The notes under the pieces: generated by a model | What the model saw: the letters and a program-made list of their open reading frames with translations, nothing else | The model's database searches: none | Told to the model about the DNA's origin: nothing | Translations under genes and position numbers: made by a program | In this document: piece after piece, positions 1 to 51,230 of the stretch | Position numbering within the stretch: the stretch's first letter is position 1 | How the letters are laid out: each line of letters begins with the position of its first letter | Assembly (NCBI GenBank): GCA_963977445.1 | Contig: CAXBPH010000006.1 | Coordinates: 1 to 51,230, forward strand | From: an uncultured bacterium | GTDB lineage: Bacteria > Hydrogenedentota > Hydrogenedentia > Hydrogenedentales > JAEUWI01 | Direction: 5' to 3' | DNA length: 51,230 nt

Positions 1-176
1 GGTAGGCGACATTTGTTTTGCGAGGTATGCTTAGACAGTCGGGGCCGTCCCCCCGGGGGTGATCGCACTCAGGGGGAACAGCCCCGACCAGCAACGTCCT
101 CCACCCTACCCGCGAGGTCTCCGGCACCAAGACAGCATGACCCTACCACCACACGTATCAGGTCGGTGCAGTCCCC
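1..176. repeat. Partial copy (truncated by the window start) of a palindromic MITE/REP-like element, in tandem with the copy at 182-410
   Basis: 1-176 is near-identical to 235-410 (period 234 bp) and ends in the arm GTCGGTGCAGTCCCC (162-176). Confidence 0.85.
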
Positions 177-181
177 GCACC

Positions 182-410
182 GGGGACTGCACCGACGTAG
201 TGTGTGTCTATTTTGCGAGGCTTACCTCGTGGTTGGTAGGCGACATTTGTTTTGCGAGGTATGCTTAGACAGTCGGGGCCGTCCCCCCGAGGGTGATCGC
301 ACTCAGGGGGAACAGCCCCGACCAGCAACGTCCTCCAGCCTACCCGCGAGGTCTCCGGCACCAAAACATCATTACCCTACCACCAGATGCATCAGGTCGG
401 TGCAGTCCCC
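182..410. repeat. MITE/REP-like element with 15-bp terminal inverted repeats
   Basis: GGGGACTGCACCGAC (182-196) and GTCGGTGCAGTCCCC (396-410); internal inverted arms GTCGGGGCCGTCCCC and GGGGAACAGCCCCGAC. Confidence 0.85.
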
Positions 411-533
411 GGGGATTCCTCGGCGATGTATTCGTATAGATGGGGCCAGTTTATTGACCTTTTTCCTTTCCCTCGCGTATCATGAGCGCCCGCGAATACC
501 CACCCGATTTTCCGATTACTGGAGGAAAGACCA

Positions 534-1928
<1,395 letters not shown>

Positions 1929-1950
1929 GGCGTTCATGAATTCTAATGCC

Positions 1951-1990
1951 ACCCTGACGGGGTCTTCAGCGGCCCCGTCGGGGTTCATTT
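1951..1990 (+). terminator. Probable intrinsic terminator after fumC
   Basis: ACCCTGACGGGG/CCCCGTCGGGGT stem with a short T-rich tail. Confidence 0.6.
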
Positions 1991-2288
1991 GGGCACTCTT
2001 GACAAGAATAGGCAAAGTGCTCGACATATATGTCGAAAATTTGACACTCCTGTAAACCTATTGTAAATATTGGGTTTACGACTAAAATTTCGCTGAATTC
2101 ACATCAATTTTCTTGGACTTTTGGCGGATCACTCGGGTACAATCCGGTTGTCCGTGAGGGGTGCCAAAATCCCGACACGGACGACCTACCGGATGCGCAG
2201 AAGCCATGCGTGCTTTTTCTTCTGCGGCGCAGTTCCAACCGTAAAAATCCGATGGATGGTGTTAGAACGAACGCAAGGAGGCATTACC

Positions 2289-2921
2289 ATGAGCGAAGAT
2301 CTGCTTAGAGAAATTCTCGGCAACGCCAATAAGAATGATACCTTTCGGCAATTACTTGTCCGTGCCCAGGACGCCAACGCGCTGGTGCAGGTATTTTCGA
2401 ATCCCCACAATCTCGATGAAAGCGTCATCGGCTATGTGCGCAGTGTCGGTCCCGACACCTGCACCATGGAAGAAATGCGCTTCACGGGCGAGGTGGATGG
2501 AAACAACACGTTTTTCATGCGGGACGTAATAGAAATTGCTACGGACACCCGCCTCCTACGCCGCATCGAGCTCCTTCAGGAACGCTCCGAAGGCGTGGAG
2601 ATGGATGATGATGATGACGACGGGCTGTCACCGGAAGTGCCTGATTGCATCACCGCCGAACTGGAGCATGCCCAGGCACGCCGTGAGATGGTCAATTGTA
2701 AGATTGCCACGCCCCGCGATTTTCGCCATGTTTCGGGCTTTGTACGCGCCGTCCTCAATGGTTATGCGGAAATCGAGCTCATTACCATGGAAGGGGATCC
2801 CGACGGGATCGCAACCATCCGTGTGAGCGATATCACCAGTGTGTACCGCAATGAAAAGCGTCAACTGGCCGCCATGCTCTTCCACAGTGAACGGGATCGT
2901 CTCTATCCTGAACTCGGTTAA
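2289..2921 (+). CDS. Hypothetical protein with two internally similar beta-rich halves
   Basis: ATG at 2289 after AAGGAGG; GYVRSV...GEVDG and GFVRAV...GDPDG halves separated by an acidic linker. Confidence 0.75.
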   Translation: MSEDLLREILGNANKNDTFRQLLVRAQDANALVQVFSNPHNLDESVIGYVRSVGPDTCTMEEMRFTGEVDGNNTFFMRDVIEIATDTRLLRRIELLQERSEGVEMDDDDDDGLSPEVPDCITAELEHAQARREMVNCKIATPRDFRHVSGFVRAVLNGYAEIELITMEGDPDGIATIRVSDITSVYRNEKRQLAAMLFHSERDRLYPELG

Positions 2922-2956
2922 TCCCGACCATCACCCTCGCTGAGGTTATATATATA

Positions 2957-2990
2957 GAAAAGGCCCTGGAATCTGTTCCAGGGCCTTTTC
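2957..2990. terminator. Intrinsic terminator-like hairpin
   Basis: Perfect 15-bp inverted repeat GAAAAGGCCCTGGAA/TTCCAGGGCCTTTTC. Confidence 0.75.
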
Positions 2991-3162
2991 GCTATCTTCG
3001 GGCCTGGCGAGCCGCCCAGGCTACGTTGGAGACCCGTTAGCGACACACGGTGGGGCAGCCTTTCCCCGGATATGCATGCCATCGTGATCCAATGGGTGGG
3101 CATGAGGTAAAATACCCCCCTTTGCATTTTTCCCTAAACGACCAGCACGGGTTCACTAAACC

Positions 3163-4905
3163 ATGTCTCCTGAAAACCAATTCAATCGCACCCTCGTTAC
3201 CAGCGCCCTGCCCTATGCCAACGGGCACATCCACCTGGGCCACATCGCGGGGGCCTACCTCCCTGCCGATGTCTATGTTCGCTATATGCGGCAGCGCGGT
3301 GAAAAGATACTCTACATTGGCGGTTCCGACGAATATGGTGTGCCGATTACGCTGAGTGCCCTGAAAGAAGGCATCAGCCCCCAGGACGTGATTGACCGCT
3401 ACCACACGGCCAATAAGGACGCCTTTGCCCGTCTGGGCATCTCCTACGATATCTACGGCCGCACGTCGTGGGAACTCCACAACGACACGACCCAGAAATT
3501 CTTCACCAAGCTCTATGACGATGGATTTATCCACCAGGAAGATATCGAGCTGTGGTATTCAGAGAAGTCCGACCGCTATCTGCCCGATCGCTATGTGACA
3601 GGCACGTGCCCCAAGTGTGGCACCGAAGGGGCCAACGGCGACGAATGCGAGAGTTGTGGGGCCCAGTATTCGCCCCAGGACCTGGTGAATCCCATCGCCA
3701 ATATCCCTGGTGATGCATCCTCGCCTATTCTGAAGAATTCCCGCCACTGGTTCCTCGATTTGCCCAAGTTTCAGGCAGGCCTCAAGGACTGGCTCGATAC
3801 CCACCCCGAATGGCGCGCCAATGTGAAGGGTATCGCCTACAGCTGGGTCGATGACCTTCGTTCCCGCTGTATTACCCGCGACACCGATTGGGGCGTACCC
3901 ATTCCCCTCGATACGCCTGAGGTGAAGGGTAAGAAAATCTACGTGTGGTTTGATGCGCCTATCGGCTATGTGACCAACACGCGCCAATGGGGTATCGACA
4001 CCCTGGGTGATGAAAACGCCTGGGAAGGCTGGTGGAAACAGCAGGACACCCGCCTCCTCCACTTTATCGGTAAAGACAACGTGCCCTTCCACGCCGTAAT
4101 TTTTCCGGCCATGCTGCAGGGTCAGGGCGACTATGTCCTGGCCGATCATGTGGTGGGTAACGAATACCTCAATATCGTGAACCGCCAGACCGGAAAATCG
4201 GAAAAAGGCTCCAAGTCTAAGGGGAATATGATTTCGGTGAAATGGGCCCTGGAGCACTTTGCCCCCGACGCGTTGCGCTATTATCTTTGCGCCAATGCAC
4301 CCGAATCCAAAGACGCCGATTTCGACTGGGACGAATTCATGCAGCGCTACAACGGCGAGTTGTGTGACGTGGTGGGCAATTTCTGCCACCGCTCCCTTAC
4401 GATGACGGTGAAAAACTTTGATGGCCAGGTGCCCCAGGCGGGTGAACTGGACGACGAAGATAAGGCCATGCTGGCGGCCATTCCCGCCGGCCTGGACGCC
4501 ATTGCCGAATCCCTGGAAATCTTCCGATTCCGGCAGGCCCTGGAACGCTTTATTGATTTAGGACGTCAGGCCAACGTCTATTTCGATAGCAAGGCCCCCT
4601 GGACGACCCGAAAGACGGACATCGAACGGACGGGCACGACACTCTATGTGTGTTGCCAGATTGTTCATGCCCTGTGCCACGCCATGGCCCCCTTTATGCC
4701 CGATGGTGCCAACAAGCTTGCGGGTATTCTGAACGTCACCCTGGCGACGGGAGGTCCTGATGGCGGCGAAGATGGCTGGAACGCCGGCAAGAATCTGTTG
4801 CCCGCTGGCGCACCGCTGGCCACCCCGGAAGTGCTCTTTCCCAAGATCGATAAAGATGAGCTTGCGGCCCTGGCCCAGTTACATCTGGATGGAAACGCCT
4901 TTTAA
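3163..4905 (+). CDS. metG: Methionine--tRNA ligase (short form, no C-terminal tRNA-binding domain)
   Basis: TSALPYANG..HLGH, zinc knuckle CPKC/CESC, YVWFDAPIGY, HFIGKDN, KMSKS-like KGSKS. Confidence 0.96.
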   Translation: MSPENQFNRTLVTSALPYANGHIHLGHIAGAYLPADVYVRYMRQRGEKILYIGGSDEYGVPITLSALKEGISPQDVIDRYHTANKDAFARLGISYDIYGRTSWELHNDTTQKFFTKLYDDGFIHQEDIELWYSEKSDRYLPDRYVTGTCPKCGTEGANGDECESCGAQYSPQDLVNPIANIPGDASSPILKNSRHWFLDLPKFQAGLKDWLDTHPEWRANVKGIAYSWVDDLRSRCITRDTDWGVPIPLDTPEVKGKKIYVWFDAPIGYVTNTRQWGIDTLGDENAWEGWWKQQDTRLLHFIGKDNVPFHAVIFPAMLQGQGDYVLADHVVGNEYLNIVNRQTGKSEKGSKSKGNMISVKWALEHFAPDALRYYLCANAPESKDADFDWDEFMQRYNGELCDVVGNFCHRSLTMTVKNFDGQVPQAGELDDEDKAMLAAIPAGLDAIAESLEIFRFRQALERFIDLGRQANVYFDSKAPWTTRKTDIERTGTTLYVCCQIVHALCHAMAPFMPDGANKLAGILNVTLATGGPDGGEDGWNAGKNLLPAGAPLATPEVLFPKIDKDELAALAQLHLDGNAF

Positions 4906-4922
4906 CTTCATCGCATGACCAT

Positions 4923-4960
4923 TCGGCGCGCCTGACAGTAATGTTGGGCGCGCCGATTTT
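4923..4960. terminator. Hairpin terminator between convergent metG and TolC-family genes
   Basis: TCGGCGCGCC/GGCGCGCCGA stem followed by TTTTC. Confidence 0.65.
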
Positions 4961-4989
4961 CTTTGGCTGGGATGCTTGCTTCCCCGGTC

Positions 4990-6438
4990 TTATTCGGTAA
5001 CGGGAATGGCCTGGATTTCACCCGTACCCACGACGTCACTACCCAGCGCCTTCTGGAGGCTGGCATAGGCAACGTAGTAGTCACGGATGGCCTGTACCAG
5101 GGCCGTCTTCGCCTGGGTGTGGACCAGGGCAGCGTCGATAATCTCCGTCTGGGTGCCGAAGCCTTCCTGGTAGCGGAGTTTGGCAAGACGCACGCTCTCT
5201 TCGGCCAGGCCGACGTTTTCCTGGTCGGTTCCCATGGCCACCGTCGATTCCCGCAGGCGAATGAGGGACTGCTCCACGTCGAGGGCCACGAGGCGTTCCA
5301 TATCGGCGTGTTGAAGGCGAAGTCCTTCGATGCGCGCCCGGGCTTCACCCCGTTCATGTTTGCGCTGGCCCCCGAGGTAGAGGTCCCACTGGGCCCCCAC
5401 GCTGAATTGCCATCCGTCGGGCATAACCTGACCGCCATTTTCCACGTTTATCCAGGACACCGTGGCAGCGGCCTGGGGCAGGTATTTCCCTTTCACGACT
5501 CTGGCTTGCTGCTGACCGGCGGCGAGTGCATCGGCGAAGGCCATCAATTCGGGGCGCTGTTGTTGGGCGGCCGCTTTGAGCTCGTCTGCGGTCCGGTCCA
5601 CCGATTCCAGGGGCAGATTTCGGTCGTAGGTGAGGGGCTGGCCGTCGGGCAGGGCCAGGAGACGGCGTAGATTGAGGTCGGCCAATTGGGCCGCGGACTG
5701 GGCGGCCGCTACGTCGGCCTGTCGCGCACCCACTTCGGTTTTCGCACGCAATACCTCGAAGGGCGTCACGGCCCCATCGCTTTCGAGGGCCTCCGTGTCT
5801 TCCAGGTGCCGCTGAAACACGGTGAGCGCCTCGTTGGCCACGTTTTCCAGCGCGTGGGCCAGGAGAGCATCGTGGTAAGCCATACGGGCCTGGTAGGCGA
5901 TTTCCGTGCGCACGGCTTCGCTTCGCCACCCTTCGGAAGTGGCCAGGTAGGTCGACGCCTTGATACCAGCCTCAATCTGACCACCGGCATAGAGCACCTG
6001 GGTGACGGTAAGGCCTGTGGTGGACGTTCCTTTTTCTGGTGCGTAGCCATCGGCACCGATGAGTCGCCGCACGGCGGGCCGGCCTATCGCCGAATCCAGT
6101 CCGTCTATATAGGTGTAGGCCCACTGGGCTTTCACTTCTGGCCGTCGGCGGGAGCGTGCTTGACCCGTTTGGGCTTCGCGAATCGCGATTTCCGTTTCGG
6201 CCACGAGGACTTGTGCATTTTGTTCGAGCGCGCGGGTGACACAGCCCGCCAGATCAAGGGCGAGGGGTTCCAGGCCGTCGATAGCCTCGTCATCACTATG
6301 GTATGCTCCGGGCACCGCCAGAATGGGCGCTACATTTTCAAGGAGCTGATCCAATTCTCCCGTTGCCGTTGATTCGGCGGTCGCGGCGGGTGCTGCAATG
6401 AGCGCGCACAGGATGAGGCTATTCGTGAGTTTTCGCAT
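4990..6438 (-). CDS. TolC-family outer membrane efflux protein
   Basis: Signal peptide; two OEP-like helical repeats (LTVTQVLYAGG; VGAQWDLYLGG; RYQEGFGTQTEIIDA). Confidence 0.88.
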   Translation of the reverse strand: MRKLTNSLILCALIAAPAATAESTATGELDQLLENVAPILAVPGAYHSDDEAIDGLEPLALDLAGCVTRALEQNAQVLVAETEIAIREAQTGQARSRRRPEVKAQWAYTYIDGLDSAIGRPAVRRLIGADGYAPEKGTSTTGLTVTQVLYAGGQIEAGIKASTYLATSEGWRSEAVRTEIAYQARMAYHDALLAHALENVANEALTVFQRHLEDTEALESDGAVTPFEVLRAKTEVGARQADVAAAQSAAQLADLNLRRLLALPDGQPLTYDRNLPLESVDRTADELKAAAQQQRPELMAFADALAAGQQQARVVKGKYLPQAAATVSWINVENGGQVMPDGWQFSVGAQWDLYLGGQRKHERGEARARIEGLRLQHADMERLVALDVEQSLIRLRESTVAMGTDQENVGLAEESVRLAKLRYQEGFGTQTEIIDAALVHTQAKTALVQAIRDYYVAYASLQKALGSDVVGTGEIQAIPVTE

Positions 6439-6578
6439 GGGCGGGGATTCCGGGCTGGTTGGCTTGGGGTGGCACGATCCCTTGCGGGTCCACCATGGCG
6501 TTATGATGCAATCTTAATGGGAGCGGTGACGGGCAGTCAACGAAGCTTCCCCATGACCAATAGGACGGAGCAGTACAC

Positions 6579-7298
6579 ATGAGCGAACTTATTGTGGTCC
6601 GCCACGGCCAGGCCTCGTTTCTTTCCGACGATTATGACCGATTATCCGAGTTGGGTAAGGTGCAATCCCAACGGCTGGGGTCCTATTGGGCCACACAGGA
6701 GCTATTGCCGACGCGGATGGTCGTAGGTCCCCGCCGTCGCCATCGGGAAACGGCCGATGCGCTGATAGCGGCCCTCGAAGCGGGTGGCCAGACGGCACCG
6801 GAGCCGATCTACGACGACCGTCTTGATGAATTCGACTGGGACGGCCTGATGGGCTATGCCAACAGCACCCTTTCCGTGGCGGAGCCGGAAATTGCGGCCT
6901 TGAAAGCGGCCTTTGAAGGCACGGATGACGTGGGTGCCAAGCGACGTACCATTCAACATTATATGGAAGGGGTCATGGCCCATTGGATAACCGGCTCTTT
7001 TCACGAAGAAGGACTGGAGACCTGGAAGGACTTCTGCAGCCGCGTCGAGGTGGCCATGCGCGTCCACACGGCGGATTCGCCCCGGGGCAGCCGCGTGGTG
7101 TTTGTAACCTCCGGTGGCGTGGCGGCGGTCACGGCGGGGCGGGTTCTCGGGGTATCGGCCGAAAAAACCGTGGGCCTTATCTGGACCCTGCGCAACAGCG
7201 CGCTCGTGGAATACCTCTATCACGGAACGCAGATTTCGCTGAGTAGTTTTAACAACGCGCCCCATCTGGATGAGAAGGCGATGTGGACCTACCGATAG
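6579..7298 (+). CDS. Histidine phosphatase (phosphoglycerate mutase-like) family protein
   Basis: N-terminal VRHGQ motif, LDEFD, VTSGG, C-terminal FNNAPHL. Confidence 0.88.
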   Translation: MSELIVVRHGQASFLSDDYDRLSELGKVQSQRLGSYWATQELLPTRMVVGPRRRHRETADALIAALEAGGQTAPEPIYDDRLDEFDWDGLMGYANSTLSVAEPEIAALKAAFEGTDDVGAKRRTIQHYMEGVMAHWITGSFHEEGLETWKDFCSRVEVAMRVHTADSPRGSRVVFVTSGGVAAVTAGRVLGVSAEKTVGLIWTLRNSALVEYLYHGTQISLSSFNNAPHLDEKAMWTYR

Positions 7299-7333
7299 AG
7301 GGTCGCCGAGTCCGTTGTTCATTTCGTCCAGAC

Positions 7334-7511
7334 AAAAAAAGAAACGCCATAACAATGGGACTCGTCATGGCGCCACTCTAGGAGGTTCACGTTTTACAAC
7401 TCAGGTAGAAAGCGCTGGGACGGCACCTTCAACCATTCAATTGTTGTAACCCGCGTAAGTTTTGACTTCCGTGTCATTCTGTCGCTTCAACATCCTTGTT
7501 TCAGCCTCGTA
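7334..7511 (-). ncRNA. Putative sigma28-dependent sRNA (copy 4 of a family); ends approximate
   Basis: Follows a sigma28 promoter; hairpins AAC-AAGGAT-GTT and TGAC-ACGGAA-GTCA (identical to copy 1); UCCC-loop hairpin; AACCTCCT anti-SD; terminator CGCCAT..ATGGCG plus T-tract. Confidence 0.7.
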
Positions 7512-7517
7512 CTAAAT

Positions 7518-7544
7518 GTATCGGCACCTCGGTGGAAAGCTTTA
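7518..7544 (-). promoter_or_regulatory. Sigma28 (FliA)-type promoter
   Basis: Minus strand reads TAAA-gctttccaccgaggt(15 nt)-GCCGATAC. Confidence 0.8.
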
Positions 7545-7630
7545 GGAGGAATCTCTGGCCATTCTGTTTTTCCGGCACGAAGATAAATGGCACCAAATCG
7601 CCTTATATTTCGAGTTGCGTAATTGAACGG

Positions 7631-8776
7631 TTACTTCGATTCCAGAAGATCGAGCTTAGACAAGATCTCTTCTATCTTGTCCAGGAACATTTTAGACTCG
7701 TAGTAGTTCACGAATGCTTTTCTCGCGTTTTCAACGATCTTCAAACGCTCGTCTTCGTGCTCTAGATAGTAGATACACTTTTCTTTCAGATCACTCAGAT
7801 CCCATTTGACCGACACATAGGTCTCGTCGGGGATAAGAATATCTGGAACCGTATCGATATGCTCTACACACGGCTTAATCAGCAGTGCGCCAAAATACAT
7901 GGCTTCGTAGTCTTTCGGTGTATATTCGCACCAACCCGACGGCGAGACAAAAATCCGGCTATTGCGCATTTCCCGATAGTAGTCGGAAAAGCCGACTTTC
8001 TTGATTGACGACACCACGTTGTAGGTACTGGGTAAGTCGTTACAAACGGCAATGGCCTTTTCCCGATGCATCTTGGTCCAACCCTTATACAGGGCTGCCC
8101 GACAATACACGTCAATCGGTTTGTCCACCTTGTTTATTTTGCGGAGGATGTCGTCACGCACCGTTCGCATCAGGGAGAATATTCTCTTGTGCTTTTTGTC
8201 CTTTGCCCACAACACGAAGGATTCCCGACCTTCCGCAAGGTAAATCAATCGTTTCCAGAGGCCAAAATTCCACCCGACGAGCAGTTTGTGATAATCCTCG
8301 GGCAAAATCTGCGACTGGAACATGTTGGTCCAGATTTCGTTGGTGATGGATTCTTCGAGACCATTCTTAACGAAGTAATCGGTGATCTGCGAACCCCCAA
8401 TGTACTTCTTCTCATAGTCTGACATGTCCCGGTTGATATATTGTTTTAAAAACAAATCAACATAGGGCACCGACTCAAATTGCATGCTCTGGTGACCATC
8501 GCCATAGTCAAAATGAACGACTTTGGCGTTGCCTTTGATCTTGTTGACCTCAATATAGAAGTCTTCCGTGGCTTCTCGGGCAAGACGATGGGGGGTATTG
8601 ATAAACAACAAATCGCCATCAAATTTTTTGATGGCGCGAATCTTTTCTTTCAGGTCGTTGGAGACTATTTCCTCGGAAGTAAAACCGAATCGTGCTTCCA
8701 GATCATCCTTGTAGTGGATGAAGGGATACATCGAACCGTTACCAAATCCCTCGGTTGACAGTATTAATGCTTTCAT
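7631..8776 (-). CDS. Glycosyltransferase (GT-B, Glyco_trans_1_2/CgeB-like C-terminus), AT-rich gene
   Basis: C-terminal SPSGWCEYTPKDYEAMYFGALLIKP and YYLEHEDERLKIVENARK; start could also be the TTG at 8785. Confidence 0.75.
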   Translation of the reverse strand: MKALILSTEGFGNGSMYPFIHYKDDLEARFGFTSEEIVSNDLKEKIRAIKKFDGDLLFINTPHRLAREATEDFYIEVNKIKGNAKVVHFDYGDGHQSMQFESVPYVDLFLKQYINRDMSDYEKKYIGGSQITDYFVKNGLEESITNEIWTNMFQSQILPEDYHKLLVGWNFGLWKRLIYLAEGRESFVLWAKDKKHKRIFSLMRTVRDDILRKINKVDKPIDVYCRAALYKGWTKMHREKAIAVCNDLPSTYNVVSSIKKVGFSDYYREMRNSRIFVSPSGWCEYTPKDYEAMYFGALLIKPCVEHIDTVPDILIPDETYVSVKWDLSDLKEKCIYYLEHEDERLKIVENARKAFVNYYESKMFLDKIEEILSKLDLLESK

Positions 8777-9135
8777 AGTTTCCAATCACCTGAGTTTGTC
8801 CCATGAGGGCTGACTTGTAAAATTGACCAATCGCCAAAGATTAACCACACCCGGTGCGGCTGGTCCCATAAGTGGCCCGCTTACTCCCCGACTTGTCAAG
8901 GCAGTAACCTGAAGCTGCGTTGTTTCAGGAATGAGCGCCTGTGCTTGCACGGTCACGCACCCGAAATTTAAACGCCGTTCCACCATGCTGATTTGGCGAT
9001 AGACTACTAAGACAAAGCGTATTCATTGTATCCGAAGGTCTTCTGCTATTCAAACCATCAAATGGGCCACAACGCAGATTATTGAACGACCGATAACCGC
9101 TTGATACAATGTCACACCGACTGAAGGGATACGTT

Positions 9136-9984
9136 ATGCGTACGCTAATATTTGGAAACAAGGGCCAGTTGGGTCGCGATCTGATGGCCGTGTTTCGTCG
9201 CGAATGTGCGGTCAAAGGGTACGATTTACCCGAGGTCAATATTGCTGACGAATCCGCCGTCCAGCCACTGGTCGAGCAATTTGGCCCGGATTTGATCATT
9301 AACGCTGCTGCGTACACCAACGTGGAAGCCGCCGAGAATGATCTGGAGGGTGCCTACCTCGCCAACGAGACGGGCGCTCGAAATCTTGCCGAGATTGCAT
9401 CGCACCATCAGGTGCCGGTCGTCTACATCAGCACCGACTATGTTTTCGACGGAAAAAAGGGTACGCCCTACCTGCCCACCGACCCCATGGCGCCCCTTGG
9501 TGTTTATGGGAAGTCCAAAGCAGCGGGCGAACATGCCACCATGGCGGCCAATCCCCGTCATTTCATTCTGCGCACTGCCTGGCTCTATGGCCCCGGTGGC
9601 AACAATTTCGTAGAAAAGGTTCTGGCCGCTGCGGCTTCTCGCCCTGAGTTGAAGATAGTTGATGACGAAGTCGGTTCACCAACGCACACCTATGATTTGG
9701 CCGAAGTAATCCTTACGTTGGCCAAGACCCAGCACTACGGTGTTTACCATGCGGTCAACACCGGTGCCTGCAATAGATTTGAGTTTGCCCAGGCGTTTCT
9801 GGAACTCGGGGGTTCCACCACACCCATTCAGCCCTGTAGCGCGTCCGCGTTTCCTTCTCAGGCTGAACGGCCCGCCTATTCCGTTCTTGACACATCGAGC
9901 CTCACTGAGGCCTCAGGTTATACCATGCGTCCGTGGCAAGACGCTCTGGCCCATTACATGGAACGAAGGAACACCCATTCATGA
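9136..9984 (+). CDS. rfbD: dTDP-4-dehydrorhamnose reductase
   Basis: GNKGQLG, NAAAYTNV, STDYVFDG, YGKSK, GSPT motifs. Confidence 0.94.
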   Translation: MRTLIFGNKGQLGRDLMAVFRRECAVKGYDLPEVNIADESAVQPLVEQFGPDLIINAAAYTNVEAAENDLEGAYLANETGARNLAEIASHHQVPVVYISTDYVFDGKKGTPYLPTDPMAPLGVYGKSKAAGEHATMAANPRHFILRTAWLYGPGGNNFVEKVLAAAASRPELKIVDDEVGSPTHTYDLAEVILTLAKTQHYGVYHAVNTGACNRFEFAQAFLELGGSTTPIQPCSASAFPSQAERPAYSVLDTSSLTEASGYTMRPWQDALAHYMERRNTHS

Positions 9985-10988
9985 AACGTATACTCGTCAC
10001 CGGCGGTGCCGGATTTATTGGCTCCGCTTTTGTGCGCTGGCAACTCGCCAACTACCCCGATGTACACATCGTCAATATGGACAAATTGACCTACGCCGGT
10101 AATTTGGAGAATGTGGCGGATGTCGATAGTTCGCGCTACACCTTCATCCAAGGGGATATTGCGAATCGCGACGCCATGCTGGCCGCCCTGGAAGGCTGTG
10201 ACGCCGTTGTAAACTTCGCCGCAGAAACCCACGTGGACCGCAGTATCGCGGGTGCGACCGAATTCCTCCGCACCAACGTGGACGGCGTCTACAATCTGGC
10301 CGAATGTGCGAAGATTCTCGGCGTCAGTCGCGTGCTCTTCGTGTCTACCGATGAAGTCTACGGCAGTATCGCGGAAGGCTCTTTTACCGAGACCAGCCCG
10401 TTGACGCCCCGGAATCCCTACAGCGCCGCCAAGGCCGGTGGCGAGCTGGTGGGCATGTCCTACTTCCACACCTTCGACCTGCCCGTCATTATTACCCGAG
10501 GCTCCAATACTTACGGGCCCTATCAATATCCCGAAAAAGTAATGCCGCTCTTTACCACCAATGCCTTTGATGATCAGCCCCTTCCGCTGTACAAAGGCGG
10601 CGAACACAATGTCCGTGACTGGCTCTATGTAGACGATCACGCTTCCGGCGTCGATTGTGCCCTGCGCAACGGCACGCCAGGCCAGGTCTACAATGTGGCG
10701 GGTGGCAATGAGCGGGAGAACATCGAGCTCACCCGTAAGATTCTTGCGCTCACCGGCAAAGACGAGTCACTCATTCAGTGGGTGCCCGATCGCCCCGGTC
10801 ACGATCAACGCTATTCCATCGATGCCAGCAAGCTCAAGGGCCTGGGCTGGCAGCCGGCCATGCCTTGGGAAGAAGGCATGGAAAAGACCGTGGCCTGGTA
10901 TCGGGACAATGAAACCTGGTGGCGGAAAATTAAATCCGGTGAGTTCCGTGAGTACTACGAACGTCAGTACAGCACACTGAAATCCTGA
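9981..10988 (+). CDS. rfbB: dTDP-glucose 4,6-dehydratase
   Basis: VTGGAGFIG, DKLTYAGN, AAETHVDRSI, STDEVYG, YSAAK; ATGA overlap with rfbD. Confidence 0.95.
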   Translation: MKRILVTGGAGFIGSAFVRWQLANYPDVHIVNMDKLTYAGNLENVADVDSSRYTFIQGDIANRDAMLAALEGCDAVVNFAAETHVDRSIAGATEFLRTNVDGVYNLAECAKILGVSRVLFVSTDEVYGSIAEGSFTETSPLTPRNPYSAAKAGGELVGMSYFHTFDLPVIITRGSNTYGPYQYPEKVMPLFTTNAFDDQPLPLYKGGEHNVRDWLYVDDHASGVDCALRNGTPGQVYNVAGGNERENIELTRKILALTGKDESLIQWVPDRPGHDQRYSIDASKLKGLGWQPAMPWEEGMEKTVAWYRDNETWWRKIKSGEFREYYERQYSTLKS

Positions 10989-11014
10989 TACCCGCTAATT
11001 TCCCAGTTCCTGCG

Positions 11015-11050
11015 ACAGCCCTACTCCGTATTATCGGGGTAGGGCTGTTC
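11015..11050 (+). terminator. Hairpin after rfbB
   Basis: ACAGCCCTACTCCG/CGGGGTAGGGCTGT stem. Confidence 0.6.
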
Positions 11051-11195
11051 CTCATCCCCGAGAAGACGTCCCAATCGCCCGGGATCCAAAAAGTGCCGGT
11101 CGGGGGAATATTTTTCCCTGCGGCAGACCAGGTGTCTGCCGGCATCAAATATCTATGGTGCTGGTATGAAATGACTTAAACCCGGCGGTACGTTG

Positions 11196-11210
11196 TGGTC
11201 CGAATCTTGC
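11196..11210 (+). promoter_or_regulatory. Possible sigma54 -24/-12 promoter
   Basis: TGGTCCGAATCTTGC: GG-N10-GC spacing, two mismatches to TGGCACGNNNNTTGC. Confidence 0.3.
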
Positions 11211-11254
11211 GTTCGCTCTCCATTATTGGTTGCAAACGTATCGAGGTTCGTTCT

Positions 11255-12403
11255 ATGCGCGTATATGAATTCAATTCGCTGGTCAACGTCAATACGGATG
11301 TAAAAAGTACCGCTACCTATACCCGCCTCCCCCTCGGGGCCACACGAAGCTATGACGGGGTTGCGAAAGAGATGCATTCGACGGCCCCGACGCGAACGGA
11401 TGTGTCCTCCAGCCATCGGGTGCAGGGCGGAGAAAATCTGACGGGTATTGTTCGGGATTTCCTCCAGGCCCAGGGAAAAAATCCGTCCAACAGCGCTATA
11501 TACGACGGCGTGCGCAAGGTAGCCGGGGCCAATGGCCTTCGGAATGCCAATCTCATCCATCCCGGCCAGGACATTAACCTTTCGGTCCTGCTGGATCGGA
11601 GCGCTGCGGTGGATACGACGCCATCAGCAATTCTCGTTCCTTTATCCAGCGCGCCCGCACTTACAGTCACCCCCCTCCCGGCCCCCGTCGCCTCGTTGGC
11701 AACGTCCGTCCCCGCTGATCCCCTGCGGGAGCTGGCCCTTACACAAAGCGAAGGCCCCCTGAAAGTGGTCGCCGCGCTGACCCCTGAAGCCCCGTCGAAA
11801 ACACCGGTTGCGGCAGTCGCCGACGAATCGGATGGGGAAAATGGCGTTGGTGGTGTGCCAGGTGAACGTGCGACACGGTTGCAGCGCCTCCTGAATGGCA
11901 CGGCCGATGCACTCGCCCTCGTGCGCGATCTTATGGGCGAAAAGAACGCCCCCGACGAATTAACCACACCATCAAATCCCTGGCAACCCATTCTAAACGG
12001 TTCTGCCCGAATCAGTTCCAATTATGGCATGCGAAAGGACCCCTTCACGGGTCGCATGTCATTTCACGGGGGTATTGACCTGGCCGCCAAGCGGGGCACC
12101 GAGATTACGGCATTCCGCGATGGTGAGGTGACCTTCAGCGGATGGAAAGGGGGCTATGGAAACATGGTCGTCGTTCGCCACGAAGATGGCCTGGAATCGG
12201 TCTACGGCCATACGGCAAAGAATCTGGTCACCGTCGGCGATAAGGTCGACGCGGGCACCGTCATCGCCAATGTGGGGTCCACCGGGCGTTCAACGGGCCC
12301 CCATCTCCATCTCGAAATGCGTCGCCACGGCAAAGCCATCAATCCCATGCCCCACCTCGAAGATCACCCCGTCCGACTGGCGCAAAACGAATCGGGCAAC
12401 TGA
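11255..12403 (+). CDS. LysM-like domain plus M23 family metallopeptidase
   Basis: HRVQGGENLTGI...ANGLRNANLIHPGQ (LysM-like); HGGIDL, GYGN, YGH, GRSTGPHLHLE (M23). Confidence 0.9.
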   Translation: MRVYEFNSLVNVNTDVKSTATYTRLPLGATRSYDGVAKEMHSTAPTRTDVSSSHRVQGGENLTGIVRDFLQAQGKNPSNSAIYDGVRKVAGANGLRNANLIHPGQDINLSVLLDRSAAVDTTPSAILVPLSSAPALTVTPLPAPVASLATSVPADPLRELALTQSEGPLKVVAALTPEAPSKTPVAAVADESDGENGVGGVPGERATRLQRLLNGTADALALVRDLMGEKNAPDELTTPSNPWQPILNGSARISSNYGMRKDPFTGRMSFHGGIDLAAKRGTEITAFRDGEVTFSGWKGGYGNMVVVRHEDGLESVYGHTAKNLVTVGDKVDAGTVIANVGSTGRSTGPHLHLEMRRHGKAINPMPHLEDHPVRLAQNESGN

Positions 12404-12450
12404 TCCTCCAATAACCCACACAATATTCTGTCTCAGGCGCAACTGGGTAC

Positions 12451-12489
12451 AAAATACCCCGGGATACACTGCGGTATCCCGGGGTTTTT
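12451..12489. terminator. Bidirectional terminator between convergent genes
   Basis: ACCCCGGGATAC/GTATCCCGGGGT stem flanked by A and T tracts. Confidence 0.75.
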
Positions 12490-12508
12490 CTATACGCGCT
12501 GATTGACC

Positions 12509-13606
12509 CTATTCGAGTACCAGCTCTACACGGCGATTCTGGGCTTTTTCTGCCGCCGTCTTGTTTTCATTGGTGGGCATGGACTCACCATAGAAGGAAA
12601 CCACCACACGATCCGCCGGGGCACCACGCTGGATCAGGTAGGCCTGAATCATTTCCGCACGACGTTTTGAAAGGTCCTGGTTCGCCGGCTCGCCCGCGAC
12701 GCTGTCGGTATGTCCCTTCACATGAAGCTTAAGATTGGGCCATTCCTGAAGGATGTGGACCAAGCCACGGAGGTAGCCTTTGGTCTCGGAAGAGAACGCC
12801 GCGCTACCACTGGCGTAGTAGACGGTGTCGAGAATCGCAGGAGAATCCGGCACGCCGTCATAGTCGTGCCAGTTGTTGTGGGTTTCCGGATCGTTGATCT
12901 TGAGATCATCCAGATCCAGAACCTTATCCTGATCGTTGTCCGGATCCGGAATACCGTCCTCATCCTCAAAGCCATCTTTGTCTTCCGGTGCCCAGGGAGC
13001 GCCGTCTTTCATATCCACAATGCCGTCGCCATCCACATCCTGCGACCAGATGGTATCAATGTCCGCTTCCGCCGAGGGGATACGTGGTCCGGCCTGGGGC
13101 CAGTGACGCACTTCAATGAGCTCATGCTCGGCCCGGCTCAACTGATAGCTGGCATCGGCATAGAGCACCGGAGCCACCAGCGCGGCCTTGGCCGGATCGA
13201 GTTCGGCAAGACGCCCCTTCACGCGGTCAAAATCAGCCATACAGGCCGCCTTGTCCGCATATTGCTGGAAAGGACCCCGATCGGCAATACCCGACCCTTC
13301 GGCGATGGCCTGCTCGGCAAAATCATAGGAAAGTCGGGCATAGTCCCACGAGCCTTTCTGATCATTTTCCGACTTGGAGGCCTTGGCCATCTTCAGGTAT
13401 TTTGTGGCGGACTGATACTTGAAGGCGGCGTGGTGCTGTGCGCCCACGCGATGGGCCTTCAACACCATGGCTTCCGCCTCATGGATGTCGAAAAACTCAA
13501 CCTCATGGTAGTCGCGGGCCAGGGGGATTTCGTGCACCCCACGGCTTGTCTGGCAGCCGGCGAGAACCGCCAAGGCACACACGGGCATCATCCATTGAAA
13601 TTTCAT
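12509..13606 (-). CDS. OmpA-family lipoprotein with Ca-binding DxDxDG (TSP3-like) repeats
   Basis: Lipobox LAGC; DVDGDGIVD, EDKDGFEDEDGIPDPDNDQD; OmpA C-domain GHTD...NQDLSKRRA...NRRVE. Confidence 0.88.
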   Translation of the reverse strand: MKFQWMMPVCALAVLAGCQTSRGVHEIPLARDYHEVEFFDIHEAEAMVLKAHRVGAQHHAAFKYQSATKYLKMAKASKSENDQKGSWDYARLSYDFAEQAIAEGSGIADRGPFQQYADKAACMADFDRVKGRLAELDPAKAALVAPVLYADASYQLSRAEHELIEVRHWPQAGPRIPSAEADIDTIWSQDVDGDGIVDMKDGAPWAPEDKDGFEDEDGIPDPDNDQDKVLDLDDLKINDPETHNNWHDYDGVPDSPAILDTVYYASGSAAFSSETKGYLRGLVHILQEWPNLKLHVKGHTDSVAGEPANQDLSKRRAEMIQAYLIQRGAPADRVVVSFYGESMPTNENKTAAEKAQNRRVELVLE

Positions 13607-14113
13607 AAACACATTATCCTCTCTTCGGTACGTTTCCTACGGTGGGCCAAAGACCGCCCTGACCCTTTATTCCATGACTCATGGGGTATCACGACAAAGT
13701 TTTATCGCACGAAACACGCCCTGAGTCTATTTAGTATTGACAGTAAGGGTGATAACCGTCCGTAATGGGGATTACAAAACGGAACGGTTTATTACTAATC
13801 TCGTCGATTGGCAAGAGATAATATGGTGAGAATACCGAAATATGCGCTTAGTGGAATGGGATAAACGGCAGAAAGGTCGCCCTTTGTTCGACAGTGCCAA
13901 CCCGAATTTCGTAAAATACACAACATCAGGATAGTAGCGAGCGCCAATCTGAAGAAGTAACAGTCTGTGCTGTCGGGGCCGGGGCATAGTATTGTTTTCA
14001 GATAGTAAGGCGAACGCACCTGTCGGGCGCGACAATGAGCGCGCCCGTCCACACGTCCATGGCATAGACGATGCCGACCACAACAAAAACAACGACTGGG
14101 GAGTACCTAAGCC

Positions 14114-17100
14114 TTGTCAAACGTGCACCAAGAACCCGACTTGCCCATGAGCGCCGACGGAGAAACCGGGCGATATGAGCGGCGACACATCGTTCGTTAT
14201 ATCAGCCTGAAACTGGCTGCGCTGGGCCTGCCCACCTACACCAAGGCCAGCACCGACTTTCTCGGCCTGACCCATGGGCTGCTCCGTAGCTACAAAGAGA
14301 AAAGTCGCCTGCTCTCGAATTACCTCTGTCCCATCGACACCCGTATCCAGCACTTTCTGGACGATTATCTCGCGGCGGAGTCACTCAACGGCTCGTTGCG
14401 TCTACCCGGTATTACCTTTACGCTGGACCGGCCCGGTCTGGCCCGGGAGCTTTCTCTTCCTGTTGATGGCAATGAATTTCACAACGACTACGTGGAATCC
14501 TATCGCCTGGAACAAGGCGTACTGCACAACCCGAGAAATGACCGCCGCACGACGAAAGGTGTTTTTCACGTAGCTGACGGAGGCCTGCCCGTACCGCTGG
14601 ACAAACGTGAAGTACCCAGGACGGTGTTTGGCAACCTCGCCATAGCGGCATTGAATCCCCCCCGCTCCCTCACAGAATTACCCTTCTTGTCCGGTCACGG
14701 CGAGCCAGCCCACTCCATGGTATCCCTCATGTTGCGCCCGCTGGTGGCTGCCGAGGTACCGGGCGTTTCCCCGGCAAAGACGATGGAAACGCGCTTCCTG
14801 GCACCGGGAAGTCTGGTCAGCAACCTCGATTTCGTAGAAACTATCTTCGGCAATGCAGGTGATCCCTCCCTGCCCGAAAACGATGCGGCGTTGGACGTGG
14901 AACACTGGAGCGGTCACACGGGCTGCGTCATCCTGGCACCCCACATCACCGCGTGTAAGAAAAAAGACCTGGGATTGCCCCACTACGACGACGCCACCGA
15001 ACGTCAGCGTCACGACGGTATGTGCTGGAAGGACCCCGAAGAATGTTACAACGATGGTGGTGCCTTCAAGATTACCTGCCGCGATGATCGGGGTATCGTA
15101 GTCACCCTCATCGCCGACAACTATTTTGGCTATTGTAAGAAAGAAGTGAAGACCCAACTGAGCTACGCGACCAATCTCTACGGCAATTGCGAAGAAGAGC
15201 ATGCCGGTGGCGCGCTGGCTTACGCCCGTTTCAATCTGGGCGATAAATTTCATATGGACGCCCGCTTCTCGAAAGACGATCACACTTTTGCGGAAATGGC
15301 CTCCAAGTACGGCGACCTGATGGATATCCAGTCCGAAGGATATGGCATTGACCGGCGCTACCCCGACATCATCTATGTGCCCGAAAATGTGCTCATCGAT
15401 TTGAATGCCCAGAAGGTAAGTTGGCAGCGGGACGGGGTGGAACAATCCATCCTCCTTTCCCCAAACCACACCTACGTAAATCCCGACGGTTACAAAGTGC
15501 ACATGGAAAAACACCAGGGTGCGCCGTCGTGGCGACTCATTGGCACAGGCGTCGAAGGCACCTTCTGCCACAAACCCTGCACCGTTTCGGGTGGGGGCAA
15601 GTCGGAGATCTCGAAATCCCTCCTCGATGCCGTCCACTATGGTCCCTTCTTTGTAGCGGATTATAAAGTGGACTTCGAAAAAGTCGAAGAGATCATGAAT
15701 CGGGACTACAGCAATCGCTTTGTAGACAAGGCGATCCAGTCCAAAGGTCGCCCCTTGCTCTCAAGCAACCGCTCCCTGGGCTCCGTGATTCGGCTGCTGA
15801 GCTATTCAGAAAAAGAATATGTGCCTGAATACAACGGCTGGCTGGAGACGATTCCCGACTACGTAAAGGCCATGGTCTTTATTATCAAGCGTTTCTACCG
15901 GCCCGAGTGGGGTGGAGACTGGCAGAGTCATTTCAGTGCCGACATCATCAACGGAAAACCAGGGCATGAGCTCAAATACAACGGCCGCAAACTCGTTGCG
16001 GGCTATCTCCGTGTGGGACTCTTGAGTGACGGCTCCTGGCGTACCTATAAACTGCGTCAGGATTTCATGCCCGCTGCAAAAATCCAGAAGGAAGATGATA
16101 TCTCCGCGTCGGTCGTGGTGCCTGCATCCCAACTGGAATATCTCAATCCCCAATACACCAACGCGAGCGTTAAGATTGTGGGCAATTGCGAAATGCGCCT
16201 CTTCCAGCGTCCCGACGAAGCCATTCATCGGGGTTACGATCAGCAAACGGAACGGGATCTGTCGGAAGACAATAATTTCATTTCGAATTTCGCGCCCTTG
16301 ACCCAGAACGACGCCCAGGAAATGAAACGCCAGATAATTTCCTTCGATGCCTACACCGAGCCCATGCAGTCCTTGATTAACCGCGCGGCATCAGAAAATG
16401 GCACCGCATTCTTTGTGTCCTCAGCCCATCCCCGTATTGTGGACGGCGCACCGACCAAGAACCCCCGTTATCTCCAGCTTCGCCCTGATTTGGCTGAACC
16501 ACGGGAACGTTACCTGGGTGAAGTGGCTACGCGTCTGCACCGTCGGGTACCCATCGATAAACCCGTTATCCAGCCGGTAAATGCTGTGCTGCCCGGGCGT
16601 CGTAATAATCCGCCGGACGTCAAAGCAGGTATCCGCCCCCTGGCCGTGTATAACCCCATACACTACCAGGAACTGCCCGAACTGTTTATGGACTTTATCG
16701 CGAGCTTGACCGGCAAATCCCCATCGACGACGGGGGCCGGCTCGGAAGGTGCGCTTACCAAGGGCCCCTTCAACTGTCTTACGCCGACCAGCGATCTGAA
16801 TAACGCGATGGTGTCCTACATTCTGACCGAGTATCACTGCTACTCCACGGCGGCGGGCTATATAGGACCCAACTACCGGGTCGATCATGACGTGAGTCTG
16901 TTGATTCCCGAAGTGTGGTGCCGCCTTTCCGAGGCGGAGAGAAATCCAACACGCCTCATCGAAGAAGGCTGTTTTGAAAAGGTGGAAGACTTCGAACACC
17001 TCGGCAAAACGGTGTACGCAAGTCGACTGGGCTACCGAATGACCGAAACCTTTTTGCGTCATTATTTCGGCCGTGTCTTCGACAGTCCGTCGTCCGTATT

Positions 17101-17584
17101 CAACGACGAAATGCTGCGCCCGGAAACCCAGGATATGGACGCCTACATTGACGGCATCAACAATATCGTGGAAGCCCAGCAGCGTTGCGCCCAGGCCTTC
17201 TTTGACGACGGCAGCATCGAAGCGGCCTGTCCGCCTCTGGCTGCCCTGCTTCATATCATGGCCCACGGCAACTACGACGGGAAGACGGTCCATGATCCCG
17301 AAGTACGGAAACTTTTTACCCTGGAGTATTTGCTGGCGAGCGATTGGTATCAGGAACGGCTCACCATCAAACAGGAGCGTGATCGGGCCCTGTGGGAACG
17401 GCATATTGCCCACCTGAAGGATTTCCAGACCAAGGTCAATTTCCACGATGCCGTCGATCAGCTTGATATCGAAGGACGTATCGTTTACGCCAAGGCAGAG
17501 CTCGCCAAGGTAAGCGCCCCCGAGTACCTTCATTCTCTCCGGGGAACCCTGGGTGCCGATCCCCTGTATCGAAGAAAGAAATAG
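14114..17584 (+). CDS. Pyrophosphate-dependent phosphoenolpyruvate carboxykinase (PEP carboxytransphosphorylase)
   Basis: About 1150 aa; GVLHNPRNDRRTTKGVFHV, ADNYFGYCKKEVKTQ, EEEHAGGA, P-loop-like CHKPCTVSGGGKSEISK typical of the Propionibacterium/Entamoeba PPi-PEPCK family. Confidence 0.88.
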   Translation: MSNVHQEPDLPMSADGETGRYERRHIVRYISLKLAALGLPTYTKASTDFLGLTHGLLRSYKEKSRLLSNYLCPIDTRIQHFLDDYLAAESLNGSLRLPGITFTLDRPGLARELSLPVDGNEFHNDYVESYRLEQGVLHNPRNDRRTTKGVFHVADGGLPVPLDKREVPRTVFGNLAIAALNPPRSLTELPFLSGHGEPAHSMVSLMLRPLVAAEVPGVSPAKTMETRFLAPGSLVSNLDFVETIFGNAGDPSLPENDAALDVEHWSGHTGCVILAPHITACKKKDLGLPHYDDATERQRHDGMCWKDPEECYNDGGAFKITCRDDRGIVVTLIADNYFGYCKKEVKTQLSYATNLYGNCEEEHAGGALAYARFNLGDKFHMDARFSKDDHTFAEMASKYGDLMDIQSEGYGIDRRYPDIIYVPENVLIDLNAQKVSWQRDGVEQSILLSPNHTYVNPDGYKVHMEKHQGAPSWRLIGTGVEGTFCHKPCTVSGGGKSEISKSLLDAVHYGPFFVADYKVDFEKVEEIMNRDYSNRFVDKAIQSKGRPLLSSNRSLGSVIRLLSYSEKEYVPEYNGWLETIPDYVKAMVFIIKRFYRPEWGGDWQSHFSADIINGKPGHELKYNGRKLVAGYLRVGLLSDGSWRTYKLRQDFMPAAKIQKEDDISASVVVPASQLEYLNPQYTNASVKIVGNCEMRLFQRPDEAIHRGYDQQTERDLSEDNNFISNFAPLTQNDAQEMKRQIISFDAYTEPMQSLINRAASENGTAFFVSSAHPRIVDGAPTKNPRYLQLRPDLAEPRERYLGEVATRLHRRVPIDKPVIQPVNAVLPGRRNNPPDVKAGIRPLAVYNPIHYQELPELFMDFIASLTGKSPSTTGAGSEGALTKGPFNCLTPTSDLNNAMVSYILTEYHCYSTAAGYIGPNYRVDHDVSLLIPEVWCRLSEAERNPTRLIEEGCFEKVEDFEHLGKTVYASRLGYRMTETFLRHYFGRVFDSPSSVFNDEMLRPETQDMDAYIDGINNIVEAQQRCAQAFFDDGSIEAACPPLAALLHIMAHGNYDGKTVHDPEVRKLFTLEYLLASDWYQERLTIKQERDRALWERHIAHLKDFQTKVNFHDAVDQLDIEGRIVYAKAELAKVSAPEYLHSLRGTLGADPLYRRKK

Positions 17585-17589
17585 TATCC

Positions 17590-18789
17590 ATGAAGTACCT
17601 GCTGGCACCCCTCGCGTGCGTGTTGTCGCTGGTGTCCATTGTCGAGCGTGCCGAGACGGAAAGCCCGCCCTTACCGGGGCTATACGTAAACGAGAATGGT
17701 GTTATCCAACGATATGGCAAGGCCTACTACGGTGTTGGCGTCAATTACATGGACGCCTTCACCCGGTGCCTGCAGGATCCGAAGGACACAAGCTATCGCG
17801 CGGGGTTTGCCACCTTGGCCGACCACGGAATTCCTTTTGCACGGCTGAACTTCGGCGGCTTCTATCCCATCGAGTGGGCCCTGTATCAGGAAGACCCTGA
17901 GCGGTACTTCGCCTTGATGGATGGCGTTGTACGCGCGGCGGAGGAATCCGGCGTCGGGCTCATCCCGTCCCTTTTCTGGTGGTCGGCCTGCATCCCCGAT
18001 CTGGTGGGCGAGCCCCGCAATCGATGGGGCGATCCCGAGAGCAAGACCCACGCCTTCATGCGGCGCTATGTGGGCGAAGTGGTTTCCCGATACAAAAACT
18101 CCCCGGCCATTTGGGCCTGGGAATTCGGCAATGAATACAGTTTGAACGTCGATTTACCCAACCCCGCCGAACATCGCCCCTGGACCCATGTGCACAAGGG
18201 ATGCCCCGCCGAACGGGGCCCCGAGGATGATCTCCGTACCGAAACGATTCGCGTAGCGCTCACGGCCTTCGGCGAAACCATTCGGGCGTTGGATACCCAT
18301 CGGCCCATTAGCGGGGGTAACAGTCTGCCCCGTACCGCCGCGTTTCACCTCCTTCAGGAAGGAAGCTGGACCCCGGATACACCGGCCGAATTTCGTGAGA
18401 ATCTGCTCTTAGTGACACCCGACCCCCTCGATCTGGTCTCGATCCATGTCTATCCCCACGCCCGCAAGGGCCGCTTCGGGGAGGAATCCATTTCCTACGC
18501 AAGGCTCTTTGACGAAGCAGCGGCCGGTGCGAAGGACGGGAAGAAGGGCTTGTTTGTGGGCGAATTTGGCGCGCCACCGGACAATAAGGCGCCCTGGACT
18601 CCGGAGAGCGCCCTCGAAGAAGGAAAGAAGCTCACCGCAGCCTTACTGGAGAGCCCGGTCCAACTGGCCGCTTACTGGGTCTTTGATTTCGCGTGGCAGG
18701 AAAAGTCCATGAGTGTGACCACAACCAATCATCGCAAGGGCTACCTCGATGTATTGGAAGCCGCCAATCAGGCCTTGGCGACGCGCTGA
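17590..18789 (+). CDS. Secreted glycoside hydrolase, GH5 (clan GH-A) family
   Basis: Signal peptide; AWEFGNE acid/base and VGEFG nucleophile motifs; SIHVY. Confidence 0.82.
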   Translation: MKYLLAPLACVLSLVSIVERAETESPPLPGLYVNENGVIQRYGKAYYGVGVNYMDAFTRCLQDPKDTSYRAGFATLADHGIPFARLNFGGFYPIEWALYQEDPERYFALMDGVVRAAEESGVGLIPSLFWWSACIPDLVGEPRNRWGDPESKTHAFMRRYVGEVVSRYKNSPAIWAWEFGNEYSLNVDLPNPAEHRPWTHVHKGCPAERGPEDDLRTETIRVALTAFGETIRALDTHRPISGGNSLPRTAAFHLLQEGSWTPDTPAEFRENLLLVTPDPLDLVSIHVYPHARKGRFGEESISYARLFDEAAAGAKDGKKGLFVGEFGAPPDNKAPWTPESALEEGKKLTAALLESPVQLAAYWVFDFAWQEKSMSVTTTNHRKGYLDVLEAANQALATR

Positions 18790-18840
18790 TAAGGGCAATT
18801 CGGTCTGGGAACTATAGGGTAGACCAAGACTTGGCGCGTG

Positions 18841-19611
18841 TCATTTTTCCTGGAGCAGGCGGACGGCGAGTTCTGGAAAATTCCGGACAATGGCGTCCCT
18901 GCAGGAGCCGCTGAAACCAAGGATGACGCTGGGCTCCTTGACGACGACCGTTGCGGGGTGTTTACCTCCCTGGAAGAAGGGCATGGGGTGTACAAAATCT
19001 CGCCAATCGCCCTCGGGCTGAAACACGTCTTCGCCGCCCTCCGTCTCTATGAGCCGCCCATCAACGATCTGAAACAGGGTATCCGCTGTGTCACCGGCAT
19101 TGACAATTACCTCACCCGGACCCACAAAGCGCTGGACCATATCCATGACATTTTTTTCCTGGTAGGCCTTAATAAAATTATTGGCCTCCCCGAGCCGTTG
19201 GGAAAATTGGCGACACAGGATACCCGTGATGCCTGGCAGCTTAACCATGATGGTGTCCAGGTGACGGGGTTGCAAGCGGAGGGCTACCGTGGCCATAACA
19301 CTCCGTACCGATGCCGTCCGATAGCCACCACCCAGGTAGGCCATCTCTCCGATGAAGACTGGCGCATCGGGCTCCACCAGGATGACGGCCAGTTCGCTGC
19401 CAGGCGTGCGTTCCCGGGGGGCGTCGGGTTGTTCCACGAGGCAATTCCCCCGGATAATGAGAAAAATATCCATGGCCGTATCTTCACCATGGACGACAAA
19501 TTCATCATTGGCGAAGCGCACCCCTTCTATATCGGGACAGACCCGGAGCAATTCATGAATCTCCGAGTCTTCGGGCAGTTCGATACTGTCGATATCAATA
19601 GGTTCTGGCAC
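18841..19611 (-). CDS. Cyclic-nucleotide-binding domain protein (one full and one degenerate cNMP domain)
   Basis: VVHGEDTAMDIFLIIRGNCLV, FIGEMAYL..GYRTASVRS; second GEVIVNAGDTADTLFQIVDGRL. Confidence 0.8.
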   Translation of the reverse strand: MPEPIDIDSIELPEDSEIHELLRVCPDIEGVRFANDEFVVHGEDTAMDIFLIIRGNCLVEQPDAPRERTPGSELAVILVEPDAPVFIGEMAYLGGGYRTASVRSVMATVALRLQPRHLDTIMVKLPGITGILCRQFSQRLGEANNFIKAYQEKNVMDMVQRFVGPGEVIVNAGDTADTLFQIVDGRLIETEGGEDVFQPEGDWRDFVHPMPFFQGGKHPATVVVKEPSVILGFSGSCRDAIVRNFPELAVRLLQEK

Positions 19612-19910
19612 AATCGACTCCTGAAGGTTCTACGTCGGACCATGCATGGGATTATTGTTGCACGGTTTGCGTCTCGTCAGTATACGCGGTTGGGACCAAT
19701 CAGTTAAATCTCTCTGGTCCCACCATATACTCGTTCAAAACGTCGTGGTGGGCCTGTCGAATACCCTCCTGTCGCACCAGGGAAAAAATCTCGTTGGGCA
19801 CCCGGTATGGAAATTCGATCAGCATTGTAGCCGTCGGGTAGGATGGCATCGATGGGTGGGGAGGACCCAAACGTCAGGTGGCCAGGGAAGCACCCACGGA
19901 GGGCAGTTAT

Positions 19911-20114
19911 GTGATTTGGAACGATGCAATCGGGGACGAGCGCAAGGGGCCCATCTACTACGCCGTGCTGGATACATTAGGCCGTCCTGGCGGGTTCTGG
20001 ATTTGCCTTTCCAACCGCGTCGTGGACGTTGTCGTCGTCACCAGGAAAGCTTTTGATAAGAAGAAATGGGGATTGCACGACCACATTTGCGATACCCGTG
20101 TAATACTGAAATAA
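19911..20114 (+). pseudogene. Miniature, internally deleted but in-frame paralog of the downstream GYF-RDD gene (pseudogene or microprotein)
   Basis: WNDAIGDERKGPI, GGFWICLSNRVVDV and AFDKKKWGLHDHICDTRVILK match three separated segments of 20203-20976; GGAGG precedes GTG 19911. Confidence 0.65.
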
Positions 20115-20202
20115 ATACAATCGCACCTGATAGATACATCAGATACATTTCGCACACGACGGCGGTGAGATCACCCCGGTGCTGAACGCAGGAGGAAAAA
20201 GT

Positions 20203-20976
20203 ATGGCTTGGTATTACGCACGCGGCGATGAACGTATGGGACCGGTGGAAGACGCCGATATGGAGCAGTTGGTGGCCTCGGGTGCCGTGAACGCCCAGAC
20301 CCTTGTCTGGCAAGAGGGCATGGCCGATTGGCAGCCCTACGGCAGCATCGATGGCGTCGCAGTCCCGGACACCGACCTGCCGGCGTCCCTATTCGGAGAG
20401 CAGAGCGCCCAGTCTTGCGCTGAATGCGGTCGAACCTTCGCTAGTGACGAGATGCTCTCCTATGAAAACCATTGGGTTTGCGCCGATTGTAAGGACGTAT
20501 TCTTCCAGCGGATTCGGGAGGGGGGCGGGCCCCTCACGCAATTGCGTTATGGTGGGTTCTGGATACGCTTTTGTGCCCGCATGATTGACGTCATTATCCT
20601 GGGCTTTGTGAGCATAATACAGAGTCTGGTTCAGACTGCTCTCGTCGGCTCGGCGGGCCTCAGATTTGATGGGACCACCGGTGCCACCGACTATATTGTC
20701 GCGGCCGTGGTATGGTTTATTTCTATCGCGATTGCCTTGAGTTATGAAGCCTTCTTCGTAGGCAAATACGCGGCCACACCGGGCAAAATGATCTTTGGGT
20801 TGCGGGTCGTGATGAGCGACGGAGGACGGGTCAGTTATCCCCGTGCAATAGGCCGTTATTTCGCAGCTTGGCTTAGCTATATCACGTTACTCATCGGGTA
20901 TATCATTGCCGCCTTCGATGATGAGAAGCGGGCCCTCCATGACCATATTTGTGATACCCGGGTGGTCCGGAAATAG
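20203..20976 (+). CDS. GYF_2 (DUF4339) plus Zn-ribbon plus RDD domain membrane protein
   Basis: WYY...GP...LVWQEGMADWQP (GYF_2); CAEC/CADC; GFWIRFCARMID, TPGKMIFGLRVV, RALHDHICDTRV (RDD). Confidence 0.88.
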   Translation: MAWYYARGDERMGPVEDADMEQLVASGAVNAQTLVWQEGMADWQPYGSIDGVAVPDTDLPASLFGEQSAQSCAECGRTFASDEMLSYENHWVCADCKDVFFQRIREGGGPLTQLRYGGFWIRFCARMIDVIILGFVSIIQSLVQTALVGSAGLRFDGTTGATDYIVAAVVWFISIAIALSYEAFFVGKYAATPGKMIFGLRVVMSDGGRVSYPRAIGRYFAAWLSYITLLIGYIIAAFDDEKRALHDHICDTRVVRK

Positions 20977-20984
20977 GGGGCGCC

Positions 20985-21560
20985 ATGCGAAACACAATCG
21001 TACGATGTAGCGCCTGCGAGCGGGCGCTCAAGTTGCCGGCCGACGTCGGCTATACGTCTCTTGACTGTGACCATTGCGATAAATCGACGGACATCTGGTT
21101 GTTTCCGGCCCTGCACCGGGTAAAAAATAATAGTGCGCCCCAGCAGGTAGTTGACGAGGGACACAGTAGTTGCATGAACCACCCGTCGAAGCGGGCGGTT
21201 GCCGTGTGTGATGGCTGCGGCAAATTTCTTTGTGCCCTCTGCGATATACCGTGGAACAATGACCATTTGTGCAGCCAGTGTATCGAGCACCAGCAAGAAA
21301 AAGACGCGGACAACGTGTTGCGGTCCACCTACATCCATTACGATCGCATCGTATTACTCCTTGCCTTTTTCTCTATTTTTCTGTTTTATCTGGGCCTTTT
21401 TTTCGCGCCGGCTGCCCTCTTTATCGCCTGGCGCTACTGGAAAGAACCCTGGCGGCCCGTCCCCTATAAAAAGTGGGGCATGATTACCTATGTCACCGTC
21501 GCCTTTCTGGCCCTGGTGGTTTGGTCTTCCGCCATCGTCGTGGCCATCATTAACCTATAG
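20985..21560 (+). CDS. Zn-finger (B-box-like) membrane protein
   Basis: CSAC/CDHC, CMNHP...CDGCGKFLCALC...HLCSQC; C-terminal hydrophobic helices. Confidence 0.75.
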   Translation: MRNTIVRCSACERALKLPADVGYTSLDCDHCDKSTDIWLFPALHRVKNNSAPQQVVDEGHSSCMNHPSKRAVAVCDGCGKFLCALCDIPWNNDHLCSQCIEHQQEKDADNVLRSTYIHYDRIVLLLAFFSIFLFYLGLFFAPAALFIAWRYWKEPWRPVPYKKWGMITYVTVAFLALVVWSSAIVVAIINL

Positions 21561-21598
21561 TCCCCGGTTGACCGGGTGCCTCATGAGGCAGGAGTGCG

Positions 21599-22171
21599 TT
21601 GATGTTGAAAATGAGTCGTTTGCCCGGTCGGGCCGTGAAGCGCTTTGGCTGGTCTCTGGAACGGCACCAGCTATGGCTTTCTGGTGAATACTTGTTGCAC
21701 CGGGAAATCTCCGGCTATCGGGAAGAAGTGAAGCGGTATTACTACGGCGACATTCAGGCCATCGTTTCAGGACCCTCCCTGGGCTTTCGCACGTGTAATA
21801 TCCTGTGCCTGCTGGTCTTGTCCCTCTTGTCGCTTCTTGCCCTCGCCATGTATCTCACCAGCGCCTCGGTGACGGCCTACACGTTGGTCTTTCTGGGCGC
21901 GGGTCTCTCCGGATTTACCCTATCCGGGAATCTGATCTTTGGGCCCACCTGCAAGACCACCTTATATACCGCAACCTCGGAGGCCCAACTCTACTCCCTC
22001 GGCCGAAGGCGTAGCACGGAAAAAGCCATCGCCCGCATCCTGCCCTTTATTGAAGCGGCCCAGGGAGCGTACGCCGCCCCAACACCCTCCACCGAGCCCG
22101 TGGAATTCGGCGGTATCACCTCCGAAGGTGCGGTCCCCCCACCAAGTCTGGAAGACCCGCCCAACCCCTGA
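21599..22171 (+). CDS. Hypothetical membrane protein
   Basis: Long ORF co-oriented with the RDD genes, two hydrophobic segments, KRYYYGDIQAI. Confidence 0.7.
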   Translation: MMLKMSRLPGRAVKRFGWSLERHQLWLSGEYLLHREISGYREEVKRYYYGDIQAIVSGPSLGFRTCNILCLLVLSLLSLLALAMYLTSASVTAYTLVFLGAGLSGFTLSGNLIFGPTCKTTLYTATSEAQLYSLGRRRSTEKAIARILPFIEAAQGAYAAPTPSTEPVEFGGITSEGAVPPPSLEDPPNP

Positions 22172-22321
22172 GCACGGGACAGGTCTTAGAGCAGCCCTTG
22201 GCCGGAACCCAATTGAGATGGGTCGTCAATCTCGTGAAGGAGCCCGTCATCTCCGCGAAGGGGGACTTCCAAAAATAACGTGAGTAGTTAAGGCGACCGT
22301 ATTGGATTGAAGCGTACGGTG

Positions 22322-22490
22322 GGGTGCCACGGACAAGCCCGCCAGGGTTTGCCCGTGCTGGGACGGGAAGGCTACCCAACCTCGCTAGTGAATTAAATGG
22401 TGGCTTGCGTATTGAATAAAGGATTCATATGCAATGCTCCGTTCACCAAAATGAGCACGGGCAAGCCCTGAGGGCTTGTCCGTGGCACCC
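22322..22490. repeat. Inverted pair of ~37-bp palindromic REP-like units
   Basis: GGGTGCCACGGACAAGCCCGCCAGGGTTTGCCCGTGCT (22322-22359) is nearly the reverse complement of AGCACGGGCAAGCCCTGAGGGCTTGTCCGTGGCACCC (22454-22490). Confidence 0.75.
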
Positions 22491-22689
22491 AATAATTCCC
22501 GATATGTCAACGGGTACGCCGGCAATGACAACGTCTTGTGAATTGCCGTGTTGCAAGCTACCGCCCTCTTTGGAAGACCACGAAGGCGGAGATCCAGGAA
22601 CGCGAACAGAGAAACCAATACTACTCGCTGGCCACCCGCCTGCGCGGGTAAGGCGCAACAAGGGGTCCGAGACAGTCCCGGCGTCACCT

Positions 22690-24849
22690 TTAGAGGGATT
22701 CGAGTTCCAGCTCTTCGTCCACCGTTTGTATGGCTTCGTAGACGTCGCCGTACCACTGCGCGGGGGGACGGGTGCCCTTGATGTAGGCCTCGCTGTAATT
22801 GCCGCCCAGATGGCCATGTACGCGGTCGATATTAAAAAACTCGATGTTCTCGGGCACTTCAAAATCGCGGACGGGCAAGCCCTCTTCGGCAACTTTCATA
22901 AACTCGATCCAGATGGGGGCGGCCTGGTGACCACCGGTAAAGGTCATCCCATCGTGGTCACGACCCTTTCCCAGCGGACGGTTGTCGGCGTAACCCACCC
23001 ACACCACACAGGTGAAGTCGCGGGTAAACCCGGAGAACCAGGCATCGCGGCTGTCATTGGTGGTGCCGGTCTTGCCGCCACGGGGCCGCTCAAGTTCCCG
23101 GGTGCGCCAGGCTGTGGGCTGATAGCCCAGTCCCGACGTGGGCGTGGCAACCCCCTGGAGCATGTGATTGACCACATAGGCCACATCGGATTGCATCGCC
23201 ACGGGTACGTTGACCGGTGGCGTATATTTCGAGCGCACCAGCCCATCGCGGTCTTTAATTTCAGCAATCATGACCGGACTGTAGAGCAGGCCATTGTTTA
23301 CGAAGGTGGAGTAGGCACTGCACAAATCGAGTACCGAGACCTGAGGCGTTCCCAGGGCAATGGTCAGTCCCTGCACATCGGTCTGAAGGCCGCAGCTCTG
23401 CAGGTAGGAACGAACATAGGGCACGCCCAGTTGCTCTACCAGCCGGACGGAAACGATATTCACCGAGCGCTCCAGGGCATAGCGGATGGGCATGGGGCCA
23501 TGAAACTTGCCATCAAAATTCTTCGGACGCCACACCCGCCCGATAGCATCGGTGCGTGCGAAGGGCTCATCGAGGATTACCGTCGACGGCGTCATGCCAC
23601 TGGCAACGGCGGCGGCCCACACAAAGGGCTTGATACTGGAACCGATAAGGCGCTTGGCCTGGGTCGCACTGTTGAACTTGATGGTATCGAAGTCACGACC
23701 ACCCACCATGGCACGGACGTAGCCCTCGAAACCCGGACGGTTGTCGATGCACACGAGGGCTCCGGAAACGGGTACAAACTCGTCTTCCTTACCGTTCTTC
23801 ACCAACCAGGCCTTTTTATTCTCGTCAAAGTGCTCCAGCCGCGCCAACAGGGCCTTTTCGGCGGCCCGCTGCATGCGCATATCTACGGTGGTGTAGATTT
23901 CCATGCCCTGTTCAAGTACTTCTTCTTTGTTGTATTCGTCATAAATCATGCGCCGCACTTCTTCCACAAAGTACGGGGCCTGGAATTTGGCGGGGGACCA
24001 CACGCCATTACCCTCGCCTTCGAGGCGCTCTTCCGGGGTAATCACCGAGGCATCCAGGTCTTCGGCCAGGGCGAGCTCATAGGCTTCCTGCGTAATAAAC
24101 TCATTCTCCAGCATCTGCCCCAATACGATATCCCGTCGGGCCAGGGCATTTTCAGGATTGTGAATGGGCTCCTGCACGTTGGGGGCGCGGGTGAGTCCCG
24201 CCAGGGTGGCGGCTTCGCCGAGGGTCAACTCCCGACAGCTCTTGGAATAGTACTGGCGCGAAGCGGCTTCGACGCCATAGGCGCTGATACCCAGGAAAAT
24301 CTGGTTCAGATAGAGTTCCAGAATTTCGTCTTTCGTAAATTCCCGTTCTACCTGAAGGGCCGCAATCGCTTCCCGTATTTTTCGTTCCAGGGAGTATTCC
24401 GTACCGATGGAAAGGTCTTTAACATTACGGACCAACTGCTGGGTAATGGTGCTGGCACCGCGAAAACGGCCGCTTTTGAGCCCCTGGAGGGCCGCATTGA
24501 TGATGGCATCGGGGCGCACACCCTTATGCTCATAGAAAGGGTGATCCTCGGTGGCAATAAAGGCCTTGACCAGCACCAGGGGCATTTCGCTGAGGGGGGC
24601 CAACTGGCGCTCTTCGATGGTGAACTGGCCGAGTAACTCGCCGTCGCTGGAGAACACCTTGCTGCCGATATTAGGCCGAAACTCTTCCAGGGCCGCAATG
24701 GTGGTCTTCGCATCTTCCAAAACCCACACAAAAACCCCCAGCCCGGCACCCCACAGGGACGCCATCACGAGCATAAGGAAAAAGAAAAGGCCTGCGCAGC
24801 CGCGTTTTACATTATCGTTCTTCGTTTCGGGGGGCGTATTGTCTGCCAT
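22690..24849 (-). CDS. mrcA: Class A penicillin-binding protein 1A (transglycosylase/transpeptidase)
   Basis: EDHPFYEHKG, GASTITQQL, RKIREA, YLNQIFLG; SSIK, SVN, KTG. Confidence 0.92.
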   Translation of the reverse strand: MADNTPPETKNDNVKRGCAGLFFFLMLVMASLWGAGLGVFVWVLEDAKTTIAALEEFRPNIGSKVFSSDGELLGQFTIEERQLAPLSEMPLVLVKAFIATEDHPFYEHKGVRPDAIINAALQGLKSGRFRGASTITQQLVRNVKDLSIGTEYSLERKIREAIAALQVEREFTKDEILELYLNQIFLGISAYGVEAASRQYYSKSCRELTLGEAATLAGLTRAPNVQEPIHNPENALARRDIVLGQMLENEFITQEAYELALAEDLDASVITPEERLEGEGNGVWSPAKFQAPYFVEEVRRMIYDEYNKEEVLEQGMEIYTTVDMRMQRAAEKALLARLEHFDENKKAWLVKNGKEDEFVPVSGALVCIDNRPGFEGYVRAMVGGRDFDTIKFNSATQAKRLIGSSIKPFVWAAAVASGMTPSTVILDEPFARTDAIGRVWRPKNFDGKFHGPMPIRYALERSVNIVSVRLVEQLGVPYVRSYLQSCGLQTDVQGLTIALGTPQVSVLDLCSAYSTFVNNGLLYSPVMIAEIKDRDGLVRSKYTPPVNVPVAMQSDVAYVVNHMLQGVATPTSGLGYQPTAWRTRELERPRGGKTGTTNDSRDAWFSGFTRDFTCVVWVGYADNRPLGKGRDHDGMTFTGGHQAAPIWIEFMKVAEEGLPVRDFEVPENIEFFNIDRVHGHLGGNYSEAYIKGTRPPAQWYGDVYEAIQTVDEELELESL

Positions 24850-25046
24850 GGGGAATTGTCCTGTTTTGCCGTACTGCACCTGGGTTCGGGATGTCGCTGC
24901 CGGGAAGTTTCTGGTCGCAGTTGCAGGTTCACGGAGAGAAAAAGCCGCATCACGGCTTCTTCTGTAAGTTTATCACCCCACACGAGATTCGGGCAATCGC
25001 CGGGGTCTACTGCGACAAGGACCACAGGTGGAATGCCTGAAAAAGC

Positions 25047-25445
25047 TCAAGAAGTTCCCTGTTCCTCCTGAAGCATGAGGTTGGGACGTATCCGAAAGAT
25101 ATAAAGACACAGGCCCTGGGCCACGACCGCCCCCAGACCATCTGCCAGCATGTCCATGGCGGAAAAGGTGCGATTTGGCGTAAATAATTGGTGAATTTCG
25201 TCTGAAACGCCAAAAATCAGGGCAAACGTGGGGGGAACAACAAGACGGAGCCAGAACGGGTGCATTTGAGGTGCCCGGTGCATGCCGATAGAAATAATCC
25301 CCGCAAGCACGCCATAAACCAGGAAATGGGCCACTTTATCCGACCCTTCGAAGTCGATTTCGGCCCCGGGTGGGTGGGATTGGTTCGACATCCAGAAAAT
25401 AAAGGCGCAATACAGGGCCGTGGCAAGGTAGTAACGGGGCTTCAC
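25047..25445 (-). CDS. VanZ-family membrane protein
   Basis: DKVAHFLVYGVL, SDEIHQLFTPNR...DMLADGLG; start inferred at GTG 25445. Confidence 0.85.
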   Translation of the reverse strand: MKPRYYLATALYCAFIFWMSNQSHPPGAEIDFEGSDKVAHFLVYGVLAGIISIGMHRAPQMHPFWLRLVVPPTFALIFGVSDEIHQLFTPNRTFSAMDMLADGLGAVVAQGLCLYIFRIRPNLMLQEEQGTS

Positions 25446-25746
25446 GAGGCCAACTCCGAAGTTAAGGCATTGGGGCGACGGGTCGTCAGTCTGCACGTGC
25501 CCACGGCGTCAACCGGCCCTTGAGATTCGACTTCCTATGGTACGGAAGGCGGGTTGGTCGTGTAAAGGACGACGCCCTTCCGGGCTTCTAAATACTTAAA
25601 ACCTGTCCCGTCATAGGTTTGCACCAATTGGGCGGTATATGTTAGTGTTTTCGGGTTTGCCACTTGGGGACTTTTTCCCTGTGGCCGTCTCGTACTACGT
25701 CGACTGCAACGGCGTGCCCGTTTCCTTAGACCGGAGGTTTAGATCG

Positions 25747-27744
25747 GTGCATATTTTTCGCAAACACAAACAAGCACTTCTCATTTTCATGTTTGTTGCC
25801 ATTGGCTTTCCCATGCTGTTTTTCGGCGTGCCCTGGGGAGGTGCCCCCCCCAACCCCTATTCCGATATAGAGGTTGCAAATGTTGCCGGTGTTCCCATCA
25901 TGGCGTCCGAGTTTCGTCGTAATCTGACGACCGCCGGACAGCGCCAGGCCCGCGGCGGGGAAACACCCTCGTTCAAAGAGCTGCAAGAACAAGGCGTCGC
26001 CAGTGAAGTATTCGAGCAGATGATGACCTCTGCCCTGATTGCCAGCCTGGAAGCCAAACGTGGCTTTACGCTGGACCAATCTTTCCTGGAAGATCGCCTG
26101 AAAGAAGATGGCGGATTTCAGGATGAAGCGGGCAATTTTAATGGTGCCCGTTATAATGCCTGGGTCAAAGCCAACAAGGGTACCGACTGGGACGCCATCT
26201 ACGATAGCGTCCAGCAAGAAGTGTCCCGCCAGATTTATTTGACGGCCCAGCTGGCCTCGGCCAATCGCGTCCTCGACGCCGATGTGGAACAAGAGCTGCG
26301 GGATAATTCGACCAAGATCCAGATGGAATACGTCAAGGTCGAGCCTCCCGTAGAACTGACCGACGCCGACATTCAGGCGTACTATGACGAACACAAAGAT
26401 TCCTATAATAAGCCCCAGACCTACGCCGTCGACTACGTAGCCTTTTCGCTCCAGCCCGAGGGTCCCGGTGAAAAAGTCGCCGAAGTCCTGGCCAAAGCCA
26501 AAGCCGGTGAAGACTTCGCCGCCCTCGCCGACGAATACTCCGACCTGGAAACCAAAAACGGCGGGGATCTGGGTGATTGGTTTGCCGAGCGGGAAACCGA
26601 GCTCGACTACCGCAAGCCCCTCTTCGCGTTGAAGCCCGGTGAAGTCAGTGATCCGATTGCGGGTCCTGGTGGCTACTACATCTATAAGCTGGAAGAAGAA
26701 CGGACCAACGAAGAAACCCAGGTCCGCGAAATCAAGGCCCGTCATATCTACATCAAGGTTGCCCTTTCCGACAGCGCCCGGGCCGACCTGGACATTAAGG
26801 CCAATGAGTTGGCTGCAAAGACCAAAGAGACCAATGATCTCCGTGCTGCTGCCACCGAATTGGGCCTGAACGTGGCCTCCACGTCGGGCTTCTCGGTCGA
26901 ATCCACCGAGATTGACGGCATTCCCCGGGTAGACGCCTTCCAGTTTCGCCGTAGTGTGGATGAAGAAGCCACCCGCGAAGTGAAAGAATTCAATGTGGTC
27001 ACCGCCCGCGACAACATTTATGTAATCCGGCAGGTGGGCCCGCCAACGGAAGGTGCAAGTCAGCCCCTTTCCGACGTGCGTGAATTGGTCATCGATGATG
27101 CCAAGGCCGCCCGGAAGGGTGACGACGCCTACAAAGTAACGGTCACGGAATACGCGGACAAGATCCTTGCCCAGGCCAAGACCCTCGACGAATTGAAGAC
27201 CACCTTCCCCGAACTGGACGCGCAGATTAAAGAAACACGTCCCTTCACCAAGAAGGAATATCTCTTCCAGGATCAGATTTATCTCCAGACCATGGAGATT
27301 TACGACGCCCTCGAAGGCAAAGAAAAAAATGCTATCGCTGGTCCATTGACGGACTTCCTGGGGGGCACCTATTTCATCGCCCTGACCAATCGCGAAGAGC
27401 CTACGGAAGAAGAGAAAGCCAACTGGGATGAAGAAGGCAAGGCCCTTCGGGACCGCATGCTGGCTTCCGCCCGTTATGAGTTGACCGAAGACTTCACCAA
27501 GGATCTCCAGGAACGCACCATGCCCAACGTGAGCGTTTCTCTTGACGAAAAGGCCTATACCGCGATTCTGGGCCTGGACGATGAGAGCACCGATAGCGCG
27601 GACGAAACCGCAACCCCTGCGCTGGACGTGATTACGGAAGAAGTGCCCGCAGCGGATGCGCCGACAGACGCCGCGCCCGCAGAAGCGGCCACCCCGGCTG
27701 AGGCGGATGCTCCGGCCGAGGCGGCAAGCACCGACGCCAACTAA
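25747..27744 (+). CDS. ppiD: PpiD/SurA-type periplasmic chaperone with parvulin PPIase domain
   Basis: N-terminal TM, SurA_N-like region, GEDFAALADEYSD..NGGDLG..GEVSDPI; GGAGG before GTG 25747; acidic Ala/Pro tail. Confidence 0.82.
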   Translation: MHIFRKHKQALLIFMFVAIGFPMLFFGVPWGGAPPNPYSDIEVANVAGVPIMASEFRRNLTTAGQRQARGGETPSFKELQEQGVASEVFEQMMTSALIASLEAKRGFTLDQSFLEDRLKEDGGFQDEAGNFNGARYNAWVKANKGTDWDAIYDSVQQEVSRQIYLTAQLASANRVLDADVEQELRDNSTKIQMEYVKVEPPVELTDADIQAYYDEHKDSYNKPQTYAVDYVAFSLQPEGPGEKVAEVLAKAKAGEDFAALADEYSDLETKNGGDLGDWFAERETELDYRKPLFALKPGEVSDPIAGPGGYYIYKLEEERTNEETQVREIKARHIYIKVALSDSARADLDIKANELAAKTKETNDLRAAATELGLNVASTSGFSVESTEIDGIPRVDAFQFRRSVDEEATREVKEFNVVTARDNIYVIRQVGPPTEGASQPLSDVRELVIDDAKAARKGDDAYKVTVTEYADKILAQAKTLDELKTTFPELDAQIKETRPFTKKEYLFQDQIYLQTMEIYDALEGKEKNAIAGPLTDFLGGTYFIALTNREEPTEEEKANWDEEGKALRDRMLASARYELTEDFTKDLQERTMPNVSVSLDEKAYTAILGLDDESTDSADETATPALDVITEEVPAADAPTDAAPAEAATPAEADAPAEAASTDAN

Positions 27745-27780
27745 GCGCCGCCGCTTCGACCCTGTGACTGAATCTGGTTT

Positions 27781-27814
27781 ACCGGCCTTCCCGCGCTCTG
27801 GGAAGGCCGGTTTT
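27781..27814 (+). terminator. Intrinsic terminator
   Basis: ACCGGCCTTCCC/GGGAAGGCCGGT plus TTTT. Confidence 0.75.
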
Positions 27815-27854
27815 GTATGGGTGCCTGAGGCACCCGAAACATGACGGTGATACT

Positions 27855-28379
27855 ATGGCCGAACTTGAACCCCACTACGCCGAAATCGATATTGCGAATT
27901 TAGCGCCTATTCCACGGAACCCGGTCCATGTAGTGGTGGATAATATCCGTAGCGCCTTTAACGTCGGCTCCATTTTTCGCACCTGCGACGCGGGTGCCGT
28001 CGCCCACATCCACCTCTGTGGCATGGCGGCCCACCCGCCCCACAAGAAGCTGGAAAAGACGGCCCTGGGTGCCTTTGAGTATGTGCCCTGGAGTTACTAC
28101 GAGCGCACCAAAGACTGTCTTGCCGCCCTGAAAGAACAGGACATCCCCATCGTGGGTATTGAAGTGGCCGACAACGCGGAAGACATGCACGAGTTCCAAT
28201 GGCCCAAGCCCGTGGCCATTGTCTTTGGCAACGAGGTCAACGGAATTCACGAACGCAATCTGAAACGCTGTGATCATGTGGTTAAAATACCTATGCACGG
28301 CTATAAAAACAGCATCAACGTCGCCAATGCCTTCGGCATCGTGCTCTATGATATATTGGGAAAGTGGAACGCACTTTAA
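27855..28379 (+). CDS. SpoU/TrmH family RNA 2'-O-methyltransferase
   Basis: DNIRSAFNVGSIFRTCDA, FGNEVNG, IPMHGYKNSINVA. Confidence 0.9.
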   Translation: MAELEPHYAEIDIANLAPIPRNPVHVVVDNIRSAFNVGSIFRTCDAGAVAHIHLCGMAAHPPHKKLEKTALGAFEYVPWSYYERTKDCLAALKEQDIPIVGIEVADNAEDMHEFQWPKPVAIVFGNEVNGIHERNLKRCDHVVKIPMHGYKNSINVANAFGIVLYDILGKWNAL

Positions 28380-30667
28380 ACGACAAAGACCTGCCAGCCC
28401 GTTCCGGCACGCAGCCACAGGGACCGCGTAGTTTGGGCCGAACTATCCTCACACCAAAAAATGTTACGACGGGCGATGCCATTGGCGGCAAAGCCTCCGG
28501 ACTGTGGCTCTTGCACCAGCTTGAGGCACCGGTGCCGCCGTGGATCGTGCTGCCCGAAGGGGCCGGCGAAATTATTCTCGCCGGAGCCCACCCGCCGAAC
28601 ACCCTCTCCCCCCTCTTTCACGAACTCAACGGGGGGACCGGGCTCGCCGTGCGCTCGTCCAGCCGCCATGAAGATCAGCGGGAACACTCGGGGGCCGGGG
28701 CCTATCTCACCAAATTCTGCAGCCGGCCCGAAGGCTTGCCTGCCGCCATCGCCGCCGTACTCGACAGCGCCGCCGCATCCAAGGGAACCGCCGCCGATGC
28801 CGGGATGGCCGTCATCCTTCAGCGCCAGATTCAGCCCGCCCTGGCGGGGGTCATTTTTTCGGCCCACCCCAGTTGTGCCCGCGCCGATTGCGCCTATGTG
28901 GAGCTTGTAGAGGGTAGCCCCGTGGGCCTCGTGAATGGCACCGTATCGCCTTACCGCGCGACCCTCGATCCCATTGATGGTGCCCTCGCGGAAAACGACG
29001 ACGACACCATCCTGCCCCCGTCCTTTACCCCGGCAATTGTGCGCAAATTATCCTATTGGCTCCGTCGGGTGGAGCGTGCCATGGGCTGCGCCGTCGATAT
29101 TGAGTGGGCCGTTGACCGGGATGGCCTCTGGCTCTTGCAGGCCCGGCCGATTACCCGACTTTTCCTGGATCCCCGGTTGCGACCGGCCCTTCGTGCCACG
29201 TCCTGGTTCTTTGACCAGCGCTTTGCCGAGCCGATTCGTCCCCTCACCCGCTCGTCCCTCGTGCCCCTGATTCTGCGCACGGGCATCCAGGAGGCCCTGT
29301 CGCTGCGCAGGAAGGCCGCACCCGATCCACTGGTGTGCGACTATGCCGGACAGCTCTACGTGGCTCTGGAGGCCTACCACCGCCTTCTTAGCGGCATTCC
29401 CTTTACCTGGCTCACGGCCGATCTGCGCCAGCTCTTTCCCGAAGGCCAGCGACCACCCCGCTGGCTCCCGCCCCCCACCATGGCAGGTGAGGGCCTCCGC
29501 ATACTCTGGCAGACCCGTCGGGAGAGTCTCTTCAATCTGCGGACCTGGCAGGCCTTTCTCAAGCGCCTGGACCGGTCCCTCTCAGATATACCCGATGCCG
29601 ATGGGAAGAATCCCGAGAGTTGGGTAAATGCCTGGATCTCCCTCGATGCCCTGACGGTCGATTTTCTGAAAATACATCGCTGGAGCATCATGCTGGCCGA
29701 TGGGGGCTATGGGCTCTTCCGCTGGGCAAACACCTGGCGCTCCCCCGAGTCCCGCGCTATCCGACACCGGCGCCTGCAGGCACGGGTACGGCTCGTGACC
29801 ACCCAGGCCAATGCCGCCCGACTCGCTGTGGAAGAAGCACGACAGGCCGACGACGCCTTCATTCGGCGCTTTGGTCATCGTTCAGCGTCTCTGGATTATG
29901 TGACACCCACCTGGGGCGAAGTCTATGGCCACCTTGACGAGCCCGCCCTGCCCACGACCGAAATGCTCCAGGTATATCGTCGCCGACGAGGTTGGTTACC
30001 CCGACTCCTGGAACTCCGGGAAGAACAGCGATTTGTCTGGGAAATGATCCTGGCGCGGCAACGGCGCCTGCTGATTCGGGCCGCCCTGCGTCTGGAAGAG
30101 CGGGGGCTCATAGGCCGACACGAGGATATCTGGTGGATGACCTGGGACGAGGTGCATGACGGACTCTGCGAAGGCGCCCGACCCGATGGATCCGATCTCG
30201 AACGTCGGGAGCGGGCCCACTATGTCCATGGCGCGATAGTGCGGCCACCGGGGATTGCCCCCATGGCTGCGGACGACGACGCGCGGACGGAACGACCGGT
30301 GAACTCCGAACAGGTAAGCAACGCGAACCTGGTAGGGCTGGGGGCTTCCACAGGACGGGTCCGGGGTACGGCGCTGGTCGCAACACGCTCCAACGAAGTA
30401 CCGGAAAATCTGGGCGACGATATTATCCTTGTATTGCCTTCCCTGGATCCGGGCTGTTCCTCGGTCATGGCCCGGGCCTGTGGCCTGATCATTGAGCGGG
30501 GCGGCCTCCTTTCCCATGCGGCCATACTGGCGCGGGAATATGGCATTCCGCTGGTCATAGGCATTCCGGATGTGCTGGATGTGATCCAGAACGGAGACCT
30601 CCTTGAGATCGACGGAGAGCAAGGTACCGTAACGGTGGTGTCCCCGGGGACTGCACCGGCCGAATGA
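28364..30667 (+). CDS. PEP-utilising dikinase-like enzyme (PPDK N-terminal ATP-grasp plus C-terminal phospho-His swivel; rifamycin-phosphotransferase/PigC-like layout)
   Basis: GGKASGL, AVRSS..ED, DIEWA, LLQARPIT; ERGGLLSHAAILAREYGIP. Confidence 0.85.
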   Translation: MERTLNDKDLPARSGTQPQGPRSLGRTILTPKNVTTGDAIGGKASGLWLLHQLEAPVPPWIVLPEGAGEIILAGAHPPNTLSPLFHELNGGTGLAVRSSSRHEDQREHSGAGAYLTKFCSRPEGLPAAIAAVLDSAAASKGTAADAGMAVILQRQIQPALAGVIFSAHPSCARADCAYVELVEGSPVGLVNGTVSPYRATLDPIDGALAENDDDTILPPSFTPAIVRKLSYWLRRVERAMGCAVDIEWAVDRDGLWLLQARPITRLFLDPRLRPALRATSWFFDQRFAEPIRPLTRSSLVPLILRTGIQEALSLRRKAAPDPLVCDYAGQLYVALEAYHRLLSGIPFTWLTADLRQLFPEGQRPPRWLPPPTMAGEGLRILWQTRRESLFNLRTWQAFLKRLDRSLSDIPDADGKNPESWVNAWISLDALTVDFLKIHRWSIMLADGGYGLFRWANTWRSPESRAIRHRRLQARVRLVTTQANAARLAVEEARQADDAFIRRFGHRSASLDYVTPTWGEVYGHLDEPALPTTEMLQVYRRRRGWLPRLLELREEQRFVWEMILARQRRLLIRAALRLEERGLIGRHEDIWWMTWDEVHDGLCEGARPDGSDLERRERAHYVHGAIVRPPGIAPMAADDDARTERPVNSEQVSNANLVGLGASTGRVRGTALVATRSNEVPENLGDDIILVLPSLDPGCSSVMARACGLIIERGGLLSHAAILAREYGIPLVIGIPDVLDVIQNGDLLEIDGEQGTVTVVSPGTAPAE

Positions 30668-30908
30668 TGCAGCTGTAGCCTGGTGAACCATGTGGTCAAC
30701 AGGTGTCTTCTTGTATGAAACAACGATGGTGATCGCCGGGGCCGTCCCCCTGAGGGAGATGGCATTCTGGGGATGGCATTGCCCCGCAGGCAGGTGGCAC
30801 TCAGGGGGACGGCCCCGACTATCTTCGCGCGCTTTTCTGAAAAGCCATCGCAAGCCGACCACGGGGTTTGCGGCGCTGGGTGTCGGCTGCCATGTCGGTG
30901 CGGTCCCC
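30646..30908. repeat. MITE/REP-like element, same family as 182-410
   Basis: GGGGACTGCACCGGC and GTCGGTGCGGTCCCC ends; internal GGGGCCGTCCCCCTGAG and CTCAGGGGGACGGCCCCG arms; homologous along its length to 43689-43956. Confidence 0.85.
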
Positions 30909-31029
30909 GACGTGGCGACCGTTACCCTCGACGCTTGCAGTTTCGGCGGGAGGTCGGTAGGATATCTCTAGTGGTCACTGCCGTGACCCTGCACCCGAAA
31001 AACGCTACTGTGGAGAAGCCCCAGAGTCA

Positions 31030-33045
31030 ATGGCCAGAGTCAAGTGTCCCCATTGTTTTCATGTGAATCCGGATCAACAGGATAGTTGCCAGAAATGCAG
31101 CACCCTCCTGCCCAAAATCCGGATTGAAGCACGCTCCATCATCAATGACTCGCCCGCTCCACAGAACAACAAAAGTCCGTCGTTCCGAAGGGGACAGGTG
31201 GTGGGTGGACGCTATACGGTATTGAATCTCATCGGCCAAGGCGGCATGGGGTGCATCTACAAGGTGCACGACAACACCCTCGGTGAAGATGTGGCGTTGA
31301 AAACCCTGTTGCCCCAGTTTCTTGGCGATAAGGTGGTGCTGGAGCGCTTTTACAACGAGGCGAAAATTGCACGCCGTCTCGCCCACCCCAACATTGTTCG
31401 GGTTCATGACATCGCGGAAGATGGCAATGTCCTCTACATCTCTATGGAATATCTCCAGGGCATGTCGCTCCGCGAGGTGCTGGAAAGTCTGAAACCGGGT
31501 GAGCGGCTGCCTATCGCCCAGACCTTGCGTATTTTTGATGAACTTTGCGCCGCTCTGGAATATGCCCACCAGTTCACCATCCACCGGGACATCAAGCCCG
31601 AAAACGTGATGCTTGGACAAGATGGCCGGGTGCGTCTGATGGATTTCGGCATTTCGAAGCTCATGGCCAACACCCGCCTTACGGGGGCCTCGGTAGTGAT
31701 GGGTACGCCCTTCTACATGTCTCCCGAACAGATTCGAAACAGCCGCGACGTCGATGCCCGCTCTGATATCTATAGCGTGGGTGTCATGCTCTATGAAATT
31801 CTTACGGGCAGTGTGCCTACAGGTATCCCGAAGCCCGCTTCCCAGCTTATGAGTGACGTGCCCCCGGCGATGGATAGAATTGTCGTCAAATGCGTCGACC
31901 CCAATCCGAAGGAACGCTACCAGAACGCGACCGAATTGCGTAACGCGTTCTTGCCCATTCGGGAGATTCTAAAATCCAGCGTTTCCATTCCCAAGCGAGA
32001 AGCCAATACCAGCGGGGCGGGCTCCTTTGATATGAAAAAGATCGGGGGGGCCGTAGCGGCGCTCCTGATAGTTTCGGGATCGGTCTGGAGTATATCCGAG
32101 GCAGAGAAACACCGAAAAGAGATCCTGGCTGCCGGCCCGGTGATCACTGAAGTTGTCGGCGAGGCTCCACCGGCGGGCGTCAGTTTTGCCGCCTACGAAG
32201 CCCTCCACGAAGATCTCCGCGCCCGGGTAAAGTCCGATGCCGGGCGCTCCGGGGCGAGTACGGCTTTTACGGATGGGGACCGATTCTGGGACGAGGCGGA
32301 ACAGGCCGCCGCCGAGGGCAACGAAGCCCTGGCCGTGGAAAAGGCCGGGTATGCCTTTCAGTGCTATGCCGCCCTGCTGATGCTTCCCTCCTTGCCCGGT
32401 GATATGGTATTCGTTTCCCCGGGGCCCATCGCAGGCACCGGTGATTTTGTTGGCGGGTTCTTCATAGACCGTGATGAAGTGACTATCGGACGATACCGGG
32501 AATTCATCCGGAGTGAACCGCTCTTTGGCCCCTTGCCCACCGTATTCGAAAACTGGGGCTCCGAATACAACGATTACCCTATCAGTGACATTTCCTGCCT
32601 CGAGGCCATGGCGATGGCCGCGTCGCAGGGTTGCACCTTGCCAACCCGGGCACAATGGATACGGGCCGCCGCCTATGGGGACTCCGACGACGCCCGTTGG
32701 CCCGACGGCTCGGAACTGACGGAAGACGATCCACCCCTCTACAACATCAACTATGCCAGTGAAACACCCTTGCCCGCTGCCCGCGAAAATCAAAGTGACT
32801 TGAGTCGCTTTGGTTGCCGCGATTTGGTCGGCAATGTTTCCGAATGGACCCGTACCAGCAAAGACGAGGTGGTTACATTTGGATCCGTCATGACCATATG
32901 CGGGGGCAACTTCAGCCACCCCTTCCTGGCACCGGAAGACGCGAGTCAGACCCTTACGTATGAAGAAAGCGCCCTACAGATCGGCTTCCGCTGCGCCAGG
33001 GAAATTCCTTCCACACCCGGCGCGATCCGCCCGTATCTTCGGTAA
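31030..33045 (+). CDS. Hanks-type Ser/Thr protein kinase with N-terminal Zn ribbon, TM helix and C-terminal FGE-sulfatase-like domain
   Basis: IGQGGMG, VALK, HRDIKPEN, DFGI, YMSPEQ; FIDRDEVT, LPTRAQW, DLVGNVSEW, IGFRC. Confidence 0.92.
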   Translation: MARVKCPHCFHVNPDQQDSCQKCSTLLPKIRIEARSIINDSPAPQNNKSPSFRRGQVVGGRYTVLNLIGQGGMGCIYKVHDNTLGEDVALKTLLPQFLGDKVVLERFYNEAKIARRLAHPNIVRVHDIAEDGNVLYISMEYLQGMSLREVLESLKPGERLPIAQTLRIFDELCAALEYAHQFTIHRDIKPENVMLGQDGRVRLMDFGISKLMANTRLTGASVVMGTPFYMSPEQIRNSRDVDARSDIYSVGVMLYEILTGSVPTGIPKPASQLMSDVPPAMDRIVVKCVDPNPKERYQNATELRNAFLPIREILKSSVSIPKREANTSGAGSFDMKKIGGAVAALLIVSGSVWSISEAEKHRKEILAAGPVITEVVGEAPPAGVSFAAYEALHEDLRARVKSDAGRSGASTAFTDGDRFWDEAEQAAAEGNEALAVEKAGYAFQCYAALLMLPSLPGDMVFVSPGPIAGTGDFVGGFFIDRDEVTIGRYREFIRSEPLFGPLPTVFENWGSEYNDYPISDISCLEAMAMAASQGCTLPTRAQWIRAAAYGDSDDARWPDGSELTEDDPPLYNINYASETPLPAARENQSDLSRFGCRDLVGNVSEWTRTSKDEVVTFGSVMTICGGNFSHPFLAPEDASQTLTYEESALQIGFRCAREIPSTPGAIRPYLR

Positions 33046-33207
33046 GTAGCCCGAATTCTATCGAGGTCGCGGGTATTTTCTTTCCACTGGTGCTCAATTT
33101 CTCACTATTTCAGTGGAAAATCCCGCATTATTTGACAGGGTCCTACCTGGTTCTCTAAAATTTAGATACACCAAGGCGTCCAGAACCCCAAGAAAGTGCG
33201 GTATCTC

Positions 33208-33630
33208 ATGAATATGGTCGTGTGCCCACACTGCAAAACACATCCCATCATCACCACTCGGGTTCCCCAAGATGTGGTCGCCGTGATGCCTTGCCCCAGC
33301 TGCAACGAATTGGCCGTGTTGTTTCGCAACAAAGTAATCCCCATTGACCGTCGTATTCTGGAAGAAGGCTCGAAGGAAGAACGGACCCAGCATCTCGCCC
33401 AGGTAATTACCGAATTTCTCGAAGCGGGCATACTGCCATTTCGAGAAGGTAATCCCGGTTTTGAGTCTTCCATCGACATTCCGGCCGACGATACAGAAGT
33501 CGTCGACGGTGTGAACGATGAGCTCGAATCGCTGGAACCTATCTCGCAAAAAGAAGCCGAGAAATTTGCCCGGGTCGATCTTAAGTGTCTCGACGATTCG
33601 GCCTACTTCCGACGCCACTTCGGCGATTAA
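33208..33630 (+). CDS. Hypothetical small Zn-binding protein with acidic C-terminus
   Basis: CPHC...CPSC pair; start uncertain (33196-33214). Confidence 0.65.
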   Translation: MNMVVCPHCKTHPIITTRVPQDVVAVMPCPSCNELAVLFRNKVIPIDRRILEEGSKEERTQHLAQVITEFLEAGILPFREGNPGFESSIDIPADDTEVVDGVNDELESLEPISQKEAEKFARVDLKCLDDSAYFRRHFGD

Positions 33631-33860
33631 ATAGCCGAAGATTCGTGTCTGACTTTTTCCAAGGCAGTCGGTTGCCAGCTCAGAAGGCACGTAATTTCTA
33701 CGTCTTCGACGTAATGCAGGCGGGCCGCCTGCGCTCCCAAGTGTCAAATTCTGCTTTAAGCGATAGTGGCCAAGTCGACGGGATGTTGACATTTTGCAGT
33801 TGCCTGCATACGCTGCCAAAACTAAAAAGCTGGATTTGATCGAGGTCTGTCTTCGCCTGT

Positions 33861-34583
33861 TTAGTCACCCCGCCGAACCTGGAACAACACGATGCCCGTG
33901 GCCACCGCCACGTTGAGGCTATCGAGTTGGTTGGCGAGGGAAATCGACACGATCTCGTCGCAGCACTTTCGGACCCCCGGCCGCATCCCTTCGCTCTCAT
34001 TCCCCGCAACCAAAACCACGCGGGGGGGCCAGTTCATTTTGAACGCGTCGCAGGTACCACCGGCATCGAGGCCATAAATCCAGAAGTCCGCGTCTCTAAG
34101 ACGTCGTATGGCCTGGGTGAGATTGGTGCTCAGCGCGATGGGTATCCGCAAGACCGTCCCGGCACTGGCCCGAACCACGGCTTCATCGAGTAAGGCCCCA
34201 CCACGAGAAACCAGCACGATACCCGCGACGCCGGCACCGACGGCCGTGCGGATTATCATGCCCAGATTCTTAGGATGTTGCACCCGGTCGAGGACCAACA
34301 AGGTCGCCTCAGGACTGCACCGGCCAATCAGGTCCTCCAGGGGCGTATATTCCAGAGGGCTGATCTGGGCCATGATGCCCTGATGTTCCTGGGTGCCCGT
34401 CAAGGTGTTCAGTTTGGCCTGTGGCACGAAATCCACCACCACCTTATGGGCTTTCGCGGTTTCTACCAACGCCTTACAGGCGGCGGCCCGGGACTCTTTC
34501 GCCACGAGGATTCGATTGATTCGGTCGGGTGCTTGAAGGGCCTCTCGGACCGCATTCACACCAACAATTATTTCGCCTGCCAT
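33861..34583 (-). CDS. rlmB: 23S rRNA (Gm2251) methyltransferase, TrmH family
   Basis: GVNAVREAL, HQGI, LDRVQHPKNLGMIIRTA, GNESEG, SLNVAVA. Confidence 0.88.
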   Translation of the reverse strand: MAGEIIVGVNAVREALQAPDRINRILVAKESRAAACKALVETAKAHKVVVDFVPQAKLNTLTGTQEHQGIMAQISPLEYTPLEDLIGRCSPEATLLVLDRVQHPKNLGMIIRTAVGAGVAGIVLVSRGGALLDEAVVRASAGTVLRIPIALSTNLTQAIRRLRDADFWIYGLDAGGTCDAFKMNWPPRVVLVAGNESEGMRPGVRKCCDEIVSISLANQLDSLNVAVATGIVLFQVRRGD

Positions 34584-34666
34584 AACACTCCAGAAATCGG
34601 GTTGGTGAAACCGGGGACGCCGTGCGCCGTGTTTCGTATTCGCTCACAGTACCAAGGGAAAGGTGA

Positions 34667-35980
34667 TTATATCGAATCGAGGGGGTCGAGACGGTGGCCG
34701 CGCAGGATATCCAGGAGCGCCCGCTGGCCGTCGAGGTCATGACGGAGCGCCGAGGTCGGCCGCTGGGGCGTTTTAATGCCCTGGAGCTCCAGAAGCACAG
34801 CCAGCGCCTCAAAGAGGTCCTGACGGGGATGGCCATGGTCTCGCAGGTGATGGGTGAGCTTCAGGGTCCGGAAGCCGTCGAACCAGGCGTGAAACTGCCG
34901 TTGCCGCTGTCCATCACTCTTGCATTGTCCCAACACCCGGTCCCACGCCGTTTCGAATTGTTGCTGCTCCAGGAATCGCCCCAGCTCGGGGTCAATGGCC
35001 TGCGCCTGTTCCAGCAGGGCCGCGCCACCGTGGGCCAGCCCGCCCTGGGCCGTGTGCAGCCACCGACGAATGACGTCGTAGGTGGTGGGGTTATAAATCA
35101 GATAGGCATCGTCTTCATCCTGTGCATAGGCCCCCACCTTGCGGCCCGTGCCAAAGGGCACCCGGTGCGATGGACGTGATGCAGGCACGACGGTCGTGTC
35201 CCGGATGCGGTCCACTTGCCCCGTCTTGGCCAATTGCTGGAGGAAGTAAAAGTCTTCCCCGGCCTGGCGCCGATTCATACCGCCCGACGCGCTGTAGGCC
35301 TCTGCTGTGCAAATCATGGTGGAACCGATAGCCGGGTAGTGGTAGGGCGATTGGGCGTAGTGCAGGGCCAGTTCCTGGTAGCGAAGAAAGAATTCGTAGG
35401 CCAGGATAGCCCGCGTCTCGTCGCTGTCGCCCGCCGTCGGATGGGCATAGTCCACCACCGCCGCCCAACCCGTGGGTGATTCGAAGAAGGACCGAATCGC
35501 CGCCAGATAGTCGTTCCCCACCCGCGTATCCCCATCCAGGCTGATGAGGGGACCCTGGGGCACATTATTTTCGTGCAGGATCTGCAGGCCCCAGTCCAGT
35601 CCGATTTTTCGGGCAAGACCGACGCCCTCTTTCGGGCCCAGCTCGCGCCCCGGAGAGCTTGCGTCGACCCAGGCCAGCCGCAGGGTCGGGTGGGCCGCTG
35701 CAAAATTCGGCAGGGCTGCCAGGATGCGTTGATTGTCCCGGCAGTCATCGGCACCCGCGATTTCGGGGGCACGGTTGTTCACCACGCACATGACGGAGGT
35801 GTGGGCGAGGCATTCCGGGTCGTTCTGCACGAGGTCGCCCAAGGTCAGAAAAAGTCGTTCCGATTCGGCGAGCACCGGGATAACCACAACCATTTCCACC
35901 CCATCCTGGCCTCTGGACGTCATGGGCCAGTGGGTGTGTTGGGCCCGCTTCTTCAGATAGCTTGCAATAATCTTGCTCAT
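34667..35980 (-). CDS. GT-A fold (family 2-like) glycosyltransferase
   Basis: VVIPV, GVGLARKIGLD, LDGDT (DxD), AGEDFYFLQ, RVPFGTG. Confidence 0.8.
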   Translation of the reverse strand: MSKIIASYLKKRAQHTHWPMTSRGQDGVEMVVVIPVLAESERLFLTLGDLVQNDPECLAHTSVMCVVNNRAPEIAGADDCRDNQRILAALPNFAAAHPTLRLAWVDASSPGRELGPKEGVGLARKIGLDWGLQILHENNVPQGPLISLDGDTRVGNDYLAAIRSFFESPTGWAAVVDYAHPTAGDSDETRAILAYEFFLRYQELALHYAQSPYHYPAIGSTMICTAEAYSASGGMNRRQAGEDFYFLQQLAKTGQVDRIRDTTVVPASRPSHRVPFGTGRKVGAYAQDEDDAYLIYNPTTYDVIRRWLHTAQGGLAHGGAALLEQAQAIDPELGRFLEQQQFETAWDRVLGQCKSDGQRQRQFHAWFDGFRTLKLTHHLRDHGHPRQDLFEALAVLLELQGIKTPQRPTSALRHDLDGQRALLDILRGHRLDPLDSI

Positions 35981-36031
35981 GGCCGTCTCACTGGGTCCCA
36001 GTTACGATAAATACAGGGGATGGGGATAACC

Positions 36032-36940
36032 TCACTCGGCACCCCGAATGACGGCCATCGCCGCGTCGAGTCGGCCCTCGGGTATCCAGTGGATTGTCGT
36101 GCCGTTCTTTTCCATCCGGCGAAACCAGGTCTCCTGACGCTTCGCAAAGCGGCAGATTTCGCCACTAAGCTTTTGGGTAAGGTCGTTCTGGCTGTTTATC
36201 TTGCCCCGCAGGTAGCGGCTTACAAAGCGATATTCGAGGCCAAGCTGTTCAAGCCGTGGCCAGCCGACGCCCTGAGCAATCAAATCCTCCACCTCTTCCA
36301 CCAGGCCCGCCTCCATACGGCTGCGCAGACGGGTGGCAATCCGTTGCCGGAGGGTTTTCCGATTCCACTCAATCCCCAGAATCAGGGGTGAGGTCGGGGG
36401 CGCGGGCTCCGGGATGGCTGTTTCCAGATACAGGGCGATCTCGATGGCCCGCTCCAGGCGATCACGCTCCAGTAAGTCGGTGGTGTTGTGCACATCGGGC
36501 TTCAACTGACACAGTTTTTCGGCCAGCAGCTCGGTCGACATGGGCGCCATTTCTTCCCGTAGGGCGGGGTTGGTCGGCACCGCAATCATCAGGGTCTTCG
36601 ACAGCAGGGCGTCGAGGTAGAGCCCCGTTCCACCCACGATAATCGGCAACTTGCTGGTCGCCACGATGGCGGCAAAGGCCTCATGGTAGTCCCGCTGAAA
36701 CTGGAACACATTGTATTCCGTGTCCAGGTCGACATGGTCGATGAGATGATGGGCCACGGGATACCCCCCCAGCTCGTATTCCTGCAAATCCTTGCCGGAG
36801 CCAATATCGAGACCCCGATAGATTTGCCGGGAATCGGCGGAGATGATGACGCCATCGAAGAGTCGGGCCAGGGCGACGCCCAGGGCGGTTTTTCCCGATG
36901 CGGTGGGCCCCAACACAAGAATTGAATCAAAGGAGGGCAT
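36032..36940 (-). CDS. miaA: tRNA dimethylallyltransferase
   Basis: GPTASGKT, ADSRQIYRGLDIGSGK, VGGTGLY, FAKRQETWFR. Confidence 0.95.
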   Translation of the reverse strand: MPSFDSILVLGPTASGKTALGVALARLFDGVIISADSRQIYRGLDIGSGKDLQEYELGGYPVAHHLIDHVDLDTEYNVFQFQRDYHEAFAAIVATSKLPIIVGGTGLYLDALLSKTLMIAVPTNPALREEMAPMSTELLAEKLCQLKPDVHNTTDLLERDRLERAIEIALYLETAIPEPAPPTSPLILGIEWNRKTLRQRIATRLRSRMEAGLVEEVEDLIAQGVGWPRLEQLGLEYRFVSRYLRGKINSQNDLTQKLSGEICRFAKRQETWFRRMEKNGTTIHWIPEGRLDAAMAVIRGAE

Positions 36941-37100
36941 AGTATGGGCCTACTTTCTGGCGAAATGGCACAAAAACAGAATCTGGACCTGTGTACCATG
37001 AAATTGCGACAATGATTACCCAAATTATACGTGACACAGGGGCCTGTACCGAAGCAGGGCCGTGTATAAACGAGTTTTTCAGCGGTGGGAACGGACCGAA

Positions 37101-39104
37101 ATGAAGAATATACACCAGATTCGCGAAATTTCGACCATTTCCTTTAATGAGCGTGTGCTTCAGGAGGCCGAGGACCCCCGGAACCCCCTGCTGGAGCGGC
37201 TCCGCTTCCTGGGAATCTTTTCGTCAAACATGGACGAATTGTTCAAGGTGCGGGTGGCGAGTATCCATCGGCGCATTGAGTTGGGCAAAAAGGGCTTTCA
37301 GGACATCCTGGAATTGGTCAACGAACGGGCACGCCTTCTCGACGTGCGTTTTCAGGCGGCCTATCGGGTGATTACGGCGTGCCTGGCCGAAAAAGGCATC
37401 CACATTGTCACAGAAAAAGACATTGCCGACGCCCCCAACGGCCTGGAATCCTGGCTGCGGGTTTATTTCCGCACCAACGTGCTCCCCAGCCTCGTTCCTC
37501 TGATATGTCACAAAAGCCAGCCCTTCCCCCAGCTTACCGATGGGGCCCTCTATCTCGCCATCGTTATGCGGGGTAAGAAAAAGCGTTATGCCATTCTGGA
37601 GATTCCGCCAGGTATGTCTCGCTTTGTTGAATTGCCCAATGGCAATATCATGTATCAGGACGATGTCATTCGTCACAATTTGAATGAAATCTTCTATATC
37701 TTCGATTACGAGGATATCGACGCCTACGAGTTTAAGGTCTCCCGGGATGCCCAGCTCGACATCGACAACGACTTCACCGACGGCTATGTCCGCAAGATGG
37801 AGCGGGTCTTAAAGCAGCGCAAAGGGGGACGGCCCACCCGGCTGGTCTACGACGCAGAAATGCCCGCGGGCTTCCGGAAGATGCTGCTCCGGGAGTTGCA
37901 CATCGAAGAGGAAGACACCCTCGTTCCCGGTGGGCGCTATCACAATATGAAGGACTTGTTTGCCTTCCCGCCCAATCGTGAGGACCTCCTTTTTCCCAAG
38001 CTCGACGTGCTGCCCCACCCCGTGTTGGAGCGGGAGCAGCGGCCCATGATGGATATCATCAAAGGGCAGGATCTGCTGATCACCTACCCCTACCAATCCT
38101 TTGGCCACGTTATTCGACTGCTCCGTGAGGCCGCCATTGACCCCCACGTGAGCGCCATCAAGATGACCATGTATCGCTCGGCCACGAACTCTCAGGTGGT
38201 AAACGCCCTCTACAACGCGGCCCAGAATGGGAAGAAGATTTTTGTTTCCATCGAGCTTCAGGCCCGTTTTGATGAAGAGAACAACATTCACATTGCGGAG
38301 AAGTTGTCTGAGGTGGGTGCCCAGGTCGTCTATGGCGTGCCCCCACTGAAAGTACACTCCAAGCTCTTACTCATCGAGCGAAAAAACCAACTCTATGCCG
38401 GCCTATCCACAGGCAATTTCAATGAAACGACCGGCCGTCTCTATGTGGACAGTATTCTCCTGACCAATGATAAGCGAATGACCTCGGAAGTCAACGCAAT
38501 CTTTACCTACCTCGAGCGGGCAAATACGGTCCGCACGGTAAGCGAGCCGGTGTTTAAGTATCTGCTGGTCTCTCCCTTCAATTCTCGCAGCACCATCATG
38601 TCTCTTCTCGAGCGCGAGCAAAAGAAGGGAAAAGAGGGCTACGTCCTGCTGAAAATTAATCACCTGACCGACCCCGGTATCATCGATAAGCTTTACGAAG
38701 CGGCCGACGCCGGTGTCCGTATGGATTTTGTGGTGCGGACCACCTATGCCATGAAACCCCACAAAAACATCCGGGCCATTTCCATTCTCGATCGTTTCCT
38801 GGAACACCAGCGGGTCTACGTGTTTGGCCGTGATGACGAACAGAAAATCTATTTAAGCAGCGCCGACCTCATGGAACGTAATCTGGACTGGCGGGTGGAA
38901 GTGGCCTTCCCCATACTGGACGATGCCCTCCGTCAGCAGGTAACGGAGATGATGCAACTTCAGATTGAAGACACGTCAAAGGCCCGTTATCTCGACGAAA
39001 CCCAGAGCAACCCCTACGTAGGTCGTTCCCCACATGGCAGCCGCGCCCAGGCGGCAACCCGCGCCTATCTGGAAAGCCAGCTGGAAAACACGGAAAGCTC
39101 CTGA
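37101..39104 (+). CDS. ppk1: Polyphosphate kinase 1
   Basis: FNERVL, PLLERLRFLGIFSSNMDE, ELQARFDEENNI, KVHSK, STGNFN, RFLEH, SADLMERNL. Confidence 0.95.
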   Translation: MKNIHQIREISTISFNERVLQEAEDPRNPLLERLRFLGIFSSNMDELFKVRVASIHRRIELGKKGFQDILELVNERARLLDVRFQAAYRVITACLAEKGIHIVTEKDIADAPNGLESWLRVYFRTNVLPSLVPLICHKSQPFPQLTDGALYLAIVMRGKKKRYAILEIPPGMSRFVELPNGNIMYQDDVIRHNLNEIFYIFDYEDIDAYEFKVSRDAQLDIDNDFTDGYVRKMERVLKQRKGGRPTRLVYDAEMPAGFRKMLLRELHIEEEDTLVPGGRYHNMKDLFAFPPNREDLLFPKLDVLPHPVLEREQRPMMDIIKGQDLLITYPYQSFGHVIRLLREAAIDPHVSAIKMTMYRSATNSQVVNALYNAAQNGKKIFVSIELQARFDEENNIHIAEKLSEVGAQVVYGVPPLKVHSKLLLIERKNQLYAGLSTGNFNETTGRLYVDSILLTNDKRMTSEVNAIFTYLERANTVRTVSEPVFKYLLVSPFNSRSTIMSLLEREQKKGKEGYVLLKINHLTDPGIIDKLYEAADAGVRMDFVVRTTYAMKPHKNIRAISILDRFLEHQRVYVFGRDDEQKIYLSSADLMERNLDWRVEVAFPILDDALRQQVTEMMQLQIEDTSKARYLDETQSNPYVGRSPHGSRAQAATRAYLESQLENTESS

Positions 39105-39225
39105 ACGAATAGCAGGGCCGATTGGAAACAAAGTTGTCGCCAGGCCCCGATGAATTGCTCCATGACATGGGGTGCGTTAACGTAGGTTGGACGCCTCGCC
39201 TTCGCACGCCTTTTGCAACGGGCTG

Positions 39226-40407
39226 CTAGCTTGCTTCCCGCTTCGACTTGATGAGCTCGACGACGTTCTCGGTCTCGATCCCATGTTCTTCCAGTTTCTT
39301 CGCCAGGTTGGAAACCTTCTCTTCGTGCTGTTCCAACGTCGTCTCGTGTCGGCGGGCCGCCAAGACCATGAGTATGATGATGATGGCAACGATGGCCATG
39401 CCTTGAAACAACGCGAGCTGACTATCCACCAGACTGGTCGTGTTCCGCAGCAGAATGCCACTGATGCCCAGCGTAATCGATATCAGGTAGATGAAAAACA
39501 CGGCCTGACGCTGGGTAAAGCCAAACCACACCAGTCGGTGGGACAAATGGTCGGGCGCGCAGTGATCGATAATATCCCGCAGGGTGCGGGTCTCCCCTTT
39601 GATGATGCGGGCAAGAATAATATAGGCAAAGTCGAACAGGGGCACGCCAAGTATCAACACGGGGATGGTGCAGGAAATAATTCGATTCTCGGTCCATTCT
39701 CCCATGACCCCGAGGGCCGCCAGGGTGAAGCCCAGAAAAAAACTGCCCGAGTCCCCCATAAAGATCAACGCGGGCTTGCTGTTATACACCAGGAAGCCCA
39801 GGTTGGCACCAATGAGACCCACGGCCAGCATACCAAACCAGGACAGGCTCGTCTCCGTGCTGGTAACGGCGTAGGCCTGCATGGCAATAATGAGAAACAT
39901 GCCCGCCACGATAACCGACAACCCCGATGCGAGGCCGTCCATATTATCGATGCCGTTGAAGGCACTCGTTACGCCCACTATCCAGAGGATGGTAACGGAG
40001 ACGTCCAGCACTTCATTCTGAAACACGTTGATACGCACACCGTATTGGCTGAGGATCAACGTGGCGGCTACGAGGGTGATGAGTTTGTAAAAACCCGGAA
40101 TGCCACCGATGTAGTCGTCAATAGCACCCACCACCAGGCACATGAAGGCCCCCAGGAGGATACCATTCATGCCGTCGCTGCGATAACCCGGCAGGAGCAC
40201 GGCCACAGCAAAGGCCAGAAAGATTACGATGCCACCGCCACGGGGAACGGCCTTCTTGTGAATCTTGTTGTGCGCCACCGCGTCCATCATGCCGATCTTA
40301 CGGAACAGCAGAATCGCCAGGGGCATCAAGAGGGCCGCGAGAATAAACGCGGTACACCCGACCATAAGATAGGTCCGGGGCCAGTAATCCGGTAGTCTGA
40401 ATAACAT
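39226..40407 (-). CDS. wecA: MraY/WecA-family undecaprenyl-phosphate GlcNAc-1-phosphate transferase
   Basis: PRGGG, GAIDD, NGIDNMDGL, IFMGDSGS, HLSHRL; multiple TM helices. Confidence 0.88.
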   Translation of the reverse strand: MLFRLPDYWPRTYLMVGCTAFILAALLMPLAILLFRKIGMMDAVAHNKIHKKAVPRGGGIVIFLAFAVAVLLPGYRSDGMNGILLGAFMCLVVGAIDDYIGGIPGFYKLITLVAATLILSQYGVRINVFQNEVLDVSVTILWIVGVTSAFNGIDNMDGLASGLSVIVAGMFLIIAMQAYAVTSTETSLSWFGMLAVGLIGANLGFLVYNSKPALIFMGDSGSFFLGFTLAALGVMGEWTENRIISCTIPVLILGVPLFDFAYIILARIIKGETRTLRDIIDHCAPDHLSHRLVWFGFTQRQAVFFIYLISITLGISGILLRNTTSLVDSQLALFQGMAIVAIIIILMVLAARRHETTLEQHEEKVSNLAKKLEEHGIETENVVELIKSKREAS

Positions 40408-40510
40408 CCGTGTTATTCCTCACGTTTTCAGCTTCGAAGGGTGGGCACCATCGCTGGACCATGGGCACCTGTTTGGCCCGTCGCAATGAGTTTACAGGAC
40501 ACACACCACG

Positions 40511-41551
40511 TTAACCCAAGGGCACACCACCCGCTGGCATCGCATGTTTCGCTGCCGAATCAAGCATTTCGTTATAATACTGTACTACACATTCTACCAC
40601 ATACTCGACTTCCTGCCGAGTCATTGCGGGGTATATGGGGATGGAAACATTGAATTGATGGGCCTCTTCAGATCGATCAAAACGGCCGCCCAAGGTATGG
40701 TGGGCGGGACGGTGGACCGGGCGGGAAGCCCCCACCCCATGCTCGCGAAGCCACGGGATCAACTGGGGTCCCTCGGGTGTCGACAGCACGAATCGGAAGT
40801 ACAGATGGTCCTCTTGGCGGGGCAGGACCAAGGGCAAATGACGAAGGCCCTCGTGGTAGCGCGCCCCTATCTCCTGGCGACGTGCGAGAAAGTCCGGCAG
40901 ACGCTTCAACTGTACCCGACCCATGGCCGCCTGAAACTCGGTCATTTTATAGGCATAACGAATCTGGAAGTCGTCCCGGTTATCATAATCCCGTCGGTCC
41001 CGGACAAACGCCGCAATCCCTTCATCGTCGGTAAAGACCATACCCCCTTCCCCCGTGGTCAGGAGCTTGGTGGCGTAGAAGGATGTAATCGCTACGATGC
41101 CCTCTTTACCCGCCGTGCCCCCAAAGGCCTGGGCCAAATCTTCCACCACACAGTTGTGTTGGGGCAGGGCCGCCGTCGCACCAAATAAATGGGGCACGAC
41201 AACGGCCCGAACCTCCGCCGGAACCTTCGCGGGATCAAGATTGAAGTCCTTGTCAATTTCACAAAGTACGGGATGGGCTCGTTGCCATGCGATCGCCTGG
41301 GTAAGGGACGCACAGGCATAGGAGGGCACCGCCACACTGTCTTCCGGATGAACGCCCAACGCCATCAACGCGAGATGAAGGGCCGCCGTTCCGCTGTTTA
41401 CGGCAATCCCGTAGCGTCGCCCGAGGAAGGCCGCCGTCTCTTTTTCAAATGCTTCGACTTCCCGGCCCTGGGCCAGATTACCCGAAGCGAGAACGGCCGC
41501 CATCGCCTGGGCCTCTTCCTCGCCCACCATCGGTCGGCTGTGGGGAATCAT
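40511..41551 (-). CDS. DegT/DnrJ/EryC1/StrS family sugar aminotransferase
   Basis: VNSGTAALHLAL, EDLAQA, SFYATKLLTTGEGG. Confidence 0.92.
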   Translation of the reverse strand: MIPHSRPMVGEEEAQAMAAVLASGNLAQGREVEAFEKETAAFLGRRYGIAVNSGTAALHLALMALGVHPEDSVAVPSYACASLTQAIAWQRAHPVLCEIDKDFNLDPAKVPAEVRAVVVPHLFGATAALPQHNCVVEDLAQAFGGTAGKEGIVAITSFYATKLLTTGEGGMVFTDDEGIAAFVRDRRDYDNRDDFQIRYAYKMTEFQAAMGRVQLKRLPDFLARRQEIGARYHEGLRHLPLVLPRQEDHLYFRFVLSTPEGPQLIPWLREHGVGASRPVHRPAHHTLGGRFDRSEEAHQFNVSIPIYPAMTRQEVEYVVECVVQYYNEMLDSAAKHAMPAGGVPLG

Positions 41552-42240
41552 GCGCCGGCCCTCCGAAGTATAGCGAGGGACTCAGGTCCGCAATTCATCA
41601 TGAGATCCAGGATAGACAATTCCGGTAGGAAGGGTTCGGAACACTGGGGGTAAACGGGTGGCGTCCAGGTTTGTATAGCTAAGTCGATCCCGGCGGAAGC
41701 GAGTGCCTCGCCATCGAGATAGGTTTCCACCGCATGGGCACCACTGAGATAGGCGGTGCCCTGCACGGCCTGTATGAGGTTTATCAAACGCTCCGTTGCC
41801 TCACCCGGAACCGAAAGCGCAGATGCATAGACAATGGGGGTGTCGATTCCCAGTCGCGTTATGATTTCCGTCAGCATGGCACGGTTCAGATCGTTCAGGG
41901 TTGTCCAGGGGCGACTGTAGAGCTCGCCCAGCCAGGGTGCGTGTTCCTCAAAGTAAGGAGCGCGTTGATAGTATTGCTCAATACTCCTCCAGTGCTTTTT
42001 GGACCACGGGCGCTTGTTGTCAATTTTCACTTCATCCAGCCGCTGTGCCATTCGATCGAATACAGGAACGGTCAGGCTGAGGGCACCTTGGGGCGTTTTT
42101 ATCCGGTTCCGATTCTGGTGTCCATTTTTGTTGTACTGTATATTGTCGAGTACGATGAACAGGTCGGCGCATTGTATTTTATGTATATAGCGAAGCCAGG
42201 GCAGATAATGCAGTTGATGAATGCCAACGACCACGTGCAA
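41548..42240 (-). CDS. WbqC-family protein
   Basis: HQLHYLPW, NRNRIK, YLSG, PELSILDLMMNCGP. Confidence 0.88.
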   Translation of the reverse strand: MHVVVGIHQLHYLPWLRYIHKIQCADLFIVLDNIQYNKNGHQNRNRIKTPQGALSLTVPVFDRMAQRLDEVKIDNKRPWSKKHWRSIEQYYQRAPYFEEHAPWLGELYSRPWTTLNDLNRAMLTEIITRLGIDTPIVYASALSVPGEATERLINLIQAVQGTAYLSGAHAVETYLDGEALASAGIDLAIQTWTPPVYPQCSEPFLPELSILDLMMNCGPESLAILRRAGA

Positions 42241-42418
42241 GGGCTTTCTATGGTGTTTAGATCAAAAAGTTTCTGGGCCCATACACGCCCTGCCGACCCA
42301 AATCTGATGCTACCTGAGTATTTTATCGACGGCAATGGTGGATTGCTGAACAACCCGCAGCAGTATGACCGGTAATCCTATTTCGAAACAAACGCGCCGC
42401 ATTAACAGGAGAAAAATA

Positions 42419-43012
42419 ATGAGTGACTATAAACCGAGTATCCTTGCCTTCGCCGGGAGCACACGCACCAACTCACTAAATAAAAAACTCGCCCGTGCGG
42501 CCGCTGCCGGTGCCGAAGCGGCGGGGGCCTCCGCAACCTTCATCGATCTCAGAGACTATCCCCTGCCACTCTTTGATGAAGATCTGGAACGTGAAGAAGG
42601 TCTACCAGAAAACGCGGTCAAGTTACGCGAACTTTTTCTCCAGCATGATGGGCTGATTATCGCATCACCTGAATACAATGGGTCAATCAGCGCCGTATTA
42701 AAAAATACGATCGATTGGCTCAGTCGTCGTCAAGGAGACGAGGCACCCCAAATCTGCTTTAAAGAAAAGGTCGCCCTCTTACTTGCAGCGTCACCAAGTG
42801 GACTCGGCGGACTTCGGGGACTGCGGCATCTTACTACCCTGCTCCATGGTATTCAGGTCATCGTGCTACCAGAGCAAAAGGCCATTCCTGCGGCCCATAC
42901 ACTATTCGATGACTCCGGTATCGCCGATGAAAAATTGAAGGGTGATGTGGAACGACTCAGTGCGCGTCTTGTAGAAATGACAACGCGTATCCACGGAAAA
43001 CAAACACGCTAA
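42419..43012 (+). CDS. NADPH-dependent FMN reductase (ChrR/SsuE-like)
   Basis: GSTRTNSLN, SPEYNGSISAVLKNTIDWLSR. Confidence 0.92.
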   Translation: MSDYKPSILAFAGSTRTNSLNKKLARAAAAGAEAAGASATFIDLRDYPLPLFDEDLEREEGLPENAVKLRELFLQHDGLIIASPEYNGSISAVLKNTIDWLSRRQGDEAPQICFKEKVALLLAASPSGLGGLRGLRHLTTLLHGIQVIVLPEQKAIPAAHTLFDDSGIADEKLKGDVERLSARLVEMTTRIHGKQTR

Positions 43013-43036
43013 AGTCCCTGCGCCCTGTGCCGATAA
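43010..43036 (+). promoter_or_regulatory. Sigma28 (FliA)-type promoter 1
   Basis: TAAA-gtccctgcgccctgt(15)-GCCGATAA; the -35 box overlaps the upstream stop codon. Confidence 0.85.
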
Positions 43037-43042
43037 GTACTA

Positions 43043-43225
43043 GCAGAGGCCAAGACACGGAGGTCGAGGCGACAAAGTGACACGGAAGTCAACGGAGGAG
43101 GCGGTAGAGGCTAGATAACTCGTCGGGTGTCATCCCCAACACCAACGCGATCGACGTTTTGTCCCATAGTCTTTCCATCCATGAGAGGCGCCATAGCAAC
43201 TTTGTTGTGGCGTTTTTCTCTTTTT
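43043..43225 (+). ncRNA. Putative sigma28-dependent sRNA copy 1 (~180 nt); ends approximate
   Basis: GAC-ACGGAG-GTC and TGAC-ACGGAA-GTCA hairpins, GGTGT-catcccca-ACACC, tract complementary to flagellin-2 RBS/start, terminator 43188-43225. Confidence 0.75.
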
Positions 43226-43303
43226 ATCGCCACCCGCCAATCCAACGCGCCCCCACCCTGAAACCGCACAATTCATGTCTCCGACATAATTTTGTCTTCT
43301 GAC

Positions 43304-43330
43304 TAAAGTATCCCGGCGGGTTGCCGATAC
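43304..43330 (+). promoter_or_regulatory. Sigma28 (FliA)-type promoter 2
   Basis: TAAA-gtatcccggcgggtt(15)-GCCGATAC. Confidence 0.82.
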
Positions 43331-43336
43331 ATTCAG

Positions 43337-43505
43337 TACAAGGCGGCGACACGGAGGTCAACGCCAGCGCGACATGGATGTCATCTGCTACATAGCCTGG
43401 TTTCAAACTCACAGGGTGGTCAATCCCACCGCCTGCTATTGCGAGTTTCCCCAGGGCCTTACCTCCGAAGCGCGTTGCAGCCCTGTTGCAACGCGTTTCG
43501 AATTT
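43337..43505 (+). ncRNA. Putative sigma28-dependent sRNA copy 2 (~165-185 nt); ends approximate
   Basis: GAC-ACGGAG-GTC and GAC-ATGGAT-GTC hairpins, GGTGG-tcaatc-CCACC, CTTACCTCC anti-SD, hairpin 43467-43499. Confidence 0.72.
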
Positions 43506-43522
43506 CCCCGAAACTTTTTTTC

Positions 43523-43549
43523 TAAAGTCTTCCCCACACCCGCCGATAA
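43523..43549 (+). promoter_or_regulatory. Sigma28 (FliA)-type promoter 3
   Basis: TAAA-gtcttccccacaccc(15)-GCCGATAA. Confidence 0.85.
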
Positions 43550-43555
43550 GACCCC

Positions 43556-43688
43556 TATATAGAGTCAGAATTGGCACGTACCCGTACGAGAACTGGGGTG
43601 TCTATCCCAACACCTTAACCAGTCGCTAATCTCTGCTTCTTATCTCCTCGATTGCGCCATGACCTCGGTCATTGGCGCATTCTTTTTT
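43556..43688 (+). ncRNA. Putative sigma28-dependent sRNA copy 3 (~130 nt, no GGA hairpins); ends approximate
   Basis: GGTGT-ctatccca-ACACC hairpin, TATCTCCT anti-SD, terminator TGCGCCATGACC/GGTCATTGGCGCA plus T-tract. Confidence 0.68.
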
Positions 43689-43956
43689 GGGGACTGCACC
43701 GGCCGAATGGATGCCACTGAAGCCTCGTTGAACACGTGGTAAACGGGCGTCGTCCTGCATGAAACAACGATGGCGACCGCCGGGGCCGTCCCCCTGAGGG
43801 AAATCACACGCTGGCAGGCGTCATACCCCCTAAGGGGAAATGGCACTCTGGGGGAAACAGCCCCGACTGTCTTCTCGTCCTGCCCTGCGGTGCCAACATA
43901 AGCCAACCACGGGGTTTGTGGCGCTGGGTGATAATGGCCACGTCGGTGCAGTCCCC
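43689..43956. repeat. MITE/REP-like element, same family as 30646-30908
   Basis: GGGGACTGCACCGGC and GTCGGTGCAGTCCCC ends with the same internal arms. Confidence 0.85.
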
Positions 43957-43968
43957 AGCACCCCCGTA

Positions 43969-44748
43969 TCACTCAAGCCCTTCCGGTAGTCCGTAGAGCA
44001 CTTCTTTCATCACCAGACCCTGTGGCGGGGCGCAATGGCCCACAAAGGGCCCCCCGGAGGCCAGCGCTTCGCCGATAAATTCCGGGCCGAATCGACCCCG
44101 ACCTATCTCGATCAGGGTGCCAGACAGGTTTCTCACCATCTTATAGAGAAAGCCATTGCCAAAAAACTCGATATGCCACAGATTTTTGGAATCTATCGGC
44201 CCCACGACACCGCCCCGGTGAAATTTCACCGAATAGAGGGTCCGCACCGTCGTTTTCATCTGACAACCCGTGCTCTGGAAGCCCGCAAAGTCATGGGTGC
44301 CTTCTAATTGGGGCAACAGCGACTCGATCAGGTCCAAATCTACGGCATAGGGTACCTGCCACGTATAGGGCGCGCTGAAGGGGTCCATTTCCCGGCTGAA
44401 GTTAAAGGTATAGCAATACCGCTTCGCTTTGGCCGAAAAACGGGCGTTGAACTCCGAATCGACCGGTGCCAGATGACAAATCTGGATTTCCGGCTCCAGC
44501 ATCCGCGATAGGGCGTGGCTGAGCTGCGGTGGCACCTCCGGCCGGGGCCATTCACAGGAAAAGACCTGTCCCAGGGCGTGTACCCCCGCATCCGTGCGCC
44601 CGGCGCCCTGAATTCGCACGGGCTCCGAGGCGATACGGCTCAGGGCCGCTTCAATTTCCCCCTGGACGGTTCGGCGGTCGTCCTGGATCTGCCAGCCGGA
44701 GAAATTTGTGCCGAGATAGCGCACTATACCTTTGAGAGTGTGAGACAT
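43969..44748 (-). CDS. truA: tRNA pseudouridine(38-40) synthase
   Basis: YLGTNFSGWQ, GAGRTDAGVHALGQ, FNARFSA, GNGFLYKMVR. Confidence 0.95.
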   Translation of the reverse strand: MSHTLKGIVRYLGTNFSGWQIQDDRRTVQGEIEAALSRIASEPVRIQGAGRTDAGVHALGQVFSCEWPRPEVPPQLSHALSRMLEPEIQICHLAPVDSEFNARFSAKAKRYCYTFNFSREMDPFSAPYTWQVPYAVDLDLIESLLPQLEGTHDFAGFQSTGCQMKTTVRTLYSVKFHRGGVVGPIDSKNLWHIEFFGNGFLYKMVRNLSGTLIEIGRGRFGPEFIGEALASGGPFVGHCAPPQGLVMKEVLYGLPEGLE

Positions 44749-44930
44749 GGGCCCATTGTAAGGGAGGACCAGGATTCCTCGCCACTTTCGCAGGGAATGA
44801 GGGGCCGAAAAAGAATATTTTTTGATATTAATTTTGGCCTCAACGCTGCGATACCGCTGAATTGGCGTCTTTTGGTTGGTTTTCGGCGGAGCGCAGCGGT
44901 CTGGATCCGAAAATTATTTTTCAAGAAGGC

Positions 44931-44957
44931 TAAAGTTCGGGCTAAAGTTGCCGATAA
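44931..44957 (+). promoter_or_regulatory. Sigma28 (FliA)-type promoter of the flagellin locus
   Basis: TAAA-gttcgggctaaagtt(15)-GCCGATAA upstream of flagellin 1. Confidence 0.88.
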
Positions 44958-44963
44958 ATACTG

Positions 44964-45410
44964 CAGGTAAGCCGAAACAGGACTTATTCACTGAAAAATT
45001 GAAGCGAATACGTGAGACCCAGGGACGGGTCTCTGCAACATCATGGAGGATGGCGCAACAGCGCGGGCTAAGCACCCGCATGACGGCCTCGTGGCCCGAC
45101 TATGACAATTGAATCATGTTGATCGAAAACTTCGGTTTTTGGCAAGGAAAGACGGCAGGATGCCTGAGAACCTTGCCACAAGGAAACGCCGTGGTGACCA
45201 CAATGCAACCGGGCACGGGACATGCCCCACCGCAGCAGGGTTATCACCGCATCAATACAATGGGACCAATCGGCACCATGTAGGAGCCGATTTCTGAGAC
45301 AGCCACTCATGGGACGAAGGGCTTCCGCACAAGCGGGAGCCATTCAAGGGGGGTTGCCTCGGAGGTAGCGCAAGGACGCGCTATACCAACCACTCACGGA
45401 GGAATACATC
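44964..45410 (+). promoter_or_regulatory. Long GGA-rich 5' leader with candidate CsrA sites
   Basis: About 16 GGA by manual count, several in hairpin loops (GAGACCC-AGGGAC-GGGTCTC; TAGCGC-AAGGAC-GCGCTA). Confidence 0.6.
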
Positions 45411-46226
45411 ATGGGACTTCGAATCAACACCAACGTAGCAGCGCTCAATACTGCCCGTGTTCTGAAACGGTCTACCAGTTCACTCAACAAGTCGCTGGAA
45501 CGCCTTTCCAGTGGTCTTCGGATTAACCGCGCGGCGGATGACGCGGCCGGTCTGGCCATCGCTGAGGGTTTTAACTCGGTGGTACGCGGGACCCAGGTCG
45601 CACAGCGCAATGCGCAGGATGGCATCAGTCTGGTGCAAACTGCGGAAGGCGCGCTGAGCGAAACGACCAATATATTGCAGCGAATTCGTGAACTGTCTGT
45701 TCAGGCAGCGAACGGAACGCAAAGTACGGCCAACCGACTCTCGTTGGATACCGAAGTAGATCAACTGTTAGCTCAAATCGATGACATCGCGTTTGACACC
45801 GAATTTAATGGTGTGCGTGTATTGAGTTCGAATACGTCATTGACCTTGCAGACAGGCGCTTTTCAAGGGCAGACCCTGTCGATCTTGCTGACCTCGGCCA
45901 CCCAGGGACAAATTGGTGTGTCGGTAGTCAATCTGCAGACGACCGCCGGTGCCGTAAGCGCGCTGAGCACGGTAGACGCCGCGTTGCGCTCCGTTAATAC
46001 CCTTCGGAGCACGCTGGGTGCCTTTCAGAACCGACTCGAGTTTACGATTAGTACCCTGGCTATCCAGGAAGAAAACTCAGCCGCCTCAGAAAGCGCTATT
46101 CGCGATGCCGACATTGCACAGGAAACGATTCGTTTTACACGAAATCAGATTCTGGTCAGCGCAGGAACATCGATTCTGGCCCAGGCCAACATTGTGCCCC
46201 AAACGGCACTCCAGTTGCTGGGTTAA
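45411..46226 (+). CDS. fliC: Flagellin 1 (short, D0/D1 only)
   Basis: RINTN, LERLSSGLRINRAADDAAGLAIAE, LQRIREL, IRDADIA, LAQAN. Confidence 0.95.
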   Translation: MGLRINTNVAALNTARVLKRSTSSLNKSLERLSSGLRINRAADDAAGLAIAEGFNSVVRGTQVAQRNAQDGISLVQTAEGALSETTNILQRIRELSVQAANGTQSTANRLSLDTEVDQLLAQIDDIAFDTEFNGVRVLSSNTSLTLQTGAFQGQTLSILLTSATQGQIGVSVVNLQTTAGAVSALSTVDAALRSVNTLRSTLGAFQNRLEFTISTLAIQEENSAASESAIRDADIAQETIRFTRNQILVSAGTSILAQANIVPQTALQLLG

Positions 46227-46458
46227 TCATACCGTCTCTAACCAGGGCGGCCGGACCTCAACGGATTTGAGGGGCCGGAAACGGAATTACCAGCCATCGG
46301 CTGCCCTGGTCAATTTATAAACGTAGTCGAAAGGAGGACCTGAGACAATGGATGAACGGCGAGTCGCGTCGCCCGCAATCTGAAGAATGTCTACATCACG
46401 GAAGAATTAGTTACAGAGGGATCGGGAATCTCTCTGGCCACTCATGGAGGATAATACT

Positions 46459-47277
46459 ATGGGACTTCGAATTAATACCAACGTAGCGTCGCTTAACACG
46501 GCGCGTACTCTGCAACGGTCTACCAATTCACTTAACAAATCTCTGGAACGTCTTTCCAGTGGTCTCCGGATTAACCGTGCTGCCGATGATGCGGCCGGTC
46601 TGGCGATTGCGGAAGGCTTTCGTTCCGTTGTCCGTGGCTCTCAAGTCGCTCAGCGAAATGCACAGGATGGCGTAAGCCTGGTGCAGACCGCTGAAGGGGC
46701 GCTGAGTGAAACCACCAACATCCTGCAACGTATCCGCGAGCTGTCTGTACAGTCGGCGAACGGAACGCAGAGCACCACCAACCGGGCCGCTCTGAACAAC
46801 GAAGTAAACCAGCTGCTGCAGCAGATCGACGACATCGCCTTTGACACCGAATTCAATGGTGTCGCGGTGTTGAGTTCCAGCAGCACGCTGACACTCCAGA
46901 CCGGTGCCTACACCGGCCAGACCCTTCAAATTGCTGTCGTCAGTGGTGCCAGTCAAGGTGCTATCGGCGTAAGCACGGTGAATATCTCCACGGCGGCCGG
47001 CGCGGTAAGTGCCCTCAGCCAGGTCGATACCGCACTCCAGCGGGTAAACACCCTCCGCAGCAATCTGGGTGCCCTTCAGAACCGCCTCGAATTTACGATT
47101 AATACGTTGGCGATTCAGGAAGAAAACTCGGCTGCTTCGGAAAGCGCCATCCGCGATGCGGATATCGCCCGCGAGACCATTCAGTTCACGCGTAACCAGA
47201 TCCTGGTGAGCGCGGGTACGTCGGTTCTGGCCCAATCCAATATCGTTCCTCAGACGGCACTCCAGCTTCTCGGTTAA
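46459..47277 (+). CDS. fliC: Flagellin 2
   Basis: Same flagellin N/C motifs; GGAGG RBS before ATG 46459. Confidence 0.95.
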   Translation: MGLRINTNVASLNTARTLQRSTNSLNKSLERLSSGLRINRAADDAAGLAIAEGFRSVVRGSQVAQRNAQDGVSLVQTAEGALSETTNILQRIRELSVQSANGTQSTTNRAALNNEVNQLLQQIDDIAFDTEFNGVAVLSSSSTLTLQTGAYTGQTLQIAVVSGASQGAIGVSTVNISTAAGAVSALSQVDTALQRVNTLRSNLGALQNRLEFTINTLAIQEENSAASESAIRDADIARETIQFTRNQILVSAGTSVLAQSNIVPQTALQLLG

Positions 47278-47316
47278 TTAACCGGAATCCTGTCGTTCAG
47301 TCTAACGTAATTTGGT

Positions 47317-47349
47317 GGCTCCGGCGTTTGCAAAATGCGCGCCGGAGCC
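47317..47349 (+). other. GC-rich hairpin after flagellin 2 (stabiliser or weak terminator)
   Basis: GGCTCCGGCG/CGCCGGAGCC stem, no T-tract. Confidence 0.5.
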
Positions 47350-47497
47350 CCCCGAAATCATTCAGAAAGGAGATTCAAACCACGTGGTTCCATCGTCGTC
47401 GCGCCCAATAGGGCAAGGCGGATGTATAGGCACCACATGAGAAGTACACACCCGATTGGTTAGGGATACCTGATTGGGTGATCTTGGAGGTAAGATC

Positions 47498-48316
47498 ATG
47501 GGATTACGAATAAACACAAACGTCCCGGCTCTCAATACGAGCCGGGCGCTTGATCGTTCTACGCGCGAATTGAATCGCAGCCTGGAACGATTGAGCAGCG
47601 GCCTGCGCATCAATCGCGCCGCCGATGATGCGGCAGGCTTGGCCATTGCCGAAGGCTTCCGCACACAGGTGCGGGGTGCGCAGGTGGCACAGCGGAATGC
47701 GCAGGATGGCATCAGTCTCGTTCAGACCGCAGAAGGTGCGCTCAGCGAGACCACCAATATCCTGCAGCGCGTTCGAGAGCTTGCCCTGCAGTCTGCAAAT
47801 GGAACGCAAAGCTCTGCCAACCGCGCCGCGCTGAACACCGAGGTGCAGCAGCTGATCGCACAAGTCGAAGACATCGCCCTGGATACCAGTTTCAACGGCA
47901 TCAGTGTGCTCAGTAGCAACCAATCCATTACGCTGCAGACCGGTGCATACACCAGCCAGACCCTGCAGGTCAGTATTGGCGGAGCCCGCTCCACCGACCT
48001 GCGTATCAGCGCCATCAACGTCTCGGCGGTTACGGGTGCCACCTCGGCCATCAGCGCCATTGACGTTGCTTTGGCAAGCGTTAACACACTCCGAAGCAAT
48101 CTGGGTGCCTTTCAGAATCGGCTGGAGTTCACCGTGAACACCCTCGCCATTCAGGAGGAGAACGCCGCAGCCGCAGAGAGTTCCATTCGCGATGCCGATA
48201 TTGCCCGGGAAACCATTAAATTCACCCGAAACCAGATTCTGGTTAATGCCGGGGTTTCCGTGTTGGCCCAAAGCAATGTGACGCCCCAGGCCGCGTTGAG
48301 CTTGTTGAGTACCTGA
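47498..48316 (+). CDS. fliC: Flagellin 3
   Basis: Same flagellin N/C motifs; GGAGGT RBS before ATG 47498. Confidence 0.95.
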   Translation: MGLRINTNVPALNTSRALDRSTRELNRSLERLSSGLRINRAADDAAGLAIAEGFRTQVRGAQVAQRNAQDGISLVQTAEGALSETTNILQRVRELALQSANGTQSSANRAALNTEVQQLIAQVEDIALDTSFNGISVLSSNQSITLQTGAYTSQTLQVSIGGARSTDLRISAINVSAVTGATSAISAIDVALASVNTLRSNLGAFQNRLEFTVNTLAIQEENAAAAESSIRDADIARETIKFTRNQILVNAGVSVLAQSNVTPQAALSLLST

Positions 48317-48440
48317 TTAACATAAATTTTCGTGTCGTAGTAAGAGGACAAGGCACGTGGCATAGGAAACGGTCTGCCTTTGCGCGCGGTAACCGACAGC
48401 CACGGGTGTACGTGCCCTGCAAGATATAAGGAGATATACC

Positions 48441-48803
48441 ATGGAACTGAATAGCGTCCAAAGCAGCGCCGTCGGGGTACGCGCAGTTGACGCACCACCG
48501 ACATCACCCGACTTCAGTCGCCCGAAAGGCAATGAAGCGACGCCTGCCCCCATAACCCAACGCAGCCGCAACCAGGAAGCCAATTCCGCCGTACAGCGGC
48601 CGGATCCCGTGCGTTCCATTGTCGTTCAGCAGGAATTCCCGCCCAATACCCGACTCCATCTTGACAAGGAGAGCAATCGGATTGTGGCCCAGGTCCTGGA
48701 TGACAACAATGAGGTAATTCGCCAGATTCCCGCCCAGGAATTACTGGATATTTCTGCACGTTTCAACCGTCTCGAAGGCATAATCTTCGACGAACTCAGC
48801 TAG
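48441..48803 (+). CDS. flaG: Flagellar protein FlaG
   Basis: C-terminal RIVAQVLD..NEVIRQIPAQELL..EGIIFD; position after the flagellins. Confidence 0.88.
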   Translation: MELNSVQSSAVGVRAVDAPPTSPDFSRPKGNEATPAPITQRSRNQEANSAVQRPDPVRSIVVQQEFPPNTRLHLDKESNRIVAQVLDDNNEVIRQIPAQELLDISARFNRLEGIIFDELS

Positions 48804-48942
48804 AAGTCTGGCCTGAAAGAACCCATCGATGCACCTGTCGGTGTGTGAACGCACCCGTGGGACGCGCGTGCCACCCTCCAATCAGGGCCTTCAGGCCAGC
48901 ATTCCAGCTGAACCGGTACTAATTGGGGCTACCGTAATGCCG

Positions 48943-49935
48943 TCAGGTCACCAAGGTCAGTGACTCTACATCCTTACGAATTGTGGCCACATCCGCGTCA
49001 CGAAGATTCACACTACCCCCCACCGCATTTTCCTGTGCCTGGGCACCATTACGTGCCCCCACCAGGGCCGTCGTAATACCTGGCTGGTGGGTAACCCACG
49101 CGGTAAAAAGTTGGCCCAGCGTGATCCCATAGCCATCGGCGATGGGTTGCACCCGGCCCAGCATATCCAGCACGGCACGCCGGTTCTCCGCCTTAAACAT
49201 GGGGCTGGCATGCCGGATATCGTCCTCGGGAAAACGACGTTCCATGTCGACCTTACCCGTCAGCAGGCCCTGCGCGATCGGGCTATAGGCCAGCACGCCA
49301 ATCGAGTGCTTCACGCAAAACGGCAGGAGCGTGGCTTCCGGCTCTCGTTGGAGGGCGTTGTAGCGAGGCTGGACGCTGTCCACCGTGCCCTTGGTCTGGC
49401 ACAGGGTTATCATGTCGGTGTCGAAGTTACTCACGCCGATAGCACGCACTTTGCCCGATTCTTTCAGGCGCATGAGGGCCTCCATGGTGTCATCCAGGGG
49501 CCAGGTGCTGTCCGGCCAGTGGACCTGGTAGAGATCAATCACATCGGTTCCCAGCCGCCGAAGACTGGCTTCACACTCCTCCACAATAGACTCCGGTCGG
49601 CCATTGCGATAAACGGTGCAGGGCGTACCGTCGTTTTTCTTGGTCTCCATCTTCTTCTCCCCTTCGGCGCGGTCCCAGCGCATCCCGCACTTCGTGGCGA
49701 TAATTACCGAATCACGTCGTCCGGCAATGGCCCGGCCCACCACCGTCTCGCTGTGTCCCATGCCATAGGTGGGTGCCGTGTCGATACAGGTTATACCCCC
49801 ATCTATCCCCGCGTGAATCGCCTCAATGGCAAGGTCGTCGTCGGTCCCGCCCCAAAGCCAGCCACCAATGGCCCAGGCACCAAAACTGACCGCAGGCAGT
49901 TTAATATCGGTCGTCCCTAAGGTCGTGAATTTCAT
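48943..49935 (-). CDS. Aldo/keto reductase
   Basis: GAWAIGG, DTAPTYG, IATKCG, SLRRLGTDVIDLYQVHWPD, IGVSNF, YSPIAQGLLTGK. Confidence 0.93.
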   Translation of the reverse strand: MKFTTLGTTDIKLPAVSFGAWAIGGWLWGGTDDDLAIEAIHAGIDGGITCIDTAPTYGMGHSETVVGRAIAGRRDSVIIATKCGMRWDRAEGEKKMETKKNDGTPCTVYRNGRPESIVEECEASLRRLGTDVIDLYQVHWPDSTWPLDDTMEALMRLKESGKVRAIGVSNFDTDMITLCQTKGTVDSVQPRYNALQREPEATLLPFCVKHSIGVLAYSPIAQGLLTGKVDMERRFPEDDIRHASPMFKAENRRAVLDMLGRVQPIADGYGITLGQLFTAWVTHQPGITTALVGARNGAQAQENAVGGSVNLRDADVATIRKDVESLTLVT

Positions 49936-50170
49936 GCATCAACTCCATCTTGTTCGTCGTAGAGTACGCGCCCGGTACGGGGCGGCTGTCCGGCGTTGGA
50001 CATCCCCTTGAGTATGAAGACTGCCCGTCTGCCCATGCAACTCTACGCGTCATCGCCCTTTACCGAATCGGACCGTTAAGGTACACTAACAACACCGGGT
50101 GGGCCCGTCGGATAATCGACGTGACAGCGCTTACCCTTTAATCCGTCGGGGTCTTCCCGGGAGTGTCACC

Positions 50171-51070
50171 ATGAATAAACCCATTGTATTGCTCATACTC
50201 GGTGCCGTTGTTGGAATTGTTGCGGGCGCGGCCATCATGCACCAGTGGCTCATGCCCCAGTTGTGGGAGCGCGACGCCGAGCTGGCCCGGCTTGACCAGC
50301 ACCAGTCGGTGTCGGGTAGCCCGGGTAACGGGGAAGCCGCTCGTCTCGCCCGCCTCGAAGAAGAGCGGGTCGCTTATGAAGATAACCTCGCCAAATTACG
50401 GGCCGAAGTGGAAAGCCTCAAGCAGCGTTCGACGGTAGAGGCCGCTTCGCCGGAACTCGCTGTTGTCGAGGATCCCCTGACCGCCGCCGATGGAACAAAC
50501 GGGCCACCGCAAGCGGACAACGAAGGTGAACGCGATAATCGTCGTAGAGGTCGGGGCGGACCCTGGGGAGAAGGCACCCCCGAGGAGCAGGAAGCCCGCC
50601 GTCAGGAATTCCGGACCCGTATGCAGGACAACCTCACCAACTTCTTCACGGGAGAGCTGGAGAAGTCGAGTACTCCCGCCATGCAGGAACGCCTCGTGGC
50701 CCTGGAAGGCCAGGTCAACGATATGATGGAGTTGCGCCGTCAGATGCGGGAAGCAGAAACAGATGGGGACCGTAAGGCCCTCGGGGCGGCCTATGAGGAA
50801 AGTATGGTCGCGGCACAAGGCATTATGAAGGAACAACGTCGGGATATCATCGACACCCTCGCGACCCAGTTTAATATTACCAATAGCAAAGACCAGGCCG
50901 CATTCCGGCAGGCCGTTCAGGCCGCCGTAGAGAGCCCCTTCTTCGGCGACAACCCCTCCGCCCTCGTCTGGAACTCCGGTCGGGGCGGTGGCGGTGGTTT
51001 CGGCGGCGGTGGTGGTGGTGGCCGTCCCGGTGGCGGTGGTTTCGGTGGCGGCGGGCCTCCCGGACGCTAG
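50171..51070 (+). CDS. Hypothetical membrane-anchored coiled-coil protein with Gly-rich tail
   Basis: N-terminal hydrophobic helix, heptad-like region, RGRGG segment, GGGF/GGRP C-terminal repeats. Confidence 0.75.
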   Translation: MNKPIVLLILGAVVGIVAGAAIMHQWLMPQLWERDAELARLDQHQSVSGSPGNGEAARLARLEEERVAYEDNLAKLRAEVESLKQRSTVEAASPELAVVEDPLTAADGTNGPPQADNEGERDNRRRGRGGPWGEGTPEEQEARRQEFRTRMQDNLTNFFTGELEKSSTPAMQERLVALEGQVNDMMELRRQMREAETDGDRKALGAAYEESMVAAQGIMKEQRRDIIDTLATQFNITNSKDQAAFRQAVQAAVESPFFGDNPSALVWNSGRGGGGGFGGGGGGGRPGGGGFGGGGPPGR

Positions 51071-51230
51071 ATCAACGAAGATTCATCTCGGACAAATCCA
51101 GCTCGTTAGTTTCAGCAGTGCACACAAGTCAACGCACCGGCAGCTTGACGACTATCGCCTAAAAATAAGCCTTTGACAATTGGGAGCGCAGGCGGCCCGC
51201 CTGCCCGGGCCGAAGGCACGTTGCTTTTAC

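Follow-up and report, generated by a model that had tools for sequence, protein, structure and literature searches.

A small RNA gene with a sigma-28-type promoter in Hydrogenedentota is a candidate CsrA decoy resembling the flagellin leader

The window analyzed in this study, a stretch of 51,230 nucleotides from an uncultured member of the Hydrogenedentota, contains a small RNA gene, c4, which combines a sigma-28 (FliA)-type promoter, two 5' hairpins resembling CsrA-binding sites, and a 3' part with complementarity to the translation starts of flagellin genes. c4 is a real, conserved gene for a non-coding RNA of ~177 nt, predicted to be transcribed on its own, and we see an even chance that this RNA serves as a CsrA decoy which is driven by sigma-28, imitates the flagellin leader, and has an antisense module in addition. 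c4 would be made from its sigma-28 promoter late in flagellar assembly, alongside the flagellin mRNAs. Its 5' hairpins, which appear to copy the pair of CsrA sites found in flagellin leaders of this phylum, would be bound by one CsrA dimer, and c4 would so draw CsrA off the flagellin mRNAs and help to release flagellin translation, as an RNA antagonist of CsrA beside the protein antagonist FliW. The two GUCCCA loops and the CCUCC tract, complementary to the Shine-Dalgarno (SD) box and to AUG-GGA-C, probably add a direct contact with the flagellin leaders. The features of c4, of its paralogues, and of a candidate partner are listed in Table 1.

Table 1 Features of the c4 gene, its three paralogues, and the flagellin-1 start region in the window.
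Feature	Positions	Strand	Remarks
c4 sRNA gene	7334-7544	-	Free-standing, ~177 nt, non-coding; sigma-28 promoter and intrinsic terminator
c4 sigma-28 (FliA)-type promoter, TAAA-N15-GCCGATA	7519-7544	-	TAAA 7544-7541, GCCGATA 7525-7519
c4 5' stem GCU/AGC around hairpin 1 (AACA-AGGA-UGUU)	7484-7505	-	CsrA-type site, GGA 7495-7493
c4 hairpin 2 (GAC-ACGGAA-GUC)	7464-7475	-	Second CsrA-type site, GGA 7470-7468
c4 long middle hairpin	7388-7455	-	Predicted fold; apical loop GUCCCA at 7421-7416
c4 anti-SD tract AACCTCCT (as RNA AACCUCCU)	7380-7387	-	Directly 5' of the terminator
c4 intrinsic terminator	7334-7374	-	13-bp stem 7374-7343, 6-nt loop GUCCCA 7361-7356, T tail
Paralogue c1	43010-43226	+	Sigma-28 promoter, two GGA hairpins, loop CAUCCCCA, tract GUCCCAUAGUCUUUCCAUCC, terminator
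Paralogue c2	43304-43505	+	Architecture as in c1
Paralogue c3	43523-43690	+	Sigma-28 promoter and 3' modules, without GGA hairpins
Flagellin-1 translation start region	45340-45420	+	GGA hairpin GCGCAAGGACGCGC, SD box CCACUCACGGAGGA, start AUGGGACU; candidate partner

When the sequence was re-read, every element quoted for this stretch of the minus strand by the first-pass annotation, a reading of the bare sequence that preceded this analysis, was present at its place. The sigma-28 promoter that it had described as TAAA-N15 conforms to the properly spaced consensus TAAA-N15-GCCGATAA, and the genome encodes fliA. The pattern TAAA-N14-16-GCCGATA occurs at five sites in the window, compared to 0.03 expected, and none of 100 shuffled sequences reached five. 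The four sites other than that of c4 head c1 (43010), c2 (43304), c3 (43523), and the leader of flagellin-1 (44931). No sigma-70-like promoter was predicted within positions 7000-7900. The transcript, which would depend on sigma-28 in the cell, probably starts near position 7512. The long hairpin with its GTCCCA loop, the anti-SD tract, and the terminator of the annotation were likewise all found. The predicted fold has an energy of -57.4 kcal/mol (z = -3.1), which was equaled by none of 200 shuffled sequences.

A same-strand glycosyltransferase ORF ends 87 nt upstream of c4. This arrangement would fit a c4 that is no gene of its own and represents a piece of a neighbor's 3' UTR or leader, a decaying duplicate, or a chance match. 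However, the ORF lies between c4 and rmlD in this genome only and had no match in any of the 13 loci of relatives that were searched. The position of the RNA is conserved: with its own promoter, it is divergent from rmlD in seven of the eight other loci of the genus and in one genome of another family. Moreover, the conserved promoter and terminator are c4's own, and the RNA is conserved in 82 genomes. On the same strand c4 ends at the terminator (7374-7343) and is followed by no gene. The next ORF on this strand matches no family and overlaps with a genuine gene of the opposite strand, and the next real gene past c4 is a convergent histidine phosphatase. A non-independent origin is thus already contradicted by these observations, and we regard it as highly improbable. 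A small-peptide function was also considered for c4 and was rejected, because the sole small frame is broken by a 1-nt indel between orthologues of the genus.

The 7.1-Mb genome contains exactly four copies of the family as detected by nhmmer (E ≤ 1.5e-20; the next match had E = 0.9), and c4 has orthologues in all eight other genomes of the genus, with 69-88% identity (BLAST). These results bear out the earlier description of c4 as a fourth, dispersed paralogue of a family of sRNAs with sigma-28 promoters. The remaining copies c1-c3 form three tandem units at 43.0-43.7 kb. Copy c3 consists of the promoter, a C-rich loop, a CU-rich tract, and the terminator; that it keeps the 3' half without any GGA hairpin is an observation which speaks against a decoy role. 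The 5' block of c4 can be aligned with that of c1, with AACA/UGUU instead of GAC/GUC around a retained A-N-GGA loop. The compensatory stem changes which had been proposed from this comparison recur beyond these two copies: among 46 distinct members of the family the respective pair is G-C in 36 and A-U in nine.

In an alignment of the nine genomes of the genus, the -35 and -10 elements of the promoter are invariant and the spacer is variable. The GGA hairpins and the GUCCCA loops, two of each, are also invariant, as are ACGAGUCCCAUUGU in the terminator and a stretch of 14 nt around its loop, and the CCUCC tract is present in all nine orthologues at slightly shifted alignment columns. Nine of the 42 predicted base pairs of c4 are compensated at this level, and the middle stem changes by compensated pairs while its loop remains constant. 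A covariance model (R1) was built from the nine c4 RNAs of the genus, and is therefore biased toward c4-like members; it was used in all wide searches, and the stricter filters applied in the large searches lose weak matches. With R1 the family was found in all 15 genomes searched within the taxonomic family, including paralogues and their orthologues, and in 82 of 135 genomes and 45 of 66 genera of the phylum (Candidatus Hydrogenedentota by record names). Across 47 aligned members, 94.1% of the cells are paired compared to 75.0% in shuffled alignments, and double changes occur in 31 of 38 pairs; none of 500 shuffles scored as high, with the caveat that the alignment had been fitted to the model. 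Slid controls of this alignment gave at most 48.2% paired cells. The promoter pattern T[AC]AA-N15-19-CGATA precedes 44 of the 47 members, compared to 34 of 20,000 random windows; among the three members without a match, one is truncated where its contig ends, and another has TTAA instead of TAAA. In c4-like RNAs of other families within the phylum, a UCCCA motif is again found in the terminator loop, on stems that differ. The covariation in homologues supports the view, already put forward in the first-pass annotation, that these sRNAs are a family under structural selection.

Among named records, members of the family were found at seven loci of Candidatus Hydrogenedentota and at six loci labeled Nitrospirales or Nitrospiraceae. 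A spread into a second phylum was rejected: the places in the six records with these labels recurred within the order of the window's own genome, to which we assign the records. Rfam yielded no match at gathering score in the window and, over positions 7300-7560, no Csr or Rsm family even at E ≤ 10. The weak matches to Hammerhead_1, AbsR25, and ctRNA_pGA1 were dismissed, with 16-20 bits being far under the respective thresholds.

The genome encodes a fliW-csrA operon, and its CsrA, of 73 aa, is of the FliW type. The closest solved chains are 1t3o and 5dmb, which we take to be the Bacillus CsrA and the Geobacillus CsrA-FliW complex, respectively. No match to PF17209 (hfq) was found in the genome, which is 94% complete. 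Within the phylum, csrA was detected in 104 and flagellin in 105 of the 135 genomes. Of the 82 sRNA-positive genomes, 81 encode flagellin (the exception is 80% complete) and 76 encode csrA, and the sRNA was found in only one of the 30 genomes that lack a flagellin match. One taxonomic family has lost all three, with the sRNA in two, csrA in one, and flagellin in two of its 23 genomes. This distribution ties the sRNA to the flagellar regulon and not specifically to CsrA; such co-occurrence counts do not separate a linkage to csrA from one to the flagellar regulon as a whole, nor do related genomes count as independent samples. Some of the 28 genomes with csrA but no R1 match may be misses of the model.

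The first-pass annotation had described the 5' hairpins by their ANGGA loops. In sequence they look like a matched pair of CsrA-type sites, a feature that this description had not recognized. Both hairpins present ACA-N-GGA-N-GU, the motif published for high-affinity CsrA binding, with the GGA motifs 25 nt apart. The two sites are ACAAGGAUGU and, in hairpin 2, ACACGGAAGU, on stems of 3-4 bp. According to passages of PMC7652899, the SELEX consensus of CsrA is RUACARGGAUGU, with an invariant ACA and GGA and an almost invariant GU; the GGA of the selected ligands mostly resides in the loop of a hairpin of at most 4 bp, with AC/GU being paired in most of them. Hairpin 1 of c4 (AAACAAGGAUGU) matches this consensus at 11 of 12 positions, and the c4 sites share its ACA, GGA, and GU cores as well as the hexaloop on a short stem. 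The 7.1-Mb genome contains 152 single ACANGGANGT sites, and pairs within 5-45 nt occur only three times genome-wide, in c1, c2, and c4, compared to 0.07 expected. The 25-nt spacing suits one CsrA dimer, and since each RNA has only two GGA sites, c4 would bind at most one.

The same arrangement is found in front of the flagellin genes. Flagellin-1, the first of three tandem flagellin genes, has a leader of ~455 nt, and the flagellin leaders of this genome share with 62 flagellin starts of the phylum (30 loci) a common layout of GGA hairpin, CACUCA(C/U)GGAGGA box, and AUG-GGA-C. The octamer CACGGAGG in the hairpin loop of the sRNA is identical to the flagellin SD box CACGGAGG. Given the shared layout and octamer, the 5' module resembles the pair of CsrA sites of the leader, copied without the gene.

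The pair of GGA motifs is the most invariant part of the RNA and was retained in every long or short variant seen except the c3-type copies. Family variants of 115 nt retain the promoter, the GGA pair, and the terminator, and have lost the UCCCA loops. The modules are thus separable: c3 has the antisense module only, the 115-nt variants the decoy module only, and c4 has both. Outside the phylum, a Hydrogenispora-labeled genome with fliW encodes an unrelated RNA of ~70 nt in which a sigma-28 promoter is followed by nothing but two hairpins of this kind and a terminator; metagenome contigs contained this minimal RNA in three identical copies and one variant. When metagenomes were scanned for pairs of CsrA sites behind a sigma-28 -10 element, 54 of the 80 examined loci matched R1. 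The other 26 loci include seven flagellin leaders, two csrA leaders, the four minimal RNAs, and two further multi-GGA RNA-like loci.

The loops could also serve another purpose. c4 might be a structured RNA which binds neither CsrA nor flagellin mRNAs but some other factor, such as another flagellar protein or RNA, or which forms kissing contacts between GGA and UCCCA loops, either within the RNA or between paralogues. The UCC of the C-rich loops is complementary to the GGA of the 5' loops, the minimum-energy fold of c4 pairs the 5' GAGG with CCUC, and the UCCCA loop motifs are conserved while their stems vary, as would be expected of a specific loop ligand. We consider this unlikely, since the CsrA consensus is matched by the 5' sites not only in sequence but also in loop size, stem length, and spacing, and no result points to an alternative binding protein.

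The 3' half of c4 provides the main alternative to a CsrA decoy. c4 may mainly be an antisense RNA whose CCUCC tract and GUCCCA(U) loops pair with the flagellin SD box and AUG-GGA-C and block or tune translation, which would create a sigma-28-driven negative loop; the GGA hairpins would then be a 5' stabilizer or a dock for CsrA as matchmaker. We hold this to be possible, though it receives clearly the smaller share of our confidence. The CCUCC tract of c4 and the following GAGUGG are complementary to the flagellin box CCACUC-NN-GGAGG. The terminator-loop sequence AGTCCCAT (7362-7355) is, as had been noted at first pass, exactly complementary to the start sequence ATGGGACT of flagellins 1 and 2, and AGUCCCAU of the terminator complements the flagellin start AUGGGACU. 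Short segments of the sRNAs were ranked by duplex energy against the 3701 SD-bearing start regions of this genome. The start of flagellin 2 ranked first of all 3701 regions for the 3' tract of c1 (-35.7 kcal/mol), and flagellin 1 ranked 31st; flagellin 3 ranked 23rd for the 3' tract of c3, a copy which carries this module without GGA hairpins. For the 3' tract of c4, the ranks were 43 for flagellin 1, 93 for the C24 flagellin, 149 for flagellin 3, 161 for flagellin 2, and 1315 for the C195 flagellin. Support for the antisense function is accordingly strongest in c1 and weakest in c4. The first-pass annotation had proposed that the target of the anti-SD tract of c4 may lie outside the window. 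Its assignment of the tract as anti-SD agrees with the complementarity to flagellin starts at the family level, but these starts lie inside the window, and the fit of c4 to the flagellins of its own genome is only moderate.

At the level of the family, perfect complements of at least 12 nt to the pooled 65 flagellin start regions were found in 19 of 47 members and in none of 47 reversed controls, with median lengths of the perfect complement of 10 and 8, respectively. The complement is situated in the pre-terminator tract or, in all nine c4-type RNAs, in the terminator loop. The flagellin starts themselves also favor particular sequences: of 62 starts, 43 have GGA as codon 2 and 41 contain ATGGGAC, even though GGA is the rarest glycine codon of the genome (5828 of 43,057). 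ATGGGAC occurs in only seven of the 3701 start regions, three of which are flagellins. This shows selection at the RNA level on the flagellin start; a CsrA site, pairing with UCCCAU, or the two together could lie behind it, and the GGA bias is explained equally well by CsrA binding at the start codon and by antisense pairing. A role of CsrA as matchmaker would be in line with the lack of a detected Hfq, and such a role has a precedent in B. subtilis, where CsrA can promote the pairing of an sRNA with an mRNA (PMC6546359).

Several results argue against antisense pairing as the main function of c4. The best complements of the c4-type RNAs, including the 12-nt matches, are to flagellins of other genomes, whereas the contiguous match of c4 to the flagellins of its own genome, AUGGGACU, is 8 nt long (9 nt with a G-U pair). 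The two loop segments of c4 ranked between 175 and 3143 of 3701 for the five flagellins. Full-length RNAduplex scans of c4, c1, and c3 against the 3701 start regions yielded long, loop-ridden duplexes and did not single out the flagellins. Longer conserved targets of the invariant terminator loop of c4, searched in the genus with up to two mismatches, showed no excess over the reversed control. Among the matches listed, the perfect complements of the terminator loop were c4 itself in five genomes and one place in a genome with 6% contamination. In addition, the complementary tract is partly buried in the terminator stem, and the short variants of the family lose the UCCCA loops but retain the GGA pair. 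Targets specific to c4 other than flagellins were also sought, and these candidates were rejected: the top-ranked ones were unrelated genes without a common theme. It should be kept in view that antisense activity may dominate in the cell, and that pairing at the SD would repress flagellin translation and not release it, contrary to what is expected of a decoy.

The CsrA decoy favored here has its closest counterparts in the leaders of flaA in C. jejuni and hag in B. subtilis. As described in PMC4894983, a single CsrA dimer binds the flaA leader, whose two GGA hexaloops lie 21 nt from each other, and the leader titrates CsrA. Like these leaders, as far as they are portrayed in parts of PMC4894983 and PMC7652899, c4 has a sigma-28/sigma-D promoter and two GGA hairpins ~20-25 nt apart, belongs to a FliW-CsrA network, and is proposed to titrate CsrA. 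Unlike them, it has no coding sequence and ends in a terminator ~95 nt past the second site, and it appears as a free-standing copy of the leader sites joined to a module that is antisense to the leader. In a leader, the second CsrA site overlaps the SD of a downstream ORF; c4 has no such ORF and is therefore not a leader.

c4 also resembles CsrB, CsrC, and RsmX/Y/Z in being non-coding, in its intrinsic terminator and A-N-GGA hairpin loops, in having multiple paralogues, and in its predicted competition for CsrA. It differs from these RNAs, which have 5-22 GGA sites, by possessing two, a number at the low end for this class, and it has a sigma-28 promoter in place of the GacA/UvrY-dependent transcription of Csr/Rsm sRNAs, a distinction based on promoter type. 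Homology to this class is likewise missing, as no Rfam model matches c4. With two GGA sites per RNA, far fewer than in CsrB or RsmZ, the capacity of c4 would be low, an observation that weighs against a decoy. In the sections of PMC7652899 and PMC4894983 that address their distribution, fliW is anticorrelated with Csr sRNAs and the FliW-bearing Campylobacter and Helicobacter are reported without such sRNAs; the description of FliW-type systems there as being without RNA antagonists is a further observation against a decoy. The host of c4 has FliW and also differs in lineage (Hydrogenedentota by record names).

FliX, MotR, UhpU, and FlgO of E. coli are sigma-28-dependent flagellar sRNAs. To our knowledge, such sRNAs of C. 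jejuni and E. coli work through base pairing or as sponges of another sRNA, and none has been described as a CsrA decoy. A FliA-dependent sRNA of C. jejuni is documented in PMC11187230. c4 is similar to the C. jejuni and E. coli RNAs in being a small RNA that would be produced with the late flagellar genes, where those RNAs feed back on flagellar expression, but shows no sequence or structure homology to them that Rfam detects. A further point of comparison is McaS of E. coli, a dual-function sRNA that is Hfq-dependent and not under sigma-28 control. c4 resembles McaS in uniting CsrA-type GGA sites and antisense elements in one small RNA. In contrast to McaS, it resides in a genome without a detected Hfq, and one of its two modules mimics an mRNA leader to which the other is antisense. 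That sRNAs which both base-pair and bind CsrA exist as a class is mentioned in PMC4894983. A search of a limited literature collection retrieved no description of a CsrA-binding sRNA dependent on sigma-28/SigD and no sRNA from Hydrogenedentes. We propose that c4 works like the flaA and hag leader titrators and like the Csr/Rsm decoys while belonging to neither class.

Control of CsrA is usually described in two exclusive forms, with decoy sRNAs in Gammaproteobacteria and FliW in most other flagellated bacteria. We know of no RNA titrator in FliW systems other than the flagellin mRNA leader. A more far-reaching version of our proposal, which we consider rather unlikely, sees in c4 a two-faced regulator of one mRNA class: the 5' half would mimic the flagellin leader and the 3' half would be antisense to the same leader, and therefore also to its own 5' half, so that the occupancy by CsrA would decide whether the antisense half is free. 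CsrA, and not Hfq, would be the matchmaker in a phylum without Hfq, and, in view of the ~70-nt minimal RNA of the Hydrogenispora-labeled genome, sigma-28-driven CsrA decoys would exist in at least two phyla with FliW. If true, this would overturn the textbook split between "sRNA-antagonized" and "FliW-antagonized" CsrA systems.

A decoy of the CsrA type, as favored here for c4, would be unexpected in bacteria thought to control CsrA only via FliW. If this reading is correct, the FliW-CsrA-flagellin checkpoint would gain a layer of RNA control, formed by a conserved family of leader mimics that occur in several copies, stand free, and are driven by the flagellar sigma factor in genomes with fliW-csrA, and c4 would show how a decoy sRNA can originate by duplication of a target leader without its gene. 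The c4 family is a concrete candidate for a first riboregulator of this uncultured phylum, with parts that are separable.

Among the paralogues of the sRNA gene c4 in the window, c3 (see table) is, as read from its sequence, a natural variant that would bear the antisense module alone. Outside the phylum, putative RNAs of about 70 nt with a minimal layout were found at L045, a locus of a Hydrogenispora-labelled genome in which fliW is present, and with the same layout in four metagenome contigs (L208, L231, L262 and L271). A tRNA-like stretch lies immediately downstream of this two-hairpin RNA, which may represent an independent minimal CsrA decoy.

Coordinates, strands and composition of the features described
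Feature	Location	Strand	Remarks
c3	window 43523-43690	+	both GGA hairpins absent; C-rich loop, CU-rich tract and terminator retained
~70-nt RNA	L045:365-462	+	sigma-28 promoter, two CsrA-type hairpins and terminator, nothing else
Glycosyltransferase-like ORF	window 7631-8785	-	between c4 and rmlD, in the window's genome only
Flagellin 1 promoter and leader	window 44931-45410	+	own sigma-28 promoter; leader ~455 nt
208-aa ORF	L002:590-1216	-	next after csrA within the fliW-csrA operon of the window's genome

Two further metagenome contigs carry multiple GGA motifs. In L259, a sigma-28-type -10 element is followed by a repeated unit with two ACACGGA(G/A)GU hairpins per unit, and these repeated units resemble CsrB; L242 contains four GGA motifs and a terminator. 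In the metagenome contigs L222 and L278, a csrA-like ORF is directly preceded by a pair of CsrA-type sites together with a sigma-28-type -10 element, a layout which suggests a self-repressed, sigma-28-driven csrA in some lineage.

The gene c4 is directly divergent from rmlD in seven of the eight loci of the genus. The intervening glycosyltransferase-like ORF of the window had no match among the relatives' c4 loci searched.

Across the flagellin loci of the phylum (L329-L358), codon 2 is GGA at 43 of 62 starts and GGC at none, in contrast to the glycine codons of the window's genome, of which GGC is the most and GGA the least frequent. The long flagellin 1 leader is also conserved in two other genomes of the genus and contains five or more conserved copies of the motif GGGAC (AGGGAC, CGGGAC, UGGGAC twice, and that at the start codon). 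These motifs could serve either as additional CsrA sites or as places where the sRNAs pair through their GUCCCA loops.

Follow-up and report, generated by a model that had tools for sequence, protein, structure and literature searches.

Among the described RNAs closest to the locus analysed here, McaS and the sigma-28-dependent sRNAs of Escherichia coli are Hfq-dependent, the promoters of CsrB, CsrC and RsmX/Y/Z are GacA/UvrY-controlled and, to our knowledge, McaS is not a flagellar class-3 gene. McaS (and GadY) possesses a base-pairing region and at least two high-affinity CsrA-binding GGA motifs, according to the account drawn on here (PMC7652899). The units reported below likewise bring pairing and CsrA-type GGA motifs together in a single RNA, here as predicted from sequence. 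Unlike McaS, and compared by description, they have a FliA-type promoter, the FliW-controlled kind of CsrA, predicted flagellin targets and a 94%-complete genome with no match to Hfq (PF17209) or ProQ (PF04352).

Flagellin mRNAs themselves can be CsrA partners. The Campylobacter jejuni flaA leader is described as carrying two adjacent ANGGA hexaloop hairpins and as being both CsrA-repressed and CsrA-titrating, in a bacterium with FliW and, by the same account, without Csr/Rsm sRNAs (PMC4894983). In that system the mRNA leader doubles as the decoy, whereas here the module stands on separate non-coding RNAs with an antisense part. In Vibrio cholerae, FlaX is reported to pair with the flaB flagellin mRNA, to prevent 30S binding and to alter filament composition (PMC11879080); the likeness lies in a flagellar-system sRNA directed, here by prediction, against the mRNA of a flagellin paralogue. 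In that account FlaX is processed out of the 3' UTR of flaA and is ProQ-linked, whereas the present units are free-standing genes with CsrA-type hairpins in a genome in which ProQ was not found. A FliW-type CsrA binds both the sRNA SR1 and its target ahrC in Bacillus subtilis and promotes their pairing, as outlined in PMC6546359, a precedent for CsrA as matchmaker, although SR1 itself is, on its description there, non-flagellar and of another architecture.

The flagellar hierarchy also includes sRNAs that tune flagellar synthesis, namely the sigma-28-dependent UhpU, MotR, FliX and FlgO of E. coli and FlmE/FlmR of C. jejuni; as these accounts present them, the E. coli sRNAs are UTR-derived, and tandem CsrA hairpins are not among the features given for them or for FlmE/FlmR (PMC10578931, PMC11187230). 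CsrB, CsrC and RsmX/Y/Z share with the present units hairpin loops displaying GGA motifs, but the units have 2-3 sites against the 13-22 quoted for CsrB/CsrC (PMC6546359), a FliA-type promoter and no Csr/Rsm match in Rfam. The accounts cited place CsrA-binding regulatory RNAs in Gammaproteobacteria and describe bacteria with FliW-controlled CsrA as having no canonical CsrA-antagonising sRNAs (PMC4894983, PMC7652899).

Here, we analysed a stretch of 51,230 nucleotides (the window) from an uncultured member of Candidatus Hydrogenedentota (contig CAXBPH010000006.1 of assembly GCA_963977445.1). Sequence analysis brings out an RNA family, together with the structure and promoters of its members, their link to flagellated genomes and their complementarity to flagellin mRNAs. 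The new element is the 3' part, predicted to be antisense to flagellin start regions. Such a family would constitute a free-standing RNA partner of FliW-type CsrA, sigma-28-wired and directed at flagellin mRNAs; a very widespread flagellar checkpoint would gain a level of control by RNA, and cells with several flagellins a means of dosing each individually. It would also be a first regulatory RNA family for this uncultured phylum, with a covariance model usable for annotation.

Four predicted free-standing RNA units

A previous reading, made from the sequence alone, had proposed three FliA-like promoters at 43010, 43304 and 43523 matching the one at 44931, in an interval without credible ORFs, each followed by 130-185 nt and a terminator; a shared modular layout with GGA hairpins in copies 1 and 2; and a fourth homologue at 7334-7544. 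All of these elements were recovered, the fourth copy lying on the minus strand with its own promoter and terminator. The features of the four units are as follows, with the basis of each assignment in brackets (R1 is the covariance model of the family).

43010-43035, plus strand: FliA (sigma-28)-type promoter of unit 1 (pattern match)
43043-43228, plus strand: sRNA unit 1 (type 1), about 184 nt, ends approximate (R1, 141 bits; fold; orthologues in relatives)
43054-43065, plus strand: unit 1 hairpin 1, GAC-ACGGAG-GUC, inside a GCC/GGC helix (loop unpaired probability 0.98)
43079-43090, plus strand: unit 1 hairpin 2, GAC-ACGGAA-GUC (motif search, fold)
43092-43101, plus strand: third GGA tract of unit 1, ACGGAGGAGG (sequence)
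43126-43143, plus strand: unit 1 central hairpin, GGUGU/ACACC, with a conserved UCCC-containing loop (covariation, alignment columns 121-125/136-140)
43183-43228, plus strand: unit 1 intrinsic terminator, 16-bp stem and T run (terminator search, fold, alignment)
43304-43329, plus strand: FliA-type promoter of unit 2 (pattern match)
43337-43520, plus strand: sRNA unit 2 (type 2), double 3' hairpin (R1, 118 bits)
43348-43359 and 43371-43382, plus strand: unit 2 GGA hairpins (motif search)
about 43413-43435, plus strand: unit 2 central hairpin (fold)
43523-43548, plus strand: FliA-type promoter of unit 3 (pattern match)
43556-43688, plus strand: sRNA unit 3, short form without GGA hairpins (R1, 41 bits, E 7e-9; fold z-score -4.5)
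43597-43614 and 43653-43688, plus strand: unit 3 central hairpin and terminator (fold)
7519-7544, minus strand: FliA-type promoter of unit 4 (pattern match)
7334-7511, minus strand: sRNA unit 4, with two GGA hairpins, central hairpin and terminator (R1, 97 bits; fold)

Five TAAA-N15-GCCGATA matches occur in the window, at 43010, 43304, 43523 and 44931 on the plus strand and at 7544-7519 on the minus strand, against 0.03 expected for the pattern TAAA-N14-16-GCCGATA; none of 100 shuffles reached five, and the entire 7.1-Mb genome holds 21 matches. The TAAA-N15-GCCGATAA-type promoter of the sRNA units is that found on flagellar late genes of the same genome. Flagellin genes with a match upstream are fla1 (44931) and fla4 (C24:26566), and no clear sigma-28 or sigma-54 promoter was seen by eye before flagellins 2 and 3 in the genus alignment. 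In unit 1, the TAAA of the promoter shares bases with the stop codon that ends the upstream FMN-reductase gene (42365-43012).

Terminator-like hairpins with T runs lie at 43183-43218 (unit 1) and 43495-43514 (unit 2), and similar 3' hairpins in the folds of units 3 and 4 end near 43688 and 7334. Counted from a start some 7 nt beyond the -10 element up to the T run, the predicted transcripts of units 1 to 4 are roughly 184, 160-184, 133 and 178 nt long. We infer that the units are transcribed, each as a free-standing, non-coding RNA with its own predicted promoter and intrinsic terminator. The interval contains short ORFs, overlapping on both strands and crossing unit borders, and Pfam gave no match in the 110-aa frame 43640-43972. 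Rfam returned no match at gathering score across the window and, at E up to 10, chance-level matches alone within 42900-43800 (E 3.9-9.2), none of them Csr/Rsm-related.

Common to all four units are the GGUG..UCCC..CACC hairpin and a CU-rich tract ahead of the terminator. Hairpin 1 of unit 1 resembles the flagellin SD site CAYGGAGGA, and the GGA hairpins of unit 4 read AACAAGGATGTT and GACACGGAAGTC. Unit 3 has orthologues at loci L012-L019, L021 and L023, and unit 4 in all eight other genomes of the genus searched. Unit 4 is convergent with the histidine-phosphatase gene and lies 36 kb from the tandem array. BLAST within the genome returned the known copies alone; a fifth R1 match (C4:62604-62774, 22.9 bits) was rejected as the 3' end of a 532-aa ORF and its terminator.

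Conservation across the phylum

Judged by their conservation, the units are a previously undescribed family of predicted RNAs of Candidatus Hydrogenedentota; no published description was found in the literature on Hydrogenedentes with CsrA or flagella (for the latter, among the titles listed). Model R1 matches 101 of 135 genomes of the phylum, in 53 of 66 genera and with 2-5 copies per genome, and BLAST matches to the units occur in 30 of 41 genomes. The view outside the phylum comes from an exact-pattern scan rather than from R1: across 185,579 species, it yielded 49 loci, 45 of them with the full layout. L037, L060, L064 and L066 were discarded from this set as coding repeats in other phyla. 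The true loci without a Hydrogenedentota label are ten labelled 'Nitrospirales' or 'Nitrospiraceae', together with L054 and L057; one, L065, is G031.

A FliA-type promoter precedes 57 of the 61 distinct units with a detectable terminator (a pattern-based count, six additional units without a detectable terminator standing outside the 61), and at least two of the four promoter-negative units have one-base variants of the -10 element. Two helices of the family covary strongly, and 19 of 28 pairs show compensatory changes. Paired cells amount to 92.4% observed, against 84.4% in shuffled alignments and 30-48% with partners slid, and 0 of 500 shuffles reached the observed value. With R1 matches this widespread and two covarying helices, the earlier suggestion of a paralogous sRNA family of separate sigma-28-type units holds across relatives.

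Predicted members are found in most flagellated Hydrogenedentota searched. Flagellin_N is present in 100 of the 101 RNA-positive genomes; in family f11, flagellin is restricted to genus g24 (2 of 23 genomes), and the RNA occurs in those same two genomes.

CsrA-type hairpins in the 5' part

The 5' part typically displays two GAC-ANGGAN-GUC hexaloop hairpins that hardly vary; from GGA to GGA they stand 25 nt apart in unit 1 (starts 43054 and 43079) and 23 nt apart in unit 2 (43348 and 43371). As summarised in PMC7652899, high-affinity CsrA sites follow the SELEX consensus RUACARGGAUGU with the GGA in a hexaloop on a short stem (at most 4 bp), and two sites can be bound by one dimer when 10-63 nt apart. 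Hairpins of the GAC-ACGGAU-GUC type present the ACA, the GGA, the GU, the hexaloop closed by AC/GU and the short stem that this account describes, and the paired GGA hairpins are spaced within its two-site range; many members have a C immediately ahead of GGA, a position at which the consensus calls for a purine. Across 52 aligned sequences from many genera, the ANGGAN loop and its flanking AC/GU are invariant or nearly so, and the loops are predicted unpaired with a probability of 0.74-0.99. Because the GGA hairpins never vary, covariation is unable to support them. Genome-wide, GAC-ANGGAN-GUC is not enriched, with 21 copies against 5-28 for control stems.

The same site types recur, two per leader, in the leaders of all four flagellin genes, as in fla1:

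44931-45057, plus strand: fla1 FliA-type promoter and first part of its leader of about 450 nt (pattern match, fold)
45014-45033 and 45034-45057, plus strand: GGA hexaloop hairpins in the fla1 leader (fold)

A compensatory stem change is visible in the fla1 leader hairpins of L012. The motif ATGGGAC is not enriched across the window (12 against 8.7 expected).

The genome encodes fliW next to csrA, the two reading frames overlapping and the CsrA protein being 73 aa long; it also has a fliA gene, matched at 260.6 bits and above the cut-off. Since csrA co-occurs with flagella anyway, its distribution across genomes is no test of a CsrA link. From the hairpins, we infer that CsrA binds the 5' part. 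A kissing pair between the hairpin 2 loop and the central AUCCC loop was considered and rejected: by eye, the position following GGA is variable, while the loop position ahead of UCC is A throughout.

Complementarity of the 3' part to flagellin start regions

The candidate antisense tracts and the start regions that they face are listed below; ranks are among 7991 candidate start sites.

43161-43189, plus strand: unit 1 antisense tract, against the flagellin 2 mRNA from -22 to +7 (duplex energy, ungapped score)
43450-43468, plus strand: unit 2 antisense tract CCCAGGGCCUUACCUCCGA, against the flagellin 3 mRNA from -14 to +5 (rank 30/7991)
43638-43647, plus strand: unit 3 seed UCUUAUCUCC, against GGAGGUAAGA at the flagellin 3 SD (rank 378/7991, weak alone)
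7385-7373, minus strand: unit 4 tract CCUCCUAGAGUGG (rank 1043/7991)
46437-46465, plus strand: flagellin 2 start region, predicted target of unit 1, SD with CAUGGAGGA (start codon 46459)
47484-47502, plus strand: flagellin 3 start region, predicted target of units 2 and 3, GGAGGUAAGAUCAUGGG (start codon 47498)

Pairing was scored on the tracts and without gaps; whole-RNA duplexfold against 85-nt leaders gave meaningless interior-loop structures. The match between unit 1 and flagellin 2 ranks first of 7991 by duplex energy and second by ungapped score. The type-1 tract likewise fits the flagellin-2-type start region best in 9 of 10 relatives, scoring 32-42 against at most 28 for other flagellins, and BLAST independently matched flagellin start regions on their antisense strand in genomes G023 and G031. 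Orthologous pairs of unit 2 and flagellin 3 exist in six relatives. The unit 3 seed has a perfect form, UCUUACCUCC, in relatives and an unpaired probability of 0.64. The short matches of units 3 and 4 go little further than generic anti-SD pairing. The ACCUCC or UCUCC core is predicted to be single-stranded in units 2-4 (in unit 2, the ACCUCC part), and the long unit 1 tract is for the most part taken up by an internal stem of the RNA (unpaired probability 0.23).

Compensatory changes between sRNA and mRNA were found in G011, where GAGAAGCG goes with CGCUUCUC, and at the flagellin-3 site, where an sRNA G or A stands opposite an mRNA C or U (G004/G008 versus G025). The mean score is 36.4 for cognate and 34.9 for non-cognate pairs, and the cognate is the row maximum in 2 of 10 genomes, a test that fails to separate the two because both partners are too highly conserved; RNA-target co-evolution is weakly shown.

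Regarding function, the sequence-only reading had proposed RNAs that both act as a CsrA sponge and pair with individual flagellar mRNAs, in a genome expected to carry csrA, fliW and fliA. The three genes are there, the ANGGA hairpins fit the published site and its spacing as motifs, and pairing is supported and can be sharpened to flagellin start regions. The dual function thus stands as antisense complementarity plus CsrA-type hairpins, whereas a sponge in the CsrB/Rsm sense is doubtful: units 1, 2 and 4 have 2-3 GGA sites per RNA, equivalent to one dimer, unit 3 has none in its hairpin loops, and Rfam holds no Csr/Rsm match for them.

Proposed mechanism and alternatives

On balance, we think it probable that the units are late sRNAs of the FliA/sigma-28 class that join a 3' antisense to flagellin start regions with 5' CsrA-type hairpins. 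The 3' half would pair with the RBS and start codon of one flagellin paralogue, flagellin 2 for unit 1 and flagellin 3 for units 2 and 3; because this pairing would block the ribosome, it would set the dose of each flagellin after the late genes switch on. The twin hexaloop hairpins, spaced for one CsrA dimer and apparently copying the flagellin-leader sites, would bring about a CsrA-RNA contact that links the sRNA to the flagellin-FliW-CsrA checkpoint. CsrA might be the target of a decoy or a pairing matchmaker: either the sRNA would keep CsrA off the flagellin leaders, or CsrA would help the sRNA to find its mRNA. An RNA made together with its target, repressing it yet able to free it from CsrA, would follow an unusual logic.

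The hairpins could also be the whole function. The RNA would then be a pure CsrA decoy, a non-coding copy of a flagellin leader folded on its own antisense and binding CsrA when the late genes fire, its complementarity a by-product of mimicry or of an inverted-duplication origin. The two CANGGANG-type hexaloops, arranged as described for the CsrA-titrating C. jejuni flaA leader (PMC4894983), point this way, as do the unit 1 tract, predicted to pair internally with a strand resembling the flagellin start region, and a relative (L034) with four GGA hairpins in one unit. We nevertheless consider a pure decoy unlikely: unit 3 and its orthologues retain the 3' half without any GGA hairpin, units 2-4 are predicted to expose their core single-stranded, the strong preference of the tract for one flagellin paralogue in 9 of 10 genomes is something that a generic decoy does not need, and one dimer per RNA offers little capacity.

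Less likely still are pure base-pairing sRNAs whose 3' half represses flagellin translation and whose 5' hairpins are structural, stabilising the RNA or binding a partner other than CsrA. The near-invariance of ANGGAN and AC/GU in 52 sequences far exceeds the needs of a structural hairpin, the loops fit the CsrA consensus, as given in the account cited above, position by position, and the same motif marks the flagellin leaders. In favour of this reading are the complementarity of the tracts to flagellin start regions, the short form unit 3, which apparently manages without hairpins, and the precedent of FlaX, reported to pair with a flagellin mRNA (PMC11879080). Finally, it is very improbable that the units are non-functional, being stray promoter- and terminator-like DNA, coding micro-genes or leaders of neighbouring genes: short ORFs do exist in the interval, but they run over unit borders, and this reading is already contradicted by phylum-wide conservation with covarying helices, by an alignment whose variable middle contains indels and whose invariant runs show no three-base pattern (by eye), and by the lack of any same-strand gene downstream, truA and the histidine-phosphatase gene both being convergent.

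The preferred reading, late sRNAs with an antisense 3' part and CsrA-type hairpins, can be extended tentatively, to a model that we find doubtful as a whole, in which CsrA serves as the flagellar sRNA matchmaker where searches yielded no Hfq or ProQ. A CsrA dimer would sit with one half on the sRNA hexaloops and with the other on the GGA hairpin lying upstream in a flagellin leader, the paralogue-specific antisense strand would thereby be delivered onto the flagellin RBS, and FliW, freed on flagellin export, would dissolve the CsrA-sRNA-mRNA complex. If complex, guide and FliW steps all held, the flagellin-FliW-CsrA checkpoint would pick which flagellin is made as well as how much, via late-class guide RNAs. 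The PDB chains closest to the CsrA of this genome are 1t3o and 5dmb.

Promoters, terminators and gene context of the units

The genome that includes the window as contig C6 measures 7.1 Mb (464 contigs, 56% G+C). The pattern TAAA-N14-16-GCCGATA occurs only 21 times genome-wide, five of them in the window (43010, 43304, 43523 and 44931 on the forward strand, 7544 on the reverse strand), compared with a mean of 0.03 matches in shuffled controls, none of 100 shuffles reaching five. Flagellin genes lie downstream of two of the 21 matches, namely flagellin 1 after 44931 and flagellin 4 after position 26566 of contig C24. The three sigma-28-type promoter sequences proposed by the sequence-only reading, matching the one before the flagellins, are borne out. 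The predicted small RNA units considered here are:

43010-43688, forward strand: unit 1 (type 1), unit 2 (type 2) and unit 3 (short form without GGA hairpins)
7544-7334, reverse strand: unit 4, a homologue

Downstream of each promoter in units 1-3 lie 133-184 nt and a hairpin of terminator type with a T run, in line with the 130-185 nt first estimated; the postulated fourth homologue likewise has its own promoter and such a hairpin. The three-unit interval is flanked by an FMN-reductase gene, the stop codon of which overlaps the TAAA of the first promoter, and by a convergent truA gene, beyond which lie three flagellin genes; unit 4 is convergent with a histidine-phosphatase gene. Because truA and the histidine-phosphatase gene are convergent, the reading of any unit as the leader of a downstream gene was ruled out. 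An Rfam search gave no match to the units. The sequence-only observation as a whole is confirmed.

A G+C-rich non-coding stretch of about 280 nt (43689-43968) with repeated CCCCCU-AGGGGAAAU-like words separates the terminator of unit 3 from the stop codon of truA and may be the truA 3' UTR; its sole Rfam hit was a chance-level Guanidine-II match (E 3.9).

Conservation of the RNA family

The interval matched 30 of 41 related genomes by BLAST, and the relatives identified by sequence are labelled Candidatus Hydrogenedentota. Among the other eight genomes of the genus, seven have a counterpart of every unit of the array, and the fetched locus of the eighth (G004, locus L015) has only two units. 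In the genome itself, a covariance model of the family (R1) gave 141 bits for unit 1, 118 for unit 2, 97 for unit 4 and 41 for unit 3; a 23-bit match on contig C4 was rejected as a fifth copy, since it covers the end of a gene and that gene's terminator. In the phylum as a whole, R1 matched 101 of 135 genomes, 69 of 86 high-quality genomes and 53 of 66 genera; most positive genomes had 2-5 copies. The units belong to a genuine RNA family that has been conserved.

The two-hairpin module was also sought by exact pattern in one genome per species (185,579 species). Of the 49 loci retrieved, 45 have the promoter, two hairpins, central hairpin, CU-rich tract and terminator; the others (L037, L060, L064 and L066) were rejected as coding repeats in other phyla. 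Ten of the 45 come from metagenome-assembled genomes labelled Nitrospirales or Nitrospiraceae (L031, L032, L038, L040, L048, L050, L051, L065, L070 and L075), labels that probably conflict with genome taxonomy. Over the stretch compared, the promoter and 5' module of L065 are identical to those of G031, which genome taxonomy places in the window's own order; the 45 full-layout loci therefore make no good case for the family's presence beyond Hydrogenedentota. In one relative (L034; DAIPKA010000018.1, about 190-460, reverse strand), the unit is enlarged: a single promoter precedes four GAC-ACGGAN-GUC hairpins and two hairpins with AUCCC loops, which brings this member of the family closer to a sponge.

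Structure and covariation

The alignment comprised 52 of 61 distinct units, those with a detectable terminator, after omission of five near-identical genus copies and four units whose 3' ends were uncertain. Four helices emerged from RNAalifold and pair counting:

Helix 1: the GCC/GGC helix around hairpin 1
Helix 2: hairpin 2
Helix 3: the central hairpin (GGUG..UCCC..CACC type), five pairs
Helix 4: the terminator, 14 pairs

Compensatory changes were found at 19 of 28 pairs, and 92.4% of cells were paired, versus 84.4% in shuffles and 30-48% with slid partners, none of 500 shuffles equalling the observed values. The covariation is located in the central hairpin, where one pair is UA in 19 units and CG in 17, and in the terminator. 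Both GGA hairpins are extremely conserved in primary sequence across the 52 units, with near-zero variation, and therefore provide no covariation evidence.

The terminator loop of unit 4 (7334-7372, reverse strand) and of its orthologues L049, L068 and L075 retains UCCCAU, the complement of the flagellin start AUGGGA. Since this motif sits 3' of the anti-Shine-Dalgarno (anti-SD) tract, colinear pairing with the tract is impossible, and it may be a loop contact.

Association with flagella

Among the same 135 genomes, Flagellin_N is present in 109 and CsrA in 104. Flagellin accompanies the RNA in 100 of 101 RNA-positive genomes, the exception (G077) having one weak RNA match, and the RNA occurs in one of 26 flagellin-less genomes. 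In family f11, flagellin is limited to genus g24 (two of 23 genomes), and the RNA is found in exactly those two. Nine flagellin-positive genomes have no RNA match, including the two from other orders of the phylum (G041 and G042). As related genomes are not independent, this co-occurrence is treated as a consistent pattern and not as a statistic, and because csrA travels with the flagellar genes the distribution cannot separate a CsrA link from a flagellar one.

The 5' module and CsrA

The genes csrA, fliW and fliA, whose presence the sequence-only reading had left to be confirmed, were all found in the genome, fliW and csrA being adjacent with overlapping reading frames. The encoded CsrA is closest to PDB chains 1t3o and 5dmb, which represent Bacillus CsrA and a CsrA-FliW complex. 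Hfq (PF17209) and ProQ (PF04352) gave no match in the 94%-complete genome, which leaves CsrA as the obvious candidate protein partner of the RNAs.

Units 1, 2 and 4 begin with GCC-RA-GAC-ANGGAG-GUC-RA-GGC, a short spacer and GAC-ACGGAN-GUC. According to a review (PMC7652899), the CsrA SELEX consensus is RUACARGGAUGU, with ACA and GGA invariant and GU nearly so; the loop, mostly of six nucleotides, is closed by the AC and GU, the stem is at most four pairs long, and two sites 10-63 nt apart can be bound by one CsrA dimer. The 5' hairpins agree with each of these rules, the sole departure being a C before GGA in many members. The GGA-GGA spacing is 25 nt in unit 1 and 23 nt in unit 2, and the loops have predicted unpaired probabilities of 0.74-0.99. 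The genome holds 21 copies of GAC-ANGGAN-GUC, not above control stems (5-28), and five of the 21 fall inside these RNAs. The proposed role as a CsrA sponge in the CsrB sense appears unlikely from these features: each RNA has two or three sites, unit 3 has none, and no Csr/Rsm model matched.

Elsewhere in the genome (contig C76, 27380-27450), a further FliA-type promoter precedes a GGAC-AAGGAG-GUCC hairpin overlapping the Shine-Dalgarno (SD) sequence of a small cysteine-rich ORF (beginning MTVQCCVCKK), a candidate CsrA-controlled late gene.

All four flagellin leaders combine an upstream GGA-loop hairpin with CAYGGAGGA over the SD sequence, flagellin 3 having GGAGGUAAG in its place:

45350-45410, window: flagellin 1 leader
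46395-46458, window: flagellin 2 leader
47400-47497, window: flagellin 3 leader
26600-26680, contig C24 of the same genome: flagellin 4 leader

Flagellin genes under CsrA control are known to have this arrangement of two sites, and it is preserved in ten relatives. Hairpin 1 of the RNAs resembles the CAYGGAGGA site and hairpin 2 the upstream GGA-loop hairpin.

The 3' module as antisense to flagellin start regions

The main new result is that the 3' module appears, by complementarity, to be antisense to the start regions of flagellin mRNAs. The genome has 7991 candidate start regions (SD-like word 4-11 nt before ATG/GTG, ORF of at least 100 codons). Flagellin 2 ranked first of these by duplex energy with the 31-nt tract before the unit 1 terminator and second by ungapped score over the RNA body, unit 1 (43161-43189) aligning with positions -22 to +7, across the SD and start codon. 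By ungapped score, unit 2 matched flagellin 3 at -14 to +5 (rank 30). Unit 3 matched the SD of flagellin 3 over 10 nt (rank 378), and unit 4 matched CCACUCAYGGAGG, shared by flagellins 1 and 2, over 13 nt with interruption (rank 1043).

The type-1 tract was compared with all flagellin loci of ten relatives; it was detected in the genome itself and nine of these, G017 being the relative without it. In nine of the ten genomes with the tract, the best fit was the flagellin-2-type start region (scores of 32-42, versus at most 28 at any of that genome's other flagellins); in the tenth (G010), none of the three start regions is of the flagellin-2 type. The best fit was the flagellin-3-type start region for type-2 units in six genomes and for short-form units in three (G003, G007 and G005). 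The complementarity supports the earlier proposal of pairing with individual flagellar mRNAs most strongly for unit 1 and flagellin 2 and less so for unit 2 and flagellin 3; the matches of units 3 and 4 are not beyond those of any anti-SD sequence.

In G023 and G031, the interval also matched by BLAST the antisense strand just upstream of flagellin genes (90% over 29 nt). Two compensatory changes were seen: RNA GAGAAGCG opposite mRNA CGCUUCUC in G011 and, at the flagellin-3 site, RNA G/mRNA C in G004 and G008 versus A/U in G025. A co-evolution test did not discriminate because both partners are too conserved (cognate pairs averaged 36.4 and non-cognate pairs 34.9, the cognate being row-best in two of ten genomes). 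The long tract of unit 1 is largely paired within the RNA (mean unpaired probability 0.23), and a CCUCC-type core of 6-9 nt is predicted to be exposed in units 2-4.

Proposed mechanism and precedents

The units are most likely late-class flagellar sRNAs, whose 3' half would block the ribosome on the mRNAs of particular flagellin paralogues and whose 5' half would serve as a CsrA handle. CsrA might either aid pairing or be held away by the RNA, and net flagellin output could go either way. Each ingredient is already known elsewhere. FlaX of V. cholerae likewise pairs with a flagellin mRNA (flaB), blocking 30S binding and altering filament composition; McaS and GadY combine base pairing with two or more GGA motifs bound by CsrA, a precedent for a two-part RNA; B. 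subtilis CsrA promotes SR1-ahrC pairing; and in C. jejuni the flaA mRNA leader has two ANGGA hexaloops and, together with FliW, titrates CsrA (PMC4894983). In Rfam and a literature search, we found no description of a single free-standing RNA of sigma-28 type that unites these ingredients in an organism with FliW and CsrA, nor of the RNA family itself.

Other features upstream of the flagellins

The genus alignment shows conserved blocks GAAAGGAG 80-150 nt upstream of flagellins 2 and 3 (46330-46375 and 47355-47375) and a further block, CGAGTCGCGTCG, before flagellin 2; no sigma-28-type promoter was seen in these blocks before the two predicted sRNA targets. The flagellin 1 leader (44957-45410) is unusually long, about 450 nt from its FliA-type promoter. 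Its 5' end bears two extra GGA hexaloop hairpins (45014-45033 and 45034-45057), followed by a weak terminator-like hairpin near 45124-45142 and two ATGGGAC pseudo-start motifs (45260 and 45309) similar to the flagellin start complementary to unit 1. These blocks, preserved in G005 and G008, could provide additional CsrA sites together with decoy sites for the sRNAs; alternatively, they could represent a fifth small RNA with read-through beyond it.

Follow-up and report, generated by a model that had tools for sequence, protein, structure and literature searches.

A putative sigma-28-driven small RNA in a Candidatus Hydrogenedentota genome is complementary to the translation start of one flagellin paralogue

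We analysed a stretch of 51,230 nucleotides, called here the window (contig CAXBPH010000006.1), from a metagenome-assembled genome of Candidatus Hydrogenedentota that is 94% complete. A 25-nt tract located within a predicted small RNA, u1, is complementary to the region of the flagellin-2 mRNA that contains the ribosome-binding site and the start codon, and this complementarity is real. The isoform-preferential antisense pairing proposed in a preliminary description of this DNA is supported by the rank of the site in the genome, by co-folding, by 13 of 13 relatives and by compensatory changes. On the sequence evidence, u1 is probably a trans-acting, sigma-28-driven repressor of flagellin-2 translation.

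The filaments of many bacteria are built from several flagellins and, to our knowledge, it is mostly unknown how the ratio of the isoforms is set post-transcriptionally. The present locus offers a candidate isoform selector that can be read from the sequence: a predicted sRNA under the late flagellar sigma factor contains the mirror image of one paralogue's ribosome-binding site, and its sisters correspond in the same way to that of a second paralogue. If confirmed, it would represent a new sRNA family and a testable example of Hfq-free antisense control linked to CsrA, in an uncultivated, FliW-paired phylum.

The u1 gene and its complementarity to flagellin 2

Three flagellin genes are located in tandem in the window (45411-46226, 46459-47277 and 47498-48316) and two more elsewhere in the genome. 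Upstream of truA, three tandem units, u1, u2 and u3, each combined an exact TAAA/15-nt/GCCGATA motif with a hairpin and U-run resembling a terminator; the coordinates of all features are collected in Table 1. We take TAAA, a 15-nt spacer and GCCGATA to be the sigma-28 consensus, and the promoter assignments are matches to this motif. It was found 5 times in the window against 0.03 expected by chance, and 21 times genome-wide, including upstream of flagellin 1, flagellin 4 (C24) and flgM (C217); its presence before these three genes supports the assumed consensus. Among the regulators, a FliA match exceeding the cut-off of its family was obtained, flgM is present, and fliW lies next to csrA (C74:19310-19465); Hfq was looked for in the 94%-complete assembly and not found. 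The start of u1 was placed about 7 nt past the -10 element and its 3' end at the U-run.

Table 1. Predicted RNA elements, target regions and related features of the window
Feature	Position	Strand	Basis or remarks
Predicted sRNA u1, about 185 nt	43043..43228	+	promoter and terminator motifs, homologues
Sigma-28 (FliA)-type promoter of u1	43010..43036	+	exact TAAA, 15-nt spacer, GCCGATAA (GCCGATA)
SL1, GGA in loop (CsrA-type site)	43049..43070	+	GCC..GAC[ACGGAG]GUC..GGC, RNAalifold consensus
SL2, second GGA hairpin	43078..43091	+	GAC[ACGGAA]GUC, consensus fold
Third GGA stretch	43092..43101	+	ACGGAGGAGG; limited to the genus, in most of its genomes
5' arm of long-range helix	43107..43112	+	pairs with 43168-43173, 6 pairs
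SL3, conserved C-rich loop (AUCCC)	43126..43143	+	GGUGU/ACACC
Anti-start-region tract	43161..43185	+	GTCCCATAGTCTTTCCATCCATGAG; lies within predicted sRNA u1
Intrinsic terminator of u1	43183..43228	+	16-pair stem, then U-run
Tandem sRNA units	u1 about 43043-43228, u2 about 43337-43520, u3 about 43556-43690	+	sigma-28-type motif and terminator
Fourth paralogue u4	unit about 7511-7334, promoter 7544-7519	minus	sigma-28-type promoter, GGA hairpins
Flagellin-1 start region, weaker match	45393..45417	+	18/25
Hairpin in flagellin-2 leader, GGGA in loop	46414..46436	+	likely upstream CsrA site; kept in relatives
Flagellin-2 translation initiation region, predicted target	46441..46465	+	CUCAUGGAGGAUAAUACUAUGGGAC, SD and AUG at 46459
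Flagellin 2 CDS, 272 aa	46459..47277	+	Flagellin_N 3.3e-43, Flagellin_C 2.4e-21

An Rfam search of positions 42800-46600 on both strands (E up to 1) gave no known family for u1, and the sole match, a nematode snoRNA inside truA with an E of 0.92, was discarded as chance. In the same way, no homology of u1 to MotR, FliX, CjNC1/4 and similar RNAs was found through Rfam, which lacks some of the described sRNAs. The contigs of one RNA run, from a relative, cover the flagellin genes and not 43000-43769, a lack of cover that is uninformative; two sequencing runs contained about 9% of the sampled words. In the alignment of 15 u1 homologues carrying six family labels, SL1 was almost unchanged, SL2 exhibited both-sided changes at columns 38/51 (5 sequences) and 40/49 (1 sequence), and SL3 showed both-sided changes at two of its five pairs.

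Two further features of the RNA were observed. SL3-like C-rich loops (AUCCC; 43131-43138 in u1) are kept in all three tandem sRNAs and are complementary to the GGGA(U/A) loops of the flagellin-2 and flagellin-3 leader hairpins (46420-46428 here), which may provide a second, loop-loop contact. An 11-nt sense match, CAACACCAACG, links u1 (43137-43147) with codons 5-9 of flagellin 1 (45425-45435); it is probably due to chance, since it is constant in the u1 homologues and subject to synonymous-site variation in the flagellins.

Comparison of the tract with the reverse complement of the flagellin-2 initiation region gave 21 identical positions out of 25 in an ungapped alignment, exactly as the preliminary description had stated, and both perfect blocks reported there were recovered. 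The 10-nt block pairs with ACUAUGGGAC, the AUG (46459-46461) included, and the partner of the 8-nt block is CUCAUGGA, the 5' portion of the Shine-Dalgarno (SD) sequence GGAGGA. Within the tract, GUCCCAUAGU faces the AUG region of flagellin 2 and UCCAUGAG the 5' part of its SD, and the complementarity extends slightly beyond the 25 nt, since pairing is also possible between GAGAGGC (43183-43189) and GCCACUC, which lies 5' of the SD. The poorer match claimed for the flagellin-1 start region was likewise found, with the same value as the earlier manual count (Table 1).

All 25-nt positions on both strands of the 7.1-Mb assembly (464 contigs, 14.2 million positions) were then scanned. Apart from the antisense strand of the tract itself, the flagellin-2 site was the sole site with at least 21/25 in the genome, the runners-up being two sites at 19/25 and ten at 18/25, one of which is the flagellin-1 start region. 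Control scans with the equivalent 25-mers of the paralogues u2, u3 and u4 reached maxima of only 19, 18 and 18, which places the 21/25 of the u1 tract above background. The best ungapped complement of the tract falls on a gene of the same regulon.

Target preference and covariation in relatives

The preliminary description had expected flagellin 2 among the top targets in a genome-wide ranking. It came first in the ungapped scan and second under a strict start-site filter, and the raw duplex energy of a 35-nt tract, -34.5 kcal/mol, gave rank 31 of 21,072 windows seeded on 7-mers, a procedure that can miss sites without a 7-nt perfect seed. The top site under the strict filter (12133-12174), second under a first, looser filter, lies inside a 402-aa ORF. 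Co-folding of the full-length u1 with the region from -70 to +40 of each flagellin, in which the cost of internal structure is paid, gave a net binding of -18.6 kcal/mol for flagellin 2 and of -6.3, -8.2, -6.1 and -5.7 kcal/mol for the other four. The 250 pseudo-start-site controls exhibited a mean of -8.0 kcal/mol (sd 3.7), and three of them were below flagellin 2; two of these three share one value and may be one site sampled twice.

All 8 genomes of the genus have a u1 homologue, and further homologues come from several other families within the same order. Public contigs with the tract were mostly labelled Candidatus Hydrogenedentota or Hydrogenedentales, and 2 of 12 uncultured Nitrospirales. 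The tract is the most conserved block of u1; the longest invariant stretch of the alignment consists of it and the start of the terminator. The flagellin genes are not linked to u1 in the relatives, where they lie on other contigs or at distances such as 12 kb (G008) and about 780 kb (G025), and any action would thus be in trans. It is not a cis-encoded antisense RNA, as the tract lies on the same strand as its target and 3.3 kb upstream.

Start regions of the flagellins across the order fall into recognisable types, and their leaders share a GGA hairpin and an SD-proximal GGA. The flagellin-2 type, CTCATGGAGG followed after 5-12 nt by ATGGGA, was found with strict patterns in 34 of the 133 genomes of the order and the tract in 16, 14 of which contained both. 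In G017, which has the tract, the start region is an ATCATGG variant; this genome was left out of the duplex set, the promoter pattern having missed its sRNA. G010 contains u1, and no flagellin-2-type start region was found in it, contig ends cutting two of its flagellin matches.

The isoform preference was recovered outside the genome in which it had been proposed, with the tract pairing best with type 2 in all 13 genomes that have both partners among the loci retrieved. Duplexes with flagellin-2-type start regions had a mean energy of -35.3 kcal/mol, compared with -26.8 for type 1, -26.5 for type 3 and -19.8 for type 4, the last being no better than shuffles. In 13 of 15 rows none of the 200 dinucleotide shuffles equalled the type-2 energy; the remaining two rows had 1/200 and 8/200. 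Partition-function co-folding also gave type 2 as the best class in 13/13 genomes (-13.5 to -22.1 kcal/mol). The distant lineages G016, G020 and G037 share this preference, and the duplex of G016 reached 27 bp, interrupted by one bulge, and -48 kcal/mol; it includes GUCUUU/AAAGAC against GUUCUU/AAGAAC, a change on both sides that preserves pairing.

Covariation in related genomes had been suggested as a check of the pairing, and several lineages showed two-sided changes that keep pairs. On the aligned sequences, G014 is the most telling lineage for compensatory change. Its tract contains CCUCCUUGG, against UCCAUGAG elsewhere, and its best-paired start region CCAAGGAGG, against CUCAUGGAGG elsewhere; A-U became G-C and A-U became U-A (SD-4 and SD-1), and CCAUGAG/CUCAUGG became CCUUGG/CCAAGG. 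A pair table of 18 genomes, whose duplexes were individually optimised and therefore favour pairs, showed G-C to A-U at SD-7 in G011, A-U to U-A at AUG-1 in G020, C-G against U-A at AUG-4, and an A·A mismatch at SD-6 that became A-U in G011 and U-A in G016. The pair with the start-codon A(+1) is missing in 7 of these 18 genomes, and SD, AUG and Gly-Leu codons already restrict the mRNA side. Members of the genus have a nearly constant tract (one U-to-C in G003 and G007) and the spacer between SD and AUG drifts, so that no covariation is seen there.

Exchange of the partners among 13 lineages, using unbiased windows, gave a mean of -41.2 kcal/mol for the own pairs and -38.6 kcal/mol for the swapped ones, and 1 of 20,000 permutations reached the mean of the own pairs; this signal is carried mostly by G014 and G011, and the lineages are related. 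The present genome has one of the weakest pairs: for its sRNA, the start region of its own flagellin 2 ranks 12th of 13.

Predicted action of u1 and alternative readings

When u1 was folded alone, the probability of being unpaired was below 0.1 for most bases of the tract. In the MFE and centroid folds almost the whole tract is paired with an upstream arm holding GGAGGAGG, the third GGA stretch pairing with the anti-SD part in the MFE fold. The consensus fold pairs 43168-43173 internally, in the long-range helix whose pairs are invariant or altered on one side only, and leaves 43174-43184 free. Opening the 25-nt tract costs about 13.7-14.1 kcal/mol in this genome, and opening the near-identical tract of 24-25 nt costs 10.2-15.4 kcal/mol in the 15 homologues. 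Sequestration of the tract in structure had been named in the preliminary description as an argument against pairing. The tract is indeed predicted to be largely paired inside u1, but net binding to the flagellin-2-type start region is still favourable throughout, from -13.5 to -22.1 kcal/mol. Release of the tract by CsrA bound to the third GGA stretch was rejected in this form: holding the stretch open never lowered the opening cost in the 15 homologues, which leaves a simple CsrA-unmasking model unsupported.

These folds, the long-range helix of 6 bp kept in 15/15 sequences, an opening cost of 10-15 kcal/mol everywhere and the two conserved GGA hairpins would also suit an RNA whose tract is conserved for an internal or protein role and resembles an antisense start region as a by-product. 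Such a u1 would mainly titrate CsrA, its upstream arm serving, for example, as a decoy of the flagellin start, and no pairing with the mRNA would take place in the cell. We regard this as unlikely. Conservation of the upstream arm is far below that of the tract (four invariant positions only, indels, the third GGA absent outside the genus), so that internal structure alone is insufficient to explain the conservation of the tract. Two segments that take no part in the conserved helix, GUCCCAU and UCCAUGAG, are nevertheless both conserved and mRNA-complementary. Moreover, the compensatory changes follow the mRNA, and the complement of the tract is much closer to the flagellin-2 start region (21/25) than the upstream arm is.

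In the repression model that we favour, sigma-28 would drive the transcription of u1, and the 3' tract would pair in the cell with the SD and start codon of the flagellin-2-type mRNA. The duplex over SD and AUG would block the entry of the ribosome and thereby repress translation, and a duplex of about 22 bp possibly marks the flagellin-2 mRNA for cleavage. The result would be a lower level of the flagellin-2 isoform relative to flagellins 1 and 4, which have sigma-28 promoters of their own and match u1 poorly. The two conserved 5' GGA hairpins suggest that u1 is a probable ligand of CsrA, which may help u1 and the flagellin-2 mRNA to meet, no Hfq having been found. A matchmaker role of CsrA is plausible on two grounds, this lack of a detected Hfq and the B. 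subtilis pair SR1-ahrC, for which CsrA is described as promoting the pairing of sRNA and mRNA (PMC6546359). SR1-ahrC offers a precedent for CsrA matchmaking in an organism where FliW controls CsrA and, as far as it is described there, is unrelated to u1 in sequence and target.

Of the two outcomes offered in the preliminary description, repression fits these data, whereas activation by displacement of CsrA is unlikely, because a duplex containing SD and AUG would exclude the ribosome with or without such displacement. u1 may well displace CsrA from the overlapping SD site. A real pairing by which u1 displaces CsrA and protects or activates the mRNA, or else delivers CsrA to it, would agree with the overlap between the target and the SD-proximal GGA site of a two-site leader, with the GGA hairpins of u1 itself, and with the promotion by CsrA of one sRNA-mRNA pairing in B. 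subtilis (PMC6546359). We judge it distinctly improbable, as the duplex over SD and AUG is by itself predicted to exclude the 30S subunit, and the third GGA held open in silico freed the tract in 0/15 homologues.

A specificity matrix of best-window duplex energies in 10 genomes separated the paralogues. u1 gave -42.1 kcal/mol with type 2 and -22 to -27 with the other types, u2 gave -33.1 with type 3 and -18 to -22 with the others, and u3 gave -37.0 with type 3 and -23 to -27 with the others. Since u2 and u3 choose type 3 and u1 type 2, the paralogues are not interchangeable anti-SD elements. This bears on a reading of u1 as a generic anti-SD RNA for all flagellin mRNAs or for many mRNAs, with a flagellin-2 preference devoid of function, which we consider very unlikely. 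It is true that all four paralogues share a C/U-rich anti-SD core just 5' of the terminator, and that the flagellin-1 start region, one of the ten 18/25 sites, pairs with the tract at about -25 kcal/mol. The match to flagellin 2, however, continues through the spacer and the start codon, the U/C difference between CUCAUGG and CUCACGG has its counterpart in a tract position that is always A, co-folding with flagellins 1, 3, 4 and 5 gave net binding indistinguishable from that of the controls, and u2 and u3 prefer another class.

It is barely credible that the resemblance is due to chance, or that the locus is no RNA gene at all but, for instance, a decayed inverted flagellin start or a small minus-strand ORF. 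The minus strand does look like a flagellin start (SD, ATGGGAC) with an open frame of 18 codons behind it, and a binomial estimate gives about 2 such 21/25 matches when all 25-mers of the window are compared with all. Against this, the site ranks first genome-wide for the tract, conservation of promoter, hairpins and terminator is seen on the plus strand, and compensatory changes occur. The minus-strand small ORF was rejected because its start codon is not kept (GTG, TTG or ACG in relatives).

For the pre-terminator tracts of u2 (CCUUACCUCC) and u3 (CUUAUCUCC), the best partner is the start region of the flagellin-3 type, GGAGGUAAGA..AUGGGA, with 47483-47508 as the target here. This pairing is weaker in the present genome (-26 to -31 kcal/mol), where u2-flagellin 3 ranked 8,590 of 23,157 windows. 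The 25-mers of u2, u3 and u4 gave no outstanding ungapped complement in this genome, and the link of u2 and u3 to flagellin 3 is visible only in gapped, cross-genome energies. u4 has the anti-SD core AACCUCCUAGAG and a terminator of the same type as u1; its best complement is 18/25.

Comparison with known systems and genomic setting

Sigma-28-dependent base-pairing flagellar sRNAs are already known, as is the CsrA-FliW-flagellin circuit. What appears to be new here, from the predicted elements, is the joining of GGA hairpins to a near-complete antisense copy of the start region of one flagellin paralogue. Among the literature matches listed, no paper on sRNAs or regulatory RNA in Hydrogenedentota was found.

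Like the sigma-28-dependent base-pairing sRNAs, u1 combines a sigma-28-type promoter, as a motif match, with conserved and partly covarying complementarity to a flagellar mRNA. In C. jejuni, CjNC1 and CjNC4 are described as sigma-28-dependent ncRNA paralogues, predicted to pair with the leaders of sigma-54 flagellar genes, that gave partial, Hfq-independent repression in a reporter system (PMC4626219). The u1 family resembles them in being paralogous, in its sigma-28-type promoters and in its predicted pairing with 5' leaders of another promoter class. It differs in that Rfam gave no sequence relation, that the u1 target is a flagellin isoform whose whole SD-to-AUG region is mirrored, and that u1 has GGA hairpins, of which that description makes no mention (PMC4626219).

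The E. coli RNAs UhpU, MotR, FliX and FlgO are described as sigma-28-dependent, UTR-derived and Hfq-associated; sRNAs of this set pair inside the fliC coding sequence, and FliX lowers the fliC mRNA and flagellin (PMC10578931). u1 is similar as a predicted sigma-28-driven base-pairing sRNA that would tune flagellin output. Unlike this set, as far as it is described there, u1 is a free-standing gene that would target the ribosome-binding site of one paralogue, in a genome in which no Hfq was found.

The partner switch between CsrA, FliW and flagellin is described for B. subtilis hag and C. jejuni flaA, and a GGA in a hairpin loop is the form in which CsrA binds RNA (PMC4894983). The present genome shares with it, at the level of motifs, the adjacent fliW and csrA genes and flagellin leaders with a GGA hairpin and a GGA overlapping the SD. 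By analogy with the two-site leaders described in PMC4894983, the hairpin in the flagellin-2 leader likely binds CsrA. Contrary to the switch, which includes no antisense RNA in the account of PMC4894983, this genome pairs FliW with GGA-hairpin sRNAs; according to the same account, FliW and CsrA-antagonising sRNAs are anti-correlated.

With CsrB, CsrC, RsmY and RsmZ, u1 shares GGA motifs in hairpin loops. CsrB/C contain 13-22 GGA motifs (PMC6546359), and sponges of the CsrB/Rsm kind are characterised by about 7-22 such motifs in hairpin loops. Unlike them, u1 has two GGA hairpins and one GGA stretch, which is too few for a sponge of this kind, a long mRNA-complementary tract and no Rfam match.

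A wider reading would make u1 a member of a modular Hydrogenedentota sRNA family, whose members are sigma-28-driven and join CsrA hairpins to differing antisense copies of flagellin starts, u1 being directed at type 2 and u2 and u3 at type 3. A CsrA dimer would bridge the hairpins of the sRNA and of the matching flagellin leader without Hfq and thereby promote their annealing, and sigma-28, once active, would in this way turn off the flagellins that lack sigma-28 promoters, altering the filament. We put this forward as a rather doubtful proposal; if true, it would add an RNA layer above the FliW-CsrA partner switch, so far thought to be free of sRNAs.

The distribution of promoters and sRNAs among the flagellins was as follows. 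Flagellins 1 and 4 carry the exact sigma-28 motif and have no matching sRNA, whereas flagellins 2 and 3 are without the motif; their intergenic alignments showed neither a sigma-28 nor a clear sigma-54 motif, and no recognisable promoter was seen in 46227-46440 and 47278-47480. In the same two intervals, each flagellin gene is succeeded by a GC-rich hairpin that lacks a U-run and then by the conserved motif GAAAGGAG(G/A)AC; a conserved CGAGTCGCGTCG hairpin also precedes flagellin 2.

The sigma-28 motif assigned to flagellin 1 sits about 455 nt before its AUG. A GGA hairpin (CAUCAUGGAGGAUGG) is present in the intervening leader (44931-45410), which also has, at about nucleotide 180, a U-run with a small hairpin. 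This arrangement is kept in G007, and from these motifs the element could be a fifth small RNA or an attenuator. The same leader contains CCACTCATGGGAC (45303-45315), which resembles both ends of a flagellin start region fused together, with SD and spacer absent, and is complementary to both ends of the u1 tract.

A metatranscriptome contig of 1,419 nt (run X1), with 83 differences from the window, covers 45580-46994, from the end of flagellin 1 over the spacer to the start of flagellin 2. It is a weak hint of co-transcription in a relative, and DNA carry-over is possible. Finally, genes for a DegT-type aminotransferase and a WbqC-like protein (40511-42240, minus strand) adjoin the sRNA and flagellin region and could serve the glycosylation of flagellin.

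Follow-up and report, generated by a model that had tools for sequence, protein, structure and literature searches.

The window analysed here, a continuous stretch of 51,230 nucleotides from an uncultured member of the Hydrogenedentota, contains a cluster of flagellin genes and, upstream of it, a tandem array of short putative transcription units (Table 1). Flagellins 1 and 2 follow a long leader and a predicted sigma-28 promoter, and flagellin 3 lies immediately downstream of them, with a hairpin of its own in its leader. Sigma-28 promoters have a consensus of the TAAA-N15-GCCGATAA type, and the window contains five matches to the pattern TAAAG-N12-18-GCCGATA, where 0.03 would be expected. 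Three of these motifs are arranged in tandem (43010, 43304 and 43523) and a fourth is found on the minus strand at 7544-7519, and all four lead into short units ending in a G+C-rich hairpin and a T run. The fifth motif (44931) stands 5' of flagellin 1. In the genome as a whole, 15 sites match the strict motif; four precede the small RNAs described here, and flagellins 1 and 4 account for two more. The genome also encodes FliA (FliA_WhiG, 260.6 bits against a cut-off of 189.6), and the predicted promoters together with this gene suggest that the small RNAs belong to the sigma-28 (FliA) regulon, promoters and terminators being pattern matches throughout.

Table 1. Positions of the small RNA copies, of the structural elements of copy 2 and of the flagellin features in the window
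Feature	Position	Strand	Description
Small RNA copy 1 (c1)	43041-43220	+	promoter 43010-43035; 3' domain 43162-43187; unpaired seed 43174-43186
Sigma-28 (FliA)-type promoter of c2	43304-43329	+	TAAAG-N14-GCCGATA, pattern match
Small RNA copy 2 (c2)	43335-43501	+	covariance model R1, 128 bits; second hairpin and U7 run reach 43521
GGA hairpin 1 of c2	43348-43359	+	3-bp stem, 6-nt loop ACGGAG, CsrA-site-like
GGA hairpin 2 of c2	43371-43382	+	loop AUGGAU, CsrA-site-like
Helix P3 of c2	43395-43399 with 43451-43455	+	encloses hairpin P4 with AAUCCC loop; RNAalifold, 10 orthologues
Reported 19-nt tract of c2	43450-43468	+	43456-43466 form the unpaired seed between P3 and terminator
Terminator hairpin of c2	43467-43499	+	15 pairs, several compensatory; second hairpin 43495-43514, then T run
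Small RNA copy 3 (c3)	~43554-43689	+	promoter 43523-43548; without GGA hairpins; seed 43636-43653; R1 E=1.6e-4
Small RNA copy 4 (c4)	7513-7337	-	promoter 7544-7519; seed 7390-7374
Sigma-28 promoter, long leader, flagellins 1 and 2	44931-47277	+	promoter 44931-44956; flagellin 1 45411-46226; flagellin 2 46459-47277
Flagellin 3 leader hairpin	47451-47478	+	GGGA-containing loop, CsrA BS1-like; MFE fold
Target of the c2 tract	47484-47502	+	SD 47486-47490, spacer, start codon 47498, first codon-2 bases of flagellin 3
Flagellin 3 CDS	47498-48316	+	Pfam Flagellin_N 6.8e-43, Flagellin_C 2e-22

The four short units can be aligned as paralogues and constitute a predicted small RNA family of four members in this genome, with c1, c2 and c3 on the plus strand and c4 on the minus strand. 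Copies c1, c2 and c4 start with two 3-bp hairpins carrying GGA in 6-nt loops, which c3 lacks; counted as GGA sites, there are two hairpins in c2 and in c4, three sites in c1 and none in c3. All four copies continue with a central hairpin bearing an AUCCC loop, a CU-rich tract and the terminator, and each has a 3' domain, about 25 nt long, that is complementary to the start region of a flagellin. A covariance model (R1) was built from 22 members, with c3 left out of the training set, and GGA is unchanged in all 22 of the aligned sequences. The model finds exactly four matches in this genome, c3 included, and has matches in 101 of the 135 genomes of the phylum. By BLAST, all eight genus mates have the tandem array, and 39 of the 61 genomes searched, the window's own being counted, have parts of it. 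In a model-fitted alignment of 64 matches, which is biased towards the covariance model, 96.3% of cells pair and 13 of the 20 pairs show double changes, a level reached by none of 500 shuffles. Searches of Rfam 15 gave no match at the gathering score in the window, and at E<=5 the region 42900-45500 produced only two chance snoRNA matches.

The distribution of the family follows that of flagellin. Flagellin_N is present in 109 of the 135 genomes of the phylum; RNA and flagellin are both found in 100, flagellin only in nine, the RNA only in one (a weak match) and neither in 25. In family f11, the two occur together in 2 of 23 genomes, which belong to the same genus (g24). Because related genomes are not independent, this co-occurrence has the standing of a pattern rather than of a test. 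Contigs from metatranscriptome run X1 (8% of the sampled words) represent the flagellin genes of a relative, for example over 45580-46994 with 83 differences, and none falls within 43000-43723, so that the run is neutral with regard to the small RNAs.

In the consensus fold of ten c2 orthologues (RNAalifold), helix P3 is almost invariant, with one compensatory pair, and P4 shows a double change in four sequences. The initial annotation had drawn attention to a 19-nt tract situated just before the terminator, as in c1, and the fold agrees with this, since position 43467 opens the terminator stem. Positions 43451-43455 are part of P3, and the first part of the reported tract therefore lies inside this helix, while its last two bases open the terminator and the nine contiguous pairs described below fall within the unpaired seed 43456-43466. 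In c1, which folds as c2 does, UCCAUCCAUGAGA (43174-43186) is unpaired. An unpaired seed between an internal helix and the terminator, as predicted in the c2 and c1 folds, would be an architecture typical for base-pairing sRNAs. In the single-sequence ensemble of c2, the mean probability of being unpaired is 0.48 for 43456-43466 and 0.19 for 43450-43455, and the tract is also able to pair with hairpin 1 of the same RNA at -18.0 kcal/mol. The c1 and c2 types were folded separately, and column-wise P3 covariation between them was dropped, their 3' strands being offset by about 3 nt in the alignment.

Placed antiparallel on its target, the tract forms 17 pairs over 19 positions, 15 of them Watson-Crick and two G:U, with two mismatches, exactly as first described, and the nine contiguous Watson-Crick pairs on GGAGGUAAG (47486-47494) were likewise recovered. 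The RNA thus carries a seed complementary to the SD and start of its target and accessible in the consensus fold (0.48 unpaired in the ensemble), as an RBS-occluding trans-acting sRNA should. As for the accompanying claim that the SD context of these nine pairs is specific to flagellin 3, it is true when the genome's flagellins are compared with one another and not in an absolute sense, with 21 copies of the 9-mer GGAGGTAAG genome-wide (both strands), about three to four of which were judged to be adjacent to a start codon. The duplex energy of the 19-mer on the flagellin 3 start region was reached by none of 2000 mononucleotide shuffles. Within the genome, c2 favours flagellin 3 (-26.0 kcal/mol) over flagellins 1, 2, 4 and 5, flaG, csrA and fliW (-12.0 to -21.3 kcal/mol). 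The net predicted energy of the c2/flagellin 3 interaction is modest, with a hybrid of -23.5 kcal/mol set against opening costs of 12.7 for the sRNA and 6.3 for the mRNA.

Whether the pairing goes beyond an anti-SD coincidence is answered differently by different measures: its rank by energy is poor, and its pair count in register is unique. Both measures were applied to 32,422 candidate starts, that is SD-plus-start sites in the genome, over-called on purpose. When ungapped pairs are counted in the SD-to-AUG register, at least 17 of 19 are found at flagellin 3 only, with 16 pairs at 10 candidates and 15 pairs at 48. Permitting shifts of up to six positions in either direction adds one site with at least 17 pairs, C88:15729, where the supposed start is a methionine codon inside an open frame resembling aldehyde dehydrogenase. 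Among all 14,199,180 genomic 19-mers, 24 have at least 17 pairs to the tract, one of these being the RNA's own complement. By unconstrained RNAduplex energy, the rank of flagellin 3 among the 32,422 depends on the query, being 3909 for one of 33 nt, 649 for the 16-nt seed and 303 for the 22-nt domain. Hundreds of candidate sites outrank it in this way, most of which are probably not real start sites, and the energy-ranked lists are dominated by G-rich sites that pair with CCCCAGGGCC.

Comparative evidence supports the central proposal of the initial annotation, namely an antisense match of copy 2 to the RBS and start of flagellin 3. In each of the 10 genomes that have a c2 orthologue, this RNA finds its best flagellin partner in the flagellin 3 orthologue, with 15-19 pairs of 19-21 and contiguous Watson-Crick runs of 8-14 nt, against 10-13 pairs for the next flagellin (17 in G025). 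Flagellin 3 orthologues retain GGAGGUAAGA(U/C)C 5' of the AUG, and c2 orthologues retain G(C/U)CUUACCUC. In G025, which belongs to another family, 14 contiguous pairs form on AAGGAGGUAAGAUC, and upstream of the SD the RNA has UU opposite AA, the corresponding bases in this genome being GA opposite UU. Five genomes (G001, G002, G006, G008 and G004) have U and GACC, with 11 contiguous pairs on GAGGUAAGACC, and G020 has 11 contiguous pairs on CGGAGGUAAGA, with G opposite C at the place upstream of the SD that varies in G025. With sRNA and target each under strong conservation, the c2/flagellin 3 pair offers few true double changes. Opposite the first G of GGAGG, which does not change in the target, genus mates have C, U, A or G in the RNA, and this position counts against full-length pairing.

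Throughout the family, the 3' domain mirrors in antisense the segment from about -19 to +6 around a flagellin start, and in distant genera (G036, G030, G098 and G052) fitted changes are found in the spacer, in the SD and upstream of the SD. In G036 and G030, UCCCAUAGCAUU pairs with AAUGCUAUGGGA over 12 contiguous positions, and G036 has a second fitted match, of CUUGAAUGG with CCAUUCAAGG; in G098, GUCUUACCCCC is paired to GGAGGGUAAGAC, and in G052, UACCCUCC is paired to GGAGGGUA. Small RNAs were also compared for pairing with their own and with foreign flagellin starts, using seeds taken from the covariance-model alignment (A4) and one genome per genus in 14 genera, with eight genus mates, G037 and G030 dropped. 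Their own genome's flagellin starts were favoured over most foreign sets by 24 of the 30 small RNAs (binomial p 7e-4), and 13 of the 14 genomes favoured their own on average (Wilcoxon p 0.007), the exception being G010, with two start regions recovered. For this genome alone the result is weak, as foreign sets equalled the own set in 11 of 15 cases for c1, 3 of 15 for c2, 1 of 15 for c3 and 9 of 15 for c4. Complementarity that is conserved, and that tracks each genome's own flagellins across 14 genera, is what would be expected of a trans-acting sRNA that occludes the RBS. As relatives across the phylum keep the mirror match, the small RNA most likely tunes the level of that flagellin.

It had further been suggested that each paralogue has diverged to address a different flagellin. 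This is partly right, with c1 clearly matching flagellin 2 and c2 matching flagellin 3, and partly not, because flagellin 3 is shared by c2 and c3 and no partner stands out for c4. The 26-mer of c1 forms three blocks of pairs with the start region of flagellin 2 (46438-46464), and at -30.8 kcal/mol this site ranks second among the 32,422 candidates; a comparison by eye of the c1 domain with the flagellin 2 orthologue of G007 gives blocks of 8, 6 and 9 pairs, with two single-base bulges between them. On flagellin 3, c3 reaches -22.1 kcal/mol (rank 282 of 32,422), and in G003 and G007 it forms 10 contiguous pairs to flagellin 3. The energies of c4 in this genome range from -20.9 to -25.1 kcal/mol over five flagellins with no clear preference, and c4-like RNAs in G015 and G048 mirror the start region of the first flagellin. 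flaG is unmatched by every copy from c1 to c4 (-12 to -15 kcal/mol).

In the 13 flagellin clusters with enough upstream DNA, a sigma-28 motif is found only before the first flagellin, 308-636 nt upstream; transcription of the later paralogues may come from read-through or start at other promoters. Relaxed sigma-28 matches before three downstream flagellins (in G015, G025 and G011) were rejected, with both elements mismatched and the sites judged to lie within the preceding coding sequence. Sigma-54 promoters for flagellins 2 and 3 were also considered and rejected, the motif not being enriched (29 against 24.8 expected) and the sole near-match, at 46204, sitting in conserved coding sequence.

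The setting of the family also includes the components of the FliW-CsrA system. fliW and csrA are adjacent in the genome, and neither Hfq nor ProQ was found in the 94%-complete assembly. A hairpin with a GGA loop, equivalent to that in the flagellin 3 leader, is present upstream of all cluster flagellins in relatives, and CACGGAGG, the motif of the small RNA GGA hairpins, is at the same time the SD region of flagellins 1 and 4. CsrA sites obtained by SELEX have been described as RUACARGGAUGU, with GGA in mostly 6-nt loops and stems of at most 4 pairs (PMC7652899). The GGA hairpins of the small RNAs fit this description (ACA..GGA..GU, a 6-nt loop and a stem of at most 4 bp) and are putative CsrA sites.

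Taken together, we consider it probable, with reasonable rather than high confidence, that the tract is the seed of a trans-acting, paralogue-specific sRNA repressing flagellin translation, c2 being one copy of a Hydrogenedentota-wide family. Given its sigma-28-type promoter, c2 would be co-produced with the late flagellar genes. The unpaired seed 43456-43466 would dock first on the SD region of flagellin 3 mRNA, and the duplex would then spread across the spacer and start codon while helix P3 opens, covering about -14 to +5. Such a duplex would keep the 30S subunit off, so that the flagellin 3 paralogue would be turned down during the sigma-28 programme, and the sister copies would act likewise, c1 on flagellin 2 and c3 on flagellin 3. 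Since only the first flagellin of each cluster has a sigma-28 promoter, the small RNAs would allow filament composition to be controlled gene by gene, beyond what transcription alone permits. The 5' GGA hairpins would link c2 to the FliW-CsrA-flagellin circuit, either as a small CsrA decoy or as handles for CsrA-aided annealing.

A bolder extension of this reading, put forward tentatively and rather doubtful as it stands, would unite FliW, CsrA and the small RNAs in one circuit. A CsrA dimer would bridge the GGA hairpin of the sRNA and the GGA-loop hairpin of the flagellin leader and, acting as a matchmaker, deliver the seed onto the SD-proximal CsrA site, and the same hairpins would titrate CsrA from the first flagellin, which is driven by sigma-28. 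If this were true, the switch would raise the first flagellin and silence chosen downstream paralogues of what is possibly a single flagellin operon, with filament composition being set gene by gene.

The small RNAs could also owe their conservation to CsrA alone. As mere decoys, their GGA hairpins would soak up CsrA under sigma-28 and boost flagellin translation, and the CU-rich tract would be self-serving, for example by masking hairpin 1, without contact with any mRNA. The invariance of the GGA hairpins in 22 of 22 aligned members and their fit to SELEX hexaloops on short stems speak for such a role, as do the presence of fliW-csrA in the genome, the sharing of the hairpin motif with the SD regions of flagellins 1 and 4 and the ability of the c2 tract to pair with its own hairpin 1. 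Nevertheless, we regard a decoy function alone as unlikely: there are two to three GGA sites per RNA against the 13-22 described for CsrB/C (PMC6546359), c3 retains a seed without any GGA hairpin, and the c1 seed lacks complementarity to the hairpins of its own RNA and yet places flagellin 2 second among all candidate starts. Moreover, the seeds are unpaired in the consensus folds and vary along with each genome's own flagellin start regions, a co-variation that self-masking fails to predict because the hairpins hardly vary. Pairing might, conversely, activate flagellin 3, by covering the SD-proximal CsrA site or by altering leader structure or mRNA stability, and thereby relieve CsrA repression or protect the mRNA. 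The target does overlap a presumed CsrA site (BS2), the RNA has CsrA-type sites of its own, sigma-28 timing coincides with the need for flagellin, and the E. coli sigma-28 sRNAs UhpU and MotR have been described as raising flagellin levels (PMC10578931). However, the duplex spans the SD and AUG themselves and would exclude the ribosome for as long as it lasts, and neither another start nor a stand-by site was seen, which makes activation improbable.

There is little room for a generic anti-SD function like that of the C-rich seeds of Gram-positive sRNAs, in which many mRNAs with a strong SD would be hit and flagellin 3 would be one among them. Any GGAGG can pair with CCUCC, at least nine contiguous pairs to the 16-nt seed are available at 54 candidate starts (49 distinct sites), and 648 candidates surpass flagellin 3 in duplex energy with that seed; but in register 17 of 19 pairs are seen at flagellin 3 only, with 48 candidates at 15, the complementarity reaches across the spacer and the start codon and keeps to the flagellin sequences particular to each lineage, and c2 prefers flagellin 3 energetically to each of the other flagellins and to flaG, csrA and fliW, so that this explanation seems very unlikely. 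That the units are non-functional relics, such as inverted leftovers of flagellin leaders, or that they encode protein is scarcely credible. A 62-aa ORF (43374-43562) overlaps c2, but its span contains 1- and 2-nt indels among orthologues (alignment A2), which makes coding unlikely, and against either possibility promoter, helices and terminator are conserved in 101 of the 135 phylum genomes, the helices with compensatory changes, and the complementarity is kept across genera.

Three aspects of the family appear to be new: stand-alone sRNA genes of sigma-28 type in several paralogues, each apparently fitted to a flagellin start site; the combination of an antisense sRNA with CsrA-type hairpins in an organism bearing FliW; and the conservation of such an sRNA family across an uncultured phylum. 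A literature search, with thin coverage of subscription journals, found no such RNAs described for Hydrogenedentota. To our knowledge, FlaX of Vibrio is so far the only case in which an sRNA sets a flagellin ratio, and the control of such ratios is largely open; an independent, phylum-wide family would add to FlaX as a candidate for sRNA control of the flagellin mix. Several flagellin genes have been reported in roughly half of flagellated species (PMC6299084). The family is also a new candidate for Rfam-type annotation and offers a rare regulatory insight into an uncultured phylum. In the words of a 2020 review, it "remains to be determined" whether there is any species in which FliW and sRNAs act jointly on CsrA (PMC7652899), and the present family makes this question testable by simple in vitro and heterologous assays.

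With respect to known systems, the family is a functional analogue, and not a member, of FlaX, of the E. coli sigma-28 sRNAs or of the Csr/Rsm RNAs, and its kinship to FlaX is one of description, with no sequence relation expected. In V. cholerae, FlaX has been shown to pair with the flaB leader including the RBS, to block 30S binding and to alter filament composition (PMC11879080). Like FlaX, and like Vcr077/Vcr078, the RNAs described here would be flagellar-regulon sRNAs acting on a flagellin leader including its RBS, and the Vibrio sister sRNAs are likewise described as taking other flagellins (PMC11879080). Unlike FlaX, which is described as processed from a flagellin 3' UTR and associated with ProQ, they are encoded apart from the flagellin genes with predicted promoters and terminators of their own, they carry CsrA-type hairpins, and ProQ and Hfq were not found in the 94%-complete genome. 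As with UhpU, MotR, FliX and FlgO of E. coli, the late flagellar sigma factor would drive sRNAs that feed back on flagellar synthesis, and some of the E. coli sigma-28 sRNAs pair with flagellin mRNA (PMC10578931). In contrast to the family here, the E. coli RNAs are described as derived from UTRs, with pairing sites within the coding part of fliC and on mRNAs for ribosomal proteins, and CsrA is nowhere mentioned in the paper on them (PMC10578931). A further likeness is to CJnc170/FlmR of Campylobacter jejuni, which is FliA-dependent, although its abstract names no flagellin start site as a target (PMC11187230).

In their GGA motifs, displayed in the loops of short hairpins, the RNAs resemble CsrB, CsrC and RsmX/Y/Z. 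However, two to three motifs fall below the more than about five that characterise a sponge (13-22 being described for CsrB/C, PMC6546359), the promoter is of sigma-28 type and not under the GacA/UvrY control described for Csr/Rsm (PMC7652899), and an antisense domain is added, with no Rfam match to these RNAs even at E<=5. Dual sRNAs that combine base-pairing with CsrA binding are represented by McaS and GadY (PMC7652899), and in Bacillus subtilis CsrA promotes annealing of SR1 to ahrC mRNA (PMC6546359). The family shares with SR1 base-pairing together with CsrA binding, which is putative here, in a setting where FliW and not an sRNA is the known CsrA antagonist, and differs from it in that SR1 is described without a flagellar target (PMC6546359). 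Finally, the flagellin leaders, with a GGA-loop hairpin and a GGA-containing SD, are similar to those of B. subtilis hag and C. jejuni flaA, each with two CsrA sites (PMC7652899, PMC4894983), and the small RNA hairpins copy the GGA-containing SD motif of the flagellin leaders. The hag and flaA systems have been described as operating without antagonising small RNAs (PMC7652899, PMC4894983), whereas here a dedicated sRNA family stands beside the circuit.

The loop of P4, the central hairpin of the sRNA, contains AUCCC in every copy of the family, and the complementary GGGAU is present in the leader-hairpin loops of flagellins 2 and 3 and of their orthologues, with no variation of either motif on its own side. 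A loop-loop kiss between the two motifs could provide a second sRNA-mRNA contact.

Positions of the features discussed
Feature	Location	Strand	Remark
P4 loop, sRNA copy c1	window 43130-43138		
P4 loop, sRNA copy c2	window 43420-43427		
P4 loop, sRNA copy c3	window 43604-43612		
Leader site complementary to P4 loops	window 47460-47467		flagellin 3
Leader site complementary to P4 loops	window around 46418-46432		flagellin 2
110-aa ORF	window 43640-43972	-	downstream of truA
truA	window 43969-44748	-	
Strict sigma-28 motif	G000 C20:778-804	+	
Strict sigma-28 motif	G000 C110:15528-15502	-	

The terminator of c3 is overlapped on the opposite strand by the 110-aa ORF, which has no match in Pfam, and from this arrangement the c3 hairpin may end transcription in both directions. 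The exact seed-terminator pattern of c1 occurs in eight public records, six of them titled Hydrogenedentota, Hydrogenedentes or Hydrogenedentales; one (L129) carries the title of a MAG from an uncultured Nitrospirales bacterium, which is probably a matter of labelling or binning.

Elsewhere in the genome, the sigma-28 motifs on contigs C20 and C110 each head nearly identical short leaders (start region AUGGAGGGUUUGG), and the genes behind them are probably small paralogues of the late flagellar class. The leader of flagellin 1 is long, with approximately 450 nt from sigma-28 motif to AUG (window 44957-45410), a long spacing that is kept in 13 relatives (308-636 nt), and more GGA motifs lie inside it, for example around 45043-45057. 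Between flagellins 1, 2 and 3 (window 46226-46458 and 47278-47497) there is neither a sigma-28 motif nor a clear intrinsic terminator, and the three genes may form a single transcript. If they do share one transcript, any control that tells the paralogues apart would have to act after transcription.
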